Assembly: GCA_001189095.1 (NCBI GenBank)
Contig: LFCK01000002.1
Span: forward strand, 131,650 to 195,649
Source of the DNA: Parcubacteria bacterium C7867-001
GTDB lineage: Bacteria > Patescibacteriota > Minisyncoccia > Phycocordibacterales > Phycocordibacteraceae
Direction of reading: 5' to 3'
DNA length: 64,000 nt
The translations under genes and the position numbers were made by a program. Numbering within the stretch: position 1 is the stretch's first letter; each line of letters starts with the position of its first letter. Under the pieces are notes generated by a model. The model did not search any database and was not told the origin of the DNA. It saw only the letters and a program-made list of their open reading frames with translations. Below, in pieces: positions 1-64,000 of this stretch.

Positions 1-39
1 ACCAGCGTCGAAGAGGTACTTCGCGCCGTTTCTGAATAA
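1..39 (+). CDS. 3' end of a truncated upstream gene (translation ...TSVEEVLRAVSE, stop TAA 37-39)
   Basis: Open frame runs off the window start; identity unknown. Confidence 0.2.
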   Translation, partial: TSVEEVLRAVSE

Positions 40-110
40 TTCCTACCGCATCCAGTGCGAACTGTGCTATAACGCGCCGAGACAGTTTCTAGAGAAAGGG
101 GAGTGTTTCC

Positions 111-197
111 ATGGAAGATTTATATTGGTGGGCTGGGATCATCGGCGGCAGCCTGCTGTTGTTCTGGCTCACCCACCGGAACATCAAACCCAAGTAA
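111..197 (+). CDS. 28-aa hydrophobic peptide (MEDLYWWAGIIGGSLLLFWLTHRNIKPK)
   Basis: SD GAAAGGGGAG 6-8 nt upstream of ATG; single predicted TM helix; hairpin terminator immediately downstream. Confidence 0.3.
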   Translation: MEDLYWWAGIIGGSLLLFWLTHRNIKPK

Positions 198-202
198 CAT
201 CG

Positions 203-232
203 AAGCGCGCGGCTCTGCCGCGCGCTTTTTGT
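203..232 (+). terminator. intrinsic terminator hairpin (AAGCGCGCGGC-loop-GCCGCGCGCTTTTT)
   Basis: GC stem followed by T-run. Confidence 0.5.
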
Positions 233-260
233 ATAAAACTACATGCTACGATATTCGTAA

Positions 261-1478
261 ATGAAATTCCGCGTCACGGTACGAAAAGAAGACGGAGTCG
301 AAGAGAAACGTAGTATCGAAGCAGCAAGTCGCTTCGAGGTGTATTCGAATGCAGAAAAGGAGGGCGTCACCGTCGTGCAGGTGGAAGAGGGGAGTGGCGG
401 GTTCACGCTTCCGAAGTGGGCGAACATCAAACTCTCGAGCGGCATCAATCAAGAGCAGAAAATAACGTTTACGAAGAATCTTTCGGCCATGCTCAAGGCG
501 GGCCTCACGCTTTCGCGCGCACTTTCGGTCATCGAGCGCCAGTCAGCCAATAAGTTTCTCAAGGAGGTCGTGGTCGACCTCGAGTCAGAAGTGAAGAAAG
601 GAACCGCGTTCAACGAGGCGCTCGCAAAGCACAGCAGCATTTTCTCGAAGCTTTTCATTGCGATGACGAGAGCGGGCGAGGAATCAGGAACGCTTGCGGA
701 CGCGCTCGGTGTTGTCGCTCGCCAGATGGATCGCTCCTATACGCTTCAGAAGAAAATCAAAGGCGCGATGATCTACCCGACCATTATTATGGTAGCGGTC
801 ATCGTAATCGGCGTGCTGATGCTTATCTACGTGGTCCCGACCCTTTCAGCGACCTTCGTCTCGTTGCGTGTTGAGCTCCCGTCGTCGACAAAGGCGGTTA
901 TCGCAGCTTCAGACTTCATGGCGAGCCACGTCATCCTCACATTCGGTATTCTTGGCGCTTTCCTCGCGGGGATGTTCTTCCTTCTGCGCTCAAAGCCAGG
1001 AAGCGCAGCGCTTCTCTATGTTTCGCTCCACGTTCCGGTTATTGGCGATCTTGTTCGTGAGACCATGAGTGCACGCGCTGCTCGCGCGCTTTCCTCCCTC
1101 CTTTCCTCTGGTGTTGAAATGCTCTCCGCAATCGCTATCGCAGAAGAGGTGGTTGGCGACAATATATTCGGAAAAGTCGTCCATGAAGCACAGGACAAAG
1201 TGCGCAAAGGCGAAGCGCTCTCCACCGTCTTTGCTGCGCACCCGAAACTTTATCCGGTGCTTGTGGGAGACATGATCGCCGTTGGGGAAGAGACGGGCAA
1301 CGTTTCCTCAATGCTCGGACAAGTCGCTGAATATTACGAAACCGATGTCGAAGACCGCACGAAGGATCTCTCCACCATCATCGAGCCGCTTTTGATGCTC
1401 TTCATCGGTTCGGTTGTCGGTCTCTTTGCTATTTCGATGATCTCTCCTATTTACTCCCTTTCCTCGAGCATCAACTAG
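261..1478 (+). CDS. pilC: type IV pilus assembly / type II secretion platform protein PilC (GspF family)
   Basis: 405 aa with two GspF-like repeats and three TM segments; typical PilC/GspF sequence features. Confidence 0.9.
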   Translation: MKFRVTVRKEDGVEEKRSIEAASRFEVYSNAEKEGVTVVQVEEGSGGFTLPKWANIKLSSGINQEQKITFTKNLSAMLKAGLTLSRALSVIERQSANKFLKEVVVDLESEVKKGTAFNEALAKHSSIFSKLFIAMTRAGEESGTLADALGVVARQMDRSYTLQKKIKGAMIYPTIIMVAVIVIGVLMLIYVVPTLSATFVSLRVELPSSTKAVIAASDFMASHVILTFGILGAFLAGMFFLLRSKPGSAALLYVSLHVPVIGDLVRETMSARAARALSSLLSSGVEMLSAIAIAEEVVGDNIFGKVVHEAQDKVRKGEALSTVFAAHPKLYPVLVGDMIAVGEETGNVSSMLGQVAEYYETDVEDRTKDLSTIIEPLLMLFIGSVVGLFAISMISPIYSLSSSIN

Positions 1479-1635
1479 AAATCGCGGTCTGCTTCGTTGT
1501 GGAGCCACCCGATTTCTTCCGTCGTATTCAGAATACGCCTACAGAAATCTCAGCTCCACGCCTCGCATCTCATCGATTTCTAGTTGATGCGATTGGGCCG
1601 TACAGGCTGATTCGACAAACGTACAATGCGTTATC

Positions 1636-3105
1636 ATGGAAGCAATGCGTACTATGCGCGGTATGTCCTTTATTGACGCGATCGTCGGTTCGGCGCTCGT
1701 GCTTATCGTGTTCATGACGCTCTTCGGACTCATACGCGCGAGCATTCTCATCACGGGCACCGCAAAAGCAAAGGCGGGTGCGGCTGCGGTCGCAAACGCG
1801 CAGATGGAATACATCCGTTCACTCGACTACGACTCAATCGGCACTGTCGGCGGCATCCCGTCGGGTCTCATCGCACAAAACTCCACGACAACTTTGAACG
1901 GTATTTCATACGGTGTGCGCACCTTCATCCAGTACGAGGACGACCCAGCTGACGGAAGCGGCGGCTCGGACTCAAACGGCATCACTACTGACTATAAGGA
2001 TATAAAGGTAACGGTGTATTACTCCGTCCAGAACACAACGCGCACAGAAAATCTCGTGAGCGTCGTCGCTCCGAAAAGCATCGAGACCACCACCAATGGT
2101 GGAACGCTCGCAATAAACGTCGTGGATGCGAGCGGTGCGGCAGTGCCGGGCGCGGCCGTGCGTATTACGAACTCAAGCATCTCGCCTACGGTCGACCTCA
2201 CCACCTACGCGGACTCAAGCGGGGTAGTGTACTTGGGTGGTGCGGCAACCTCGACTGAGTATCAAATTTCTGTAACATCGAATGGTTATTCGACCGCTCA
2301 GACATACGCACGCGATGCGACGAATCAGAACCCAACGCCGGGGTATCTCACGGTCGTGAAGAACGTAACGACCACAAGCACCTTCGCTATCGACCGGCTC
2401 GCAACACTCACTATTCGCACCTTCGCTCCCGCGGCGTCTGCTTCTTTCACCGACACGTTCGCAAACTCTTCGAAACTCACTACACTTTCAAGTACGACAG
2501 CTTCGGGCGGCGTGCTCACCCTCACCGGCTCAATCGGTTCGTATCCTTCTAGTGGTTATGCGCTCTCGACGACGACCTCTCCTGCAAGTCTCGAACGTTG
2601 GACCAGTGTTACCGCAACTATCAATACGCCAACCGGAACGGAGGTGCTTGTGCACGTGACAGATGCGGCAGGTGCACTCATTCCCGACGCTGCGCTCCCG
2701 GGGAATGCTGCCGGTTTTTCAACATTTCCGATTGATCTGACCGCTCTTGCAACAACGTCATACGCATCACTCAGACTTTCCGCGGACCTTTCGTCGAGTG
2801 ATCCTGATGCGGCGCCTGAGATTGATAGCTGGTCGCTTACGTATGATGCGGGTCCGCTTCCTATTCCGGATGTTTCCTTCACGCTTACCGGCGCAAAGAC
2901 GGTGGGCACGACCGGTGGAGGCGCCCCCATTTTTAAGACAACGGTCTCGACTACCACGGACTCGTCCGGCACGCGCACTATGTCGCTGGAATGGGATCTC
3001 TACAACATTACGCTTCCGAGCTACACCGTTGACTCCTCGAATCCCGCTGATCCCTATCAGCTTCTGCCGAACGATACGCTCGACGTTTCGCTCACCATCC
3101 ACTAA
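1636..3105 (+). CDS. large prepilin-like protein: pilin-like N-terminus (G-MSFIDAIVG...hydrophobic helix) plus a ~450-aa Thr/Ser-rich domain; start may be the 1657 Met
   Basis: N-terminal class-III-like signal/TM helix with acidic residue at +5 (D); T/S-rich low-complexity C-terminal region; adjacent to pilC. Confidence 0.6.
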   Translation: MEAMRTMRGMSFIDAIVGSALVLIVFMTLFGLIRASILITGTAKAKAGAAAVANAQMEYIRSLDYDSIGTVGGIPSGLIAQNSTTTLNGISYGVRTFIQYEDDPADGSGGSDSNGITTDYKDIKVTVYYSVQNTTRTENLVSVVAPKSIETTTNGGTLAINVVDASGAAVPGAAVRITNSSISPTVDLTTYADSSGVVYLGGAATSTEYQISVTSNGYSTAQTYARDATNQNPTPGYLTVVKNVTTTSTFAIDRLATLTIRTFAPAASASFTDTFANSSKLTTLSSTTASGGVLTLTGSIGSYPSSGYALSTTTSPASLERWTSVTATINTPTGTEVLVHVTDAAGALIPDAALPGNAAGFSTFPIDLTALATTSYASLRLSADLSSSDPDAAPEIDSWSLTYDAGPLPIPDVSFTLTGAKTVGTTGGGAPIFKTTVSTTTDSSGTRTMSLEWDLYNITLPSYTVDSSNPADPYQLLPNDTLDVSLTIH

Positions 3106-3107
3106 GT

Positions 3108-3698
3108 ATGAAAACCCTTCACGGATTCTCGCTCCCTGAAACGCTCGTTGTCGTCGCGCTTGTTGCAACGGCAGGTCTCGCGCTTAACGGAGCGCTCGCC
3201 TCGTTCTATCAAAAGAATGCCTATATTTTTGAATCCGCGTCCGCGGTCGATATTGCGCAGCGTGGTCTTTCAGAATCGGTGACTGCGTTGCGCGAAGCGT
3301 CGTATGGTGCTGATGGTTCGTATCCGGTTGAATCAATCGCGACGTCGAGCGTTACGTTTTATGCGGACGTCGATGGTAATGGGGCAGTTGAAAGAGTGAA
3401 GCTTCGTCTTCAATCGGGAACGCTCTATCGCGTCCGCACGGTCGCGGCAGGAAGCCCGCCTTCATATTCCGGACAAACACCATCGACCACGACCTTGGCG
3501 ACAAATGTGAGCAATGCGACCTCAACGCCGATATTCCGTTACTATGATGTTGATGGGAGCGAGATTACATCGACCACGAGTCCTCAGAATGTGCGCTCGG
3601 TTTCAGTGCGACTCGATATCGACCTCAACCCGCGCCGCGCGCCGACGATCTCGACCATGTCCGGAGCAGCAACCCTTAGAAACCTACGAGACCAATGA
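3108..3698 (+). CDS. prepilin-type pseudopilin (canonical G|FSLPE N-terminus)
   Basis: MKTLHG-FSLPETLVVVALVATAG matches the prepilin peptidase cleavage/methylation motif with E+5; 1-nt gap to upstream gene. Confidence 0.8.
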   Translation: MKTLHGFSLPETLVVVALVATAGLALNGALASFYQKNAYIFESASAVDIAQRGLSESVTALREASYGADGSYPVESIATSSVTFYADVDGNGAVERVKLRLQSGTLYRVRTVAAGSPPSYSGQTPSTTTLATNVSNATSTPIFRYYDVDGSEITSTTSPQNVRSVSVRLDIDLNPRRAPTISTMSGAATLRNLRDQ

Positions 3699-5149
3699 AC
3701 CGAACTTCTCCTAAACCGCTTCGCGGCTACCTCATGCTTATCGCCATCGTGTTCGGTGCGATTTTTCTTGGTGCCCTTGGCGCCCTCGTCTCCTTCGTTC
3801 TTACGGAGAATCGCGCACGCAACGCAAACGATGTGCAGGCACGCGCGTTCGCTATCGCAGAAGCAGGTCTTGAATACTATCGCTGGCACTTGGCCCACTA
3901 TCCAAGCGATCTTCAGAATGGGACGGGAGCAGCCGGACCGTATTCGATGACGTATAACGATCCCGAAGGGGGAGCGCTCGGCACCATCGAACTCACTATT
4001 GGCGGTAATACGTCCTGCAACCAGATAACGTCGGTCGACATCACGTCGAAGGGAACAACCGCCGGCTCTCCGGCGTACACCAAGACTATTTTCGCGCGCT
4101 ACGCGCGCCCGTCGGTCGCGGAGTACTCCTATATATTGAATGACTCCGTCTGGGCTGGTTCCGATCGTGTCATCTTGGGTCCCTATCACAGCAATGGCGG
4201 CATACGCATGGACGGTACCGCGAACTCACCGGTAACCAGCTCGCTCTCAACGTGGAGTTGCACGTCGTCCTTCGGTTGCTCGCCAACCCAGACGAAAAAT
4301 GGCGTTTGGGGTGCAGGAACGAATCAAAATCTTTGGAGCTACCCAACTCCACAGGTCGACTTCGCAGGTATCTCGGCCGATTTCGGTACGCTAAAAACAA
4401 CGGCACAAGCGAGCGGTGTGTACTATCCGCGCTATTCAACCGGAACGGCGACGACGAGCTCATCCTATTGGAACGGCTATCACCTCACTTTTAATACGAA
4501 TGGCACGGTTACGGTAAAGCGAGTTTCGGCAACAACACAGCTCCAAGTTTCACCGGTTAATTCCGCGGAATGGACGACCGACCGCGCGCTGCTTGCAACC
4601 GAGGCTGCCTACGAGACGAAAACTATTCCCTCTACCTGCGGACTCATCTTCGTCGAAGATAACGTCTGGATCGACGGCACGGTTCCGAGCAAAATAACGC
4701 TTGTTGCAGCGAACGTGGTTTCTGGCGGGACTATTAGACCGAACATTTATCTACGCGACAATCTCCAGTACTCGGTAACGACCGGCGCAGCGGGACTCAC
4801 TGCAATCGCAGCGAACGATGTGCTTATTGCACCGAATGCACCGACGAACATGACGCTCAATGGCGTGTTCATAGCGCAGAATGGTGCATTTGGTCGCAAC
4901 CTCTACCTCAACAGCTCTCGTTCGGATTGCCATTCGACCTACGAACCAAAAGGAACACTTACGATTCTCGGTACAACTGTTTCAAATAAGCGAACGGGCA
5001 CGAAGTGGATGAATGGCTGCGGGTCTGGAGACGATGCTGGATTCCAGAATCGTGTGGACTCCTATGACCGGAACCTTTCGACCAATCCGCCGCCATTCAC
5101 TCCGTCAGTCTCAACCGATTACGAATTCGTCGACTGGCGCGAGCAATAG
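3695..5149 (+). CDS. large PilX/PilY-like minor pilin or pilus tip protein (N-terminal hydrophobic anchor, 484 aa, T/S/G/N-rich)
   Basis: Overlaps the upstream pilin gene stop by 4 nt; N-terminal TM helix but no E+5; composition like secreted adhesins. Confidence 0.5.
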   Translation: MNRTSPKPLRGYLMLIAIVFGAIFLGALGALVSFVLTENRARNANDVQARAFAIAEAGLEYYRWHLAHYPSDLQNGTGAAGPYSMTYNDPEGGALGTIELTIGGNTSCNQITSVDITSKGTTAGSPAYTKTIFARYARPSVAEYSYILNDSVWAGSDRVILGPYHSNGGIRMDGTANSPVTSSLSTWSCTSSFGCSPTQTKNGVWGAGTNQNLWSYPTPQVDFAGISADFGTLKTTAQASGVYYPRYSTGTATTSSSYWNGYHLTFNTNGTVTVKRVSATTQLQVSPVNSAEWTTDRALLATEAAYETKTIPSTCGLIFVEDNVWIDGTVPSKITLVAANVVSGGTIRPNIYLRDNLQYSVTTGAAGLTAIAANDVLIAPNAPTNMTLNGVFIAQNGAFGRNLYLNSSRSDCHSTYEPKGTLTILGTTVSNKRTGTKWMNGCGSGDDAGFQNRVDSYDRNLSTNPPPFTPSVSTDYEFVDWREQ

Positions 5150-5150
5150 A

Positions 5151-5180
5151 AAAAGCCCCCGCGTATGCGGGGGCTTTGCT
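5151..5180. terminator. bidirectional intrinsic terminator (AGCCCCCGCGTATGCGGGGGCT)
   Basis: Perfect GC hairpin flanked by an A-run on one side and a T-rich tract on the other, between convergent genes. Confidence 0.6.
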
Positions 5181-5182
5181 CA

Positions 5183-5536
5183 CTACGCCAAACGCTTGAT
5201 GCGCGTCGGGTCGCCGAAGCGATACTCGAGCGCGATGCGTACGTCATGCCCCCACTCGCGACGCATAGAGGGATCACGCGCAAGTGTTGCGGCGACCTCC
5301 ATCGCCCGTTCAGGTCGCCTGAACCACTTCGCCGAAAGTCTATGCTCTCGGTAGAGAAGTTCGTCCGGAATGTGAATTATCCGCTGGTCGTGGGGTCGGA
5401 CGATAATGGCGCAGGGCGCCAAGGCCTTGCCTTCAAACGACAGACCCTGCATTCGTTTGTGCACAGGGATGACGAACAGGTCGGTGACGCATTCCTTAGG
5501 GTACGTGATGAGGAAAAGAGCTCGGGATTGAGCCAT
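5183..5536 (-). CDS. hypothetical protein (117 aa)
   Basis: Strong SD AAGGAG 7 nt upstream of ATG; no recognisable family. Confidence 0.5.
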   Translation of the reverse strand: MAQSRALFLITYPKECVTDLFVIPVHKRMQGLSFEGKALAPCAIIVRPHDQRIIHIPDELLYREHRLSAKWFRRPERAMEVAATLARDPSMRREWGHDVRIALEYRFGDPTRIKRLA

Positions 5537-5621
5537 GGACTGCTCCTTGGTCAGACTCGTACTAGAAAACTAAACATGGGGCCATCCGTCAAGCGTCAGA
5601 GGAAACTGCTATCATGGGGGA

Positions 5622-6362
5622 ATGCTCATCATCGGAAATTGGAAGGCGTACGTTGACTCCAAGGAGGATGCAAAAAAGCTCGCTGCTGCGAGTAAACGCG
5701 CTGCGAGCGGTAGAAAGCATAAGATTGTCGTTGCTCCGCCGTATCCCTATCTCGGCATGCTCAAACCCGAGCGTCCGAGCTTCCTTCTTGCGGCCCAAGA
5801 CGTCTCGCCGACGACTGCGGGCGCTGCCACGGGCGAAGTATCCGCTGCTACACTTCGCGATCTCGGTGCGTCTTATGTCATCGTGGGTCACTCCGAACGC
5901 CGTGCCATGGGAGAGACCGATGCGGTCATTCTCACCAAGGTGCAACGAGCGCTTGCGAACGGGCTCACGCCGATTCTTTGCATTGGGGAACGTGCTCGTG
6001 ACCATGAAGCCAAATACCTTGCCTTCCTTCGTTCGCAGATAGATGCAGTGTTCTCGAAGTTGCTTCCGAAAGAGCGTACGAACGTCGTTATCGCCTACGA
6101 ACCAATTTGGGCCATCGGAAAGAGCGCACTCGATGCGATAGCGCCGAACGACCTCACCGAAATGGTGCTCTATATTCGCAAAGTACTCGGTGCGTATCTT
6201 CCCGGCAAAACAGCGCTCAAGACCCCGATTCTCTACGGAGGTTCAGCTGAGCCCGATAATGCGCGCCAGCTCGCGAGCGGTACGGGTATTGATGGATTCC
6301 TCGTTGGCCATGCGAGTGCCGATTCAAAGACGTTCGCAGCGCTCGTTAAGGTCCTTTCCTAG
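5622..6362 (+). CDS. tpiA: triosephosphate isomerase
   Basis: IIGNWK, GHSERR, AYEPIWAIG and YGGS motifs. Confidence 0.92.
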   Translation: MLIIGNWKAYVDSKEDAKKLAAASKRAASGRKHKIVVAPPYPYLGMLKPERPSFLLAAQDVSPTTAGAATGEVSAATLRDLGASYVIVGHSERRAMGETDAVILTKVQRALANGLTPILCIGERARDHEAKYLAFLRSQIDAVFSKLLPKERTNVVIAYEPIWAIGKSALDAIAPNDLTEMVLYIRKVLGAYLPGKTALKTPILYGGSAEPDNARQLASGTGIDGFLVGHASADSKTFAALVKVLS

Positions 6363-6449
6363 TTCACTTTTGCTTCATCCCCGCACCGGTATAGTTTGTT
6401 TCTTGTGCCGCGAGAATGATTCCGTAGGCACAGACCAAGGAGGTGGGTA

Positions 6450-6683
6450 ATGGCTGATGGATCGAAGGTTCAGTTCGAGAATGGTGTTTCGGGACTCGTT
6501 CCGCGACACTTTCCGGCTCCAGACGAATTGGTGTATCTCAATACACCGGGCGCCTGCCGAGAGGAACATATCGACGGAACATTCAGTGTATTCCGTGATC
6601 CAGACGACCGCTCAAAAATCGTCGGATTCCGGATACGCGGATTTACTGCGATCGTGATTCGTGAATTGAATCATCCGGTGTAA
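6450..6683 (+). CDS. hypothetical small protein (77 aa)
   Basis: SD AAGGAGG 6 nt upstream of ATG. Confidence 0.5.
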   Translation: MADGSKVQFENGVSGLVPRHFPAPDELVYLNTPGACREEHIDGTFSVFRDPDDRSKIVGFRIRGFTAIVIRELNHPV

Positions 6684-6774
6684 AACCGTAGAGCCTCGAT
6701 TGAAGAAAACATACCACCACTTACAAGGCGCCCACGGCGCCTTCTTTTTACCCGCCATACGCTAGTATGTTTCT

Positions 6775-7908
6775 ATGCGAACCGTACGTGACATTCCGAT
6801 GCTCGAAAATATTCCGGTCCTTCTTCGCACATCGCTGAATGCGCCGGTCGAGAATGGCGTCGTGACCGAGTCATTCCGACTTACAGCAGCGCTGCCGACT
6901 ATTGAATATTTGCGAACGCGTCATGCAAAAGTCGTGCTCGTCAGTCATATCAGTGGAAGTGGGGCCGAGACACTTGAGCCAATGTACAAGGCAATGAAGG
7001 AATGGATTCCTAATCTTGCTTTCTGTCCTGTTTCAACGGGACCCGAGGCACGTGCCGCGGTACGCGCTCTTTCGGCGGGTGGCGTCGTGATGCTCGAAAA
7101 TTTGCGCCGAAATGCGGGAGAGGAAAAGAATGATCCTGCGTTTGCAGTTGAGCTCGCTGAGCTCGCTGATGTTTTTGTCGAGGATTCCTTCGATACGTGC
7201 CATCGCGTACACGCCTCCATCGTCGGTGTGCCGAAGCTACTTCCAAGCTACGCGGGCCTCACGGTCGAGCGGGAAATAGCAGAACTTGCCGCGGCTCTCT
7301 CACCAAAGCATCCCTCCCTCGCCATCATTGGCGGCGCAAAATTTTCCACTAAGGAGCCGGTACTCGCGCGTCTCCTTACTTCATACGACTCAGTATTTGT
7401 CGGCGGTGCACTTGCGAACGATTTTCTCAAAGTGAAAGGATATCCAGTTGGTGTTTCAAGCGTGTCAGGTGCGGATGATGCGCAAATCAAAAAGCTGCTT
7501 ACTAATCCAAAGGTGTTGTTGCCGCTCGACGTGGTCGTTGCTTCTCAGGGAGCTGAACAGAGTTCGTCACGAGTCGTGGAACTTTCAGAGGTGGGAGACA
7601 CCGAAGGCATATATGACATTGGTCCGAAAACAGGAGAAATGCTTGCCGAAAAAATACACAGCGCCCGTACCATCCTTTGGAACGGGCCGATGGGGTTATT
7701 CGAAAAAGGGTATCTCGATGGAACACGCGCGGTAGCGCGTGCAGTTGCGGAAAGTGACGCGACGTCGGTTGTCGGAGGAGGAGATACGGTTGCAGTCATC
7801 AGCGAACTGAAAGCAGAGAACCGTTTTTCATTCATCTCGACCGGCGGTGGTGCGATGCTCGATTTCCTTGTGAGCGGTTCGCTTCCGGGAATCGCTGTTC
7901 TTAACTAG
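6775..7908 (+). CDS. pgk: phosphoglycerate kinase
   Basis: N-terminal substrate-binding region, VGGGDT and STGGGA motifs. Confidence 0.92.
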   Translation: MRTVRDIPMLENIPVLLRTSLNAPVENGVVTESFRLTAALPTIEYLRTRHAKVVLVSHISGSGAETLEPMYKAMKEWIPNLAFCPVSTGPEARAAVRALSAGGVVMLENLRRNAGEEKNDPAFAVELAELADVFVEDSFDTCHRVHASIVGVPKLLPSYAGLTVEREIAELAAALSPKHPSLAIIGGAKFSTKEPVLARLLTSYDSVFVGGALANDFLKVKGYPVGVSSVSGADDAQIKKLLTNPKVLLPLDVVVASQGAEQSSSRVVELSEVGDTEGIYDIGPKTGEMLAEKIHSARTILWNGPMGLFEKGYLDGTRAVARAVAESDATSVVGGGDTVAVISELKAENRFSFISTGGGAMLDFLVSGSLPGIAVLN

Positions 7909-8315
7909 TGTTGCAACAGTGCGCGGAGTTTTTCTGCGAGCTGCGTGCGTTCTTCTTTCGTGCTCGGAAGCTTTTCTGGAAAGTTCTTTTCTTGTCCTTC
8001 GTGGAAGGGGATTAGATGCAGGTGGAGATGAAAGACAACCTGTCCGGCTGACGGCTCATTATTCATACGTATCTGCATACCAGTTGCGCCAACTGAGTCG
8101 CGTACGACAGGCGCTATTTTGCGTGCGGTTTCCGCGACCTTACTCCAACTCTCCATGTCTATGTCAAAAATGTTGCGGGATTTCTTTTTCGGAATGACGA
8201 GCGTATGGCCGGGAACGTCCGGCATGATATCGAGGAAGGCGACCGTGTCCTCATCTTCATAAATGATGTCCGCAGGGACTTCATGTCGCGCTATTTTTTC
8301 GAAAATGTCATCCAT
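7905..8315 (-). CDS. HIT-family (histidine triad) nucleotide hydrolase; start taken at MDDIFEKI, not the first Met of the ORF
   Basis: HLHLHLIP histidine-triad motif and conserved N-terminal DxIFxKI...PGH; 3' end overlaps pgk by 4 nt (convergent). Confidence 0.8.
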   Translation of the reverse strand: MDDIFEKIARHEVPADIIYEDEDTVAFLDIMPDVPGHTLVIPKKKSRNIFDIDMESWSKVAETARKIAPVVRDSVGATGMQIRMNNEPSAGQVVFHLHLHLIPFHEGQEKNFPEKLPSTKEERTQLAEKLRALLQH

Positions 8316-8362
8316 GAAGGACAGGATACCGCACACAGCAGCTTTGCTACAATGTCCGGACA

Positions 8363-10081
8363 ATGGTCGCACTCCACAAACCCATAGATGCAGATGTGCG
8401 GGAAAGATTGAGCGGATACGACGACCTCACGGCTTCTTTGCTTGTGCGGCGTGGCGTGGAAACGGCGGCAGACGCCGCTGCGTTCCTCAGTCCTTCCTAT
8501 GATGAGCATATCCATGATCCGATGCTTATAAAAAATATGCCGAAAGCCGCTGCGCGCCTCGCTGCGGCCATAACGAGTGGAGAGCGTATTGGCGTCTGGA
8601 GTGACTACGATTGCGACGGTATCCCCGGCGGCGTGGTACTACACGATTTTCTCAAGAAAGCGGGCGCGAACTTTACGAATTACATTCCACATCGCCACGA
8701 AGAGGGTTACGGGGTGAATGAAATGGGAATCGATAAACTTGCGAAGGATGGCGTAAAACTTTTAATCACCGTCGATTCCGGCATCGTCGATAACGACGCA
8801 GTCGCGCACGCTAACGCGCTCGGCATGGAAGTTATCATTACTGACCATCACTTACCGAGCGAGGAATTGCCGCCAGCGTTTGCTGTCATCGATCCGAAGC
8901 AGGAAGGGGAAACCGCTCCGTTCCGCGACTACTGCGGTGCTGGGCTCGCGTGGAAACTAGTTTGCGCGACACTCGCACATGGATTCAAAGGGCGCGAAGC
9001 GATTCCGGAAGGGTGGGAGAAGTGGTTACTTGATATGGCAGGACTCGCAACCATCGCGGACATGGTTCCGCTCACCGGAGAGAATCGTGTCATCGCGAAA
9101 TACGGACTCCTTGTGATGCGGAAGTCGCCGCGCATTGGTCTACAAAAACTTCTGAAAATTGCACGAGTGAATCAGCGTTTCGTTTCGGAAGACGACGTTG
9201 GTTTCATGGTGGCTCCTCGCGTGAATGCCGCAAGTCGCATGGGAGATCCGCGCGACGCCTTCACTCTCCTTACAACGAGCGACGAGTCGGAGGCAGATCG
9301 GCTCGCAAAAGATTTGGAGAAGGCGAATCGCGGCAGGCGAAGCGCCGCCGCGGCCATCACGCGCGCGGTGCATGAACGACTCCACAAGCGTGAAAGCATT
9401 CCAAGCGTGATTGCGCTCGGTGACCCCGACTGGCGTCCGGGACTATTGGGGCTTGTTGCAAACGGTATCGCAGAAGAATACGAACGTCCGGTTTTTCTCT
9501 GGGGCCGCGAAGCGACAATGAAAGTGAAGGGTTCATGCCGCTCAGGAGGTGGCGCGCATGTTGTGGAGCTCATGCAGGCAGCTGGCGACACGTTTCTGGA
9601 ATTTGGCGGACACGCAAAAAGCGGTGGCTTCTCGCTCGCTGAAGACGCTGTCTTCTCCTTCGAAGAGAATTTGTGTAGAGCGTATGAAACCCTCTCGTTC
9701 GCCGATGACGGAAACAGGTTTGCTTTGGCCGACCAAGAACTCACTCCGGAAGAAGCAACGCCCGAACTTCTGCAGAAAGTAAATCGCCTTGCTCCCTATG
9801 GGATGGGTAATGAGAAGCCCGTGTTTCTCTTTCGCAATGTGAGTCTCGTGAAAGTTGAATGGTTCGGCAAGGCGAATGAGCATCTGAAACTAAAAATCGC
9901 ACGAGGTCTATCATTCGATAATGGGCCGATTGACGCTATCGCGTTCTACGCGAAGCGCGAACTCGGCAAGGTCTGCGAAACGATTGCAGACCGCTCGAGC
10001 GCAACGGTTCTTGGCTCACTTGAGCGCGATCAGTTTTCTCGGGGTGCGCCCATACGTCTCAGGATCGTTTCTATTTCTTAG
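8363..10081 (+). CDS. recJ: single-stranded-DNA-specific exonuclease RecJ
   Basis: DHH motifs (DYDCDGI, ITDHH), DHHA1 region and C-terminal OB-fold region. Confidence 0.9.
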   Translation: MVALHKPIDADVRERLSGYDDLTASLLVRRGVETAADAAAFLSPSYDEHIHDPMLIKNMPKAAARLAAAITSGERIGVWSDYDCDGIPGGVVLHDFLKKAGANFTNYIPHRHEEGYGVNEMGIDKLAKDGVKLLITVDSGIVDNDAVAHANALGMEVIITDHHLPSEELPPAFAVIDPKQEGETAPFRDYCGAGLAWKLVCATLAHGFKGREAIPEGWEKWLLDMAGLATIADMVPLTGENRVIAKYGLLVMRKSPRIGLQKLLKIARVNQRFVSEDDVGFMVAPRVNAASRMGDPRDAFTLLTTSDESEADRLAKDLEKANRGRRSAAAAITRAVHERLHKRESIPSVIALGDPDWRPGLLGLVANGIAEEYERPVFLWGREATMKVKGSCRSGGGAHVVELMQAAGDTFLEFGGHAKSGGFSLAEDAVFSFEENLCRAYETLSFADDGNRFALADQELTPEEATPELLQKVNRLAPYGMGNEKPVFLFRNVSLVKVEWFGKANEHLKLKIARGLSFDNGPIDAIAFYAKRELGKVCETIADRSSATVLGSLERDQFSRGAPIRLRIVSIS

Positions 10082-10099
10082 ATTCGTTATACTTCTCGT

Positions 10100-10516
10100 A
10101 TGCATTTCACTATTTTTGCGGACGGGGGCTCGCGTGGGAATCCGGGGCCTGCAGGCTCAGGCGCTATTGTGCGGAACGGTGCAGGGGATGCGGTACTTAC
10201 TGTTTCTCACTATATAGGTACAACAACTAACAATGTCGCCGAATACAAGGCGGTTATTTTTGCACTCGTGGGACTCGCAGAATATCTCGGCGCAGATGCA
10301 TCGAGTGCGCAGGTCGAAGTGTTCATGGATAGCAAGCTCGTCGTTGAGCAGATGAGCGGCAACTGGAAGATAAAGCATCCGAATATGAAACCACTCGCCG
10401 CGGAGGCGATGCGTGCGATGCGGGAATTCGCTTCGGTTACGTTCGCGCACGTTCCGCGCGAGAAAAATAAAGATGCGGACGCTCTCGCGAACGAGGCAAT
10501 GGACAGAGGCGCATGA
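10100..10516 (+). CDS. rnhA: ribonuclease HI
   Basis: DGGSRGNPGPAG, TNNVAEY and DSKLVVEQ RNase H motifs. Confidence 0.9.
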   Translation: MHFTIFADGGSRGNPGPAGSGAIVRNGAGDAVLTVSHYIGTTTNNVAEYKAVIFALVGLAEYLGADASSAQVEVFMDSKLVVEQMSGNWKIKHPNMKPLAAEAMRAMREFASVTFAHVPREKNKDADALANEAMDRGA

Positions 10517-11994
10517 GCGGAACGCTTTTCATCGCAAGCATCATTGGAGTAATTGGCGGCATCTTGTGCCGCTTTTTTAGTACGCCGGTTTGGTCGCTTG
10601 CAGCACTGTTCGGTGTCTTCGGTTTCGTATTTATTGTTGCGTATGCTGTTAAGCGTCGCGAGGCGTATGCTCTTCTTGCGTGTGCAACAGTAGTAGCGGC
10701 ACTTATTCTCACGCGTCTTCTTTTCATTCCTTCCGAACTCCCATCTTCGTTTGTGTCGCTCGTCGACACGAAGGTTTCTTTTGAGGGAACCATTGTCAGC
10801 GATCCTGATATTCGCGATTCAAACCAGCATGTCGTTATCGAGGTCGAGAAGGAGGGGGAGGCAACAAAAATTCTTGCATTCGCGCCGCTTTTCCCGAAGC
10901 TTGCATACGGGGAGCGTGTTGAGGTTTCTGGAAAGCTGAAATATCCAGAACCGTTCACAACTGATGGGGGACGAACGTTTGCGTATGACGAGTATCTCGC
11001 GAAAGACGGAATATTCTCTCTCATCTCATATGCAGAAGTTACGGTACTCGAAGAGCCGGAAGGGTTCTTTACGAACGCGAGAGGATTCTTGTATTCGATA
11101 AAGCATGCGTTCGTTGACGCGCTCATGCGCGCACTCCCGCAAGCGCAGGCTGCGCTCGCGTCCGGACTTATTGCAGGAGGGAAGCAAGGGCTTGGCGATG
11201 ATCTGCTTGAAGCGTTTACCATTGCGGGACTTCTGCCAATCATCGTCTTGTCGGGGTACAACGTGATGATTGTTGCGGATTGGATTCGTAAACTCTTCGG
11301 GTTCCTCCCAAAACGATTTTCGATACTTCTCTCCGCGCTCGCGGTTGCTGCGTTCGTGCTCGCGGCGGGCGGCGGGTCGTCCGCGGTGCGTGCGGGGTTC
11401 ATGGCAGGGCTCGCGCTTTTCGCTCGCGTAACGAATCGAACCTACGTTGCACTCCGCGCGCTCGCAGCGGTATTCATCGGCATGCTTTTCCTGAACCCGC
11501 TTCTTTTGCTCAACGACCCCGGATTCCAGTTTTCATTCGTAGCAACGCTCGGTCTCATTCTGGGAACGCCAATCGTCGAGCGGCGTTTGTTGTGGATCAA
11601 AAATGAATTCTTGCGCGAAATAGCAGCGACGACCGTCGCGGCACAAATCGCGGTTTTGCCGCTGCTTCTCTATCAAACAGGCAATCTCTCACTCGTTTCG
11701 CTTCTTGCGAATGTGCTCGTGCTTCCGTTCGTTCCGCTCACGATGCTGCTTTCGTTCCTTGCGGCACTCGTCAGTTTCGTCGTACCCAACATTGCGCCTC
11801 TTGCGGGTGCGCCCGCCTTTGTTTTCCTTTCCTACATTATTGGCGTGGGAGAGATAAGCGCGTCGCTCCCGTACGCCCACCTCATCGTGTATGCCTTTCC
11901 GTTCTGGATCGTCATCGGCCTCTACCTCCTCATCGCCTATATTTTTCTTGAGCTCTGCGGCGCAAAAGTTGCAGCCGTAAAGGGTACGGGGTAG
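10513..11994 (+). CDS. comEC: ComEC/Rec2-family DNA internalisation channel (short form, no C-terminal metallo-beta-lactamase domain)
   Basis: Polytopic membrane protein with competence-domain signature; ATGA overlap with the rnhA stop. Confidence 0.7.
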   Translation: MSGTLFIASIIGVIGGILCRFFSTPVWSLAALFGVFGFVFIVAYAVKRREAYALLACATVVAALILTRLLFIPSELPSSFVSLVDTKVSFEGTIVSDPDIRDSNQHVVIEVEKEGEATKILAFAPLFPKLAYGERVEVSGKLKYPEPFTTDGGRTFAYDEYLAKDGIFSLISYAEVTVLEEPEGFFTNARGFLYSIKHAFVDALMRALPQAQAALASGLIAGGKQGLGDDLLEAFTIAGLLPIIVLSGYNVMIVADWIRKLFGFLPKRFSILLSALAVAAFVLAAGGGSSAVRAGFMAGLALFARVTNRTYVALRALAAVFIGMLFLNPLLLLNDPGFQFSFVATLGLILGTPIVERRLLWIKNEFLREIAATTVAAQIAVLPLLLYQTGNLSLVSLLANVLVLPFVPLTMLLSFLAALVSFVVPNIAPLAGAPAFVFLSYIIGVGEISASLPYAHLIVYAFPFWIVIGLYLLIAYIFLELCGAKVAAVKGTG

Positions 11995-12021
11995 GGTGCA
12001 AAAAGAGAAAAGGAGAGTGAC

Positions 12022-12285
12022 ATGAGTGATGAACTGGCTATTACCCTAGCGATCAAGCTTCCGATCCTGCAGGACAAAATCTACCTCGAAGATTTGCCGG
12101 AGGTTTCGGCGACCAACTTCAAGTCGGTTCCGGCCGGCATCGAGCAGCTTAAACGGAAGCTCGAAGGTTACTGCAAGACGTTCGGCAACGAACCGGTGCG
12201 TGTCGCAATTGCCTACGATGGAAAGGCGGCGCCGACGATGGTCATTTTCGCGCCCGAAAACTTCAAGTTCATCGGAGGCGCATGA
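12022..12285 (+). CDS. hypothetical protein (87 aa)
   Basis: Strong SD AAAGGAGAG; followed by a hairpin terminator. Confidence 0.5.
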   Translation: MSDELAITLAIKLPILQDKIYLEDLPEVSATNFKSVPAGIEQLKRKLEGYCKTFGNEPVRVAIAYDGKAAPTMVIFAPENFKFIGGA

Positions 12286-12324
12286 AAAAGCCCAGCGACC
12301 ATTGGTCGCTGGGCTTTCGTTTTG
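12286..12324. terminator. bidirectional terminator (AGCCCAGCGACC-ATTG-GTCGCTGGGCT TTCGTTTT)
   Basis: Perfect 12-bp stem between convergent genes. Confidence 0.6.
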
Positions 12325-12927
12325 CTAAAGCGCTTTCGCGAGTCTCGCTTCCACCGTCGACCAGTTTACGTTCGAGAGGAACGCATCAACGTAGGTCATT
12401 TTTTCTTTTGGCACATAGTCCACCATATACGCGTGTTCCCAGAGGTCGACGGCGAGAATGATGGGAAGTCCTGCAAGCTGACCAATCTCGTGATCGTTTA
12501 CGAATGAGGTGTGGAGCGTCTTTCCGACAGGATCGTAATACGTGACGACCCAACCGATTCCGCGCGTGCCAGCGACATCCTTTATATGCTTTATATATCC
12601 ATCCCGGTTGCCGTACTTTTCCTTTGCGCACGCGGCAAGCGAAGCGGCAGGGTCCGCTTCCTTCGACCCGCCCTCGAATTGTTCGAAGTAGTACTCATGC
12701 ATCCGCATGCCGTCGAACTCGAAGCCAAGCCGGCGACGCAATTCCGCAATGGCGAGCTTGTCGCCTTCACTCGCCTTGTCTCCGTATCCGGCGTAGCTCT
12801 TGAGTGTTTCCGTGATGAGATTTACGTGCTTAACGTACCCCTCGTAGAGCGCGAGGTGCACCTCTATTTGCTTCTTCGAGAGGCCTTTTAATTCGGGGAG
12901 GTCGAACGTTCGTGCGGTGTAGGTCAT
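12325..12927 (-). CDS. sodA: Fe/Mn-family superoxide dismutase
   Basis: DLWEHAYM metal-binding signature and conserved His residues; Fe versus Mn type cannot be decided from sequence. Confidence 0.88.
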   Translation of the reverse strand: MTYTARTFDLPELKGLSKKQIEVHLALYEGYVKHVNLITETLKSYAGYGDKASEGDKLAIAELRRRLGFEFDGMRMHEYYFEQFEGGSKEADPAASLAACAKEKYGNRDGYIKHIKDVAGTRGIGWVVTYYDPVGKTLHTSFVNDHEIGQLAGLPIILAVDLWEHAYMVDYVPKEKMTYVDAFLSNVNWSTVEARLAKAL

Positions 12928-13004
12928 AGAGGAATTATATACGGTACTCGTGAGGGCGGTATGAGGGTTTTGTAAGGTGGCATAGGTGGGATACCATATC
13001 CTTC

Positions 13005-14021
13005 ATGGACAACAGGATAAGTAACTGGCCGCCCTCCTCGAGCGGCTCAAAAGACCCCAAGCAAACTTCAGACGCAGAGCTTCTAACGCCGGACGAAATA
13101 GAAACGGAGCTCGAAAATATGGATCCGGAGCTGCGACTCTCATTTCGCCGTATCCCCAAAGAACTCTGGCCGCGACATTTCAATGCAATAGAAAATCTGA
13201 AAAATGATTCGGATGTCGATCCCGCACTTGTTGGTGAGCGTCAAAAAAATTATATGGCGGTCATCATCGAAGCTCGTGAGAAAGCAGTGGTTGAATTCCA
13301 TGTCTCGGATAAGGGGTTACAGGAACAGTGGCCTGAAGCTCCAGAGCAGCTGGGCTCAAAACTCCGCGAAGCGTTCGCTCTATCCGGTAATCTTCTCGGT
13401 GCAGGCCGAACTGCGCGAGTGAAGAGTGTGAAGTTCGACGGTATCGATAAGCCTATTGCGGTCAAATATCTTCTTACTCCAACTGAGAAGACACTCTCGG
13501 TAGACGGTGAGCATGACATGCTGAAAGAGGTGGAAACTATTACAAAGATAGAGGAGGCGGAAAATCGCTCAGGCGCAGGCATGCATGTCCGTGTTCCGCA
13601 TCCGTACTTCTACTTCAAGGATCGCAAACTCCAGACGTACGGCATGTCGGAAGTGAATGGTGTTGATATCGAAAACCTCCTTAAAGGAACAAACTCGCGC
13701 ATAGGACTCCAAGACACGGTCATGAACGCTCTTCGGAAGCGCTTCGAAACGCCACAATCGAGAGAGGAACTCTGGAAAGAGGTCGATACGTTTGTAAACG
13801 CTATGCATGAAGTATGTCTCCACGGAGACGTGAAGGATAAGAACATCATGGTCGACGACGAAGGCCGCTTCTTCCTCATTGATTTCGGTCAGTCGGTGCC
13901 AGTAAGTTCGATGACTGAGGAAACGCGAGCACAATTTGACGAATTGAAAGACGAGGAACGAAAGGCGATGCAGAATCGTATTCGAAATCTCGTGCAGGTT
14001 GCGGTTGCGGCTAAAGCATAA
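13005..14021 (+). CDS. atypical protein-kinase-like fold protein (Bud32/RIO/APH-like)
   Basis: Gly-rich loop GAGRTARV, beta3 Lys (IAVKY), catalytic loop LHGDVKDKNIMV and IDFGQS motif; start codon uncertain. Confidence 0.6.
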   Translation: MDNRISNWPPSSSGSKDPKQTSDAELLTPDEIETELENMDPELRLSFRRIPKELWPRHFNAIENLKNDSDVDPALVGERQKNYMAVIIEAREKAVVEFHVSDKGLQEQWPEAPEQLGSKLREAFALSGNLLGAGRTARVKSVKFDGIDKPIAVKYLLTPTEKTLSVDGEHDMLKEVETITKIEEAENRSGAGMHVRVPHPYFYFKDRKLQTYGMSEVNGVDIENLLKGTNSRIGLQDTVMNALRKRFETPQSREELWKEVDTFVNAMHEVCLHGDVKDKNIMVDDEGRFFLIDFGQSVPVSSMTEETRAQFDELKDEERKAMQNRIRNLVQVAVAAKA

Positions 14022-14029
14022 CCGTACGT

Positions 14030-14060
14030 AAAAGGGTGCCGGCAAGGCCGGCACCCGTAG
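14030..14060. terminator. bidirectional terminator (GGGTGCCGGC-AAGG-CCGGCACCC)
   Basis: GC hairpin between convergent genes. Confidence 0.55.
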
Positions 14061-14061
14061 C

Positions 14062-14697
14062 TTATTTCTTAGACGTTCTCGGTTTGTACGCGCTCGCGAG
14101 CGCGATAGCGTGCTCGAGTTCTTGGATGAGGATGCACTCCTGTTCCGCGTACGGAAGGTAGTAGCGCACCGTCTCCTCTATTTTCGCGCGACGCTTGTCT
14201 TCGGGTCGCCCATCGAGCGTCAGCAGATTGTGCAGACGGTCGGCGAGCTTGATGAACCAGAATTCGCGCGGCGCAAACCGGAAGCGCTCATGGTAGATAC
14301 GTTCCCGTTCGTGCTTGGTCCCGAAGGTTTCGTCCGGCATCGAGAGATACTCGAGCAGAAGCGCCACTTCGCGCCCGTATTCGCTCGAGATGCGTTCGAT
14401 GGTCCACTCCTTCTTATCTTCGACGCTGTCATGCATGAGAGCGGCGACGATGAGGTGATGGTCCTTCACACGCAGATACTCGATGAGGATGAGCGCGACG
14501 GCCCGCAAGTGCTCGAAATAGCGTTCGCCGCCGTCTCGAAACGTTTCGCGGAACGCGTCCTTCGCATCGTTATACGCCTTTTCGATCTCGCGGTAGCGAG
14601 GATCGTGGGGCGGCAAGAACTGCGCGATGCGCCGGAAGAACGTCTCTCGGTTCTGAGCCTCTTTCAAAAAGGGCATGTTGAGGGTGTGCCTAAGCAT
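14062..14697 (-). CDS. stand-alone HD-domain (p)ppGpp hydrolase (RelA/SpoT hydrolase-domain homologue, SAH/Mesh1-like)
   Basis: HLRAVALIL...LHDSVED and KLADRLHNL match the SpoT HD hydrolase signatures; no synthetase domain. Confidence 0.7.
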   Translation of the reverse strand: MLRHTLNMPFLKEAQNRETFFRRIAQFLPPHDPRYREIEKAYNDAKDAFRETFRDGGERYFEHLRAVALILIEYLRVKDHHLIVAALMHDSVEDKKEWTIERISSEYGREVALLLEYLSMPDETFGTKHERERIYHERFRFAPREFWFIKLADRLHNLLTLDGRPEDKRRAKIEETVRYYLPYAEQECILIQELEHAIALASAYKPRTSKK

Positions 14698-14747
14698 TGA
14701 GCCACCTTCCTTTCTGTCTTTCCTTTTCTACAAAAATAGGGGAGTGT

Positions 14748-14786
14748 CAAAAAACCACCGCCCCCAAGGGGGCGGTGGTTTTTCGG
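14748..14786 (-). terminator. intrinsic terminator downstream of rpmB (CCACCGCCCCC-AA-GGGGGCGGTGG TTTTT)
   Basis: Perfect 11-bp stem plus T-run. Confidence 0.6.
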
Positions 14787-14789
14787 GTC

Positions 14790-15035
14790 TTATTTGATGA
14801 CTCCTGCTTTCTTAAGGGTGGCGAAAGCGCCGTTCTTCTTGATGTGGCGGAGGCCTTTCACCGAGATGTCGACGAGGACCGACTTACCGAGCTCCGCAAT
14901 GAAAATGCGGCGCTTCTGGAGGTTTGCCTTGCGGCGTACTTTGCCGGTCGGATTGAACTGCGTTGCACGGGTACGGTTAGAATACCGCCCGCCAATCTGC
15001 GTGCTCTTTCCGGTGATTTCACATTCGCGTGCCAT
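14790..15035 (-). CDS. rpmB: 50S ribosomal protein L28
   Basis: MARECEITGK... with the basic KRR...NLQK pattern typical of bL28; start at the second Met of the ORF. Confidence 0.75.
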   Translation of the reverse strand: MARECEITGKSTQIGGRYSNRTRATQFNPTGKVRRKANLQKRRIFIAELGKSVLVDISVKGLRHIKKNGAFATLKKAGVIK

Positions 15036-15121
15036 AGTGGGAGGACTATAGCACGGGGGGTTTGTGTCTGGCAATTAGGGGAACCGAGTGTTACAAAGCT
15101 CTCAGAAACAAGGAGAATCTC

Positions 15122-15370
15122 ATGATTCATACAATGGTGAGTAGCGAGTCCGACCCTACGGAAAGATTCCCCAGTGTCATTCCGGTCGAGGTACTGATTC
15201 CGATGCTTCTGCTCCTCTACATCCTTGCCGATGTGGCGTGGAGGCCGTCTGTTGTGTATGCGGCGTCTCTCTTCGGAAAGACGATCACTCCTCTAGAGGC
15301 GAGCAACGGCGTTTCTGCGTTCCTGCTCCCCGTATTGCTCGCCATCGTCTTCCGATGGGTTAAAAAATGA
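15122..15370 (+). CDS. small integral membrane protein (82 aa)
   Basis: SD AAGGAG 7 nt upstream of ATG; two predicted TM helices. Confidence 0.45.
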   Translation: MIHTMVSSESDPTERFPSVIPVEVLIPMLLLLYILADVAWRPSVVYAASLFGKTITPLEASNGVSAFLLPVLLAIVFRWVKK

Positions 15371-15409
15371 ATTTCTGGCCGCCGCGCTCTGCGCGGCGGT
15401 TTTGCTATA

Positions 15410-16063
15410 ATGGACTTCATCATGTTGAGCGATCTCGAAATCAGTATCTTCTCCATCGTTGTTCTTATCTTCTCCATCATCATCCACGAGGTGGCCCACG
15501 GCTACGCCGCGTATGCGCTTGGAGATCCAACTGCCAAGCTCTCCGGCAGGCTCACCATGAACCCGCTTCCGCACATCGACCCCATTGGCTCGGTGCTTCT
15601 TCCGGCGTTCTTCGTGCTTTCGCACTCCTCGATTCTCTTCGGTTGGGCAAAGCCGGTTCCGTACAATCCCTACAATCTGAAGAACCAGCGTTGGGGTGAA
15701 GCCATTGTGGGCGCTGCGGGTGTCGCAACGAACTTCGTTCTCGCTATAGTTTTTGTACTCATCGCGCGCTTCGCGTTCGGTATAGGAGAAAGTTTGTTTG
15801 GTCAGCTCGCTGCTATTGTCGCACTCACCAATCTTTTCCTTGGCGCGTTCAACCTCATTCCGTTCCCGCCGCTCGATGGCTACACCGTGCTTCGCGGCGT
15901 TCTCCCGTATCGCTATGCGCAGAGTTTCAGGAATTTCGAAGAGCGATTGAGCAGCGCTGGTATCTTCGGTCTTATCGCCTTTCTGTTTATCTTCTCGTAC
16001 ATACTCGCAGGACCCTTCTACAATTTCGTTTTCTGGGTGTTCTCGCTCATGCTCGGGCAGTAG
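15410..16063 (+). CDS. site-2 protease family zinc metalloprotease (peptidase M50)
   Basis: HEVAHG (HExxH) in a TM helix and NLIPFPPLDG motif. Confidence 0.85.
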   Translation: MDFIMLSDLEISIFSIVVLIFSIIIHEVAHGYAAYALGDPTAKLSGRLTMNPLPHIDPIGSVLLPAFFVLSHSSILFGWAKPVPYNPYNLKNQRWGEAIVGAAGVATNFVLAIVFVLIARFAFGIGESLFGQLAAIVALTNLFLGAFNLIPFPPLDGYTVLRGVLPYRYAQSFRNFEERLSSAGIFGLIAFLFIFSYILAGPFYNFVFWVFSLMLGQ

Positions 16064-16066
16064 TCT

Positions 16067-16693
16067 ATGGTGCAGATGAAAGAAATAACTGCTGCGGTCG
16101 TCGAGAAGACGGTCGAGCTTGGCCGCATGCTCTTGAATTTCGGTCTCGTAAAGCGCGTCACGCAGCACGAGGACGGCGTGACGTATGAAAGCGATTCCAC
16201 CCACACCGTGATGCTCGGTGTGATGGCCTGCGCCTTTGCGAAGGAGTACGTGCCGGACCTCGATCTCGGAAAAGTCGCGCAATTCGCGCTCGTGCACGAT
16301 CTCGTCGAAGTTTACGCAGGGGACACGAATACATTTGGAAAAATTGAGCACAACCCGGACAAAGAAGAACGCGAGCGCGAAGCGCTCGCGCGTATTAAAA
16401 CAGAGTTCGATAGCGTCTATCCGTGGCTCGGAGACACGATCACCGAATACGAACAGCTCGCATCTCGCGAAGCGCGCTACATAAAGGTGTTCGACAAAAT
16501 CCTTCCAAAAGTCACCCATCTTTTAAACGCCGGAAGTGCGGTGCGAGCACAGGGTCAGACCAAAGAAATGGCATCAGCTTTCATCGGGGCGCAGATAGAA
16601 AAACTCGCTCATTCCTACGCAACAGACCAGTCCGAAGCCATGACGCTCCTCAAGGAAATGCATGCTGAGTTCGAACGCAAGGTGTTTCCCTAG
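16067..16693 (+). CDS. HD-domain hydrolase, YfbR-like 5'-deoxynucleotidase family
   Basis: H...HD...E...GD motif arrangement (SDSTHTVMLG, LVHDLVEVYAGD). Confidence 0.7.
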   Translation: MVQMKEITAAVVEKTVELGRMLLNFGLVKRVTQHEDGVTYESDSTHTVMLGVMACAFAKEYVPDLDLGKVAQFALVHDLVEVYAGDTNTFGKIEHNPDKEEREREALARIKTEFDSVYPWLGDTITEYEQLASREARYIKVFDKILPKVTHLLNAGSAVRAQGQTKEMASAFIGAQIEKLAHSYATDQSEAMTLLKEMHAEFERKVFP

Positions 16694-16708
16694 GGAAAGG
16701 GTAGGGTA

Positions 16709-16737
16709 TTGACTTTTATACATATATATGGTATAGT
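16709..16737 (+). promoter_or_regulatory. near-consensus sigma70 promoter: TTGACT-17 nt-TATAGT
   Basis: Read directly from the sequence; lies about 45 nt upstream of the SD and TTG start of the next gene. Confidence 0.6.
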
Positions 16738-16784
16738 GGCACTTGGGTCCGCGCATTCGCGCGTTGTTCCCCAAGGAGAGTAAT

Positions 16785-17186
16785 TTGAAACAAGGTCTCT
16801 TCTCCGCAGTTGTTCTCTCGACGCTCATTCTTGCTGGCACGGCGCACGCCGGCCCCCGCTTCGGCGGCGGCGGTTTCCGTTCGGGCGGCTATCACTACAC
16901 CGCCCCGCGCCCCGCGCCCAAGCCCGCCGTCGCGCCGAAGCCGGCTCCCAAGGCTGCTCCGGTTGCGAAGACGACGACGAGCAAGCCTGGCGCGCCTTCG
17001 CGCTACGGTCGCAAGTTCGCCTACGGCGGTCAGGACTATCAGTCGGTGTTCAGCAACAACACCCTGCTGTGGATCTGGATCCTGAGCGCGAACGGCTCGC
17101 ACTCGTCGAAGATCGACTGCACCCACCCCGAACGCCTCACGGCTCGTGAGAAGGAAGCTTGTCGCCGCGCGGTGGCAAGTTACTAA
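16785..17186 (+). CDS. secreted Pro/Ala-rich protein (signal peptide ...LAGTAHA|G, AP-KP repeats, two C-terminal Cys); TTG start inferred
   Basis: SD AAGGAGAG then TTG; the ATG at 16743 would precede the predicted transcription start; GC-rich codon usage. Confidence 0.5.
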   Translation: MKQGLFSAVVLSTLILAGTAHAGPRFGGGGFRSGGYHYTAPRPAPKPAVAPKPAPKAAPVAKTTTSKPGAPSRYGRKFAYGGQDYQSVFSNNTLLWIWILSANGSHSSKIDCTHPERLTAREKEACRRAVASY

Positions 17187-17214
17187 CGTTCGGGCTCTAG
17201 TCGGGTAACCGACT

Positions 17215-17262
17215 AACCCCCGCCCTGCGCGTATGAAAGCGTGCAGGGCGGATTGTTTTATA
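17215..17262 (+). terminator. intrinsic terminator (CCGCCCTGCGCG-loop-CGTGCAGGGCGG ATTGTTTTA)
   Basis: 12-bp GC stem plus T-rich tail. Confidence 0.55.
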
Positions 17263-17279
17263 CAAAGGAATCAATAATC

Positions 17280-17308
17280 TTGACACTTGTATTTTAGTGT
17301 GCATAAAT
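17280..17308 (+). promoter_or_regulatory. sigma70-like promoter: TTGACA-17 nt-ATAAAT
   Basis: Consensus -35 and a good -10 upstream of the LemA gene. Confidence 0.55.
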
Positions 17309-17342
17309 ACCAAAAGGACTGGGGCATGGTGCCCCGTGTTCC

Positions 17343-17966
17343 TTGGAGAACATACCAATGAAGAACATCGGTTTGTGGATTGTGCTGGGCGTCGTGGCCA
17401 TCTTTGGTCTCGGCAGCTGCAGCGCCTACAACGGTTTCGTCAACAAGAGCACGGCGATCGACAAAGCCGTCGCGGACGTCCAAGTCGACGTGCAGCGGCA
17501 GGCGAACCTGATCCCGAGCCTCGTGAAGGTTGCGAAGGGCTACTCTGACTTCGAACGCGAAACGTTCAAAGAGGTCACGATGGCTCGCGCCGCCGCTTCG
17601 GCGCCGGTGATCAACGTCGATCCGTCGAAGATCGCCAACGATCCGAAGCTGCAGGAGCAGCTCTTCGCTGCACAGCAGCAGATGTCCGGCTCGCTCGGGC
17701 GCCTGTTGGTGACGATGGAGAAGTATCCCGACTTGAAGTCGATTGCTCTCTATCAGCAAGTCAGCGACGAAATGGCCGGCAGCCAGAACCGCATCTCGCA
17801 TTCGCGCAAGGTGTGGAACGCGGTGACGGCCGACTACAACGCGTCCATCAAACGCATTCCGGGCAGCTTCATCGCCAGCATCGGCGGCTTCAAGCACAAG
17901 GACTTCTACACCGCGACGGTGCAGGGTCCGGCCGCTGAAATGCCGGAGATTTCCTTCGAAAAATAA
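17343..17966 (+). CDS. LemA family protein (N-terminal TM anchor); start may be the 17358 Met
   Basis: Single N-terminal TM helix and LemA-like alpha-helical body; conserved pairing with the downstream TPM-domain gene. Confidence 0.8.
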   Translation: MENIPMKNIGLWIVLGVVAIFGLGSCSAYNGFVNKSTAIDKAVADVQVDVQRQANLIPSLVKVAKGYSDFERETFKEVTMARAAASAPVINVDPSKIANDPKLQEQLFAAQQQMSGSLGRLLVTMEKYPDLKSIALYQQVSDEMAGSQNRISHSRKVWNAVTADYNASIKRIPGSFIASIGGFKHKDFYTATVQGPAAEMPEISFEK

Positions 17967-17978
17967 CCAAGGAGATCT

Positions 17979-18899
17979 TTGATGAGAAAGATACTCGCCG
18001 CGATTGCGGCGGCGGGCGCGCTTTTTAGCGCGACCGCCGTTGCGGCGCCGACGTTCCCCGCGCAAACGGGGTATCTCGTTGACGAGCTCAAGCTCGTTCC
18101 CGCTGCGGACCGACCTGCCCTCGAAGCTAAAATGAAAGCTGCCGAGGAACAGTTGCCGGAACACCCGCAGTTCAGGATTGTTACCGTAACGGAAAAGCAG
18201 CTCGACGGGCTCAACCCCGCTGAGTATGCGACCGAGCTCGGGAACAAGTGGAAAGTTGGCCAGAAGGGCGTCGACAACGGCGTCGTTATTCTGGTCTCAC
18301 CGAAACCGAACAATCGTTTCAACATCTTCATCGCGCCGGCGGGCGGTATCCAAGGCATCTTGAACGATGCCAAGGTCGCCCGCATCACGCGCGAAAGCAT
18401 GGCGCCGCACCTTAAGCCGGGAGACCGGCACTGGGCAGCGGCGTTCAATGCGGGCATCGACGCCCTTCGAAAAGAAATTGAGAAGGGCGCGGCGCCGGAA
18501 GACGCGAAGATGAAGGAAGGGCCTCCACCGATTCCGCAGTCAGCCCTCTGGGCTCTCGGCATCGGTGCGCTCATCACGTTCATCTTCTGTTTCTTCACCG
18601 TGACGGGCGCGAGCCTTTCCGGTGGTGCAACAGGTGGTGTGTCGGCGTTTCTCCTCGGCGTATCGTCGATTGAAGCGCTCGCCATTCCGGCCGGCATTGG
18701 TTTCGTCATTGCTCTCGTTGTCGCTGCGATATTCAAAGCGATACGCGACGGCGGTGGCGCTGGTGAGTTCCTTGATATCGTCTCCTCGACAGGAGGTGGC
18801 TTCCTCGGTGGTGGTTCATCATCCGACAGTGGAGGCGGCTTCTCTGGCAGCGGAGGTGGTGGAGGGTTCGATGGCGGCGGCGGAGGTTCCGACGTCTGA
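17979..18899 (+). CDS. TPM-domain (YgcG-like) protein with C-terminal TM segment and Gly-rich tail
   Basis: Signal peptide, TPM/Psb32-like domain, TM helices and GGGFxGGG repeats; classic LemA partner. Confidence 0.75.
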   Translation: MMRKILAAIAAAGALFSATAVAAPTFPAQTGYLVDELKLVPAADRPALEAKMKAAEEQLPEHPQFRIVTVTEKQLDGLNPAEYATELGNKWKVGQKGVDNGVVILVSPKPNNRFNIFIAPAGGIQGILNDAKVARITRESMAPHLKPGDRHWAAAFNAGIDALRKEIEKGAAPEDAKMKEGPPPIPQSALWALGIGALITFIFCFFTVTGASLSGGATGGVSAFLLGVSSIEALAIPAGIGFVIALVVAAIFKAIRDGGGAGEFLDIVSSTGGGFLGGGSSSDSGGGFSGSGGGGGFDGGGGGSDV

Positions 18900-18918
18900 T
18901 CCATCGACACAAAGTGTG

Positions 18919-18950
18919 CTAAGGCCCGGGATATTACCCGGGCCTTTTCA
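18919..18950 (+). terminator. intrinsic terminator (AAGGCCCGGG-ATATTA-CCCGGGCCTT TTCATTT)
   Basis: Perfect 10-bp stem. Confidence 0.55.
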
Positions 18951-18951
18951 T

Positions 18952-18980
18952 TTGCATTCCTCGAGTGCTTCCTATATATT
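18952..18980 (+). promoter_or_regulatory. candidate rpsL promoter: TTGCAT-17 nt-TATATT
   Basis: Directly follows the upstream terminator; about 35 nt before rpsL. Confidence 0.45.
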
Positions 18981-19016
18981 GCTCACATCCCGCAGGGCGG
19001 GATTTTCATTACCTAC

Positions 19017-19427
19017 ATGGCCACCATCAATCAGCTCTCAAAGAAGAGCCGCAAGAACAAAACGAGGAAATCAAAGACCCTCGCTCTTGGTCGTGGCTTC
19101 AATGCGCTCAAGAACCGCCCTACCTACTACGCAGCTCCGTTCAAGCGCGGCGTCTGCACGAAAGTGACCACCAAGACCCCTCGCAAGCCGAACTCGGCTA
19201 TTCGTAAGATCGCCCGCGTTCGCCTCACGAACGGCATGGAAGTCACCGCCTACATTCCGGGTGAAGGACACAACCTTCAGGAGCACTCAGTGGTCATGCT
19301 TCGTGGTGGCCGCGTGAAGGACATTGGCGTTCAGTACACCATCGTCCGCGGTCGCCTCGACACCGCAGGCATCGAGAAGCGCCGCCGTGGCCGCTCGCGC
19401 TATGGCGCTAAGAAGCCAAAGGCATAA
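19017..19427 (+). CDS. rpsL: 30S ribosomal protein S12
   Basis: PTINQL-type N-terminus, PKKPNSA and RGGRVKD motifs. Confidence 0.93.
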
Positions 19428-19439
19428 TTTTTCTAGACC

Positions 19440-19907
19440 ATGCGACGCCCAATAAAAAACAAGCACCCACGCCAGCCCGATCAGAAATTCAAGTCGGAAG
19501 CTATTTCGCGCTTCATCAACACCGTAATGCTCGACGGCAAGAAGGACACTGCACGCAAGGTCGTCTATGACGCACTTGATCTCCTTAAGAAGGAAGATGG
19601 CGTCGATCCGATCGAAGTCTTCGAGACCGCGATTCGCAACGTCTCGCCGGTGATGGAAGTCCGCTCCCGCCGTGTCGGTGGCGCTAACTATCAGGTTCCG
19701 CGCGAAGTTCCGCAGCAGCGCCGCACCAGCCTCGCGTATCGCTGGCTCATCAATGCTGCTCGCGCAAAGAAGGGAAAGCCGATGGCCGAGAAGCTCGCAA
19801 ACGAAATCCTCATGGCAGCAAAGAACGAAGGGGAAGCAATCAAGAAGAAGGACGACATGCACCGCATGGCAGACGCCAACAAGGCATTCGCTCACTTCGC
19901 TTGGTAA
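19440..19907 (+). CDS. rpsG: 30S ribosomal protein S7
   Basis: Conserved uS7 sequence; immediately downstream of rpsL. Confidence 0.93.
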   Translation: MRRPIKNKHPRQPDQKFKSEAISRFINTVMLDGKKDTARKVVYDALDLLKKEDGVDPIEVFETAIRNVSPVMEVRSRRVGGANYQVPREVPQQRRTSLAYRWLINAARAKKGKPMAEKLANEILMAAKNEGEAIKKKDDMHRMADANKAFAHFAW

Positions 19908-19924
19908 CCGGTTTTATAAAGCAA

Positions 19925-19958
19925 AGGAAAACGCGCCCCGTATGGGGCGCGTTTGCGT
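19925..19958. terminator. bidirectional terminator (AAACGCGCCCC-GTAT-GGGGCGCGTTT)
   Basis: Lies between rpsG (+) and a convergent minus-strand gene, where fusA would normally follow. Confidence 0.6.
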
Positions 19959-20249
19959 TCAGGACGTTGTTCTGCTGATTCGCAATAGGTTGGGAATATT
20001 CATTGTCTCAAATTCGTCGAGCACTTCTTGACCGGGGATATCATAGGACTCCCAAAAGTTCTGTTCCTCGTCGCGCAGAGAGAAAGTCAGAAGGCATGAG
20101 TACCATGGACCGCGCGGACGTGGATCCGCGTCGTTCTTCTCCATGAATCCTTGATTTTGAATAGCGCCAAAGAATTGCTTCGAGAGCGCTTTGTCTTCTG
20201 GGCGAAGTCCGAGCTCTCGGAATCGAGAAGCGAATTTACTTTCAGCCAT
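19959..20249 (-). CDS. hypothetical protein (96 aa)
   Basis: SD AAAGGAG 7 nt upstream of ATG. Confidence 0.45.
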   Translation of the reverse strand: MAESKFASRFRELGLRPEDKALSKQFFGAIQNQGFMEKNDADPRPRGPWYSCLLTFSLRDEEQNFWESYDIPGQEVLDEFETMNIPNLLRISRTTS

Positions 20250-20386
20250 GACTGGCTCCTTTCATCTGCCGCGGACTGTAGCATTCACAAGCATAAAAGA
20301 AAAACGCACTCATACGGCGCCGCTTTTCGTTTCGGGAAATCCGCGTATACTCGCGGGCAGGCTTTTGTTCCTAGGAGAGTTACCTC

Positions 20387-21157
20387 ATGCAGGTAGTCAA
20401 AGCATCAACCAAACTCTATCGAGACCGCGACCTTACCGCGCCTGTCGAGACGGAACTCCTCATCGGGGAAATTTTCGATGAGGACTACGTCGACTTCGGC
20501 TGGGTCCACGGAAAAGCGCGCCTTGATGGTTACCAAGGATACGTTCGTCTTCTCGATGTGCATCCCGGCGAGCGGACGACGACGCACCGCGTAAGCGCCG
20601 TGCGTACCATCGGATACGCTGCTCCGGATCTTAAATCGTCGGCCATCGAGTGGTTGTCCATCAACTCGCTCGGATGCATCGAGGAAGAAGTGAACGGCTT
20701 CACGCGGTTCAATGGTATCTGGGTACCGACGCAGCATATCGCGGCGCTCGATAAACCAACGCCGAACTATGTCGAAGTCGCTCGAGGATTCATCGGGACT
20801 CCGTATCTTTGGGGCGGGCGCGACGCCAATCACGGCGTCGATTGTTCCGGTCTCGTGCAGCAGGCATTGCTTGCGACCGGTCGCGTCGTTCCGCGAGACA
20901 GCGGACCGCAATCCGAAAGAATCGGCGTTCTCATCAATCCCGAAGGAGGCGACGGTATCGGCACGGGTGACTTCGTGTTCTGGAAGGGGCACGTCGGAAT
21001 CGTGACCGGTCTCGATGGTCGCGGCAATGACAGCCTTATTCATGCAACCGCAGATCATATGCGGGTCGTGGAAGAACCGCTCGAGCTTGTCATCAAGCGT
21101 CGAAGGGCTCAGGGCGGGGGAGAATCGCTCTGCTACCGGCGGATACTTCCGAAATGA
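20387..21157 (+). CDS. NlpC/P60 (C40) peptidase with N-terminal SH3b-like domain (YkfC/DPP6-like cell-wall endopeptidase)
   Basis: GTPYLWGG...GVDCSGLVQ (catalytic Cys), GDFVFW..GHVGIV (His) and IHA motifs. Confidence 0.85.
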   Translation: MQVVKASTKLYRDRDLTAPVETELLIGEIFDEDYVDFGWVHGKARLDGYQGYVRLLDVHPGERTTTHRVSAVRTIGYAAPDLKSSAIEWLSINSLGCIEEEVNGFTRFNGIWVPTQHIAALDKPTPNYVEVARGFIGTPYLWGGRDANHGVDCSGLVQQALLATGRVVPRDSGPQSERIGVLINPEGGDGIGTGDFVFWKGHVGIVTGLDGRGNDSLIHATADHMRVVEEPLELVIKRRRAQGGGESLCYRRILPK

Positions 21158-21194
21158 AAAACGGCGCCCCACAGGGGCGCCGTTATCTTTTTTG
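21157..21194. terminator. bidirectional terminator (AACGGCGCCCC-ACAG-GGGCGCCGTT ATCTTTTTT)
   Basis: GC stem plus T-run. Confidence 0.6.
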
Positions 21195-21203
21195 TGTGGC
21201 GTC

Positions 21204-21485
21204 TTACGCGAAGGCGATTCGCGTATAGCCGTTTGCGGAGAGATCATGACTCCCAGGTTTGAAGAGCCACTGCACGCCGTTGTAGGCGAACGTGACGATC
21301 CAGGGAATCGAGAAGAAGCAGGGTGCGCCTGGCAATCCGTTCAGGACTGTGAACACTTTGTTCTGTTCGGGCAGCGCTGCTTTTTCTTCTTTGGCTCGCT
21401 TGCTCATATGGACGCGCGGTGGCGCCTCCGTGAGTGGCTTGAAGCCCATCTCCTCGAGATTTCCAAAGTTCTTGAGTGCGGTCAT
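21204..21485 (-). CDS. hypothetical protein (93 aa)
   Basis: Weak SD GGAAGGGGA; sits between the NlpC/P60 gene and fusA. Confidence 0.35.
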   Translation of the reverse strand: MTALKNFGNLEEMGFKPLTEAPPRVHMSKRAKEEKAALPEQNKVFTVLNGLPGAPCFFSIPWIVTFAYNGVQWLFKPGSHDLSANGYTRIAFA

Positions 21486-21635
21486 TTCTATCCCCTTCCG
21501 CTAGTACCAATATGAACATTAACGTATTTTTAGCCACTTGTCCAGTTTCATGTCTCCAGCCTTTGCTTTTTGGGGGCTTTTTCCGTATCTTGTAGCTAAC
21601 GGCCCAAGGGGCTTTTTAATTTACTTACCTTATAT

Positions 21636-23783
21636 ATGAATCGAGATTATCCGCTAGATAAGGTTCGCAACTTCGGCATCGTCGCTCACGTGGACGCTGG
21701 TAAAACCACCACGTCTGAACGCGTGCTCTTCTACACTGGCTCCCAGCACAAAATCGGGGAAGTGCACGAGGGTGAGACCACGACCGACTGGATGGAGCAG
21801 GAGCGCGAGCGCGGCATCACCATCACGGCGGCTGCCATAACCTGCTTCTGGACCCGCACGTCCGAGAAAGACAAGAAGGACACGGCAAAGAAGTTCCGCT
21901 TCAATGTCATCGACACACCGGGACACATCGACTTCACCGCAGAAGTGAAGCGCTCCATGCGCGTGCTCGACGGCGCTATCGTCGTTTTCGACGGTGTCGC
22001 TGGCGTCGAACCGCAGTCGGAAACCAACTGGCGTTACGCTGACGAAGCGAACGTGCCGCGTGTCTGCTTCATCAACAAGCTCGATCGTACCGGTGCATCG
22101 TTCGAAGACTCCTACAAATCGATTCTCGACCGCCTCTCGAAGAAGGCCGTGCGCGCGCAGATCCCTATGGGTGCGGAAGGTGACTTCAAGGGTGTCGTCG
22201 ACCTCCTTTCCCGCAAGTCCTTCACCTTTGAAGGAAACATGGGTGAGAACGTCATCGAAGGCGAGGTTCCGGAAGAATTCAAAGCCGATATGGAGAAGTA
22301 TCGTGCTGAACTCGTGGAGCGCATCGTCTCCCAGGACGAAGCTGCAATGAATGCCTACCTCGAAGGAAACGAGCCGTCGCTCGAAGAGCTCAAAGCGCTT
22401 CTTCGCAAAGCGGTTATCGCAAACGAAATCTTTCCGGTCTACACCGGCTCGGCTCTTAAGAACAAGGGTGTGCAGCTCGTGCTCGACGCCGTCGTCGACT
22501 ACCTCCCAAGTCCGCTCGATCTTCCGCCGGTTACCGGCATCAATCCGAAGACCGATCAGCCAGTCGAACGTCAGGTTTCTGATGACGAGCCGTTCACCGC
22601 GCTCGCCTTCAAGCTCCAGACGGACCCGTTCGTCGGTGCACTGACCTTCTTCCGCGTATACGCAGGAACGGTCTCTGCCGGTTCCTATATTTACAACGCG
22701 AACACGGGCGCAAAGGAGCGCATTGGTCGCATCGTTCGTCTTCAGGCAGACAAGCGCGAAGAAGTGGAGAAAGTCTTCACCGGAGAAATCGCTGCATTCG
22801 TCGGCATGAAGGAAACGAAGACCTCGCATACGCTCTGCGACGAAGCGAATCCGATCATCCTCGAAGAAATTAAATTCCCTGAGCCAGTGGTGTCGCTTCG
22901 CATCGAGCCAGCTACCAAGGCCGATCAGGAGAAAATGGGTATCGCTATCCGCAAGCTCGCAGATGAAGACCCGACCTTCAAGGTGTCTTCGGACGAAGAG
23001 ACTGCCGAGACCATCATCTCGGGCATGGGTGAGCTTCACCTTGAAATTCTCGTTGATCGCATGAAGCGCGAGTTCAACGTCGTCGCAAATGTCGGTAAAC
23101 CACAGGTCGCCTACCGCGAAACCGTCATGGGTACTGCAGATGTCGAGAACAAGTACATCAAGCAGACGGGAGGTAAGGGTCAGTACGGCCACGTGAAGAT
23201 TAAACTCAAGCACCTCGAGCCAATTGATCCAGAAGCTAAGATCGCGAAGAACGTTACGCGCGAAGACCACTTCGAGTTCGTGAACAACATTAAGGGAGGT
23301 GTTATTCCGCAGGAATACATTCCAGCAGTGGAAAAGGGTATCCGCGAATCCCTCACCCGCGGTATTCTCGCTGGCTACCCAATAGTGGATGTGTCGGTGG
23401 ATCTCTACGACGGTTCGTACCACGATGTGGACTCGTCTGAAATCGCCTTCAAGATCGCTGCATCGCAGGCCTTCCAAGAAGCTGCCCAGAAAGCAAAGCC
23501 GGTCATTCTCGAACCGATCATGAAAGTCGAAGTCGTCGTTCCTGAGCAGTTCATGGGTGATATCACCGGTTCGCTCTCAGGAAAGCGCGGCGCTATCGAA
23601 GGCATGGAGGATCGCGGTATGAACAAGGCAATCAATGCCAAGGTGCCGCTCTCCGAAATGTTCGGGTACACCACGAGTCTTCGCTCGATGACCGAAGGTC
23701 GCGGTTCCATGACTATGGAATTCGATCACTACGAGGTCGTGCCAGCTAACGTAGCTAACGATATTATTGCTTCTCGTAAATAA
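21636..23783 (+). CDS. fusA: translation elongation factor G
   Basis: G1 AHVDAGKTT, DTPGHIDF, NKLD and all five EF-G domains. Confidence 0.95.
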   Translation: MNRDYPLDKVRNFGIVAHVDAGKTTTSERVLFYTGSQHKIGEVHEGETTTDWMEQERERGITITAAAITCFWTRTSEKDKKDTAKKFRFNVIDTPGHIDFTAEVKRSMRVLDGAIVVFDGVAGVEPQSETNWRYADEANVPRVCFINKLDRTGASFEDSYKSILDRLSKKAVRAQIPMGAEGDFKGVVDLLSRKSFTFEGNMGENVIEGEVPEEFKADMEKYRAELVERIVSQDEAAMNAYLEGNEPSLEELKALLRKAVIANEIFPVYTGSALKNKGVQLVLDAVVDYLPSPLDLPPVTGINPKTDQPVERQVSDDEPFTALAFKLQTDPFVGALTFFRVYAGTVSAGSYIYNANTGAKERIGRIVRLQADKREEVEKVFTGEIAAFVGMKETKTSHTLCDEANPIILEEIKFPEPVVSLRIEPATKADQEKMGIAIRKLADEDPTFKVSSDEETAETIISGMGELHLEILVDRMKREFNVVANVGKPQVAYRETVMGTADVENKYIKQTGGKGQYGHVKIKLKHLEPIDPEAKIAKNVTREDHFEFVNNIKGGVIPQEYIPAVEKGIRESLTRGILAGYPIVDVSVDLYDGSYHDVDSSEIAFKIAASQAFQEAAQKAKPVILEPIMKVEVVVPEQFMGDITGSLSGKRGAIEGMEDRGMNKAINAKVPLSEMFGYTTSLRSMTEGRGSMTMEFDHYEVVPANVANDIIASRK

Positions 23784-23795
23784 TTAAATCTCCCA

Positions 23796-23836
23796 AACAC
23801 AAAACCCGCGGCCAAAGGCCGCGGGTTTTGTGTTAT
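23796..23836 (+). terminator. intrinsic terminator (AAAACCCGCGGCC-AAA-GGCCGCGGGTTTTGTGTT)
   Basis: 13-bp stem plus T-rich tail directly after fusA. Confidence 0.65.
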
Positions 23837-23847
23837 TCTGCGAAATT

Positions 23848-24852
23848 ATGAAGGGACCCCTGTTGGTCATCGCTCTCGCACTCCTCATCGGTGTCGTTGC
23901 GGGTGCCGGATATCTCTACGTTACGTCGCAAAAAGCACCTGCCGGTCCGAATCTGATTGAGAATACGAACTCCTCTACGTCTTCGTCGACTAACTCGGTC
24001 GTTACTGAAAAAGAAAAACAGGGCACGTTGCTTATGAGTTACGGGAAAACACTTTTGCCCTCCATAGAAACTACGCTGCCAGTAGCACAAGGTTTGTGTG
24101 GTCTTGTCTACGGCAACTTCTGTGCATGGAATGGATCAGCTATTAAAGAGAAAACTTTTTATCTCTACGGAAGCAAGGATAAGCAGCCGAGTATCACCGT
24201 CTCACAGCCGTACCCAAAGACCGTTGTTCAGTACGGTCCCTCGGTGCCCATTCGCTTTACCGACGCCGGACCGACAGGTCCTCATCGCGTCTATCTGATT
24301 CATCGGAACCTCCTCGGGGAAGTGAATGAAGTCCATGAGGCACATATCGTGAGTGAAAGCGGAACAAGTGAGCTCACGCTCGTCTGGGACGGGAACGAGT
24401 CCTTGCTTAACGAACGCGGGTCGCTGGTCGTCCAGAAACTTCCCAAAGGGCACTACGAACTTGTTGTCGTGAATACCGCTACTGGAGTTGAGGGCGGCGT
24501 TTCCTCGTGGATACACACCATCGACTCTGCAAGCGACGTCGACAAGGTAACCGGAAGTTACATAAAACCGTATGCGCTCAACACGCCGCTCGTTAATTCT
24601 TACTGGGACGGTCGGGGCATTTTCTTTGATGGTGGGGGAGACGAAGACAACATCGGTCTCACGTTTAAGCGAAGCGAAATCGCTGTCTTCCGAGGCATTG
24701 ATGTGCCGGAGAAGGGTCAGCTAAACACGCTTGTATTCTTTCGTCGTCCCGACAACGTCGTTATCGTCACGGCCAATGTCGAAACTTTCCAATTTGCAGA
24801 CCAAAAACTGACCGTTGCGCAGCTGCTCCAGCAGATTGCCTCTGGAAAATAA
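23848..24852 (+). CDS. hypothetical exported or membrane-anchored protein (N-terminal TM/signal anchor, about 335 aa)
   Basis: Hydrophobic N-terminus MKGPLLVIALALLIGVVAGAG; no recognisable domain. Confidence 0.5.
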   Translation: MKGPLLVIALALLIGVVAGAGYLYVTSQKAPAGPNLIENTNSSTSSSTNSVVTEKEKQGTLLMSYGKTLLPSIETTLPVAQGLCGLVYGNFCAWNGSAIKEKTFYLYGSKDKQPSITVSQPYPKTVVQYGPSVPIRFTDAGPTGPHRVYLIHRNLLGEVNEVHEAHIVSESGTSELTLVWDGNESLLNERGSLVVQKLPKGHYELVVVNTATGVEGGVSSWIHTIDSASDVDKVTGSYIKPYALNTPLVNSYWDGRGIFFDGGGDEDNIGLTFKRSEIAVFRGIDVPEKGQLNTLVFFRRPDNVVIVTANVETFQFADQKLTVAQLLQQIASGK

Positions 24853-24854
24853 AA

Positions 24855-24885
24855 TATCCCCGCACACCTTTGGTGTGCGGGGCAG
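24855..24885. terminator. bidirectional terminator (CCCCGCACACC-TTTG-GTGTGCGGGG)
   Basis: Perfect hairpin between convergent ORFs. Confidence 0.5.
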
Positions 24886-24888
24886 TCC

Positions 24889-25050
24889 TTAAATAAGGTA
24901 GAACCAGCGGAGCAGAAAGAGCCCGATGACAAAGGTGCCGATCGCGCCGTAGAGTGCGTGGCGCAAAAGCTCCATACACTCTTCGCGGGTGAACCCTTTG
25001 CGTGGCTGCATCGGGAGCGGTTCGCCTCGCCGGTATTCCATGGGTCGCAT
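24889..25050 (-). CDS. 53-aa small membrane protein (MRPMEYRRGEPLPMQPRKGFTREECMELLRHALYGAIGTFVIGLFLLRWFYLI)
   Basis: Perfect SD GAGGAGGTG 5 nt upstream of ATG; C-terminal TM helix; absent from the ORF track because under 60 aa. Confidence 0.4.
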   Translation of the reverse strand: MRPMEYRRGEPLPMQPRKGFTREECMELLRHALYGAIGTFVIGLFLLRWFYLI

Positions 25051-25164
25051 GAGACACCTCCTCTCTCCTTAGTGAAATAAATTGTGACCTATCTGTCAAT
25101 TTCCCCTCGCTTTTTTCCCGAGGAGGAGTACGCTTACTACTAGTTGGGAAAGAAAGGGCTTCGC

Positions 25165-25629
25165 ATGACAGTCATGGAATCCGGAGACCTTCTCGAGGTC
25201 TTTGAACGTTATCTGGAAGCTTCCGACATTGAGCACGACCGTCTCTCCGACGATTCGCTCATTACGCCCGCGCCCGGTTTCCTTGTCCAAGATGCCATGC
25301 GCATCGTGCAGGGAGACGAGGACGAGTGCCTCATCCTCGGCATACAAATTTCGCCGTCCGACTTCGGATATGCGGAATTGAGTGCGCTCCTTCAAAGGCT
25401 CAATTCTTGCCTCACTGGCGAAGTTGAGGCGGGAGAGGAGGGTATTTTCTGGGCTATGCCGGTGGCACCGCCCCAAAATCAGGAAGCGTATGAGGAGATT
25501 CTCGAGCTCGCAAGCCGCGACCTCGTCCTCATCGAAATGTTCATGCTGCTCTATGATGCGTGGGGCGATCGCTACACGTTTGAAGAGCACCTCCTGAAGT
25601 GCATGCAGCCGGTCATCGGCTACTGCTAA
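25165..25629 (+). CDS. acidic hypothetical protein (about 154 aa)
   Basis: SD-like GAAAGG upstream of ATG; highly acidic composition; hairpin terminator downstream. Confidence 0.4.
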   Translation: MTVMESGDLLEVFERYLEASDIEHDRLSDDSLITPAPGFLVQDAMRIVQGDEDECLILGIQISPSDFGYAELSALLQRLNSCLTGEVEAGEEGIFWAMPVAPPQNQEAYEEILELASRDLVLIEMFMLLYDAWGDRYTFEEHLLKCMQPVIGYC

Positions 25630-25871
25630 AAATCTACCGCGCCCCGTAGGGGCGCGGTACCGTGTTCATACCTATTGACCTTTTATACGTGCGCCTGTAC
25701 GTTATAGCTAACGCGGATTGGCGCTCTTTTTATTCGACTCCACGGCATTCTGCCGGCAGGGGTGTGGTAAAAGGCGTTTCGCGGGTGGGCACAACCAGCA
25801 AGCGCCTTTTATCTTTTAGATAGTAAGGAGCATTCGCTTATCAATTTAGGTTATCGATAACTTACAAACGT

Positions 25872-27068
25872 ATGGCTGATGCATTCGATCGTTCGAAGCC
25901 GCACATGAACGTAGGTACCATCGGTCACGTCGACCATGGTAAGACCACGCTCACCGCGGCAATCCTGAATGTTCTTAACCTCAACTCGGCAGCAGGCTAC
26001 AAGGCTCGCGTCGAGAAGGTCGAGAACATCGACAACGCGCCTGAAGAAAAGGCTCGTGGTATTACTATTGCTCTTCACCACTCGGAATACGAGTCGCCGA
26101 AGCGTCACTACGCGCACATCGACGCTCCGGGTCACGCAGACTACATCAAGAACATGATCACGGGTGCCGCCCAGATGGACGGCGCAGTTCTCGTGGTCGC
26201 TGCGACTGACGGCGCAATGCCGCAGACGCGCGAGCACATCCTTCTTGCAAAGCAGGTCGGTGTGCCTAAGCTCATCGTCTTCCTCAACAAGGCAGACATG
26301 GTGGACGACAAGGACATGCTTGATCTCGTCGAAGAGGAAATCAAGGAACTTCTTGCAAAGCAGGGTTACACCGATTCCCCAGTCATTAAGGGTTCGGGTC
26401 TCAAGGCACTTGAGGCAACGGACGCAACTAATGAGTGGGCACTCAAGGTGAAGGAACTCGTCGACACGATGGACTCCTACTTCCCAGATCCGGTTCGCGA
26501 AACCGACAAGCCGTTCCTCATGCCGATCGAGGACATCTTCTCGATTGAAGGTCGCGGTACCGTCGTTACGGGCCGCATCGAGCGCGGTATCGTCAAGGTT
26601 GGTGAGGAAGTTGAAATTGTCGGCATGCAGCCAACAACGAAGACGACCATCACTGGTATCGAGATGTTCAACAAGCAGCTTCAGGAAGGTCAGGCTGGCG
26701 ACAACGCAGGTATCCTTCTCCGTGGTACGAAGAAGGAAGACGTGCACCGCGGTCAGGTCCTCTCGAAGTCAGGCGCGGTTACTCCGCACACCGACTTCGA
26801 TGCTGAGGTGTACATCCTCGGCAAGGACGAAGGCGGTCGCCACACCCCATTCTTCACGGGTTACAAGCCGCAGTTCTACGTCCGCACGACGGACGTGACC
26901 GGCGAAGTGACCCTTCCGGAAGGAAAGGAAATGGTCATGCCGGGCGACACTGTCACCTTCAAGGTGAAGCTTGTCGCTCCTATTGCTCTTGAAGAGCAGC
27001 AGCGCTTCGCTATTCGCGAAGGCGGCAAGACCGTGGGTGCAGGTGTCGTGACGAAGATCACGGCGTAA
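25872..27068 (+). CDS. tuf: translation elongation factor Tu
   Basis: [21 protein letters not shown] and SAL-like motifs; 398 aa. Confidence 0.96.
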
Positions 27069-27090
27069 CTAATAGCCTCACGATCCTCGT

Positions 27091-27450
27091 ATGGCAGCCA
27101 CTAAGACCTCGAAGAAAGCTACGGCCGCAGCAGTAGCTGCGGGCGAGAGCAAGCTTCGCATCCGGGTCCGTGCCTACGAGCACAAGATTCTCGATCTCTC
27201 GGTGAAGCAGATCATGGATACGGCAGCGCGTTTCGACGCGAAAGTCGTAGGCCCAGTTCCGCTTCCGACGGAGATCAAGCGCTGGACCGTGAACCGCTCG
27301 ACCTTCGTCCATAAAGACGCGCGCGAGCAGTTCGAGATGCGCATCCACAAGCGACTCATCGACATCCTGAATCCGAATGCGAAAGTCATCGAGGCTCTCA
27401 CGAACCTCAGTCTTCCGTCCGGCGTCACGATTGACGTGAAGATGGTCTAG
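27091..27450 (+). CDS. rpsJ: 30S ribosomal protein S10 (with Ala/Lys-rich N-terminal extension)
   Basis: Conserved uS10 core (RIRVRAYEHKILD...); immediately downstream of tuf. Confidence 0.9.
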   Translation: MAATKTSKKATAAAVAAGESKLRIRVRAYEHKILDLSVKQIMDTAARFDAKVVGPVPLPTEIKRWTVNRSTFVHKDAREQFEMRIHKRLIDILNPNAKVIEALTNLSLPSGVTIDVKMV

Positions 27451-27469
27451 GCAGAATTGCCGAAGACAG

Positions 27470-27505
27470 CACAAAACCGCCCCTTGAGGGGCGGTTTTGC
27501 GTTTG
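27470..27505 (+). terminator. intrinsic terminator (AAAACCGCCCC-TTGA-GGGGCGGTTTT)
   Basis: Sits where rplC would normally follow rpsJ. Confidence 0.6.
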
Positions 27506-27547
27506 ATTCGTCTTAATGATTAAGTGCAAGGAGAAAAGGAGAAAGAG

Positions 27548-27760
27548 ATGCAGTTCAAAACAGAAGCAGAGCGTGCCGAAGCGCGGGATACGGCGCTTAA
27601 AGCCGAAGCTGCAGCGGCCTACCTTAGGGCATGCGTTGATAATTCGCATATCAATGCAGGGCTTCCCGTCATCGATCGGCAGTTCACGGTGCCGCAAGCT
27701 CTTGAAAAGGGTCTGGCGCTTGCTCGAAAGATGGCGACAGAACAAGACTTCGTCGGATAA
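27548..27760 (+). CDS. small hypothetical protein A (70 aa, helical, Ala/Glu-rich)
   Basis: Long purine-rich SD AAGGAGAAAAGGAGAAAGAG before ATG. Confidence 0.5.
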   Translation: MQFKTEAERAEARDTALKAEAAAAYLRACVDNSHINAGLPVIDRQFTVPQALEKGLALARKMATEQDFVG

Positions 27761-27769
27761 CCAAGTCCA

Positions 27770-27805
27770 AAATCAACCGCCCCAGAGCACTGGGGCGGTT
27801 TTGCA
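27770..27805 (+). terminator. intrinsic terminator (CAACCGCCCCAG-AGCAC-TGGGGCGGTT TTGC)
   Basis: Same stem sequence as the two neighbouring terminators. Confidence 0.55.
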
Positions 27806-27866
27806 TCGTTTTCTTTTTGTCTCGCAGATGCTTTACTTCTTCGCAGACTAGGAAAGGAGGTGCGCT

Positions 27867-28166
27867 ATGGCACTTACGGTCGATGAATTCATGGAAGTCC
27901 TGCGAATCGAGAAAAAGCTCGAAAATCGCGAGGAACTCACGCCTGAAGAGCAGTCGTTCGCGAAGGAGTATAACTGCACCGGTCCCACGCCTTGCGGTTG
28001 CGGAACCAACTGCGGTCTCTTCCTCGAGCCGCGCGTCGATGGCGAACGTCCTATGCTTAACGGCAAGGAAGTGAACCCCGATTGCTACTGGCGCGAACAC
28101 GACAAGGATGCGCCGAACGTTATCGGTCGCGGACGTCGCGGCGGTCGCGGTGCCTACGGCGACTGA
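27867..28166 (+). CDS. small Cys-containing protein B (99 aa; CTGPTPCGCGTNCG cluster and C-terminal RGRRGGRGAYGD tail)
   Basis: Excellent SD GAAAGGAGGTG before ATG; five Cys; RGG-like basic tail. Confidence 0.5.
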   Translation: MALTVDEFMEVLRIEKKLENREELTPEEQSFAKEYNCTGPTPCGCGTNCGLFLEPRVDGERPMLNGKEVNPDCYWREHDKDAPNVIGRGRRGGRGAYGD

Positions 28167-28167
28167 C

Positions 28168-28210
28168 CTACAACCGCCCCAGCTTTGCTGGGGCGGTTTG
28201 CTTTTGTCCG
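28168..28210 (+). terminator. intrinsic terminator (CAACCGCCCCAGC-TTTG-CTGGGGCGGTTTG CTTTTG)
   Basis: Third copy of the AACCGCCCC/GGGGCGGTT stem. Confidence 0.55.
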
Positions 28211-28251
28211 GTTTCGTGATATAACATAGGTGGAAATGGAGGAAGGCCAAT

Positions 28252-28542
28252 ATGACACTTGGCGAAGTAATCAACGACTTCATCTTGTCACTCGTCGTAA
28301 AGGTCCTTCCGCACGAACGCAAGCGTGTCGAGCGGAAGATAAAGACCTTTAACGAGATGCACATTCAAACCCTGAAGGAGATGGACGAAATCGAGCGACG
28401 CTCGGCGGCTGGCATCGTCAGTCCCGAGCAGGCGCTTGAAGCGAATGTGAGAAAGGAAGAGGAGCTCTGGAACCAAGAAGAGGAAATCCGGAGACTCGCG
28501 TTTTTCCTCGGCATCCCCTTCGAAACAGCGGCGGCGCTCTAA
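28252..28542 (+). CDS. small hypothetical protein C (96 aa, charged and helical)
   Basis: SD GGAGGAAGG before ATG; hairpin (AAGCCGCGGCTCCCTCTGGGATCCGCGGCTT) downstream. Confidence 0.45.
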   Translation: MTLGEVINDFILSLVVKVLPHERKRVERKIKTFNEMHIQTLKEMDEIERRSAAGIVSPEQALEANVRKEEELWNQEEEIRRLAFFLGIPFETAAAL

Positions 28543-28662
28543 GCCCGCCCATAAGCCGCGGCTCCCTCTGGGATCCGCGGCTTCGCTCTTATCTAGGAAT
28601 CAGCTGCCTTGCACCCCTACGGGTACCCAGCGGCTTTGCCCCTCGTCAGGTACCCGGCTGCC

Positions 28663-28691
28663 TTGCACAAAAATGACCCTTCCGGTATAGT
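28663..28691 (+). promoter_or_regulatory. sigma70-like promoter for rplC: TTGCAC-17 nt-TATAGT, followed by a ~100-nt leader
   Basis: A second copy of the -35-containing segment (CAGCTGCCTTGCAC) lies 54 bp upstream; the leader could carry an L4-type autoregulatory structure. Confidence 0.5.
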
Positions 28692-28794
28692 CCGTGGGTC
28701 GCTACGTACACCTTTCGGGTGGACCAATGGCCGGGAACGTCCCTCTTGTTGGGGACCGGAACGCGCTGTTGTACAGCGCGAAATTTTTTACCTC

Positions 28795-29427
28795 ATGAAA
28801 TTCATCCTTGCGCGCAAAGACCGCATGACTCAGATCTTCGACGAGAAGGGAGTCGTGCATGCTGGAACCGTCCTCAAGGCGGATCCTTCGGTCGTTACTC
28901 AGGTGAAGACCGTAGACGGCAAGGACGGATACGCAGCGGTGCAGATAGGCTTCGACAAGCAGACGGAAAAGCGTCTCGCGAAGGCTCAGCACAGCAAAGC
29001 ATTTAAAGTACTCAAGGAATTCCGCATCGATAACGTGGCTGATTACACTGTCGGTGGTGAAGCTGGTGTCGATACCTTCGCTGTCGGAGAGGCGGTGCGC
29101 GTCTCGGGCACGAGCAAGGGTCGCGGCTTCGCTGGTGTCGTGAAGCGCTACAACTTCAAGGGAGGTCGCCGCTCGCACGGTCAGAAGCACTCGGAACGCG
29201 AGCGTGGTTCTTCCGGAGGCGGTCCAGGTCGCGCTGGCGGTCGCGTTGCGCTCGGTATGCGCATGGCCGGCCGCATGGGTTCTGAGCGTGTCACCGTCGA
29301 CGGGCTCAAGGTCCTCCATGTGGACGCAAAGGCAGGCGAAATCATCATCTCGGGAGCAATTCCGGGAGCACGCGGCTCGTTGGTCGAGGTCGTGTCAGCA
29401 CCGCTTGGTCAGGGCAAGAAGAAATAA
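28795..29427 (+). CDS. rplC: 50S ribosomal protein L3
   Basis: KGRGFAGVVKRYNFKGG motif; start at MKFILARK, not the upstream in-frame Met. Confidence 0.92.
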   Translation: MKFILARKDRMTQIFDEKGVVHAGTVLKADPSVVTQVKTVDGKDGYAAVQIGFDKQTEKRLAKAQHSKAFKVLKEFRIDNVADYTVGGEAGVDTFAVGEAVRVSGTSKGRGFAGVVKRYNFKGGRRSHGQKHSERERGSSGGGPGRAGGRVALGMRMAGRMGSERVTVDGLKVLHVDAKAGEIIISGAIPGARGSLVEVVSAPLGQGKKK

Positions 29428-29438
29428 TTTACACACGT

Positions 29439-30188
29439 ATGGCTACTGCAAAAAAGACCGTTGCGAAGAAAGCACCCGCAAAACGCGCTCCAAAAGCGCC
29501 TAAGGCAGATGCGCCTATGAATGCTTCTGAAGCAGTCATTTTCGATATGAAGGGTGGTAAGGCAGGCAGCATCGCGCTTCCCGCAGAACTTTTCGCAGTA
29601 AAGTGGAATTCCGATCTCGTACATCAGGTCGTCACCAGCATTGAGGCCAACAAGCGTCCGACGACCGCGAACACCAAGTTCCGCGGGGAAGTCGCCGGCG
29701 GCGGCAAGAAGCCATGGAAGCAGAAGGGAACCGGCCGTGCTCGCCACGGTTCGACTCGCTCTCCTATCTGGAAGGGCGGCGGTATTACGCACGGTCCGCG
29801 CGCTGAACGCGACTACTCCGTAAAGATCAACAAGAAGATGCGTCGCGCAGCGCTTCTCTCGCTCCTCTCCCGCAAGTGGAAGGACGGTGAAATTGTCTTC
29901 GTCGACAAGCTTTCCTTTGCTACCCCTTCGACGAAGGAGGCAGTCGTCGCACTTACTGCAGTCGGTAAGGCTTCGGGTGCCGATATTGTTTCGAAGAAGA
30001 AGAATGCTGCACTCATCGCGTTTGCAACCAAGGATGTGAATGCCGAGAAGAGTGTTCGCAACATGAGCAACGTCGTGTTCGACGAAATTCGCAACCTTAA
30101 CGCGGCTGACCTCGTGACGAAGAAATACCTCGTTATCGAGCGTCCGACGGAAGCCCTCGCGGTGCTTTCGGGCAAACTCTCTAAGTAA
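29439..30188 (+). CDS. rplD: 50S ribosomal protein L4 (with basic N-terminal extension)
   Basis: KPWKQKGTGRARHGS motif. Confidence 0.92.
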   Translation: MATAKKTVAKKAPAKRAPKAPKADAPMNASEAVIFDMKGGKAGSIALPAELFAVKWNSDLVHQVVTSIEANKRPTTANTKFRGEVAGGGKKPWKQKGTGRARHGSTRSPIWKGGGITHGPRAERDYSVKINKKMRRAALLSLLSRKWKDGEIVFVDKLSFATPSTKEAVVALTAVGKASGADIVSKKKNAALIAFATKDVNAEKSVRNMSNVVFDEIRNLNAADLVTKKYLVIERPTEALAVLSGKLSK

Positions 30189-30195
30189 TACTCGT

Positions 30196-30561
30196 ATGGC
30201 ACTCTTTGGAAACAACAAGAAGAAAGCAGTGAAGGCGCCGAAGGCGCAGGCTCCTAAAGCGACAATCGCGGATACGGCGGGCGTGCTTGAAGGCAAACTC
30301 ACGGGCCCATGGTTCTCGGAAAAGGCGCTTATTGGCACCGAGAAGGGTGTCTATGTCTTCTCCATTCCGATGCACAGCACCAAGAAGGATGTCGCCGCAG
30401 CTATCGAGAAGATGTACAAGGTGACGCCGACGCAGGTCCGCATCGCCAATCTTCCCGCAAAGAAGAAGGCGCTCCGCACTCGTCGCGGTGTCGGCTCGCG
30501 CGCACGTCGCCGCAAGGCCTACGTCTACCTCAAGAAGGGTGACACCATCACGTTCGCATAA
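30196..30561 (+). CDS. rplW: 50S ribosomal protein L23
   Basis: uL23 core (EKGVYVF...) with basic extensions. Confidence 0.88.
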   Translation: MALFGNNKKKAVKAPKAQAPKATIADTAGVLEGKLTGPWFSEKALIGTEKGVYVFSIPMHSTKKDVAAAIEKMYKVTPTQVRIANLPAKKKALRTRRGVGSRARRRKAYVYLKKGDTITFA

Positions 30562-30572
30562 CCATTATTCCT

Positions 30573-31415
30573 ATGAAAACTTATCGCCCCTACACGAAGA
30601 GTCGCCGCAACATGACTACCTTGCCGTACAAGGAGCTTCTTTCGGGCGACCGCCCGATGAAGTCGCTCCTCAAGAGCAAGAAGAGTCAGTCGGGACGCAA
30701 CGCCTTCGGCCGCATCACGACGCGCCATCAGGGTGGTGGTCATAAGAAACGCTACCGCGACGTCGATTTCAAATACGACAAGAAGAATATTCCAGCGAAG
30801 GTAGAAACCATCGAATACGATCCGTACCGCACTGCATTCATCGCTCGCGCACTCTTCGCAGACGGCGAACGCCGTTATGTGCTCGCACCAAAGGACCTCA
30901 AGGTCGGTGATCCGTTCATCGTTTCTGAAACTGCGCCGGTAAAGGTGGGCAACCGCCTTCCGCTCGGCCAGATTCCGACGGGTACGTTCATCTACAACAT
31001 CGAGCTCAAAGTCGGTGCTGGTTCACGCCTCGTCCGCTCGGCAGGCAATTACGCAGAAGTCGTCGCTCACGACGCAGGTTTCGCACAGATCAAGCTTCCG
31101 TCGACCGAAATCCGCAAGGTCTCCGACCTCTGCTGGGCATCGGTTGGTGCGGTTGGCAACGAAAACTCGCGCCTCGTGAAGTTCGGTAAGGCAGGTCGCA
31201 GCCGCTGGATGGGTATCCGTCCGACCGTTCGTGGTACTGCCATGAACGCGGTTGATCACCCACACGGTGGTGGTGAAGGACGTCAGGGCCGCGGTCTCCG
31301 TCGCGCAAAGAGCATGTGGGGCAAGCCGACCGGCAAGGGTCAGAAGTCCCGCACGCCGAAGAAATACTCCAACGTGTTCATCGTTTCTCGTCGCAAGGTC
31401 GGCAAGAAGGGATAA
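30573..31415 (+). CDS. rplB: 50S ribosomal protein L2
   Basis: GGGHKKRYR and HPHGGGEGR motifs. Confidence 0.95.
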   Translation: MKTYRPYTKSRRNMTTLPYKELLSGDRPMKSLLKSKKSQSGRNAFGRITTRHQGGGHKKRYRDVDFKYDKKNIPAKVETIEYDPYRTAFIARALFADGERRYVLAPKDLKVGDPFIVSETAPVKVGNRLPLGQIPTGTFIYNIELKVGAGSRLVRSAGNYAEVVAHDAGFAQIKLPSTEIRKVSDLCWASVGAVGNENSRLVKFGKAGRSRWMGIRPTVRGTAMNAVDHPHGGGEGRQGRGLRRAKSMWGKPTGKGQKSRTPKKYSNVFIVSRRKVGKKG

Positions 31416-31455
31416 AACAAAAAGCCCCGCTTTCGCGGGGCTTTTTGTTTCTGCT
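31416..31455. terminator. bidirectional terminator (AAAAGCCCCGC-TTTC-GCGGGGCTTTTTG)
   Basis: Lies where rpsS would normally follow rplB; convergent with a minus-strand gene. Confidence 0.65.
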
Positions 31456-31456
31456 T

Positions 31457-32116
31457 TTATGATGGCGGATGCTTTTCCTCGTAGAGCTTTACGATCTCGC
31501 GAACGAATTTCCGATCACGCTCCTTGTTTTCGTCAGTGAGTTTCTCGTATGGATCAAGCTGGTCAATGAGATCGGTAAGTCGTGCATCTGCTCGAGCAGC
31601 TTCTTCGTTGGCGAAACCACCTTGCTTCATGCGAATGCTAATTTCTCGCTTCAGGTCCTCCCCGTTACGGAGGAACCACTGTTCGTGTATTGCGTTGGCA
31701 GTTGCATCAATGAATGTCTCGTTGAGCGGCGTTCCATTGCGCGCCGCTCGGTATACGGATTCGATCGCGTAGTCATAGCTTGCGAGCGAGTCTTCCTGTC
31801 GGCTGGGCGGAAGTTCGTCGAACGAGTATGACGCAATGTCGACTGCAGGAACCGCTTCATCTCCGAAATCAGGATCTTTTCCTACGCGCTCCGGATGTTT
31901 CTTCATCCACATCCCGTCCTGCTCTGCGTGCAGCGGCTTGAAACGAGATTTGATAGTTTCGGTCCCGTCGGGGTTCTGTATGCGCCGACCCTCTCGGTAT
32001 TTCTCATGGTTCGCGCTCGCTTGAGTGCGGAAACCGGCAATCATCTCCTTTTCCTCAATAGACAGAGGGCTCACCTCCTTTTTTTTGCTGCCTCCCATGA
32101 ATCGTTCGAAAAACAT
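31457..32116 (-). CDS. hypothetical protein (219 aa, charged, no TM)
   Basis: Long ORF; last gene of a three-gene minus-strand insert within the S10 cluster. Confidence 0.5.
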   Translation of the reverse strand: MFFERFMGGSKKKEVSPLSIEEKEMIAGFRTQASANHEKYREGRRIQNPDGTETIKSRFKPLHAEQDGMWMKKHPERVGKDPDFGDEAVPAVDIASYSFDELPPSRQEDSLASYDYAIESVYRAARNGTPLNETFIDATANAIHEQWFLRNGEDLKREISIRMKQGGFANEEAARADARLTDLIDQLDPYEKLTDENKERDRKFVREIVKLYEEKHPPS

Positions 32117-32163
32117 ACTAGTGCTGTAACTGATAATGCTCTAACTATAAACGGAAGCTGCCA

Positions 32164-32994
32164 CTACTGGTACTTAGTTTTAAGAATTGCCTTGAGGTCG
32201 GAGAGGGGAATGCGAAGGGTTTGCGGACCGGCGGCGTACGCAGCAACTTGATACGGCGGGAAGAGAATAACGAGTGTTTTTCCATCGAGATAGAAACTTT
32301 GGAAATTGTCGCCGTCTGCGGAAGCTCCGTCATTGATGGCCTGCATGTCGACCTGTGAGATCGAGACACCTTCTGCTTTTGCGATGATTGCGGGAAGTTT
32401 TGCTCGAGCGAGCGAGGATATCTTTCCGAGGTAGTCGCTGTTCGGGGTGAAGAGGTCGCCAAACAATACGCCGGCTCCTGTTGCCGAATCGAAGGTAAAG
32501 GTGCGGTAGAACCCGTTACCGTGCGCACCGAGGGTATCTTCATAGATATCGAGCACGTAGGAGATGGTCATTGGTGAAGTGTAGAGTTTGTAGTCGATTG
32601 TGAGCGTGTATTTGCGGCCCTGATCGAGTCCTTGAATCTTGATATCTTCTGCGGTGAGATTTGCGAAATTGCCGTTCTCCTTGAAGCTTTCTATGGTGTT
32701 CTGCTCGAATCCTTTGATTGCGCTTACTGCGCGCTGATCCGCGAGCGCTCCAGCGGTCTTTTTGAGCGGTGTCTCACCAGGGTAGGACGTCGAGATGTCG
32801 TAATATTTTCCGTTCTCTTCGATGGATTTGGGTCCAATCGCAGATACGCTTCCTTCGTCGGTCGAGGTTGCGGTTTCAGACGGACGAGTAAATACGGAAA
32901 GAAGCGGCGACCACGATGGATAGGTGATGTAGAGGCCTTCGCCGACAACGAGGAGGATAAGAACGATAACAAGCGGCGATTTGAGGTGTTCCAT
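32164..32994 (-). CDS. DUF4163/DUF3298 (RsiV/PdaC-like) domain protein with N-terminal TM anchor
   Basis: N-terminal TM helix; C-terminal ...ILFPPYQVAAYAAGPQTLRIPLSDLK matches the DUF3298 signature. Confidence 0.6.
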   Translation of the reverse strand: MEHLKSPLVIVLILLVVGEGLYITYPSWSPLLSVFTRPSETATSTDEGSVSAIGPKSIEENGKYYDISTSYPGETPLKKTAGALADQRAVSAIKGFEQNTIESFKENGNFANLTAEDIKIQGLDQGRKYTLTIDYKLYTSPMTISYVLDIYEDTLGAHGNGFYRTFTFDSATGAGVLFGDLFTPNSDYLGKISSLARAKLPAIIAKAEGVSISQVDMQAINDGASADGDNFQSFYLDGKTLVILFPPYQVAAYAAGPQTLRIPLSDLKAILKTKYQ

Positions 32995-33063
32995 ATCACC
33001 CCATCTTAGCGCACGGAACATGAAGGAAATGCAAAGCCCCGCGCGTAGCGCGGGGCTGTATGG

Positions 33064-33630
33064 TTAGACGCCGAGACGTTTCCTTTGTTTGCGAAGGCCG
33101 ACGAGCCCACGATGCTCTTCGAGCACCTCGCGTTCAGCTCGAGCCTGAAAAATCTGATCGAGCGAGTATTGTCTCGTCGAATACAGGAAGTTCCCACCGA
33201 TGGAGAGTGCCCGCTGCCATTCGGCGTCGAGCATCGCTCCAAAGATTTTAATCTCCGGGTGCTGCTTGTAGGGCTTGTCCTGAGCTGCGAATCCGAGATG
33301 GGACGTATCGGGAATCTTGAAGTGATTCGCGACCGTTCCGTACATAACGTAGTTCGTTCCGGGATTCGCAAGGTCCGGCCTTGATTCGAAGGCGAGCGCA
33401 AGCACGCACTCGTTGTCGTAGCTGTCGTGCGCACGGAATCGGCAGGTGCCGTCCTCCTGTGGCTCGAACATGTTTCGGTGCCAACCGGCAGGAGCGTGCT
33501 CCCGAAGCCATTTGATGCCGCGAGCGACACGGCGCTCGGTAAGGAGCCTGCTCAGTCGATCAGGATCAGTACGCCGGAGCCGAAGATACTCGAGCGATTT
33601 CGCCAAAATTTCCTCTTTTGAGGGTTTCAT
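33064..33630 (-). CDS. hypothetical protein (188 aa)
   Basis: Strong SD TAGGAGGT 6 nt before ATG (start taken at MKPSKEEIL); GC hairpin downstream at 33034..33057. Confidence 0.5.
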   Translation of the reverse strand: MKPSKEEILAKSLEYLRLRRTDPDRLSRLLTERRVARGIKWLREHAPAGWHRNMFEPQEDGTCRFRAHDSYDNECVLALAFESRPDLANPGTNYVMYGTVANHFKIPDTSHLGFAAQDKPYKQHPEIKIFGAMLDAEWQRALSIGGNFLYSTRQYSLDQIFQARAEREVLEEHRGLVGLRKQRKRLGV

Positions 33631-33858
33631 TGAATACCTCCTAAGGTTCAACCTAAGCGAAACCCTAGCATGGGGAGCACCGTTTGACACCCATACGCTT
33701 TTCCTATAGATTGCTCCTATCCGCAAACACGCGGGTTCTGGCCGCTTCTGGCCTTAGGGAGCCTAAACGCTTTCAAAAACCGAGCTTCTGCACCGTATAG
33801 CGGTCGTTAGCTCGGCCGAATTTGTTTAACCCAAAAACCACTTTTACCTACCCAATTC

Positions 33859-34200
33859 ATGTCCCGATCGCTTAAAAAAGGGCCGTACGTCGCCGTAAAG
33901 CTCATGAAAAAGATCAAGGATAAGAAACCAGCTTCGGCGGGGGTTATTAAGACGTGGGCACGGAACTCGCAAATCGCTCCTGAATTCGTGGGCTTCACCT
34001 TCGGGGTCCATAACGGCAAGCAGCACGTCGAAGTGCTCGTAACCGAGGATATGGTGGGTCACCGCCTTGGTGAATTTTCGCCGACTAAGAAGTTCATCCG
34101 TCACGGAGGAAAGATGCAGAAGGAGCTCGAGCAGAAGAAGAAGGACTCTGAAATCGCAGCCGCTAAGGCTTCGAAGGAGGCTCCCGCAGCCAAGAAATAA
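33859..34200 (+). CDS. rpsS: 30S ribosomal protein S19 (with Lys/Ala-rich C-terminal extension)
   Basis: SLKKGP...NGKQHVEV...GHRLGEF core. Confidence 0.92.
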
Positions 34201-34203
34201 GGT

Positions 34204-34533
34204 ATGAAAGCAACGCTCGCCAGCTACAATCAGACGCCACGCAAGGTCCGCCTCGTAACGGATCTCGTGAAGGGGAAGCGTGTCGAGGACGCGCTTGTCG
34301 CCCTTTCCTTCCTCCCAAAGCGCGCTGCAGCTCCTATCAAGAAGCTCATCGAGAGTGCCGTTGCGAATGCCGTCTCCAAGGGCGAGAAGAAGGAAGCGCT
34401 TCGCGTGAAGAACATCAATGTCGATTCGGCAGGGATGCTCGTGAAGTACATGCCGCGCGCCATGGGCCGTGCAGCGCCGATTCGCCGCCGCAAGAGTCAG
34501 GTGACGGTTACCCTTAGCGCGGAAACCAAATAA
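34204..34533 (+). CDS. rplV: 50S ribosomal protein L22
   Basis: uL22 core; 3-nt spacing from rpsS. Confidence 0.9.
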   Translation: MKATLASYNQTPRKVRLVTDLVKGKRVEDALVALSFLPKRAAAPIKKLIESAVANAVSKGEKKEALRVKNINVDSAGMLVKYMPRAMGRAAPIRRRKSQVTVTLSAETK

Positions 34534-34537
34534 TTTT

Positions 34538-35242
34538 ATGACGCATACCGTACATCCTTACGCACATCGCCTCGGCATCATCCGTGACTGGAAGAGCCGT
34601 TGGTTCGCTGCAGATAAGAAGAGCTACCGCGAGAACGTCGTGGTCGATGCTGCTATCCGCGCCTACCTCAAGAAGAAGCTTCGCACCATGCATGTTTCTG
34701 AAATCGAAGTCGAACGCTCGGCGAACGAAGTCCGTGTCATCCTCCACACCGCCCGCCCTGGTCTCGTCATTGGCCGCTCAGGTGAAAACGCAGGAAAGCT
34801 CCGCGGCGAGCTCGCTACGCTCGTGAAGAAGGTCGCTCCGAACCACGCTCGCGCCGTGAAGCTCGACATCATGGAAATCCGCCAGCCGGAAACGGATGCG
34901 GCAATTGTCGGCTACATGGTCGCTGAAGGTCTTGAGAAGCGCCTCCCATTCCGACGCGTCCTCAAGGGCACGGTAGAGAAGGTTATGGCGGTCCGCGAGG
35001 TCATCGGTGTGCGCATCGTTATCTCTGGTCGTCTTGGTGGCGCAGATATGAGCCGCACCGAGCAGATCAAGAAGGGTCGCATCCCGCTTCAGACTTTCCG
35101 TGCAAACATCGACTACGCTCATCAGGAGGCGCACCTCCCGTACGGCCAGATCGGCATCAAGGTCTGGATCTACCTCGGCGATACGCATGCAGAGCGCGCA
35201 GCTCGTCCGGTCACTGAGCCTCGTCCGGCATCGCGCGCATAA
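34538..35242 (+). CDS. rpsC: 30S ribosomal protein S3
   Basis: HPYAHRLGIIRDWKSRWFA N-terminus, KH domain and C-terminal domain. Confidence 0.93.
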   Translation: MTHTVHPYAHRLGIIRDWKSRWFAADKKSYRENVVVDAAIRAYLKKKLRTMHVSEIEVERSANEVRVILHTARPGLVIGRSGENAGKLRGELATLVKKVAPNHARAVKLDIMEIRQPETDAAIVGYMVAEGLEKRLPFRRVLKGTVEKVMAVREVIGVRIVISGRLGGADMSRTEQIKKGRIPLQTFRANIDYAHQEAHLPYGQIGIKVWIYLGDTHAERAARPVTEPRPASRA

Positions 35243-35251
35243 TATTTTCGT

Positions 35252-35677
35252 ATGTTGTTTCCTAAGAAAGTAAAACATCGCAAGTGGCAGACGGGACGAA
35301 AGAGTCCGGAGCGCCTTGCACGCCCCGATACGCGCGGTACGACCGTTGCGTTCGGTTCCCATGGCATGAAGGCAACAACTGCTTCTCGCGTCACGAGCAA
35401 CCAGATCGAGGCAGCTCGTAAGGTTCTTACTCGTGCAACGGGTAAGGGCGGCAAACTTTGGATCCGCATCTTCCCTGATCGTCCGATCACGATGAAGCCG
35501 GCTGAAGTGGGCATGGGTTCGGGTAAGGGTGATCCGAAGTACTTCGTATTCGAAGTGCGTCCGGGTCGCGTGCTCTTCGAGCTTGATGGTGTCGCTGACG
35601 CTGTCGCTCGCGACGCAATGCGCCGCGCTGGCTCAAAGCTTCCGCTTAAGACTACAGTCATCACCCGCAGCCACTAA
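35252..35677 (+). CDS. rplP: 50S ribosomal protein L16
   Basis: MLFPKKVKHRKWQTGR N-terminus. Confidence 0.93.
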   Translation: MLFPKKVKHRKWQTGRKSPERLARPDTRGTTVAFGSHGMKATTASRVTSNQIEAARKVLTRATGKGGKLWIRIFPDRPITMKPAEVGMGSGKGDPKYFVFEVRPGRVLFELDGVADAVARDAMRRAGSKLPLKTTVITRSH

Positions 35678-35683
35678 TTTCCT

Positions 35684-35881
35684 ATGAAAAAGAATCCCCT
35701 CAAAGAAAAGACCCCCGCAGAGCTCCTAAAGATGCTCGGAGAGAAACGCGAAGAGCTTCGCGCGTACCGTTTTGCGTCGGTTGGCGCACGTCCGAAGGAC
35801 ACGAATCAGGGTGCGAAACTCCGCAAGGAAATTGCCCGCATCTTGACGGAACTCGCACTTCGTAAGAAGGTGGCTGCATAA
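35684..35881 (+). CDS. rpmC: 50S ribosomal protein L29
   Basis: 65-aa helical protein (TPAELLKMLGEKREELRAYRFA). Confidence 0.85.
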   Translation: MKKNPLKEKTPAELLKMLGEKREELRAYRFASVGARPKDTNQGAKLRKEIARILTELALRKKVAA

Positions 35882-35886
35882 CCCAT

Positions 35887-36153
35887 ATGGAAACCACCAC
35901 TCCTCGCCCCCAGAGCTTCCGCGGAACCGTCGTTAAGACGGCCATGAAGGACACGGCTACCGTGCTCGTGTCTCGCTACGTGAAGCACCCGAAGTACAAG
36001 AAGTACCGCACCCTTTCAAAGAAGTACCTCGTCCACGATGAGGGAAACACGGCGAAAGTAGGGGATGAGGTCACGATTGTTGCGTGCCGCCCGATAAGCA
36101 AGCTCAAGCGCTTCAAACTCGCGTCGACCCAGAAGTCGGCATCTGCTGAATAA
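35887..36153 (+). CDS. rpsQ: 30S ribosomal protein S17
   Basis: uS17 OB-fold sequence (GTVVKTAMKDTATV...). Confidence 0.9.
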   Translation: METTTPRPQSFRGTVVKTAMKDTATVLVSRYVKHPKYKKYRTLSKKYLVHDEGNTAKVGDEVTIVACRPISKLKRFKLASTQKSASAE

Positions 36154-36158
36154 TATTT

Positions 36159-36536
36159 ATGTTGCAAGATCGAGCCATCGTTACCGTTGCAGACAATTCC
36201 GGCGCCAAAGTCGGACGCGTGTTCAAGATTCTCGGCGGTTCAAAGAAGCGCTATGCAGAAATCGGCGACGTTGTGGTTATTTCCATCCAGACGGCAGAGC
36301 CACGCAAGGCAGTGAAGAAGAAGGATATCTACAAAGCAGTTGTCGTTCGTCAGCGAAAGCCGTACCGCCGCAACAACGGTTCGTACGTTTCGTTCGACGA
36401 CAACGCCGTTGTCATCATCGAGAAGCAGGGCAAGGAAATGGGACCAAAGGGTAACCGTGTATTCGGTCCGGTTCCGCGCGACCTCGTTGATCGCGGTTGG
36501 CAGAACATCGCTTCGCTCGCGCCTGAAATCGTCTAA
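36159..36536 (+). CDS. rplN: 50S ribosomal protein L14
   Basis: MLQDRAIVTVADNSGAK N-terminus. Confidence 0.95.
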   Translation: MLQDRAIVTVADNSGAKVGRVFKILGGSKKRYAEIGDVVVISIQTAEPRKAVKKKDIYKAVVVRQRKPYRRNNGSYVSFDDNAVVIIEKQGKEMGPKGNRVFGPVPRDLVDRGWQNIASLAPEIV

Positions 36537-36542
36537 ACTCCT

Positions 36543-36836
36543 ATGAACTCCCGAATGAAAAAGCAGAAGAATGCAAAAGGTAAGCCGCGCCGCAGCTATG
36601 TAGCGCCGGTGGCTATCAAGATGCACGTTAAGAAGGGCGACAAGGTGAAGGTCCTTTCTGGCAAGGATAAGGGCAAGACCGGCACTATCCTTCGCGCGCT
36701 TCCGAAAGAGAATCGCGTCATCATCGAAGGCGTCGGCATGGTGAAGCGCCATACGCGCGCAAAGGCCGGACAGTCGAGCCGCATCATCGAAGTGGCACGC
36801 TCTATCCATGCGTCGAACGTCGTAAAGACTGCGTAA
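36543..36836 (+). CDS. rplX: 50S ribosomal protein L24
   Basis: KOW motif [22 protein letters not shown]. Confidence 0.9.
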
Positions 36837-36847
36837 CGAATATTTTT

Positions 36848-37381
36848 ATGATGCTTTCAAAACAAAAACAGCAGACCGCCTTCGAAGCGCTTTCCGAATC
36901 GCAGGGCTACACCAACCGCATGGCGGCTCCCCGCATCATGAAGGTTATTGTGTCGTCAGGTGTTGGTAAGAAGCGTGACAAGAACCAGCTCGCGCTCGTT
37001 GAGGATCGCCTTACCCGCATCACCGGCCAGAAGCCGTCGGCTCGTCCGGCAAAAGCGTCTATCGCACAGTTCAAGATGCGCGAGGGCGACATTGTCGGTT
37101 TTCAGGTGACCATGCGCGGTGGTCGCATGTACGACTTCCTCGATAAGCTCATCCACATCGCGCTTCCGCGCACACGCGACTTCCGCGGCATCAACACGAG
37201 TGCCGTCGATGATATGGGCAACCTCACCATCGGACTCCGCGAGAACACCATTTTCCCAGAGACCGCAGACGAAGACCTTAAGGACGTGTTCGGTCTTGCT
37301 GTCACGGTCGTTACGACCGCGAAGACGAAGGAAGAAGCACTCGCATTCTTCCGCCACTTGGGGATACCATTTCAGGCCTAA
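36848..37381 (+). CDS. rplE: 50S ribosomal protein L5
   Basis: uL5 core (NRMAAPRIMKVIV..., FRGI). Confidence 0.93.
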   Translation: MMLSKQKQQTAFEALSESQGYTNRMAAPRIMKVIVSSGVGKKRDKNQLALVEDRLTRITGQKPSARPAKASIAQFKMREGDIVGFQVTMRGGRMYDFLDKLIHIALPRTRDFRGINTSAVDDMGNLTIGLRENTIFPETADEDLKDVFGLAVTVVTTAKTKEEALAFFRHLGIPFQA

Positions 37382-37393
37382 GCTAGGCCACCG

Positions 37394-37432
37394 TTTGAAA
37401 ACGCGGCGCCGTAAGGCGCCGCGTTTTCGCTT
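37394..37432 (+). terminator. intrinsic terminator (AAAACGCGGCGCC-GTAA-GGCGCCGCGTTTTCGC)
   Basis: Sits where rpsN would normally follow rplE. Confidence 0.6.
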
Positions 37433-37495
37433 GACGTATTTCCTAAGAGGAATAGCGTTAGCGGTACCTTCAGCCAACCAACAAGGGAGGAAGAC

Positions 37496-37921
37496 ATGAG
37501 GGTACTGCTGGTAGCGTTCGCGTGCTGCATCGGGTATGCCCCGTTCGCAGCTGCGCAAACGAACGATCTTTCGATAGAAGTTGCAATCGACGTGCCGAAA
37601 ATCGCGACCGTCGATCCTGACCCGATCAAGCTCAAAATCGATGTCGGGTACGAACGGCGCACGCCGGACAACGAGAAGGAATGGTATCTCGAGGAGCGGC
37701 GCCCAAGCTTCATCGGACCGCAAACCGAATACCTCGCCATCTCGGCTCCGGTCTGGAAACCGTCCGAAAATACCGAGGTGAAGGCGTGGCGCATCAGCAC
37801 CAAGGCGCGCGGGGACCCGTTCCCGTACGAGAACCTCAGGATTCCTGATGGCTCGCCCGACGTGCTTGGCCGTGTGGAGGAGAAGTCCTTCTACGGCATC
37901 AGCTTCACGTGGCGGCACTGA
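37496..37921 (+). CDS. small secreted hypothetical protein (141 aa; signal peptide MRVLLVAFACCIGYAPFAAAQ)
   Basis: SD GGGAGGAAG before ATG; cleavable signal peptide; hairpin terminator downstream. Confidence 0.55.
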   Translation: MRVLLVAFACCIGYAPFAAAQTNDLSIEVAIDVPKIATVDPDPIKLKIDVGYERRTPDNEKEWYLEERRPSFIGPQTEYLAISAPVWKPSENTEVKAWRISTKARGDPFPYENLRIPDGSPDVLGRVEEKSFYGISFTWRH

Positions 37922-37926
37922 AAACT

Positions 37927-37956
37927 GGCCCAGCGCATAGCGCTGGGCCGCCCTTA
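37927..37956 (+). terminator. intrinsic terminator (GGCCCAGCGC-ATAG-CGCTGGGCC GCCCTTATTTTG)
   Basis: 10-bp stem plus T-rich tail. Confidence 0.5.
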
Positions 37957-37988
37957 TTTTGAGCCATATAATCCCTCCGTCCCTTGGT

Positions 37989-38017
37989 TTGACAGGGCGT
38001 CTCCTAATTGATAGATT
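37989..38017 (+). promoter_or_regulatory. sigma70-like promoter for rpsN: TTGACA-17 nt-TAGATT
   Basis: Consensus -35 and acceptable -10, about 30 nt before the rpsN ATG. Confidence 0.5.
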
Positions 38018-38045
38018 ACGGGGACGCGAAAGCGGCTTTTTATTT

Positions 38046-38315
38046 ATGGCAAAACGCTCTCAATTGGCCCGAAATGCAAAACGAGTAAAGCTCGTGGCGC
38101 GTTTTGCTGCCAAGCGAGCAGCCCTCAAGGAGGCAGGGGATGCAGAGGGGCTCCAGAAGCTCCCACGCAACTCGAGCCCGACCCGCGTCAAGAACCGCTG
38201 CTCGATCTCAGGACGTGGTCGCGGCTATCTCCGCGCCTTCGGCCTCTCCCGCATCCAGTTCCGCGAGCTCGTCCGCGAGGGTAAGATTCCGGGCGTTAAG
38301 AAAGCCTCTTGGTAA
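38046..38315 (+). CDS. rpsN: 30S ribosomal protein S14 (long, non-zinc form, 89 aa)
   Basis: [17 protein letters not shown]... C-terminus [27 protein letters not shown]; start is internal to the longer ORF. Confidence 0.9.
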
Positions 38316-38322
38316 TTTTCGT

Positions 38323-38715
38323 ATGGTAAGCGACCGTGTCGGCGATTTCATAATTCGGCTCAAGAATGCCGGTGCAATAGGCGCAAAAAACGTTGCGCTT
38401 CCTCATTCGGCATATCTTGAATCTATTGCAAAGAAGCTTAAGGAGCTCGGTTTCGTTGCTGATGTCGACACTGAAAAGAAGGATCAGAAAGAGCTCGTGG
38501 TCACGCTTGCGTACGCGCAGAATGGTGAGCACAAGATTCACGATGTGAAGCGCATCAGCAAGCCGGGTCGCCGTCTCTACGCTCATGCGCGTGAAGCACA
38601 TACGGTGAAGAACGGCATGGGCGCACGCATCCTTTCAACTCCAAAGGGTATCCTTTCGGACAAGGAAGCACGCAGGGAGCACACGGGTGGCGAAAACCTG
38701 TTTGAAATTTGGTAA
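38323..38715 (+). CDS. rpsH: 30S ribosomal protein S8
   Basis: MVSDRVGDFIIRLKNAG N-terminus; start is internal to the longer ORF. Confidence 0.9.
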   Translation: MVSDRVGDFIIRLKNAGAIGAKNVALPHSAYLESIAKKLKELGFVADVDTEKKDQKELVVTLAYAQNGEHKIHDVKRISKPGRRLYAHAREAHTVKNGMGARILSTPKGILSDKEARREHTGGENLFEIW

Positions 38716-38721
38716 TTACGT

Positions 38722-39258
38722 ATGAGCAGCCGCCTCGCCAAAAAGCCGATCGAGATACCGAAGAACGTCACCGTCACTGCGGCTGATGGAACGCTTTCGG
38801 TGAAGGGTGCAAAGGCAACTCTTACCCGCACGTTTCATTCTTCGGTCGCTATCACGGTTGAGCCAGAAGGTGTCGTTATAAAAGCGAAGAATACGTCGCG
38901 CCTCGCACACGCCCTCACTGGCACGTTCGCTGCACACGTAAAGGCGATGATTCAGGGCGTTGAGACTCCGTTCAAGAAGGTCCTCCAGCTTAACGGCGTC
39001 GGTTACAAGGTCGAACTCAAGGGCACGGACCTCGTGTTCGCTGTTGGTTTCTCACACCCCGTTACGCTTTCTATTCCTGAAGGCATCACCGCAACGGTCG
39101 TCAAGAACGTGATTACCGTCGAGGGTCCTGATAAGCATGCGGTCGGCCAGTTCGCCGCAAACGTTCGTGCCGTAAAGAAGCCGGAGCCGTATCTCGGAAA
39201 GGGAATCAAGTACGAGGACGAAGTCATCCGCCGCAAGCAGGGCAAGAAGGCCGTCTAA
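38722..39258 (+). CDS. rplF: 50S ribosomal protein L6
   Basis: SRLAKKPIEIPKNVTV N-terminus and two uL6 repeats. Confidence 0.92.
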   Translation: MSSRLAKKPIEIPKNVTVTAADGTLSVKGAKATLTRTFHSSVAITVEPEGVVIKAKNTSRLAHALTGTFAAHVKAMIQGVETPFKKVLQLNGVGYKVELKGTDLVFAVGFSHPVTLSIPEGITATVVKNVITVEGPDKHAVGQFAANVRAVKKPEPYLGKGIKYEDEVIRRKQGKKAV

Positions 39259-39269
39259 TATTTTTTCGT

Positions 39270-39620
39270 ATGCCACGCACTATCGCTTCAAAAAACGACG
39301 CCCGCATCATCCGCCATCGCCGCATCCGCGCGAAGGTGAAGGGAACCGCTGCACGCCCACGTCTCGCGGTGTTCCGCAGCAATCGTTTCGTATCCGTTCA
39401 GCTCATCGACGACGAGGCAGGGAAGACCCTCGCACAGGCGCATGGTCGCGAGTTCCCCGGTGCGCTTTCAGTACAGGCAAAAGCAATCGGTGAGGCAATC
39501 GCAGAACGCGCAAAGAAGGCTGGCATTACTACGGTCGTCTTCGATCGCGGTGGATATCAGTACGCAGCGCAGGTTAAGTCGCTTGCGGACGCAGCGCGCG
39601 CTGGTGGGCTCACCTTCTAA
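39270..39620 (+). CDS. rplR: 50S ribosomal protein L18
   Basis: RHRRIRAKVKGTAARPRLAVFRSNR motif. Confidence 0.9.
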   Translation: MPRTIASKNDARIIRHRRIRAKVKGTAARPRLAVFRSNRFVSVQLIDDEAGKTLAQAHGREFPGALSVQAKAIGEAIAERAKKAGITTVVFDRGGYQYAAQVKSLADAARAGGLTF

Positions 39621-39625
39621 ATGGT

Positions 39626-40234
39626 ATGACTGACACTATGACTCTCACGGAGAACGAAGCACCGGCAGCAGCAGAGCCGGTAGCGACAGAAGCGGTTGCA
39701 GCTCCTCAGGAAGTTGCTGCACCGCAGCGCTCAGAAGACAATCGTGGCCGCCGCCCACAGCGCGGTGGACGTTCTCCTCGTCCGCGACAGGGTCGCGAAC
39801 GCGAACGCAGCGAATTCGATCAGGCAACGCTCGACGTGCGCCGTGTGGCTCGCGTTATGGCCGGTGGTCGCCGCTTCTCGTTCAGCGTGACGGTTGTCAT
39901 TGGCGATCGAAAGGGTCGTGTCGGTGTCGGACTCGGTAAGGGTGCGGATACCGCACTTGCTATCGACAAGGCTGTTCGCGATGCCCGCCGCCACCTCATC
40001 ACCGTTCCGCTTAAGGACGGCTCCATCGCTCACGAAATTTCCGCGAAGTACGCATCTTCGACGCTCACCATTATGCCTTCTCCGGGTCGCGGTCTCGTTG
40101 CTGGTTCAGCAGTGCGCACCGTCCTCGAGTATGCAGGCATCGGAAATGTCGTCTCGAAGATTCTTACTCGCACGAAGAACAAGCTCACCATCGCTCGCGC
40201 AACGGTGGAGGCGCTTAAGACGCTTTCCGCGTAA
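39626..40234 (+). CDS. rpsE: 30S ribosomal protein S5 (with about 55-aa Ala/Pro/Arg-rich N-terminal extension)
   Basis: uS5 dsRBD and C-terminal domain (GRRFSFSVTVVIGD..., GRGLVAGSAVRTVLE). Confidence 0.9.
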   Translation: MTDTMTLTENEAPAAAEPVATEAVAAPQEVAAPQRSEDNRGRRPQRGGRSPRPRQGRERERSEFDQATLDVRRVARVMAGGRRFSFSVTVVIGDRKGRVGVGLGKGADTALAIDKAVRDARRHLITVPLKDGSIAHEISAKYASSTLTIMPSPGRGLVAGSAVRTVLEYAGIGNVVSKILTRTKNKLTIARATVEALKTLSA

Positions 40235-40239
40235 TTTGT

Positions 40240-40689
40240 ATGCAGAAAAACACTCTCGCTCCGAAGACTACCCGCATGAAGAGTCCGCGCATTGGTCGCG
40301 GTGGTAAGCGCGGCAAGACCTCTGGTCGCGGTACCAAAGGTCAGAATGCGCGCGCCGGCCATCGTAAGCGCCCTGAGATGCGCGATCTCATCAAGAAGAT
40401 TCCGAAGCTTCGTGGTCATGGTAAGAACCGTGCTCGCACGGTCCGCGTCGATCGTCTCGTCTACGTCCCTGTTTCTCTTGCAAAGCTCGAGGCTGCATTT
40501 TCAGCAGGGGACACCGTAACGTCGGCAACGCTCCTCAAGAAGGGTGTGTTGAAGGCAGTCTCTGGTCGCGCTCCACGAGCAAAAATACTTGGTTCAGAGG
40601 GTCTCACTAAGTCGCTTTCGGTCTCCGGTCTTGCGGCGTCAGCATCGGCGAAGAAAGCTATCGAAGCCGCTGGCGGCTCGCTTGCCTAA
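40240..40689 (+). CDS. rplO: 50S ribosomal protein L15; follows rpsE directly with no rpmD (L30) between them
   Basis: GRGGKRGKTSGRGTKGQ motif. Confidence 0.9.
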   Translation: MQKNTLAPKTTRMKSPRIGRGGKRGKTSGRGTKGQNARAGHRKRPEMRDLIKKIPKLRGHGKNRARTVRVDRLVYVPVSLAKLEAAFSAGDTVTSATLLKKGVLKAVSGRAPRAKILGSEGLTKSLSVSGLAASASAKKAIEAAGGSLA

Positions 40690-40690
40690 G

Positions 40691-41971
40691 ATGTCTCCGA
40701 TCTCGACCTTCTTCCATAAGCTCAAGCTCGTCTTCACGGATTCAGCGATTCGTAACCGCCTTCTATTCGTCGCAGCTGCGTTCGTCGTCTTCCGCTTTTT
40801 GTCCGCGGTTCCCATTCCGGGCATCGACCATTTCGCGCTCGAGCAATTCTTTTCGAATAATCAATTCTTCGGCCTCCTCTCGATTTTCTCGGGCGGCGGT
40901 TTTGCGCAGCTCTCTATCGTGATGCTCGGCGTCGGTCCCTACATCACCGCGTCCATCATCATGCAGCTCGCAACCGTCATCTCATCGAAGGTGAAGGCGA
41001 TGTACACGGAAGAAGGAGAGGCAGGACGCACGAAGTTCATCGCGCTTTCTCGTACCATCACCATCCCACTCGCCATTCTTCAGGGTGTTGCGTTCCTCTC
41101 GCTTCTTGAGAGTCAGGGAATTATCACGAGCCTCACGCCGTTCGCGTTTGCTGTGAACGTCTTCCTTATCGCGGCCGGTTCGATGCTTCTCATGTGGATG
41201 GGCGAACTCATGACCGAATTTGGTATCGGCAACGGCGTTTCCCTCATTATCTTTGCGGGAATCATCTCAGGTCTTCCTGCAGGTATTTCCCAGACTATTT
41301 TCACCGCGACAGCGGCAGATATTCCGGCATACCTCGGATTCTTCATCCTCGCGCTCGCTGCTATTTACGCGGTCATCATGGTTTCCGAAGCTGAGCGTTC
41401 GATTCCTATCGCCTACGCGCGTCAGGTCCGTGGTGCCGCTGCAGCTACTGGCGCAGCAACCTATCTCCCGATCCGTCTTCTTCAGGCTGGCGTGATTCCT
41501 ATTATCTTCGCGCTCTCACTCCTCCTTCTTCCGCAGATGGCGCTTGCAGGCCTCTCGGCTATTGGGGTTCAGGGTATATCCGGTGTTGTCTCCGCATACA
41601 CGGCCTTTACGAACAATCCATGGGCACACAGCGCGGTTTACTTCGTGCTTGTGGTTATCTTCACGTATTTCTACACCTCTATTACCTTCGAACCGCATCG
41701 CGTCGCCGATAACCTTCAGAAGTCGGGTGCATTCATTCCGGGTGTTCGTCCGGGTCGCGAGACCGAAGCCTACATTGGTAATGTGGTGAATCGCGTCACC
41801 CTTCCGGGCGCAGTCTTCCTCGGTGCGATCGCGGTCGTTCCGTTCGTTGTGCAGGGTATTACCGGCATCACCGCGATTCTGGTCGGCGGTACGGCACTTC
41901 TCATCGCGGTCACGGTACTCCTCGACCTCATCCGAAAAATAGACGCACAGATTTCGCTCCGCGAATACTAG
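40691..41971 (+). CDS. secY: preprotein translocase subunit SecY
   Basis: 10-TM protein with SecY signature; start taken at MSPISTFF, not the upstream in-frame Met overlapping rplO. Confidence 0.93.
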   Translation: MSPISTFFHKLKLVFTDSAIRNRLLFVAAAFVVFRFLSAVPIPGIDHFALEQFFSNNQFFGLLSIFSGGGFAQLSIVMLGVGPYITASIIMQLATVISSKVKAMYTEEGEAGRTKFIALSRTITIPLAILQGVAFLSLLESQGIITSLTPFAFAVNVFLIAAGSMLLMWMGELMTEFGIGNGVSLIIFAGIISGLPAGISQTIFTATAADIPAYLGFFILALAAIYAVIMVSEAERSIPIAYARQVRGAAAATGAATYLPIRLLQAGVIPIIFALSLLLLPQMALAGLSAIGVQGISGVVSAYTAFTNNPWAHSAVYFVLVVIFTYFYTSITFEPHRVADNLQKSGAFIPGVRPGRETEAYIGNVVNRVTLPGAVFLGAIAVVPFVVQGITGITAILVGGTALLIAVTVLLDLIRKIDAQISLREY

Positions 41972-42002
41972 AAAAAGCCGGCCACACGCCGGTTTTTTCA
42001 TT
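41970..42002 (+). terminator. intrinsic terminator (AAAAAGCCGGC-CACAC-GCCGGTTTTTT)
   Basis: Hairpin plus T-run after secY. Confidence 0.6.
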
Positions 42003-42019
42003 TATGCTAGATTAATCAC

Positions 42020-42598
42020 ATGACTGACACACCCAAGACCGTTTTCTTCATCGGTAAGCCGGGCTCCGGAAAGGGGACTCAGGCGAAGCTTCTCGCAGCC
42101 AAGACGGGCTGGACCATCCTTGCCTCAGGCGCCCAGTTTCGAGAGATAGCGAAGGAAGAGAGCTTGCTTGGTCGGAAAGTTGAAGAAGCGCTTGCACAGG
42201 GTCTCCTCATGCCGCACTGGTTCGCGATGTATCTCTATCAGCGCGCGCTCTTTTCCGTGCCGGAGGACCAGAGCATTGTCTTCGATGGTTTCAATCGTAA
42301 GCTTGCGGAAGCGGAACTCAACATCGCAACGCTCGAGTGGCTCGGACGTCCGTTCGTGGTACTCAATATTCAGGTATCGGACGAGCATGTAAAGGAGCGT
42401 CTCGCTGAGCGAGCGAAGACCTCCGGCCGTTCGGACGATCGTCAGGATGCCTTCGACGAGCGCCTCGATGAATACCGTGCACATACCACGCAGTCCATCG
42501 ACCTCTTCCGCGAGAAGCACTCACTCATTGATATTAATGGCGAACAGACGCCGGAGGAAGTCTTTGCGGATATCTGCAAAGCGCTCAATTTAGAATGA
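42020..42598 (+). CDS. adk: adenylate kinase (short form, no zinc lid)
   Basis: GKPGSGKGTQ P-loop, NMP-binding and short LID regions. Confidence 0.9.
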   Translation: MTDTPKTVFFIGKPGSGKGTQAKLLAAKTGWTILASGAQFREIAKEESLLGRKVEEALAQGLLMPHWFAMYLYQRALFSVPEDQSIVFDGFNRKLAEAELNIATLEWLGRPFVVLNIQVSDEHVKERLAERAKTSGRSDDRQDAFDERLDEYRAHTTQSIDLFREKHSLIDINGEQTPEEVFADICKALNLE

Positions 42599-43365
42599 TT
42601 GCACGCACTACCGAAGAGAAAGAGGGAATTACTGAGTCGGGTCGCCGGCTCGGTGCGGTACTTGCGGAGCTGCGTCGACATGTTGCGCCGGGTGTTTCCA
42701 CGAAAGAACTCGATGACATCGCGGAAAAGATGATTCTCGAAGGCGGCGACCTACCAGCGTTCAAAGGATATACACCGGAAGGCGCACCACGCCCCTATCC
42801 GGCAGCACTGTGCCTTTCCGTGAATGATGAGGTGGTTCACGGCATTCCGAACGAGCAGCCAAAAACTCTGAAGGAAGGCGATATCGTCTCACTCGACCTC
42901 GGTCTCATACATAAAGGGTTCGTATCAGACGCCGCTATTACCGTCGGTGTCGGCGCAGTTTCGAAGGAGGCACAGGAACTCATGAACACCACTGAAAATG
43001 CGCTTGCGGCGGGAATCGCTGCAGCGAAGGTTGGTGGGCGCGTGGGCGACATTTCTCATGCGATAGAGCAAGAATATAAGGGTACGAAGTTCTCAATCGT
43101 AAAAGTGCTGGGCGGCCACGGCGTGGGCGGTCATGTTCACGAAGAGCCGTTCGTCGCTAATTTCGGCCACGCGGGAACCGGCGAGGAGCTCGTTGAGGGT
43201 ATGGTACTCGCGCTCGAACCGATTGCGACAGCAGGCAAGGGAACGGTGACGATTGCCGCAGACGGCTATACGTATCGCACGAAGGACGGCTCCATCGCTG
43301 CGCATTTCGAGCACACCATTCTCATCGAGAAGGATGGCGCACGGGTTCTTACGGAAGTAGCGTAA
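42595..43365 (+). CDS. map: type I methionine aminopeptidase
   Basis: Pita-bread fold metal ligands (D..D..H..E..E pattern); 4-nt overlap with adk. Confidence 0.9.
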   Translation: MIARTTEEKEGITESGRRLGAVLAELRRHVAPGVSTKELDDIAEKMILEGGDLPAFKGYTPEGAPRPYPAALCLSVNDEVVHGIPNEQPKTLKEGDIVSLDLGLIHKGFVSDAAITVGVGAVSKEAQELMNTTENALAAGIAAAKVGGRVGDISHAIEQEYKGTKFSIVKVLGGHGVGGHVHEEPFVANFGHAGTGEELVEGMVLALEPIATAGKGTVTIAADGYTYRTKDGSIAAHFEHTILIEKDGARVLTEVA

Positions 43366-43406
43366 TCATCGTGCCTGCGCTATAGTGCCCCCATTAGCCG
43401 CGAGGC

Positions 43407-43436
43407 CCTGCCTGCCGGTAGGCAGGATTTTTTATT
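43407..43436 (+). terminator. intrinsic terminator (CCTGCC-TGCCGGTA-GGCAGG ATTTTTTATTT)
   Basis: Hairpin plus strong T-run after map. Confidence 0.55.
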
Positions 43437-43441
43437 TCTGT

Positions 43442-43918
43442 ATGGCACATCCAAAAGAAGAGAAGACGCTTATCATCCTCAAGCCAGACGCGGTTCACCG
43501 CGGCTTTCTAGGAGAGGTCGTTACGCGCTTCGAGCGCAAAGGTCTCAAGATTATCGGCATGAAGATGATGCAACTCGAGGACGCGGCGCTTGAGGCCCAC
43601 TACGCGCACATCAAGGATAAGCCGTTCTTCGGCGGCATCAAGAACTTCATGAAAGATGCTCCGGTCGTCGTCATGGCGCTCTCTGGGATTAATGCCGTTT
43701 CCGCGACCCGCGTCATCGTAGGTCCTACGAATGGCGCTGAGGCTCCTGCAGGCACCATCCGCGGCGATTTCTCGCTCTCCATTCAGTCGAATCTCGTCCA
43801 CGCTTCGGATAGCGTTGATGGAGGTATTGAGGAAGTAAGCCGTTTCTTTGCGGAGAATGAGCTCTTCGACTACAAGCGAAACGACTTCAACTATATCCAC
43901 GCCGACGAGGCGTTTTAG
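43442..43918 (+). CDS. ndk: nucleoside diphosphate kinase
   Basis: ERTLIILKPD-type N-terminus, active-site His in NLVHASDS context; start at MAHPKEEKT. Confidence 0.9.
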   Translation: MAHPKEEKTLIILKPDAVHRGFLGEVVTRFERKGLKIIGMKMMQLEDAALEAHYAHIKDKPFFGGIKNFMKDAPVVVMALSGINAVSATRVIVGPTNGAEAPAGTIRGDFSLSIQSNLVHASDSVDGGIEEVSRFFAENELFDYKRNDFNYIHADEAF

Positions 43919-44130
43919 GGCTTTGCTATAATAGGTATAGGCCGCTCCGATAAACGCAACTTGCTCATTTTTAGGGAGTCTTAGATTCACGTGCGTCTGC
44001 AAAGCGTTTGCTTTCAATGACCACGATGCGGACACCCACGTGGCATACAAAAGTTGCCACACCGGAGCGGCCAACGAGAAAACCGACACTTTCGTGTCGG
44101 TTTTCTCGTGGCTCGTGCTAAATTATTTCT

Positions 44131-44490
44131 ATGCGTACGCACTGGCTCTTCGGAGCACTTTTTCTTTCTGTTCTGCTTGCGGGGCTTGAAATGTGGGCTA
44201 TTGAAAATTATCTCTTCTGGCGATACGTCTGGTTCGATATTCCGATGCATTACCTCGGAGGCATCGCCATCGCTGTCTTCGTCCTCGCCTTACTGAAGCG
44301 CGACCGATCGTTCCTGTTCCTTCTTGTGGTTACGGCCGCTTATCTAGGGTGGGAGATCTTTGAGTACGTCTACGGTCTTCCGCGCGAAGCGAACTATGTA
44401 CTCGACACGATACAGGATCTCGTCATGGACTCGATGGGCGGACTTACGGCGTACGTCGTTGCGCACTTCTCGCTATGGCGCTCAAACTAA
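44131..44490 (+). CDS. small integral membrane protein (119 aa, four predicted TM helices; possibly VanZ-like)
   Basis: Hydrophobic profile only; family assignment is tentative. Confidence 0.4.
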   Translation: MRTHWLFGALFLSVLLAGLEMWAIENYLFWRYVWFDIPMHYLGGIAIAVFVLALLKRDRSFLFLLVVTAAYLGWEIFEYVYGLPREANYVLDTIQDLVMDSMGGLTAYVVAHFSLWRSN

Positions 44491-45848
44491 CTTTTTTCGG
44501 CGGGGCAGGCATTGTCACTGGTTCGAACTTTCTGGTTGAAAACGATACGGGCGCGCAGGTTCTTCTTGATTGCGGCATGGAGCAGGGGAGGGACTACATT
44601 ATGGAAGACACGTACGGTCCGTTTCCGTTTGAGGCAGCTGAGCTGTCAGCGGTTGTCATTACGCACGCACACCTTGATCATGTGGGCCGCGGCCCGAAGC
44701 TTATGAAGGCGGGATACACGGGAAAGATATATATGACGGCACCAACACGCGATCTTTCAGAAGCAATACTGCGCGATAGTGTGAACATTCTTGCGCAAGA
44801 GGCGGAGCAGCGCGGTATTGCGCCATTATACGAGGCGGTGGATGTCGATGCATTTCTCGCACATATCGAGACGGTTGAATATCACGAAGAAAAGGAAATA
44901 GGGAAGGGGGTGTCCGTGTATCTGCGCAATACGGGACATATCCTCGGTTCGGCCAGCGTCCGCCTCAAGGATGCGGACGGTACAACTTTTGCGCTTACGA
45001 GCGATATCGGCAACTCGCCGTCAGTTCTCCTACCTGACGCTGAGCCCGTTACGGATGCCGAGGCCATCCTTATCGAAAGTGTGTATGGCGACCGCACGAA
45101 TCCCGAAAAGGAGAATCGTGAACAACTCCTTGGCGAAACCCTCGCTCGCGCGATTGCGCGTGGAGGAACCATCCTCATGCCAGCGTTTTCTATTGAGCGC
45201 ACGCAGGTGCTTCTCTATGAAATTGGGAAGCTCATCGAAGCGGGAACTATCCCCGAGATTCCCGTCTTTCTCGACTCACCACTCGCGATAGCGGTAACGA
45301 ATGTGTATGAAAAATGGGGCCCGACCTACTTCAAAAAAGAGCGCTTCGAGAAGAATCTCTTCGACTTTCCTTTTCTTACGGAAACACGCTCGCGCGAGGA
45401 GTCAGAGGATATAGAGAAAGCTGCGGGCGTGAAGATAATCATGGCAGGCGCTGGTATGAGTCATGGTGGACGCATCGGGAAGTGGGAGCAGCGCTATTTA
45501 CCAGAAGAGACGACAACCCTTCTCATTGTTGGCTATCAGGCTCCAGGAACGCCAGGACGCCTGCTTCAGGACGGTGCAAAGCATGTTCGCATTCAAGGAC
45601 GAGAGGTAGAGGTACGCGCGACTACCGAGACACTGCATGGGTGGTCAGGGCACGCAGACCGAGACGGACTACTGCGCTTTGCCGAAGCGTGCCTCCCGAC
45701 AGCAAAGACCTTCTTCGTCGGTCTTGGTGAACCAGCAAGTCAACGCTTCCTCGCGCAACGCATCCATGACTATCTTGGAACAAAGGCAATCGTTGCAGTG
45801 AAAGGGGAGTCGTTCCGTATAGCAAAAGGCCGCGTGATACGCTTGTAG
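44475..45848 (+). CDS. MBL-fold metallo-hydrolase of the beta-CASP / RNA-metabolising family
   Basis: THAHLDH zinc motif, beta-CASP region and C-terminal RNA-specificity-like region; 457 aa. Confidence 0.8.
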   Translation: MALKLTFFGGAGIVTGSNFLVENDTGAQVLLDCGMEQGRDYIMEDTYGPFPFEAAELSAVVITHAHLDHVGRGPKLMKAGYTGKIYMTAPTRDLSEAILRDSVNILAQEAEQRGIAPLYEAVDVDAFLAHIETVEYHEEKEIGKGVSVYLRNTGHILGSASVRLKDADGTTFALTSDIGNSPSVLLPDAEPVTDAEAILIESVYGDRTNPEKENREQLLGETLARAIARGGTILMPAFSIERTQVLLYEIGKLIEAGTIPEIPVFLDSPLAIAVTNVYEKWGPTYFKKERFEKNLFDFPFLTETRSREESEDIEKAAGVKIIMAGAGMSHGGRIGKWEQRYLPEETTTLLIVGYQAPGTPGRLLQDGAKHVRIQGREVEVRATTETLHGWSGHADRDGLLRFAEACLPTAKTFFVGLGEPASQRFLAQRIHDYLGTKAIVAVKGESFRIAKGRVIRL

Positions 45849-45849
45849 T

Positions 45850-46023
45850 ATGGGACTCGAGAATACAAATTCAAGGAAGGATACGTGGCGAGCACAAGAT
45901 AGTGCTCGACGCGCAGAAGAACATATCCGCAAACATCGGATTCCGGGCATGAAGAAATGGATCACTAAGTTGCGCGGCGGAGAGGCGAATCAAACAGATA
46001 CTCCTGGAGACACGGTGCATTGA
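45850..46023 (+). CDS. possible small ORF (57 aa) starting 2 nt after the MBL stop
   Basis: TAGtATG juxtaposition; stop codon abuts the terminator hairpin; no SD. Confidence 0.25.
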   Translation: MGLENTNSRKDTWRAQDSARRAEEHIRKHRIPGMKKWITKLRGGEANQTDTPGDTVH

Positions 46024-46052
46024 AAAACCGGCCCGCGATGCGGGCCGGTTTT
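46024..46052. terminator. bidirectional terminator (AAAAACCGGCCCGC-GATG-CGGGCCGGTTTTT)
   Basis: Perfect hairpin flanked by A- and T-runs; serves rplT on the minus strand. Confidence 0.65.
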
Positions 46053-46062
46053 TCTTTTCGTA

Positions 46063-46410
46063 TTAGGATGCTTTCGCGCTGATGCGCTTGAAGACTTCTG
46101 GGTGCTCGGTAGCAAACGTCGCGAGGACTTTGCGGTCGAGTAGGACGCCGTTCTTCTTGAGACCCGAGATGAACGTGCTGTAGCTCTTGCCGCCGTTCTC
46201 GCGGATTGCTGCGTTCAAGCGGACGATCCAGAGCTGGCGGTACTCGTTCTTCTTGTCGCGGCGGTTGGCGAATGCCTGCTTGCCTGCGTGGACGAGGGAC
46301 TCGTACGCTGCCTTCTCCTTCTTTGAGCGTCCATGGCGGTAGCCCTTCGCCATCTTGAGGATGGTGCGGCGGGTCTTAGCGGACTGAACTCCTCCTTTTA
46401 CTCGTGGCAT
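46063..46410 (-). CDS. rplT: 50S ribosomal protein L20
   Basis: MPRVKGGVQSAKTRR... bL20 sequence. Confidence 0.93.
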   Translation of the reverse strand: MPRVKGGVQSAKTRRTILKMAKGYRHGRSKKEKAAYESLVHAGKQAFANRRDKKNEYRQLWIVRLNAAIRENGGKSYSTFISGLKKNGVLLDRKVLATFATEHPEVFKRISAKAS

Positions 46411-46420
46411 ATGAAAGTAA

Positions 46421-46618
46421 TTACTGAGCCTTAGGTGCGCCCGGAAGGAAACGCTTCCTGAGCTGCGGGCTGAACGTCAAAGAAACTGCGCGCTTCTTGG
46501 CGTTCTTGGTGCGGCTGCGCTCCTTTGCATTGAAATGGTCCTGACCGGCCTTGCGGGCGACAAGCTTTCCTTTGCGAGTGACGCGTATTCGTTTGGTAAA
46601 TGATTTGTTGGTTTTCAT
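46421..46618 (-). CDS. rpmI: 50S ribosomal protein L35
   Basis: 65-aa basic protein with bL35 pattern between infC and rplT. Confidence 0.85.
   Translation of the reverse strand: MKTNKSFTKRIRVTRKGKLVARKAGQDHFNAKERSRTKNAKKRAVSLTFSPQLRKRFLPGAPKAQ

Positions 46619-64000: not shown

What the first reader, a model, noticed from the sequence alone, without database searches (positions are those of the whole stretch)
37394..38045. Secreted 141-aa protein gene inserted between rplE and rpsN, with its own terminator and a fresh promoter for rpsN-secY
A signal-peptide protein (MRVLLVAFACCIGYAPFAAAQ...) sits at the L5/S14 junction and is bracketed by two hairpin terminators. It is followed by TTGACA-17-TAGATT about 30 nt upstream of rpsN. 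In many bacteria S14-S8 translation is coupled to L5, so this interruption is unusual.
Basis: seen in the sequence. Interest (0 to 1): 0.5.

Follow-up and report, generated by a model that had tools for sequence, protein, structure and literature searches.

The report
Orphan gene in ribosomal operon gap
A small, probably exported protein gene with no relatives anywhere sits between ribosomal genes rplE and rpsN of a tiny groundwater bacterium. It occupies a gap that already separates two transcription units throughout this bacterial group and that collects different genes in different lineages.

Summary
Window = Parcubacteria bacterium C7867-001. rplE ends at 37381, followed by a strong hairpin (37397-37428). 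A 141-codon ORF runs 37496-37921 with a GGGAGG ribosome-binding site and a signal-peptide-like N-terminus. A second hairpin (37927-37949) follows, then TTGACA-17-TGATAGATT (37989-38017), 28 nt before the true rpsN ATG (38046).

The ORF looks coding (codon score, phase-specific GC p=6e-7). It has no homologue among 1.84 billion representative proteins.

The "fresh promoter" reading is wrong. In 160 related loci a TTGAC-N16-18-TAnnnT motif lies within 200 nt upstream of rpsN in 79% and of rpsS in 86%, versus 0-3% for the other 14 genes. It is present with or without an insertion. In compact relatives the -35 lies inside rplE and the rplE stop codon TGA supplies the extended -10 TG.

The L5|S14 spacer is the one variable junction from S19 to SecY: median 296 and 283 nt in two sets, up to 5.7 kb, others 4-12 nt. 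L2|S19 is a second such junction. Cargo differs even between genomes 92-95% identical in rplE.

So the ORF is a lineage-specific cassette in an ancestral operon break. Promoter, terminators and export are inferred, not measured.

The parts
33684..33712 (+). Promoter-like TTGACA-17-TAGATT upstream of rpsS. Predicted start of the rpsS...rplE transcription unit.
   Evidence: The equivalent motif lies within 200 nt upstream of rpsS in 86% of 106 related loci.
36848..37381 (+). rplE (uL5), last gene of the upstream unit.
   Evidence: Pfam Ribosomal_L5 and L5_C. 56-79% identical to 160 relatives.
37397..37428 (+). Hairpin T1, the predicted intrinsic terminator of the rpsS-rplE unit. 14-bp perfect stem, GTAA loop; the U run is partly inside the 3' arm.
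   Evidence: I1; dG -29.5. Analogous A-tract/hairpin/U-tract elements follow rplE within 10-30 nt in L007, L004, L019, L010, L012, L013, L020, L031 and L032.
37431..37458 (+). Weak candidate promoter of ORF141: TTGACG-16-TAGCGT.
   Evidence: Read from the sequence. It falls below the scan threshold. Cargo genes in relatives show comparable promoter-like sites just after T1 (L020, L032). Inferred only.
37485..37490 (+). Shine-Dalgarno GGGAGG, 5 nt before the ORF141 ATG.
   Evidence: Only about 10% of ORFs in the window have a 5-mer SD (5.5% at random positions). The r-protein genes have none.
37496..37921 (+). ORF141: a 141-aa orphan protein. Residues 1-20 look like a Sec signal peptide (R2, hydrophobic 3-17, AAA|Q). 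The mature part is about 14 kDa, acidic (pI 5.1), hydrophilic and without Cys.
   Evidence: codon score 0.30 against 0.29+-0.17 for trusted genes; GC1/2/3 0.58/0.45/0.76, p=6e-7. No homologue. No Pfam, NCBIfam or PDB hit.
37926..37960 (+). Hairpin T2 plus CCCTTATTTT, the predicted terminator of ORF141.
   Evidence: dG -22.9; I6. A hairpin directly before the rpsN -35 is present in most cargo-bearing relatives examined, e.g. L004, L012, L013, L019, L025.
37989..38017 (+). rpsN promoter: -35 TTGACA (37989-37994), 17-bp spacer, extended -10 TGATAGATT (38009-38017).
   Evidence: TTGAC and TGATA...T are invariant in 21 aligned relatives. The motif is upstream of rpsN in 79% of 101 loci, against 0-3% for other genes.
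38024..38045 (+). Predicted 22-nt rpsN leader: TSS near A38024, 5' hairpin CGC-GAAA-GCG (38025-38034), U-rich tract (38037-38045), no SD.
   Evidence: A hairpin plus U tract is predicted in all 21 relatives folded; -10 to ATG is 28-34 nt. The hairpin sequence varies (GCUC-UUCG-GAGC, GGCUC..., CGC-GAAA-GCG).
38046..38315 (+). rpsN (uS14, long Zn-free form, 89 aa), first gene of the rpsN...secY unit.
   Evidence: Pfam Ribosomal_S14. N-terminus conserved in 28 relatives.
41971..41999 (+). Terminator-like hairpin plus U run after secY. Predicted end of the rpsN-secY unit.
   Evidence: dG -18.4. adk follows with its own -10 box 6 nt before the ATG.

Best explanation
The rplE-rpsN spacer holds a self-contained, lineage-specific gene cassette sitting in a pre-existing gap between two ribosomal-protein transcription units.

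Proposed transcription layout:
- The rpsS...rplE unit starts at the promoter at 33684 and ends at hairpin T1.
- ORF141 is expressed from a weak promoter of its own and/or from read-through of T1. It is translated from a strong Shine-Dalgarno site, exported through Sec with cleavage after Ala20, and terminated at T2.
- rpsN...secY is then transcribed from its own strong extended -10 promoter. Its short leader consists of a 5'-terminal hairpin, probably stabilising the mRNA, and a U-rich SD-less translation start region like those of the other r-protein genes here.

Promoter and leader are ancestral in this Parcubacteria clade. Because rpsN expression never depended on rplE, the junction tolerates insertions and has become a hot spot where unrelated accessory genes are gained and replaced. 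ORF141 is this lineage's occupant.

Shown: the sequence elements, coding statistics, lack of homologues, conservation of promoter and leader, and hot-spot statistics. Inferred: promoter activity, termination, export, and what the protein does (most likely a small envelope or secreted accessory protein).
For: Anatomy.

Coding character of ORF141:
- In-frame codon score is 0.30, against -0.36 to 0.15 in the other five frames, and against 0.29+-0.17 for trusted genes.
- Phase-specific GC gives p=6e-7.
- It has an SD in a genome where SDs are rare.

Ancestral promoter and leader:
- The alignment of 21 relatives has invariant TTGAC and TGATA...T.
- In 36-40 nt spacers the -35 lies inside rplE and the stop codon TGA supplies the extended -10 TG.
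- The motif is upstream of rpsN in 79% of loci and of rpsS in 86%, against 0-3% for the other 14 genes.
- Only the last 60-100 nt of spacers are conserved between relatives.
- A hairpin plus U tract sits at constant distance, with varying hairpin sequence.

Hot spot:
- L5-S14 gap median is 296 nt and 283 nt in two independent sets, with 13/60 and 12/41 above 1 kb. All other S19-SecY junctions have medians of 4-12 nt. In the genome set none exceeds 300 nt; in the metagenome set one L14-L24 gap reaches 326 nt.
- Cargo is unrelated between loci and mostly without Pfam domains. It includes HicAB, MazF, methyltransferase and TruB.
- L010, L012 and L013 are 92-95% identical in rplE but carry different cargo.
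- One cargo family stays at this site in three lineages with dN/dS about 0.18.
- The two relatives with the most similar L5, L003 and L007, have the promoter (L007 also a terminator) but no ORF.
Against: - No transcript, TSS, proteomic or export data exist for this uncultured organism.
- ORF length alone is not significant (P=0.078 in shuffles).
- No orthologue allows a selection test on ORF141 itself. The two other assemblies carrying it are 100% identical.
- AlphaFold single-sequence models are unreliable (pLDDT 43-45).
- T1's U run is short and partly base-paired. T2's U run is offset by 3-4 nt. Termination efficiency is therefore unknown.
- The candidate ORF141 promoter is weak: the -10 TAGCGT matches only 3 of 6 consensus positions.
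Confidence: 0.7

Rival explanations
1. ORF141 is not a real gene. The 664-nt spacer is non-coding filler, or a decayed remnant, between terminator and promoter, and the ORF, SD and hydrophobic N-terminus are coincidental.
For: - No homologue anywhere.
- ORFs of at least 141 codons arise in 7.8% of shuffled spacers.
- A relative (L007) has a terminator-promoter spacer with no ORF at all.
- Structure prediction is uninformative.
Against: - The codon score equals that of trusted genes, and only in this frame.
- GC3 is 0.76 against GC2 0.45, p=6e-7.
- A GGGAGG sits at ideal spacing in a genome with few SDs.
- There is a dedicated terminator.
- A comparable cargo ORF at the same site in relatives is under purifying selection.
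Confidence: 0.2
2. The cluster is still one operon. T1 and T2 are leaky terminators or RNA-stability and processing hairpins. rplE, ORF141 and rpsN are largely co-transcribed, and the rpsN promoter only tops up downstream expression.
For: - T1's U tract is only 4 nt and partly paired. T2's U tract is displaced.
- Compact relatives have no terminator between rplE and rpsN (36-40 nt spacers; also the 71-nt spacer of L003), so read-through is the default there.
- ORF141 has only a weak promoter of its own.
Against: - T1 and T2 are more stable than the terminator after secY.
- Strong A-tract/hairpin/U-tract elements follow rplE in most relatives with expanded spacers.
- The rpsN promoter is a near-consensus extended -10 promoter, conserved as strictly as the one before rpsS.
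Confidence: 0.3
3. One reading: a recent insertion (horizontal transfer or a mobile element) split a coupled L5-S14 unit, and a new promoter arose or was brought in to rescue rpsN-secY expression.
For: - ORF141 is absent from every relative sampled.
- The cassette carries its own terminators.
Against: - The promoter and leader are conserved in relatives without any insertion, and lie partly inside rplE in compact loci.
- There are no terminal repeats, target duplication or transposase.
- ORF141 codon usage is native.
Confidence: 0.05
4. The hairpin plus U tract at the start of the rpsN transcript is a regulatory attenuator, or a binding site for S14 or S8 (autogenous control), rather than a passive 5' stabiliser.
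For: - The GC hairpin followed by a U run resembles a minimal intrinsic terminator and is conserved in position.
- The same design precedes rpsS.
- More distant relatives add a 110-nt conserved structured element with compensatory changes before rpsN.
- No Rfam family covers any of these.
Against: - The stems are only 3-5 bp (dG -1.7 to -7.2).
- U-rich tracts precede the start codons of many of the r-protein genes in this cluster, including tightly packed internal ones (e.g. L16, L14, L5, S8, L18). The U run is therefore more simply the translation start region.
- No alternative (antiterminator) pairing is evident.
Confidence: 0.15

Closest known systems
E. coli spc operon (rplN-rplX-rplE-rpsN-rpsH-...-secY) with S8 translational feedback at rplE (PMC3616713)
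   Same: Same genes in the same order from L14 to SecY. secY is co-located with the r-protein genes.
   Different: In E. coli the unit starts at rplN, and rpsN onwards is translationally coupled to rplE. Here no promoter motif precedes rplN (0% of relatives). The boundary lies at L5|S14, with terminator, promoter and up to 5.7 kb of cargo between the two genes. L30 is absent, as in all CPR (PMC9297842).
[quoted passage not shown]
   Same: Foreign genes can enter the cluster. rpsN is the most dynamic gene of the spc operon: two isoforms, loss from the cluster, and replacement by recombination across rplE-rpsN-rpsH in S. pneumoniae.
   Different: Of the four insertion events that paper analysed in detail, three lie between operons and one inside the rpoBC operon (rplL-rsmC). 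All are single historical events. Here one intra-'spc' junction is variable in most genomes of a clade, and its content turns over between genomes 92-95% identical in the flanking gene.
Chromosomal integration hot spots or 'islets' between conserved core genes (general concept, from my own knowledge, not tested against a paper here)
   Same: Conserved flanks, highly variable cargo including toxin-antitoxin modules and orphan genes, and rapid turnover.
   Different: There is no integrase, tRNA or repeat at the site. The hot spot lies inside the most conserved gene cluster of the genome, next to a conserved promoter.
5'-terminal stem-loops that stabilise bacterial mRNAs (e.g. E. coli ompA, B. 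subtilis aprE leaders; from my own knowledge)
   Same: A short hairpin within a few nucleotides of the predicted 5' end, followed by an unstructured translation start region.
   Different: Not tested here. The stems are very short (3-5 bp) and are followed by a U run, which also resembles a terminator.

Membership tests
Sec (signal peptidase I) signal peptide | Positively charged n-region | tested here: met
   Arg2 follows Met1.
Sec (signal peptidase I) signal peptide | Hydrophobic h-region of about 10-18 residues | tested here: met
   VLLVAFACCIGYAPF. Mean Kyte-Doolittle hydropathy is 2.21 over 15 residues from residue 3.
Sec (signal peptidase I) signal peptide | Small residues at -3 and -1 (AxA) with a polar mature N-terminus | tested here: met
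   A18-A19-A20 | Q21-T-N-D. No predictor such as SignalP was available, so there is no score.
Sec (signal peptidase I) signal peptide | Demonstrated export and cleavage | not testable with these tools
   Needs proteomics or a reporter fusion.
Bacterial lipoprotein signal (lipobox) | [LVI][ASTVI][GAS]C with the Cys about 15-35 residues from the N-terminus | tested here: not met
   The only cysteines are C10 and C11, preceded by A-F-A, too close to the N-terminus and with no L/V/I at -3.
Sigma-70 extended -10 promoter | -35 TTGACA, 17-bp spacer, TGn, -10 TAnnnT | tested here: met
   37989-38017: TTGACA-17-TAGATT with TG at 38009-38010.
Sigma-70 extended -10 promoter | Conservation of the elements, but not the spacer, in related genomes | tested here: met
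   TTGAC and TGATA...T are invariant in 21 loci while spacer and discriminator vary. 79% of 101 loci carry the motif, against 0-3% upstream of other genes.
Sigma-70 extended -10 promoter | Mapped transcription start | not testable with these tools
   No transcriptome was available for this organism.
Intrinsic (Rho-independent) terminator | Stable GC-rich hairpin | tested here: met
   T1 has 14 bp and dG -29.5. T2 has 10-11 bp and dG -22.9.
Intrinsic (Rho-independent) terminator | Run of U immediately after the stem | tested here: inconclusive
   T1: UUUU forms the end of the 3' arm, followed by CGCUU. T2: CCCUUAUUUU, with the U run offset by 3 nt. T2 passes the scan; T1 does not.
E. coli-type spc operon | Promoter before rplN and contiguous, coupled rplE-rpsN | tested here: not met
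   There is no promoter motif near rplN in the window or in relatives (0% of 139). rplE and rpsN are 664 nt apart with two hairpins and a promoter between them.
Insertion sequence / mobile element | Terminal inverted repeats, target-site duplication, and a transposase or integrase | tested here: not met
   Only the two hairpins and short chance repeats were found. ORF141 has no family hit.
Known ribosomal-protein leader RNA (Rfam) | Match to a curated covariance model | tested here: not met
   No hit at gathering score in the window or in 12 relatives. The best sub-threshold hit, L20_leader at 20.9 bits against a gathering score of 58.7, overlaps T1.

The most novel reading that the evidence does not exclude
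In this Parcubacteria (Paceibacteria-like) clade the r-protein supercluster has been re-partitioned into blocks: ...L2 | S19...L5 | S14...SecY. Each block is headed by a conserved promoter and hairpin leader. The two block boundaries act as dedicated, highly transcribed landing pads where lineage-specific orphan genes are captured, or even born de novo, and quickly replaced. On this reading ORF141 is a young, host-interaction-type secreted protein that arose at such a pad.
Probability: 0.2. Interest if true: 0.7.

Novelty: new variant of a known kind. Interest (0 to 1): 0.42.

Why it matters
The S10-spc cluster is the most conserved gene array in bacteria and is the standard marker block for placing uncultured lineages. 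Three results bear on that.

- A large CPR clade has moved the operon boundary to L5|S14 and L2|S19.
- It hides a promoter inside the rplE coding sequence.
- It uses those two junctions as fast-turnover sites for orphan genes.

This changes how these loci should be annotated. rpsN starts are mis-called, and contigs may be wrongly suspected of chimerism at these points. It also gives a defined, easily found genomic site at which to study how accessory or new genes enter streamlined symbiont genomes.

For the single gene in the window the consequence is modest: a hypothetical exported protein worth testing in proteomes.

Tried and rejected
Attempts that gave no information on ORF141:
- Homology searches returned only the protein itself: the word-indexed 5.8-billion database and exhaustive HMMER against 1.84 billion representatives.
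- Pfam, NCBIfam and PDB sequence searches gave nothing.
- AlphaFold2 on the full protein and on the mature part gave pLDDT 43 and 45. No fold search was run, because it would be meaningless at that confidence.
- The other assemblies carrying ORF141 (L001, L002) are 100% identical over 10-17 kb, so there is no polymorphism for a selection test.
- A metagenome scan for closer relatives found none above 76% L5 identity.
- The Rfam e-value scan of the spacer gave only sub-threshold noise on T1.
- The repeat search found no mobile-element signature.

Readings considered and rejected:
- Lipoprotein: no lipobox.
- The minus-strand ORFs 37378-37803 and 36956-37918: poor codon scores, and they are shadows of the plus-strand genes.
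- A promoter brought in by the insertion: contradicted.

Literature searches found no description of this junction in CPR.

Full report
**What is there**

The window comes from the groundwater MAG "Parcubacteria bacterium C7867-001" (source paper PMC4508563). It is a Candidate Phyla Radiation organism with a genome of about 0.8 Mb.

The region holds the S10-spc ribosomal protein cluster. It lacks L30, as in all CPR.

The elements, in order along the + strand:
- rplE ends at 37381.
- Sixteen nucleotides later comes a perfect 14-bp hairpin, T1 (37397-37428, dG -29.5).
- A 141-codon ORF runs 37496-37921, preceded by GGGAGG 5 nt upstream.
- A second hairpin, T2 (37927-37949, dG -22.9), has the tail CCCTTATTTT.
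- TTGACA-17-TAGATT lies at 37989-38017 with a TG two bases before the -10.
- rpsN begins at ATG 38046, not at the GVG... GTG 38094 chosen by gene callers. The N-terminus [10 protein letters not shown] encoded from 38046 is conserved in 28 relatives.

**Is ORF141 a gene?**

Length alone does not settle it. ORFs of at least 141 codons arise in 7.8% of dinucleotide shuffles of the spacer.

The other evidence is positive:
- The in-frame codon-usage score is 0.30. This equals the mean of 40 trusted genes of the window (0.29+-0.17) and is well above the other five frames, which score -0.36 to 0.15.
- GC by codon position is 0.58/0.45/0.76, chi-square p=6e-7.
- It has a strong SD, although only about 10% of ORFs here have one and none of the r-protein genes do.
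- The N-terminus has the n/h/c layout of a Sec signal peptide: R2, hydrophobic residues 3-17, AAA|Q.
- The mature part is about 14 kDa, acidic, hydrophilic and free of cysteine.

The protein is a true orphan. It matches only itself in the 5.8-billion-cluster database and in an exhaustive HMMER search of 1.84 billion representatives. There is no Pfam, NCBIfam or PDB match. AlphaFold models are unreliable. Two other public assemblies carry an identical locus, so there is no variation to analyse.

**The promoter is not new**

I fetched 80 related loci from species-representative genomes and 80 from metagenomes. They share 55-79% L5 identity and all belong to Parcubacteria-type CPR.

Twelve of them have only 36-40 nt between rplE and rpsN. 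Eleven of these share the sequence ...GTTGACTcgggcgtaaaacgcTGATATTCT-N6-ACGCTCYTCGGAGCTTTATTTTTT-ATG. In this arrangement:
- the -35 (TTGACT) is inside the rplE reading frame;
- the rplE stop codon TGA supplies the TG of an extended -10;
- the -10 follows immediately.

In relatives with longer spacers, the window included, the same module lies at the rpsN-proximal end of the spacer. In an alignment of 21 loci, TTGAC and TGATA...T are invariant, while the spacer and the six bases after the -10 vary freely.

From the -10 to the ATG is 28-34 nt. This stretch holds a 3-5-bp tetraloop hairpin near the predicted 5' end and a U-rich run up to the AUG. The hairpin sequence differs between lineages: GCUC-UUCG-GAGC in most, CGC-GAAA-GCG in the window.

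Pooling all 160 loci, a TTGAC-N16-18-TAnnnT motif lies within 200 nt upstream of:
- rpsN in 79% (71% with TGn);
- rpsS in 86%;
- each of the other 14 genes from L22 to SecY in 0-3%.

The promoter call rests on this comparative signal. It does not rest on motif counts in the window, which are not above chance (5 full motifs in 64 kb).

**The junction is a clade-wide hot spot**

Between S19 and SecY every intergenic gap has a median of 4-12 nt. In the genome set none exceeds 300 nt; in the metagenome set one L14-L24 gap reaches 326 nt. L5-S14 is the exception:
- In the genome set the median is 296 nt, 43/60 are above 100 nt, 13/60 are above 1 kb, and the maximum is 5748 nt.
- In the independent metagenome set the median is 283 nt, 29/41 are above 100 nt and 12/41 are above 1 kb.

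A second such junction is L2-S19: median 838 nt, and 2443 nt in the window.

Only the last 60-100 nt of the L5-S14 spacers (promoter plus leader) are alignable between relatives. The cargo has these properties:
- About three quarters of the ORFs are co-oriented with the cluster.
- They are unrelated from locus to locus.
- Ten of ten ORFs from the closer relatives lack any Pfam domain.
- Others encode HicA/HicB, MazF-like toxins, a nucleotidyltransferase, a methyltransferase, a cytidylate-kinase-like protein plus TruB, or a ParB-N protein.

L010, L012 and L013 are 92-95% identical in rplE and 89-94% identical in rpsN. They nevertheless share only the final 71-98 nt of their spacers and carry three unrelated ORFs.

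The L010 ORF has just two homologues in the whole database. Both lie again directly upstream of the conserved rpsN promoter, and dN/dS is about 0.18. Orphan-like cargo at this site can therefore be genuine protein-coding genes. The L013 ORF has a single homologue.

Most relatives with expanded spacers have an A-tract/hairpin/U-tract element just after rplE and another hairpin just before the rpsN -35. The two relatives with the most similar L5 have no ORF at the site. L003 (71 nt) has the promoter only, and L007 (157 nt) has a terminator plus the promoter.

**How it most likely works**

- The rpsS-rplE unit ends at T1.
- ORF141 is a monocistronic cassette. It may use the weak promoter-like site TTGACG-16-TAGCGT (37431-37458) and/or read-through of T1. 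It has an SD-led start and ends at T2.
- rpsN-secY is driven by its own ancestral promoter. Its leader begins with a small hairpin, most simply a 5' stabiliser. The U-rich tract matches the SD-less start regions of many of the other r-protein genes.
- The unit ends at the hairpin after secY (41971-41999), after which adk has its own -10 box.

Because rpsN never depended on rplE for transcription or translation in this clade, insertions at the junction are harmless to ribosome stoichiometry. This explains why the site accumulates and exchanges accessory genes.

The function of ORF141 is unknown beyond a probable exported or envelope location.

**Comparison with what is known**

In E. coli the spc operon starts at rplN, and S8 represses rplE together with the translationally coupled rpsN-rplO (PMC3616713).

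Brandis 2021 (PMC8046335) describes rare insertions in the cluster and a dynamic rpsN in Bacilli (two isoforms, loss from the cluster, and a replacement by recombination in S. pneumoniae). Of the four insertions analysed there in detail, three lie between operons and one inside the rpoBC operon. The case here differs in three ways:
- a shifted operon boundary;
- a promoter overlapping rplE;
- systematic, rapid cargo turnover.

I found no description of this in the searched literature. No Rfam family matches the leaders.

**Verdict**

The gene itself is an ordinary, already deposited hypothetical protein. The interest lies in the clade-wide architecture it reveals. All activity claims (promoter, terminators, export) are inferences from sequence and conservation.

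Noticed in passing
window 31416-33858 (and L2|S19 junctions of L003-L082): A second hot spot. rplB and rpsS are 2443 nt apart in the window, with three minus-strand genes between them (31457-32116; 32164-33021, a DUF3298/RsiV-like protein; 33064-about 33630). In relatives the L2-S19 gap has a median of 838 nt, and 50/54 are above 100 nt. L3-L4, L4-L23 and L23-L2 are tight.
   Followed up: partly
window 33684-33858; the rpsS upstream regions of about 20 relatives: Upstream of rpsS there is a conserved promoter (TTGAC[AT]-17-TAnnnT). It is followed by CCTATCCCGC-loop-GCGGGCTTTTCATTG...ATG, the same promoter/hairpin/U-rich design as before rpsN, with 34-39 nt from the -10 to the ATG. The window and L004 instead have leaders of about 145 nt with extra hairpins.
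   Followed up: partly
L066:6576-6713, L059:6563-6706, L051:4093-4239, L045:6590-6737, L060:8073-8206, L056:6939-7089, L044:9225-9402: Relatives with the short (Zn-type) S14 carry a conserved 130-150-nt leader between promoter and rpsN. It has a 5' hairpin GCCUCGUAGGGGGC plus a U run, then a multi-helix element with invariant CACG, UAA, GCA and a near-invariant CUCCUU. RNAalifold predicts 27 pairs, 11 of them with compensatory changes. There is no Rfam match. A second leader type occurs in L058, L079, L061 and L064. These are candidate new ribosomal-protein leader RNAs.
   Followed up: partly
window 27451-28794: rpsJ and rplC are separated by 1344 nt, against a median of 38 nt in six relatives. 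The gap holds two small ORFs (27867-28166 and 28252-28542). Both have strong SDs (AGGAGG, GGAGG) and good codon scores, and neither has an NCBIfam hit. This looks like a third, lineage-specific interruption of the cluster.
   Followed up: partly
window-wide, e.g. 42005-42022 (adk), 261, 1636, 6775, 8363, 12927, 57003: Many genes have a -10-like box (TAnnnT, often preceded by TGn) ending 6-7 nt before the ATG, which suggests leaderless mRNAs. The r-protein genes have no SD, and many have a U-rich stretch before the ATG (e.g. TAATATTTTCGT-ATG at L16). Only about 10% of ORFs have an SD. Three modes of translation initiation seem to coexist.
   Followed up: partly
window 38046-38315: The rpsN start is mis-called by automatic gene prediction: 73 aa from GTG 38094 in the Logan contig annotations. 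The conserved N-terminus shows the 89-aa protein starts at ATG 38046. This S14 is the long, cysteine-poor (Zn-independent) form, whereas more distant relatives have the short CxxC form at the same position.
   Followed up: yes
window 56020-56437 (-) and 59394-59467 (-): A tmRNA gene (98.8 bits) and a tRNA gene. One of the five full consensus promoters in the window (56636-56607, minus strand) lies about 170 nt upstream of the tmRNA.
   Followed up: no
L010 vs L012 vs L013 spacers: Three genomes that are 92-95% identical in rplE carry completely different terminator-plus-ORF cassettes at the L5|S14 site. This implies cassette replacement, presumably by recombination in the conserved flanks, on a short evolutionary time scale.
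   Followed up: partly
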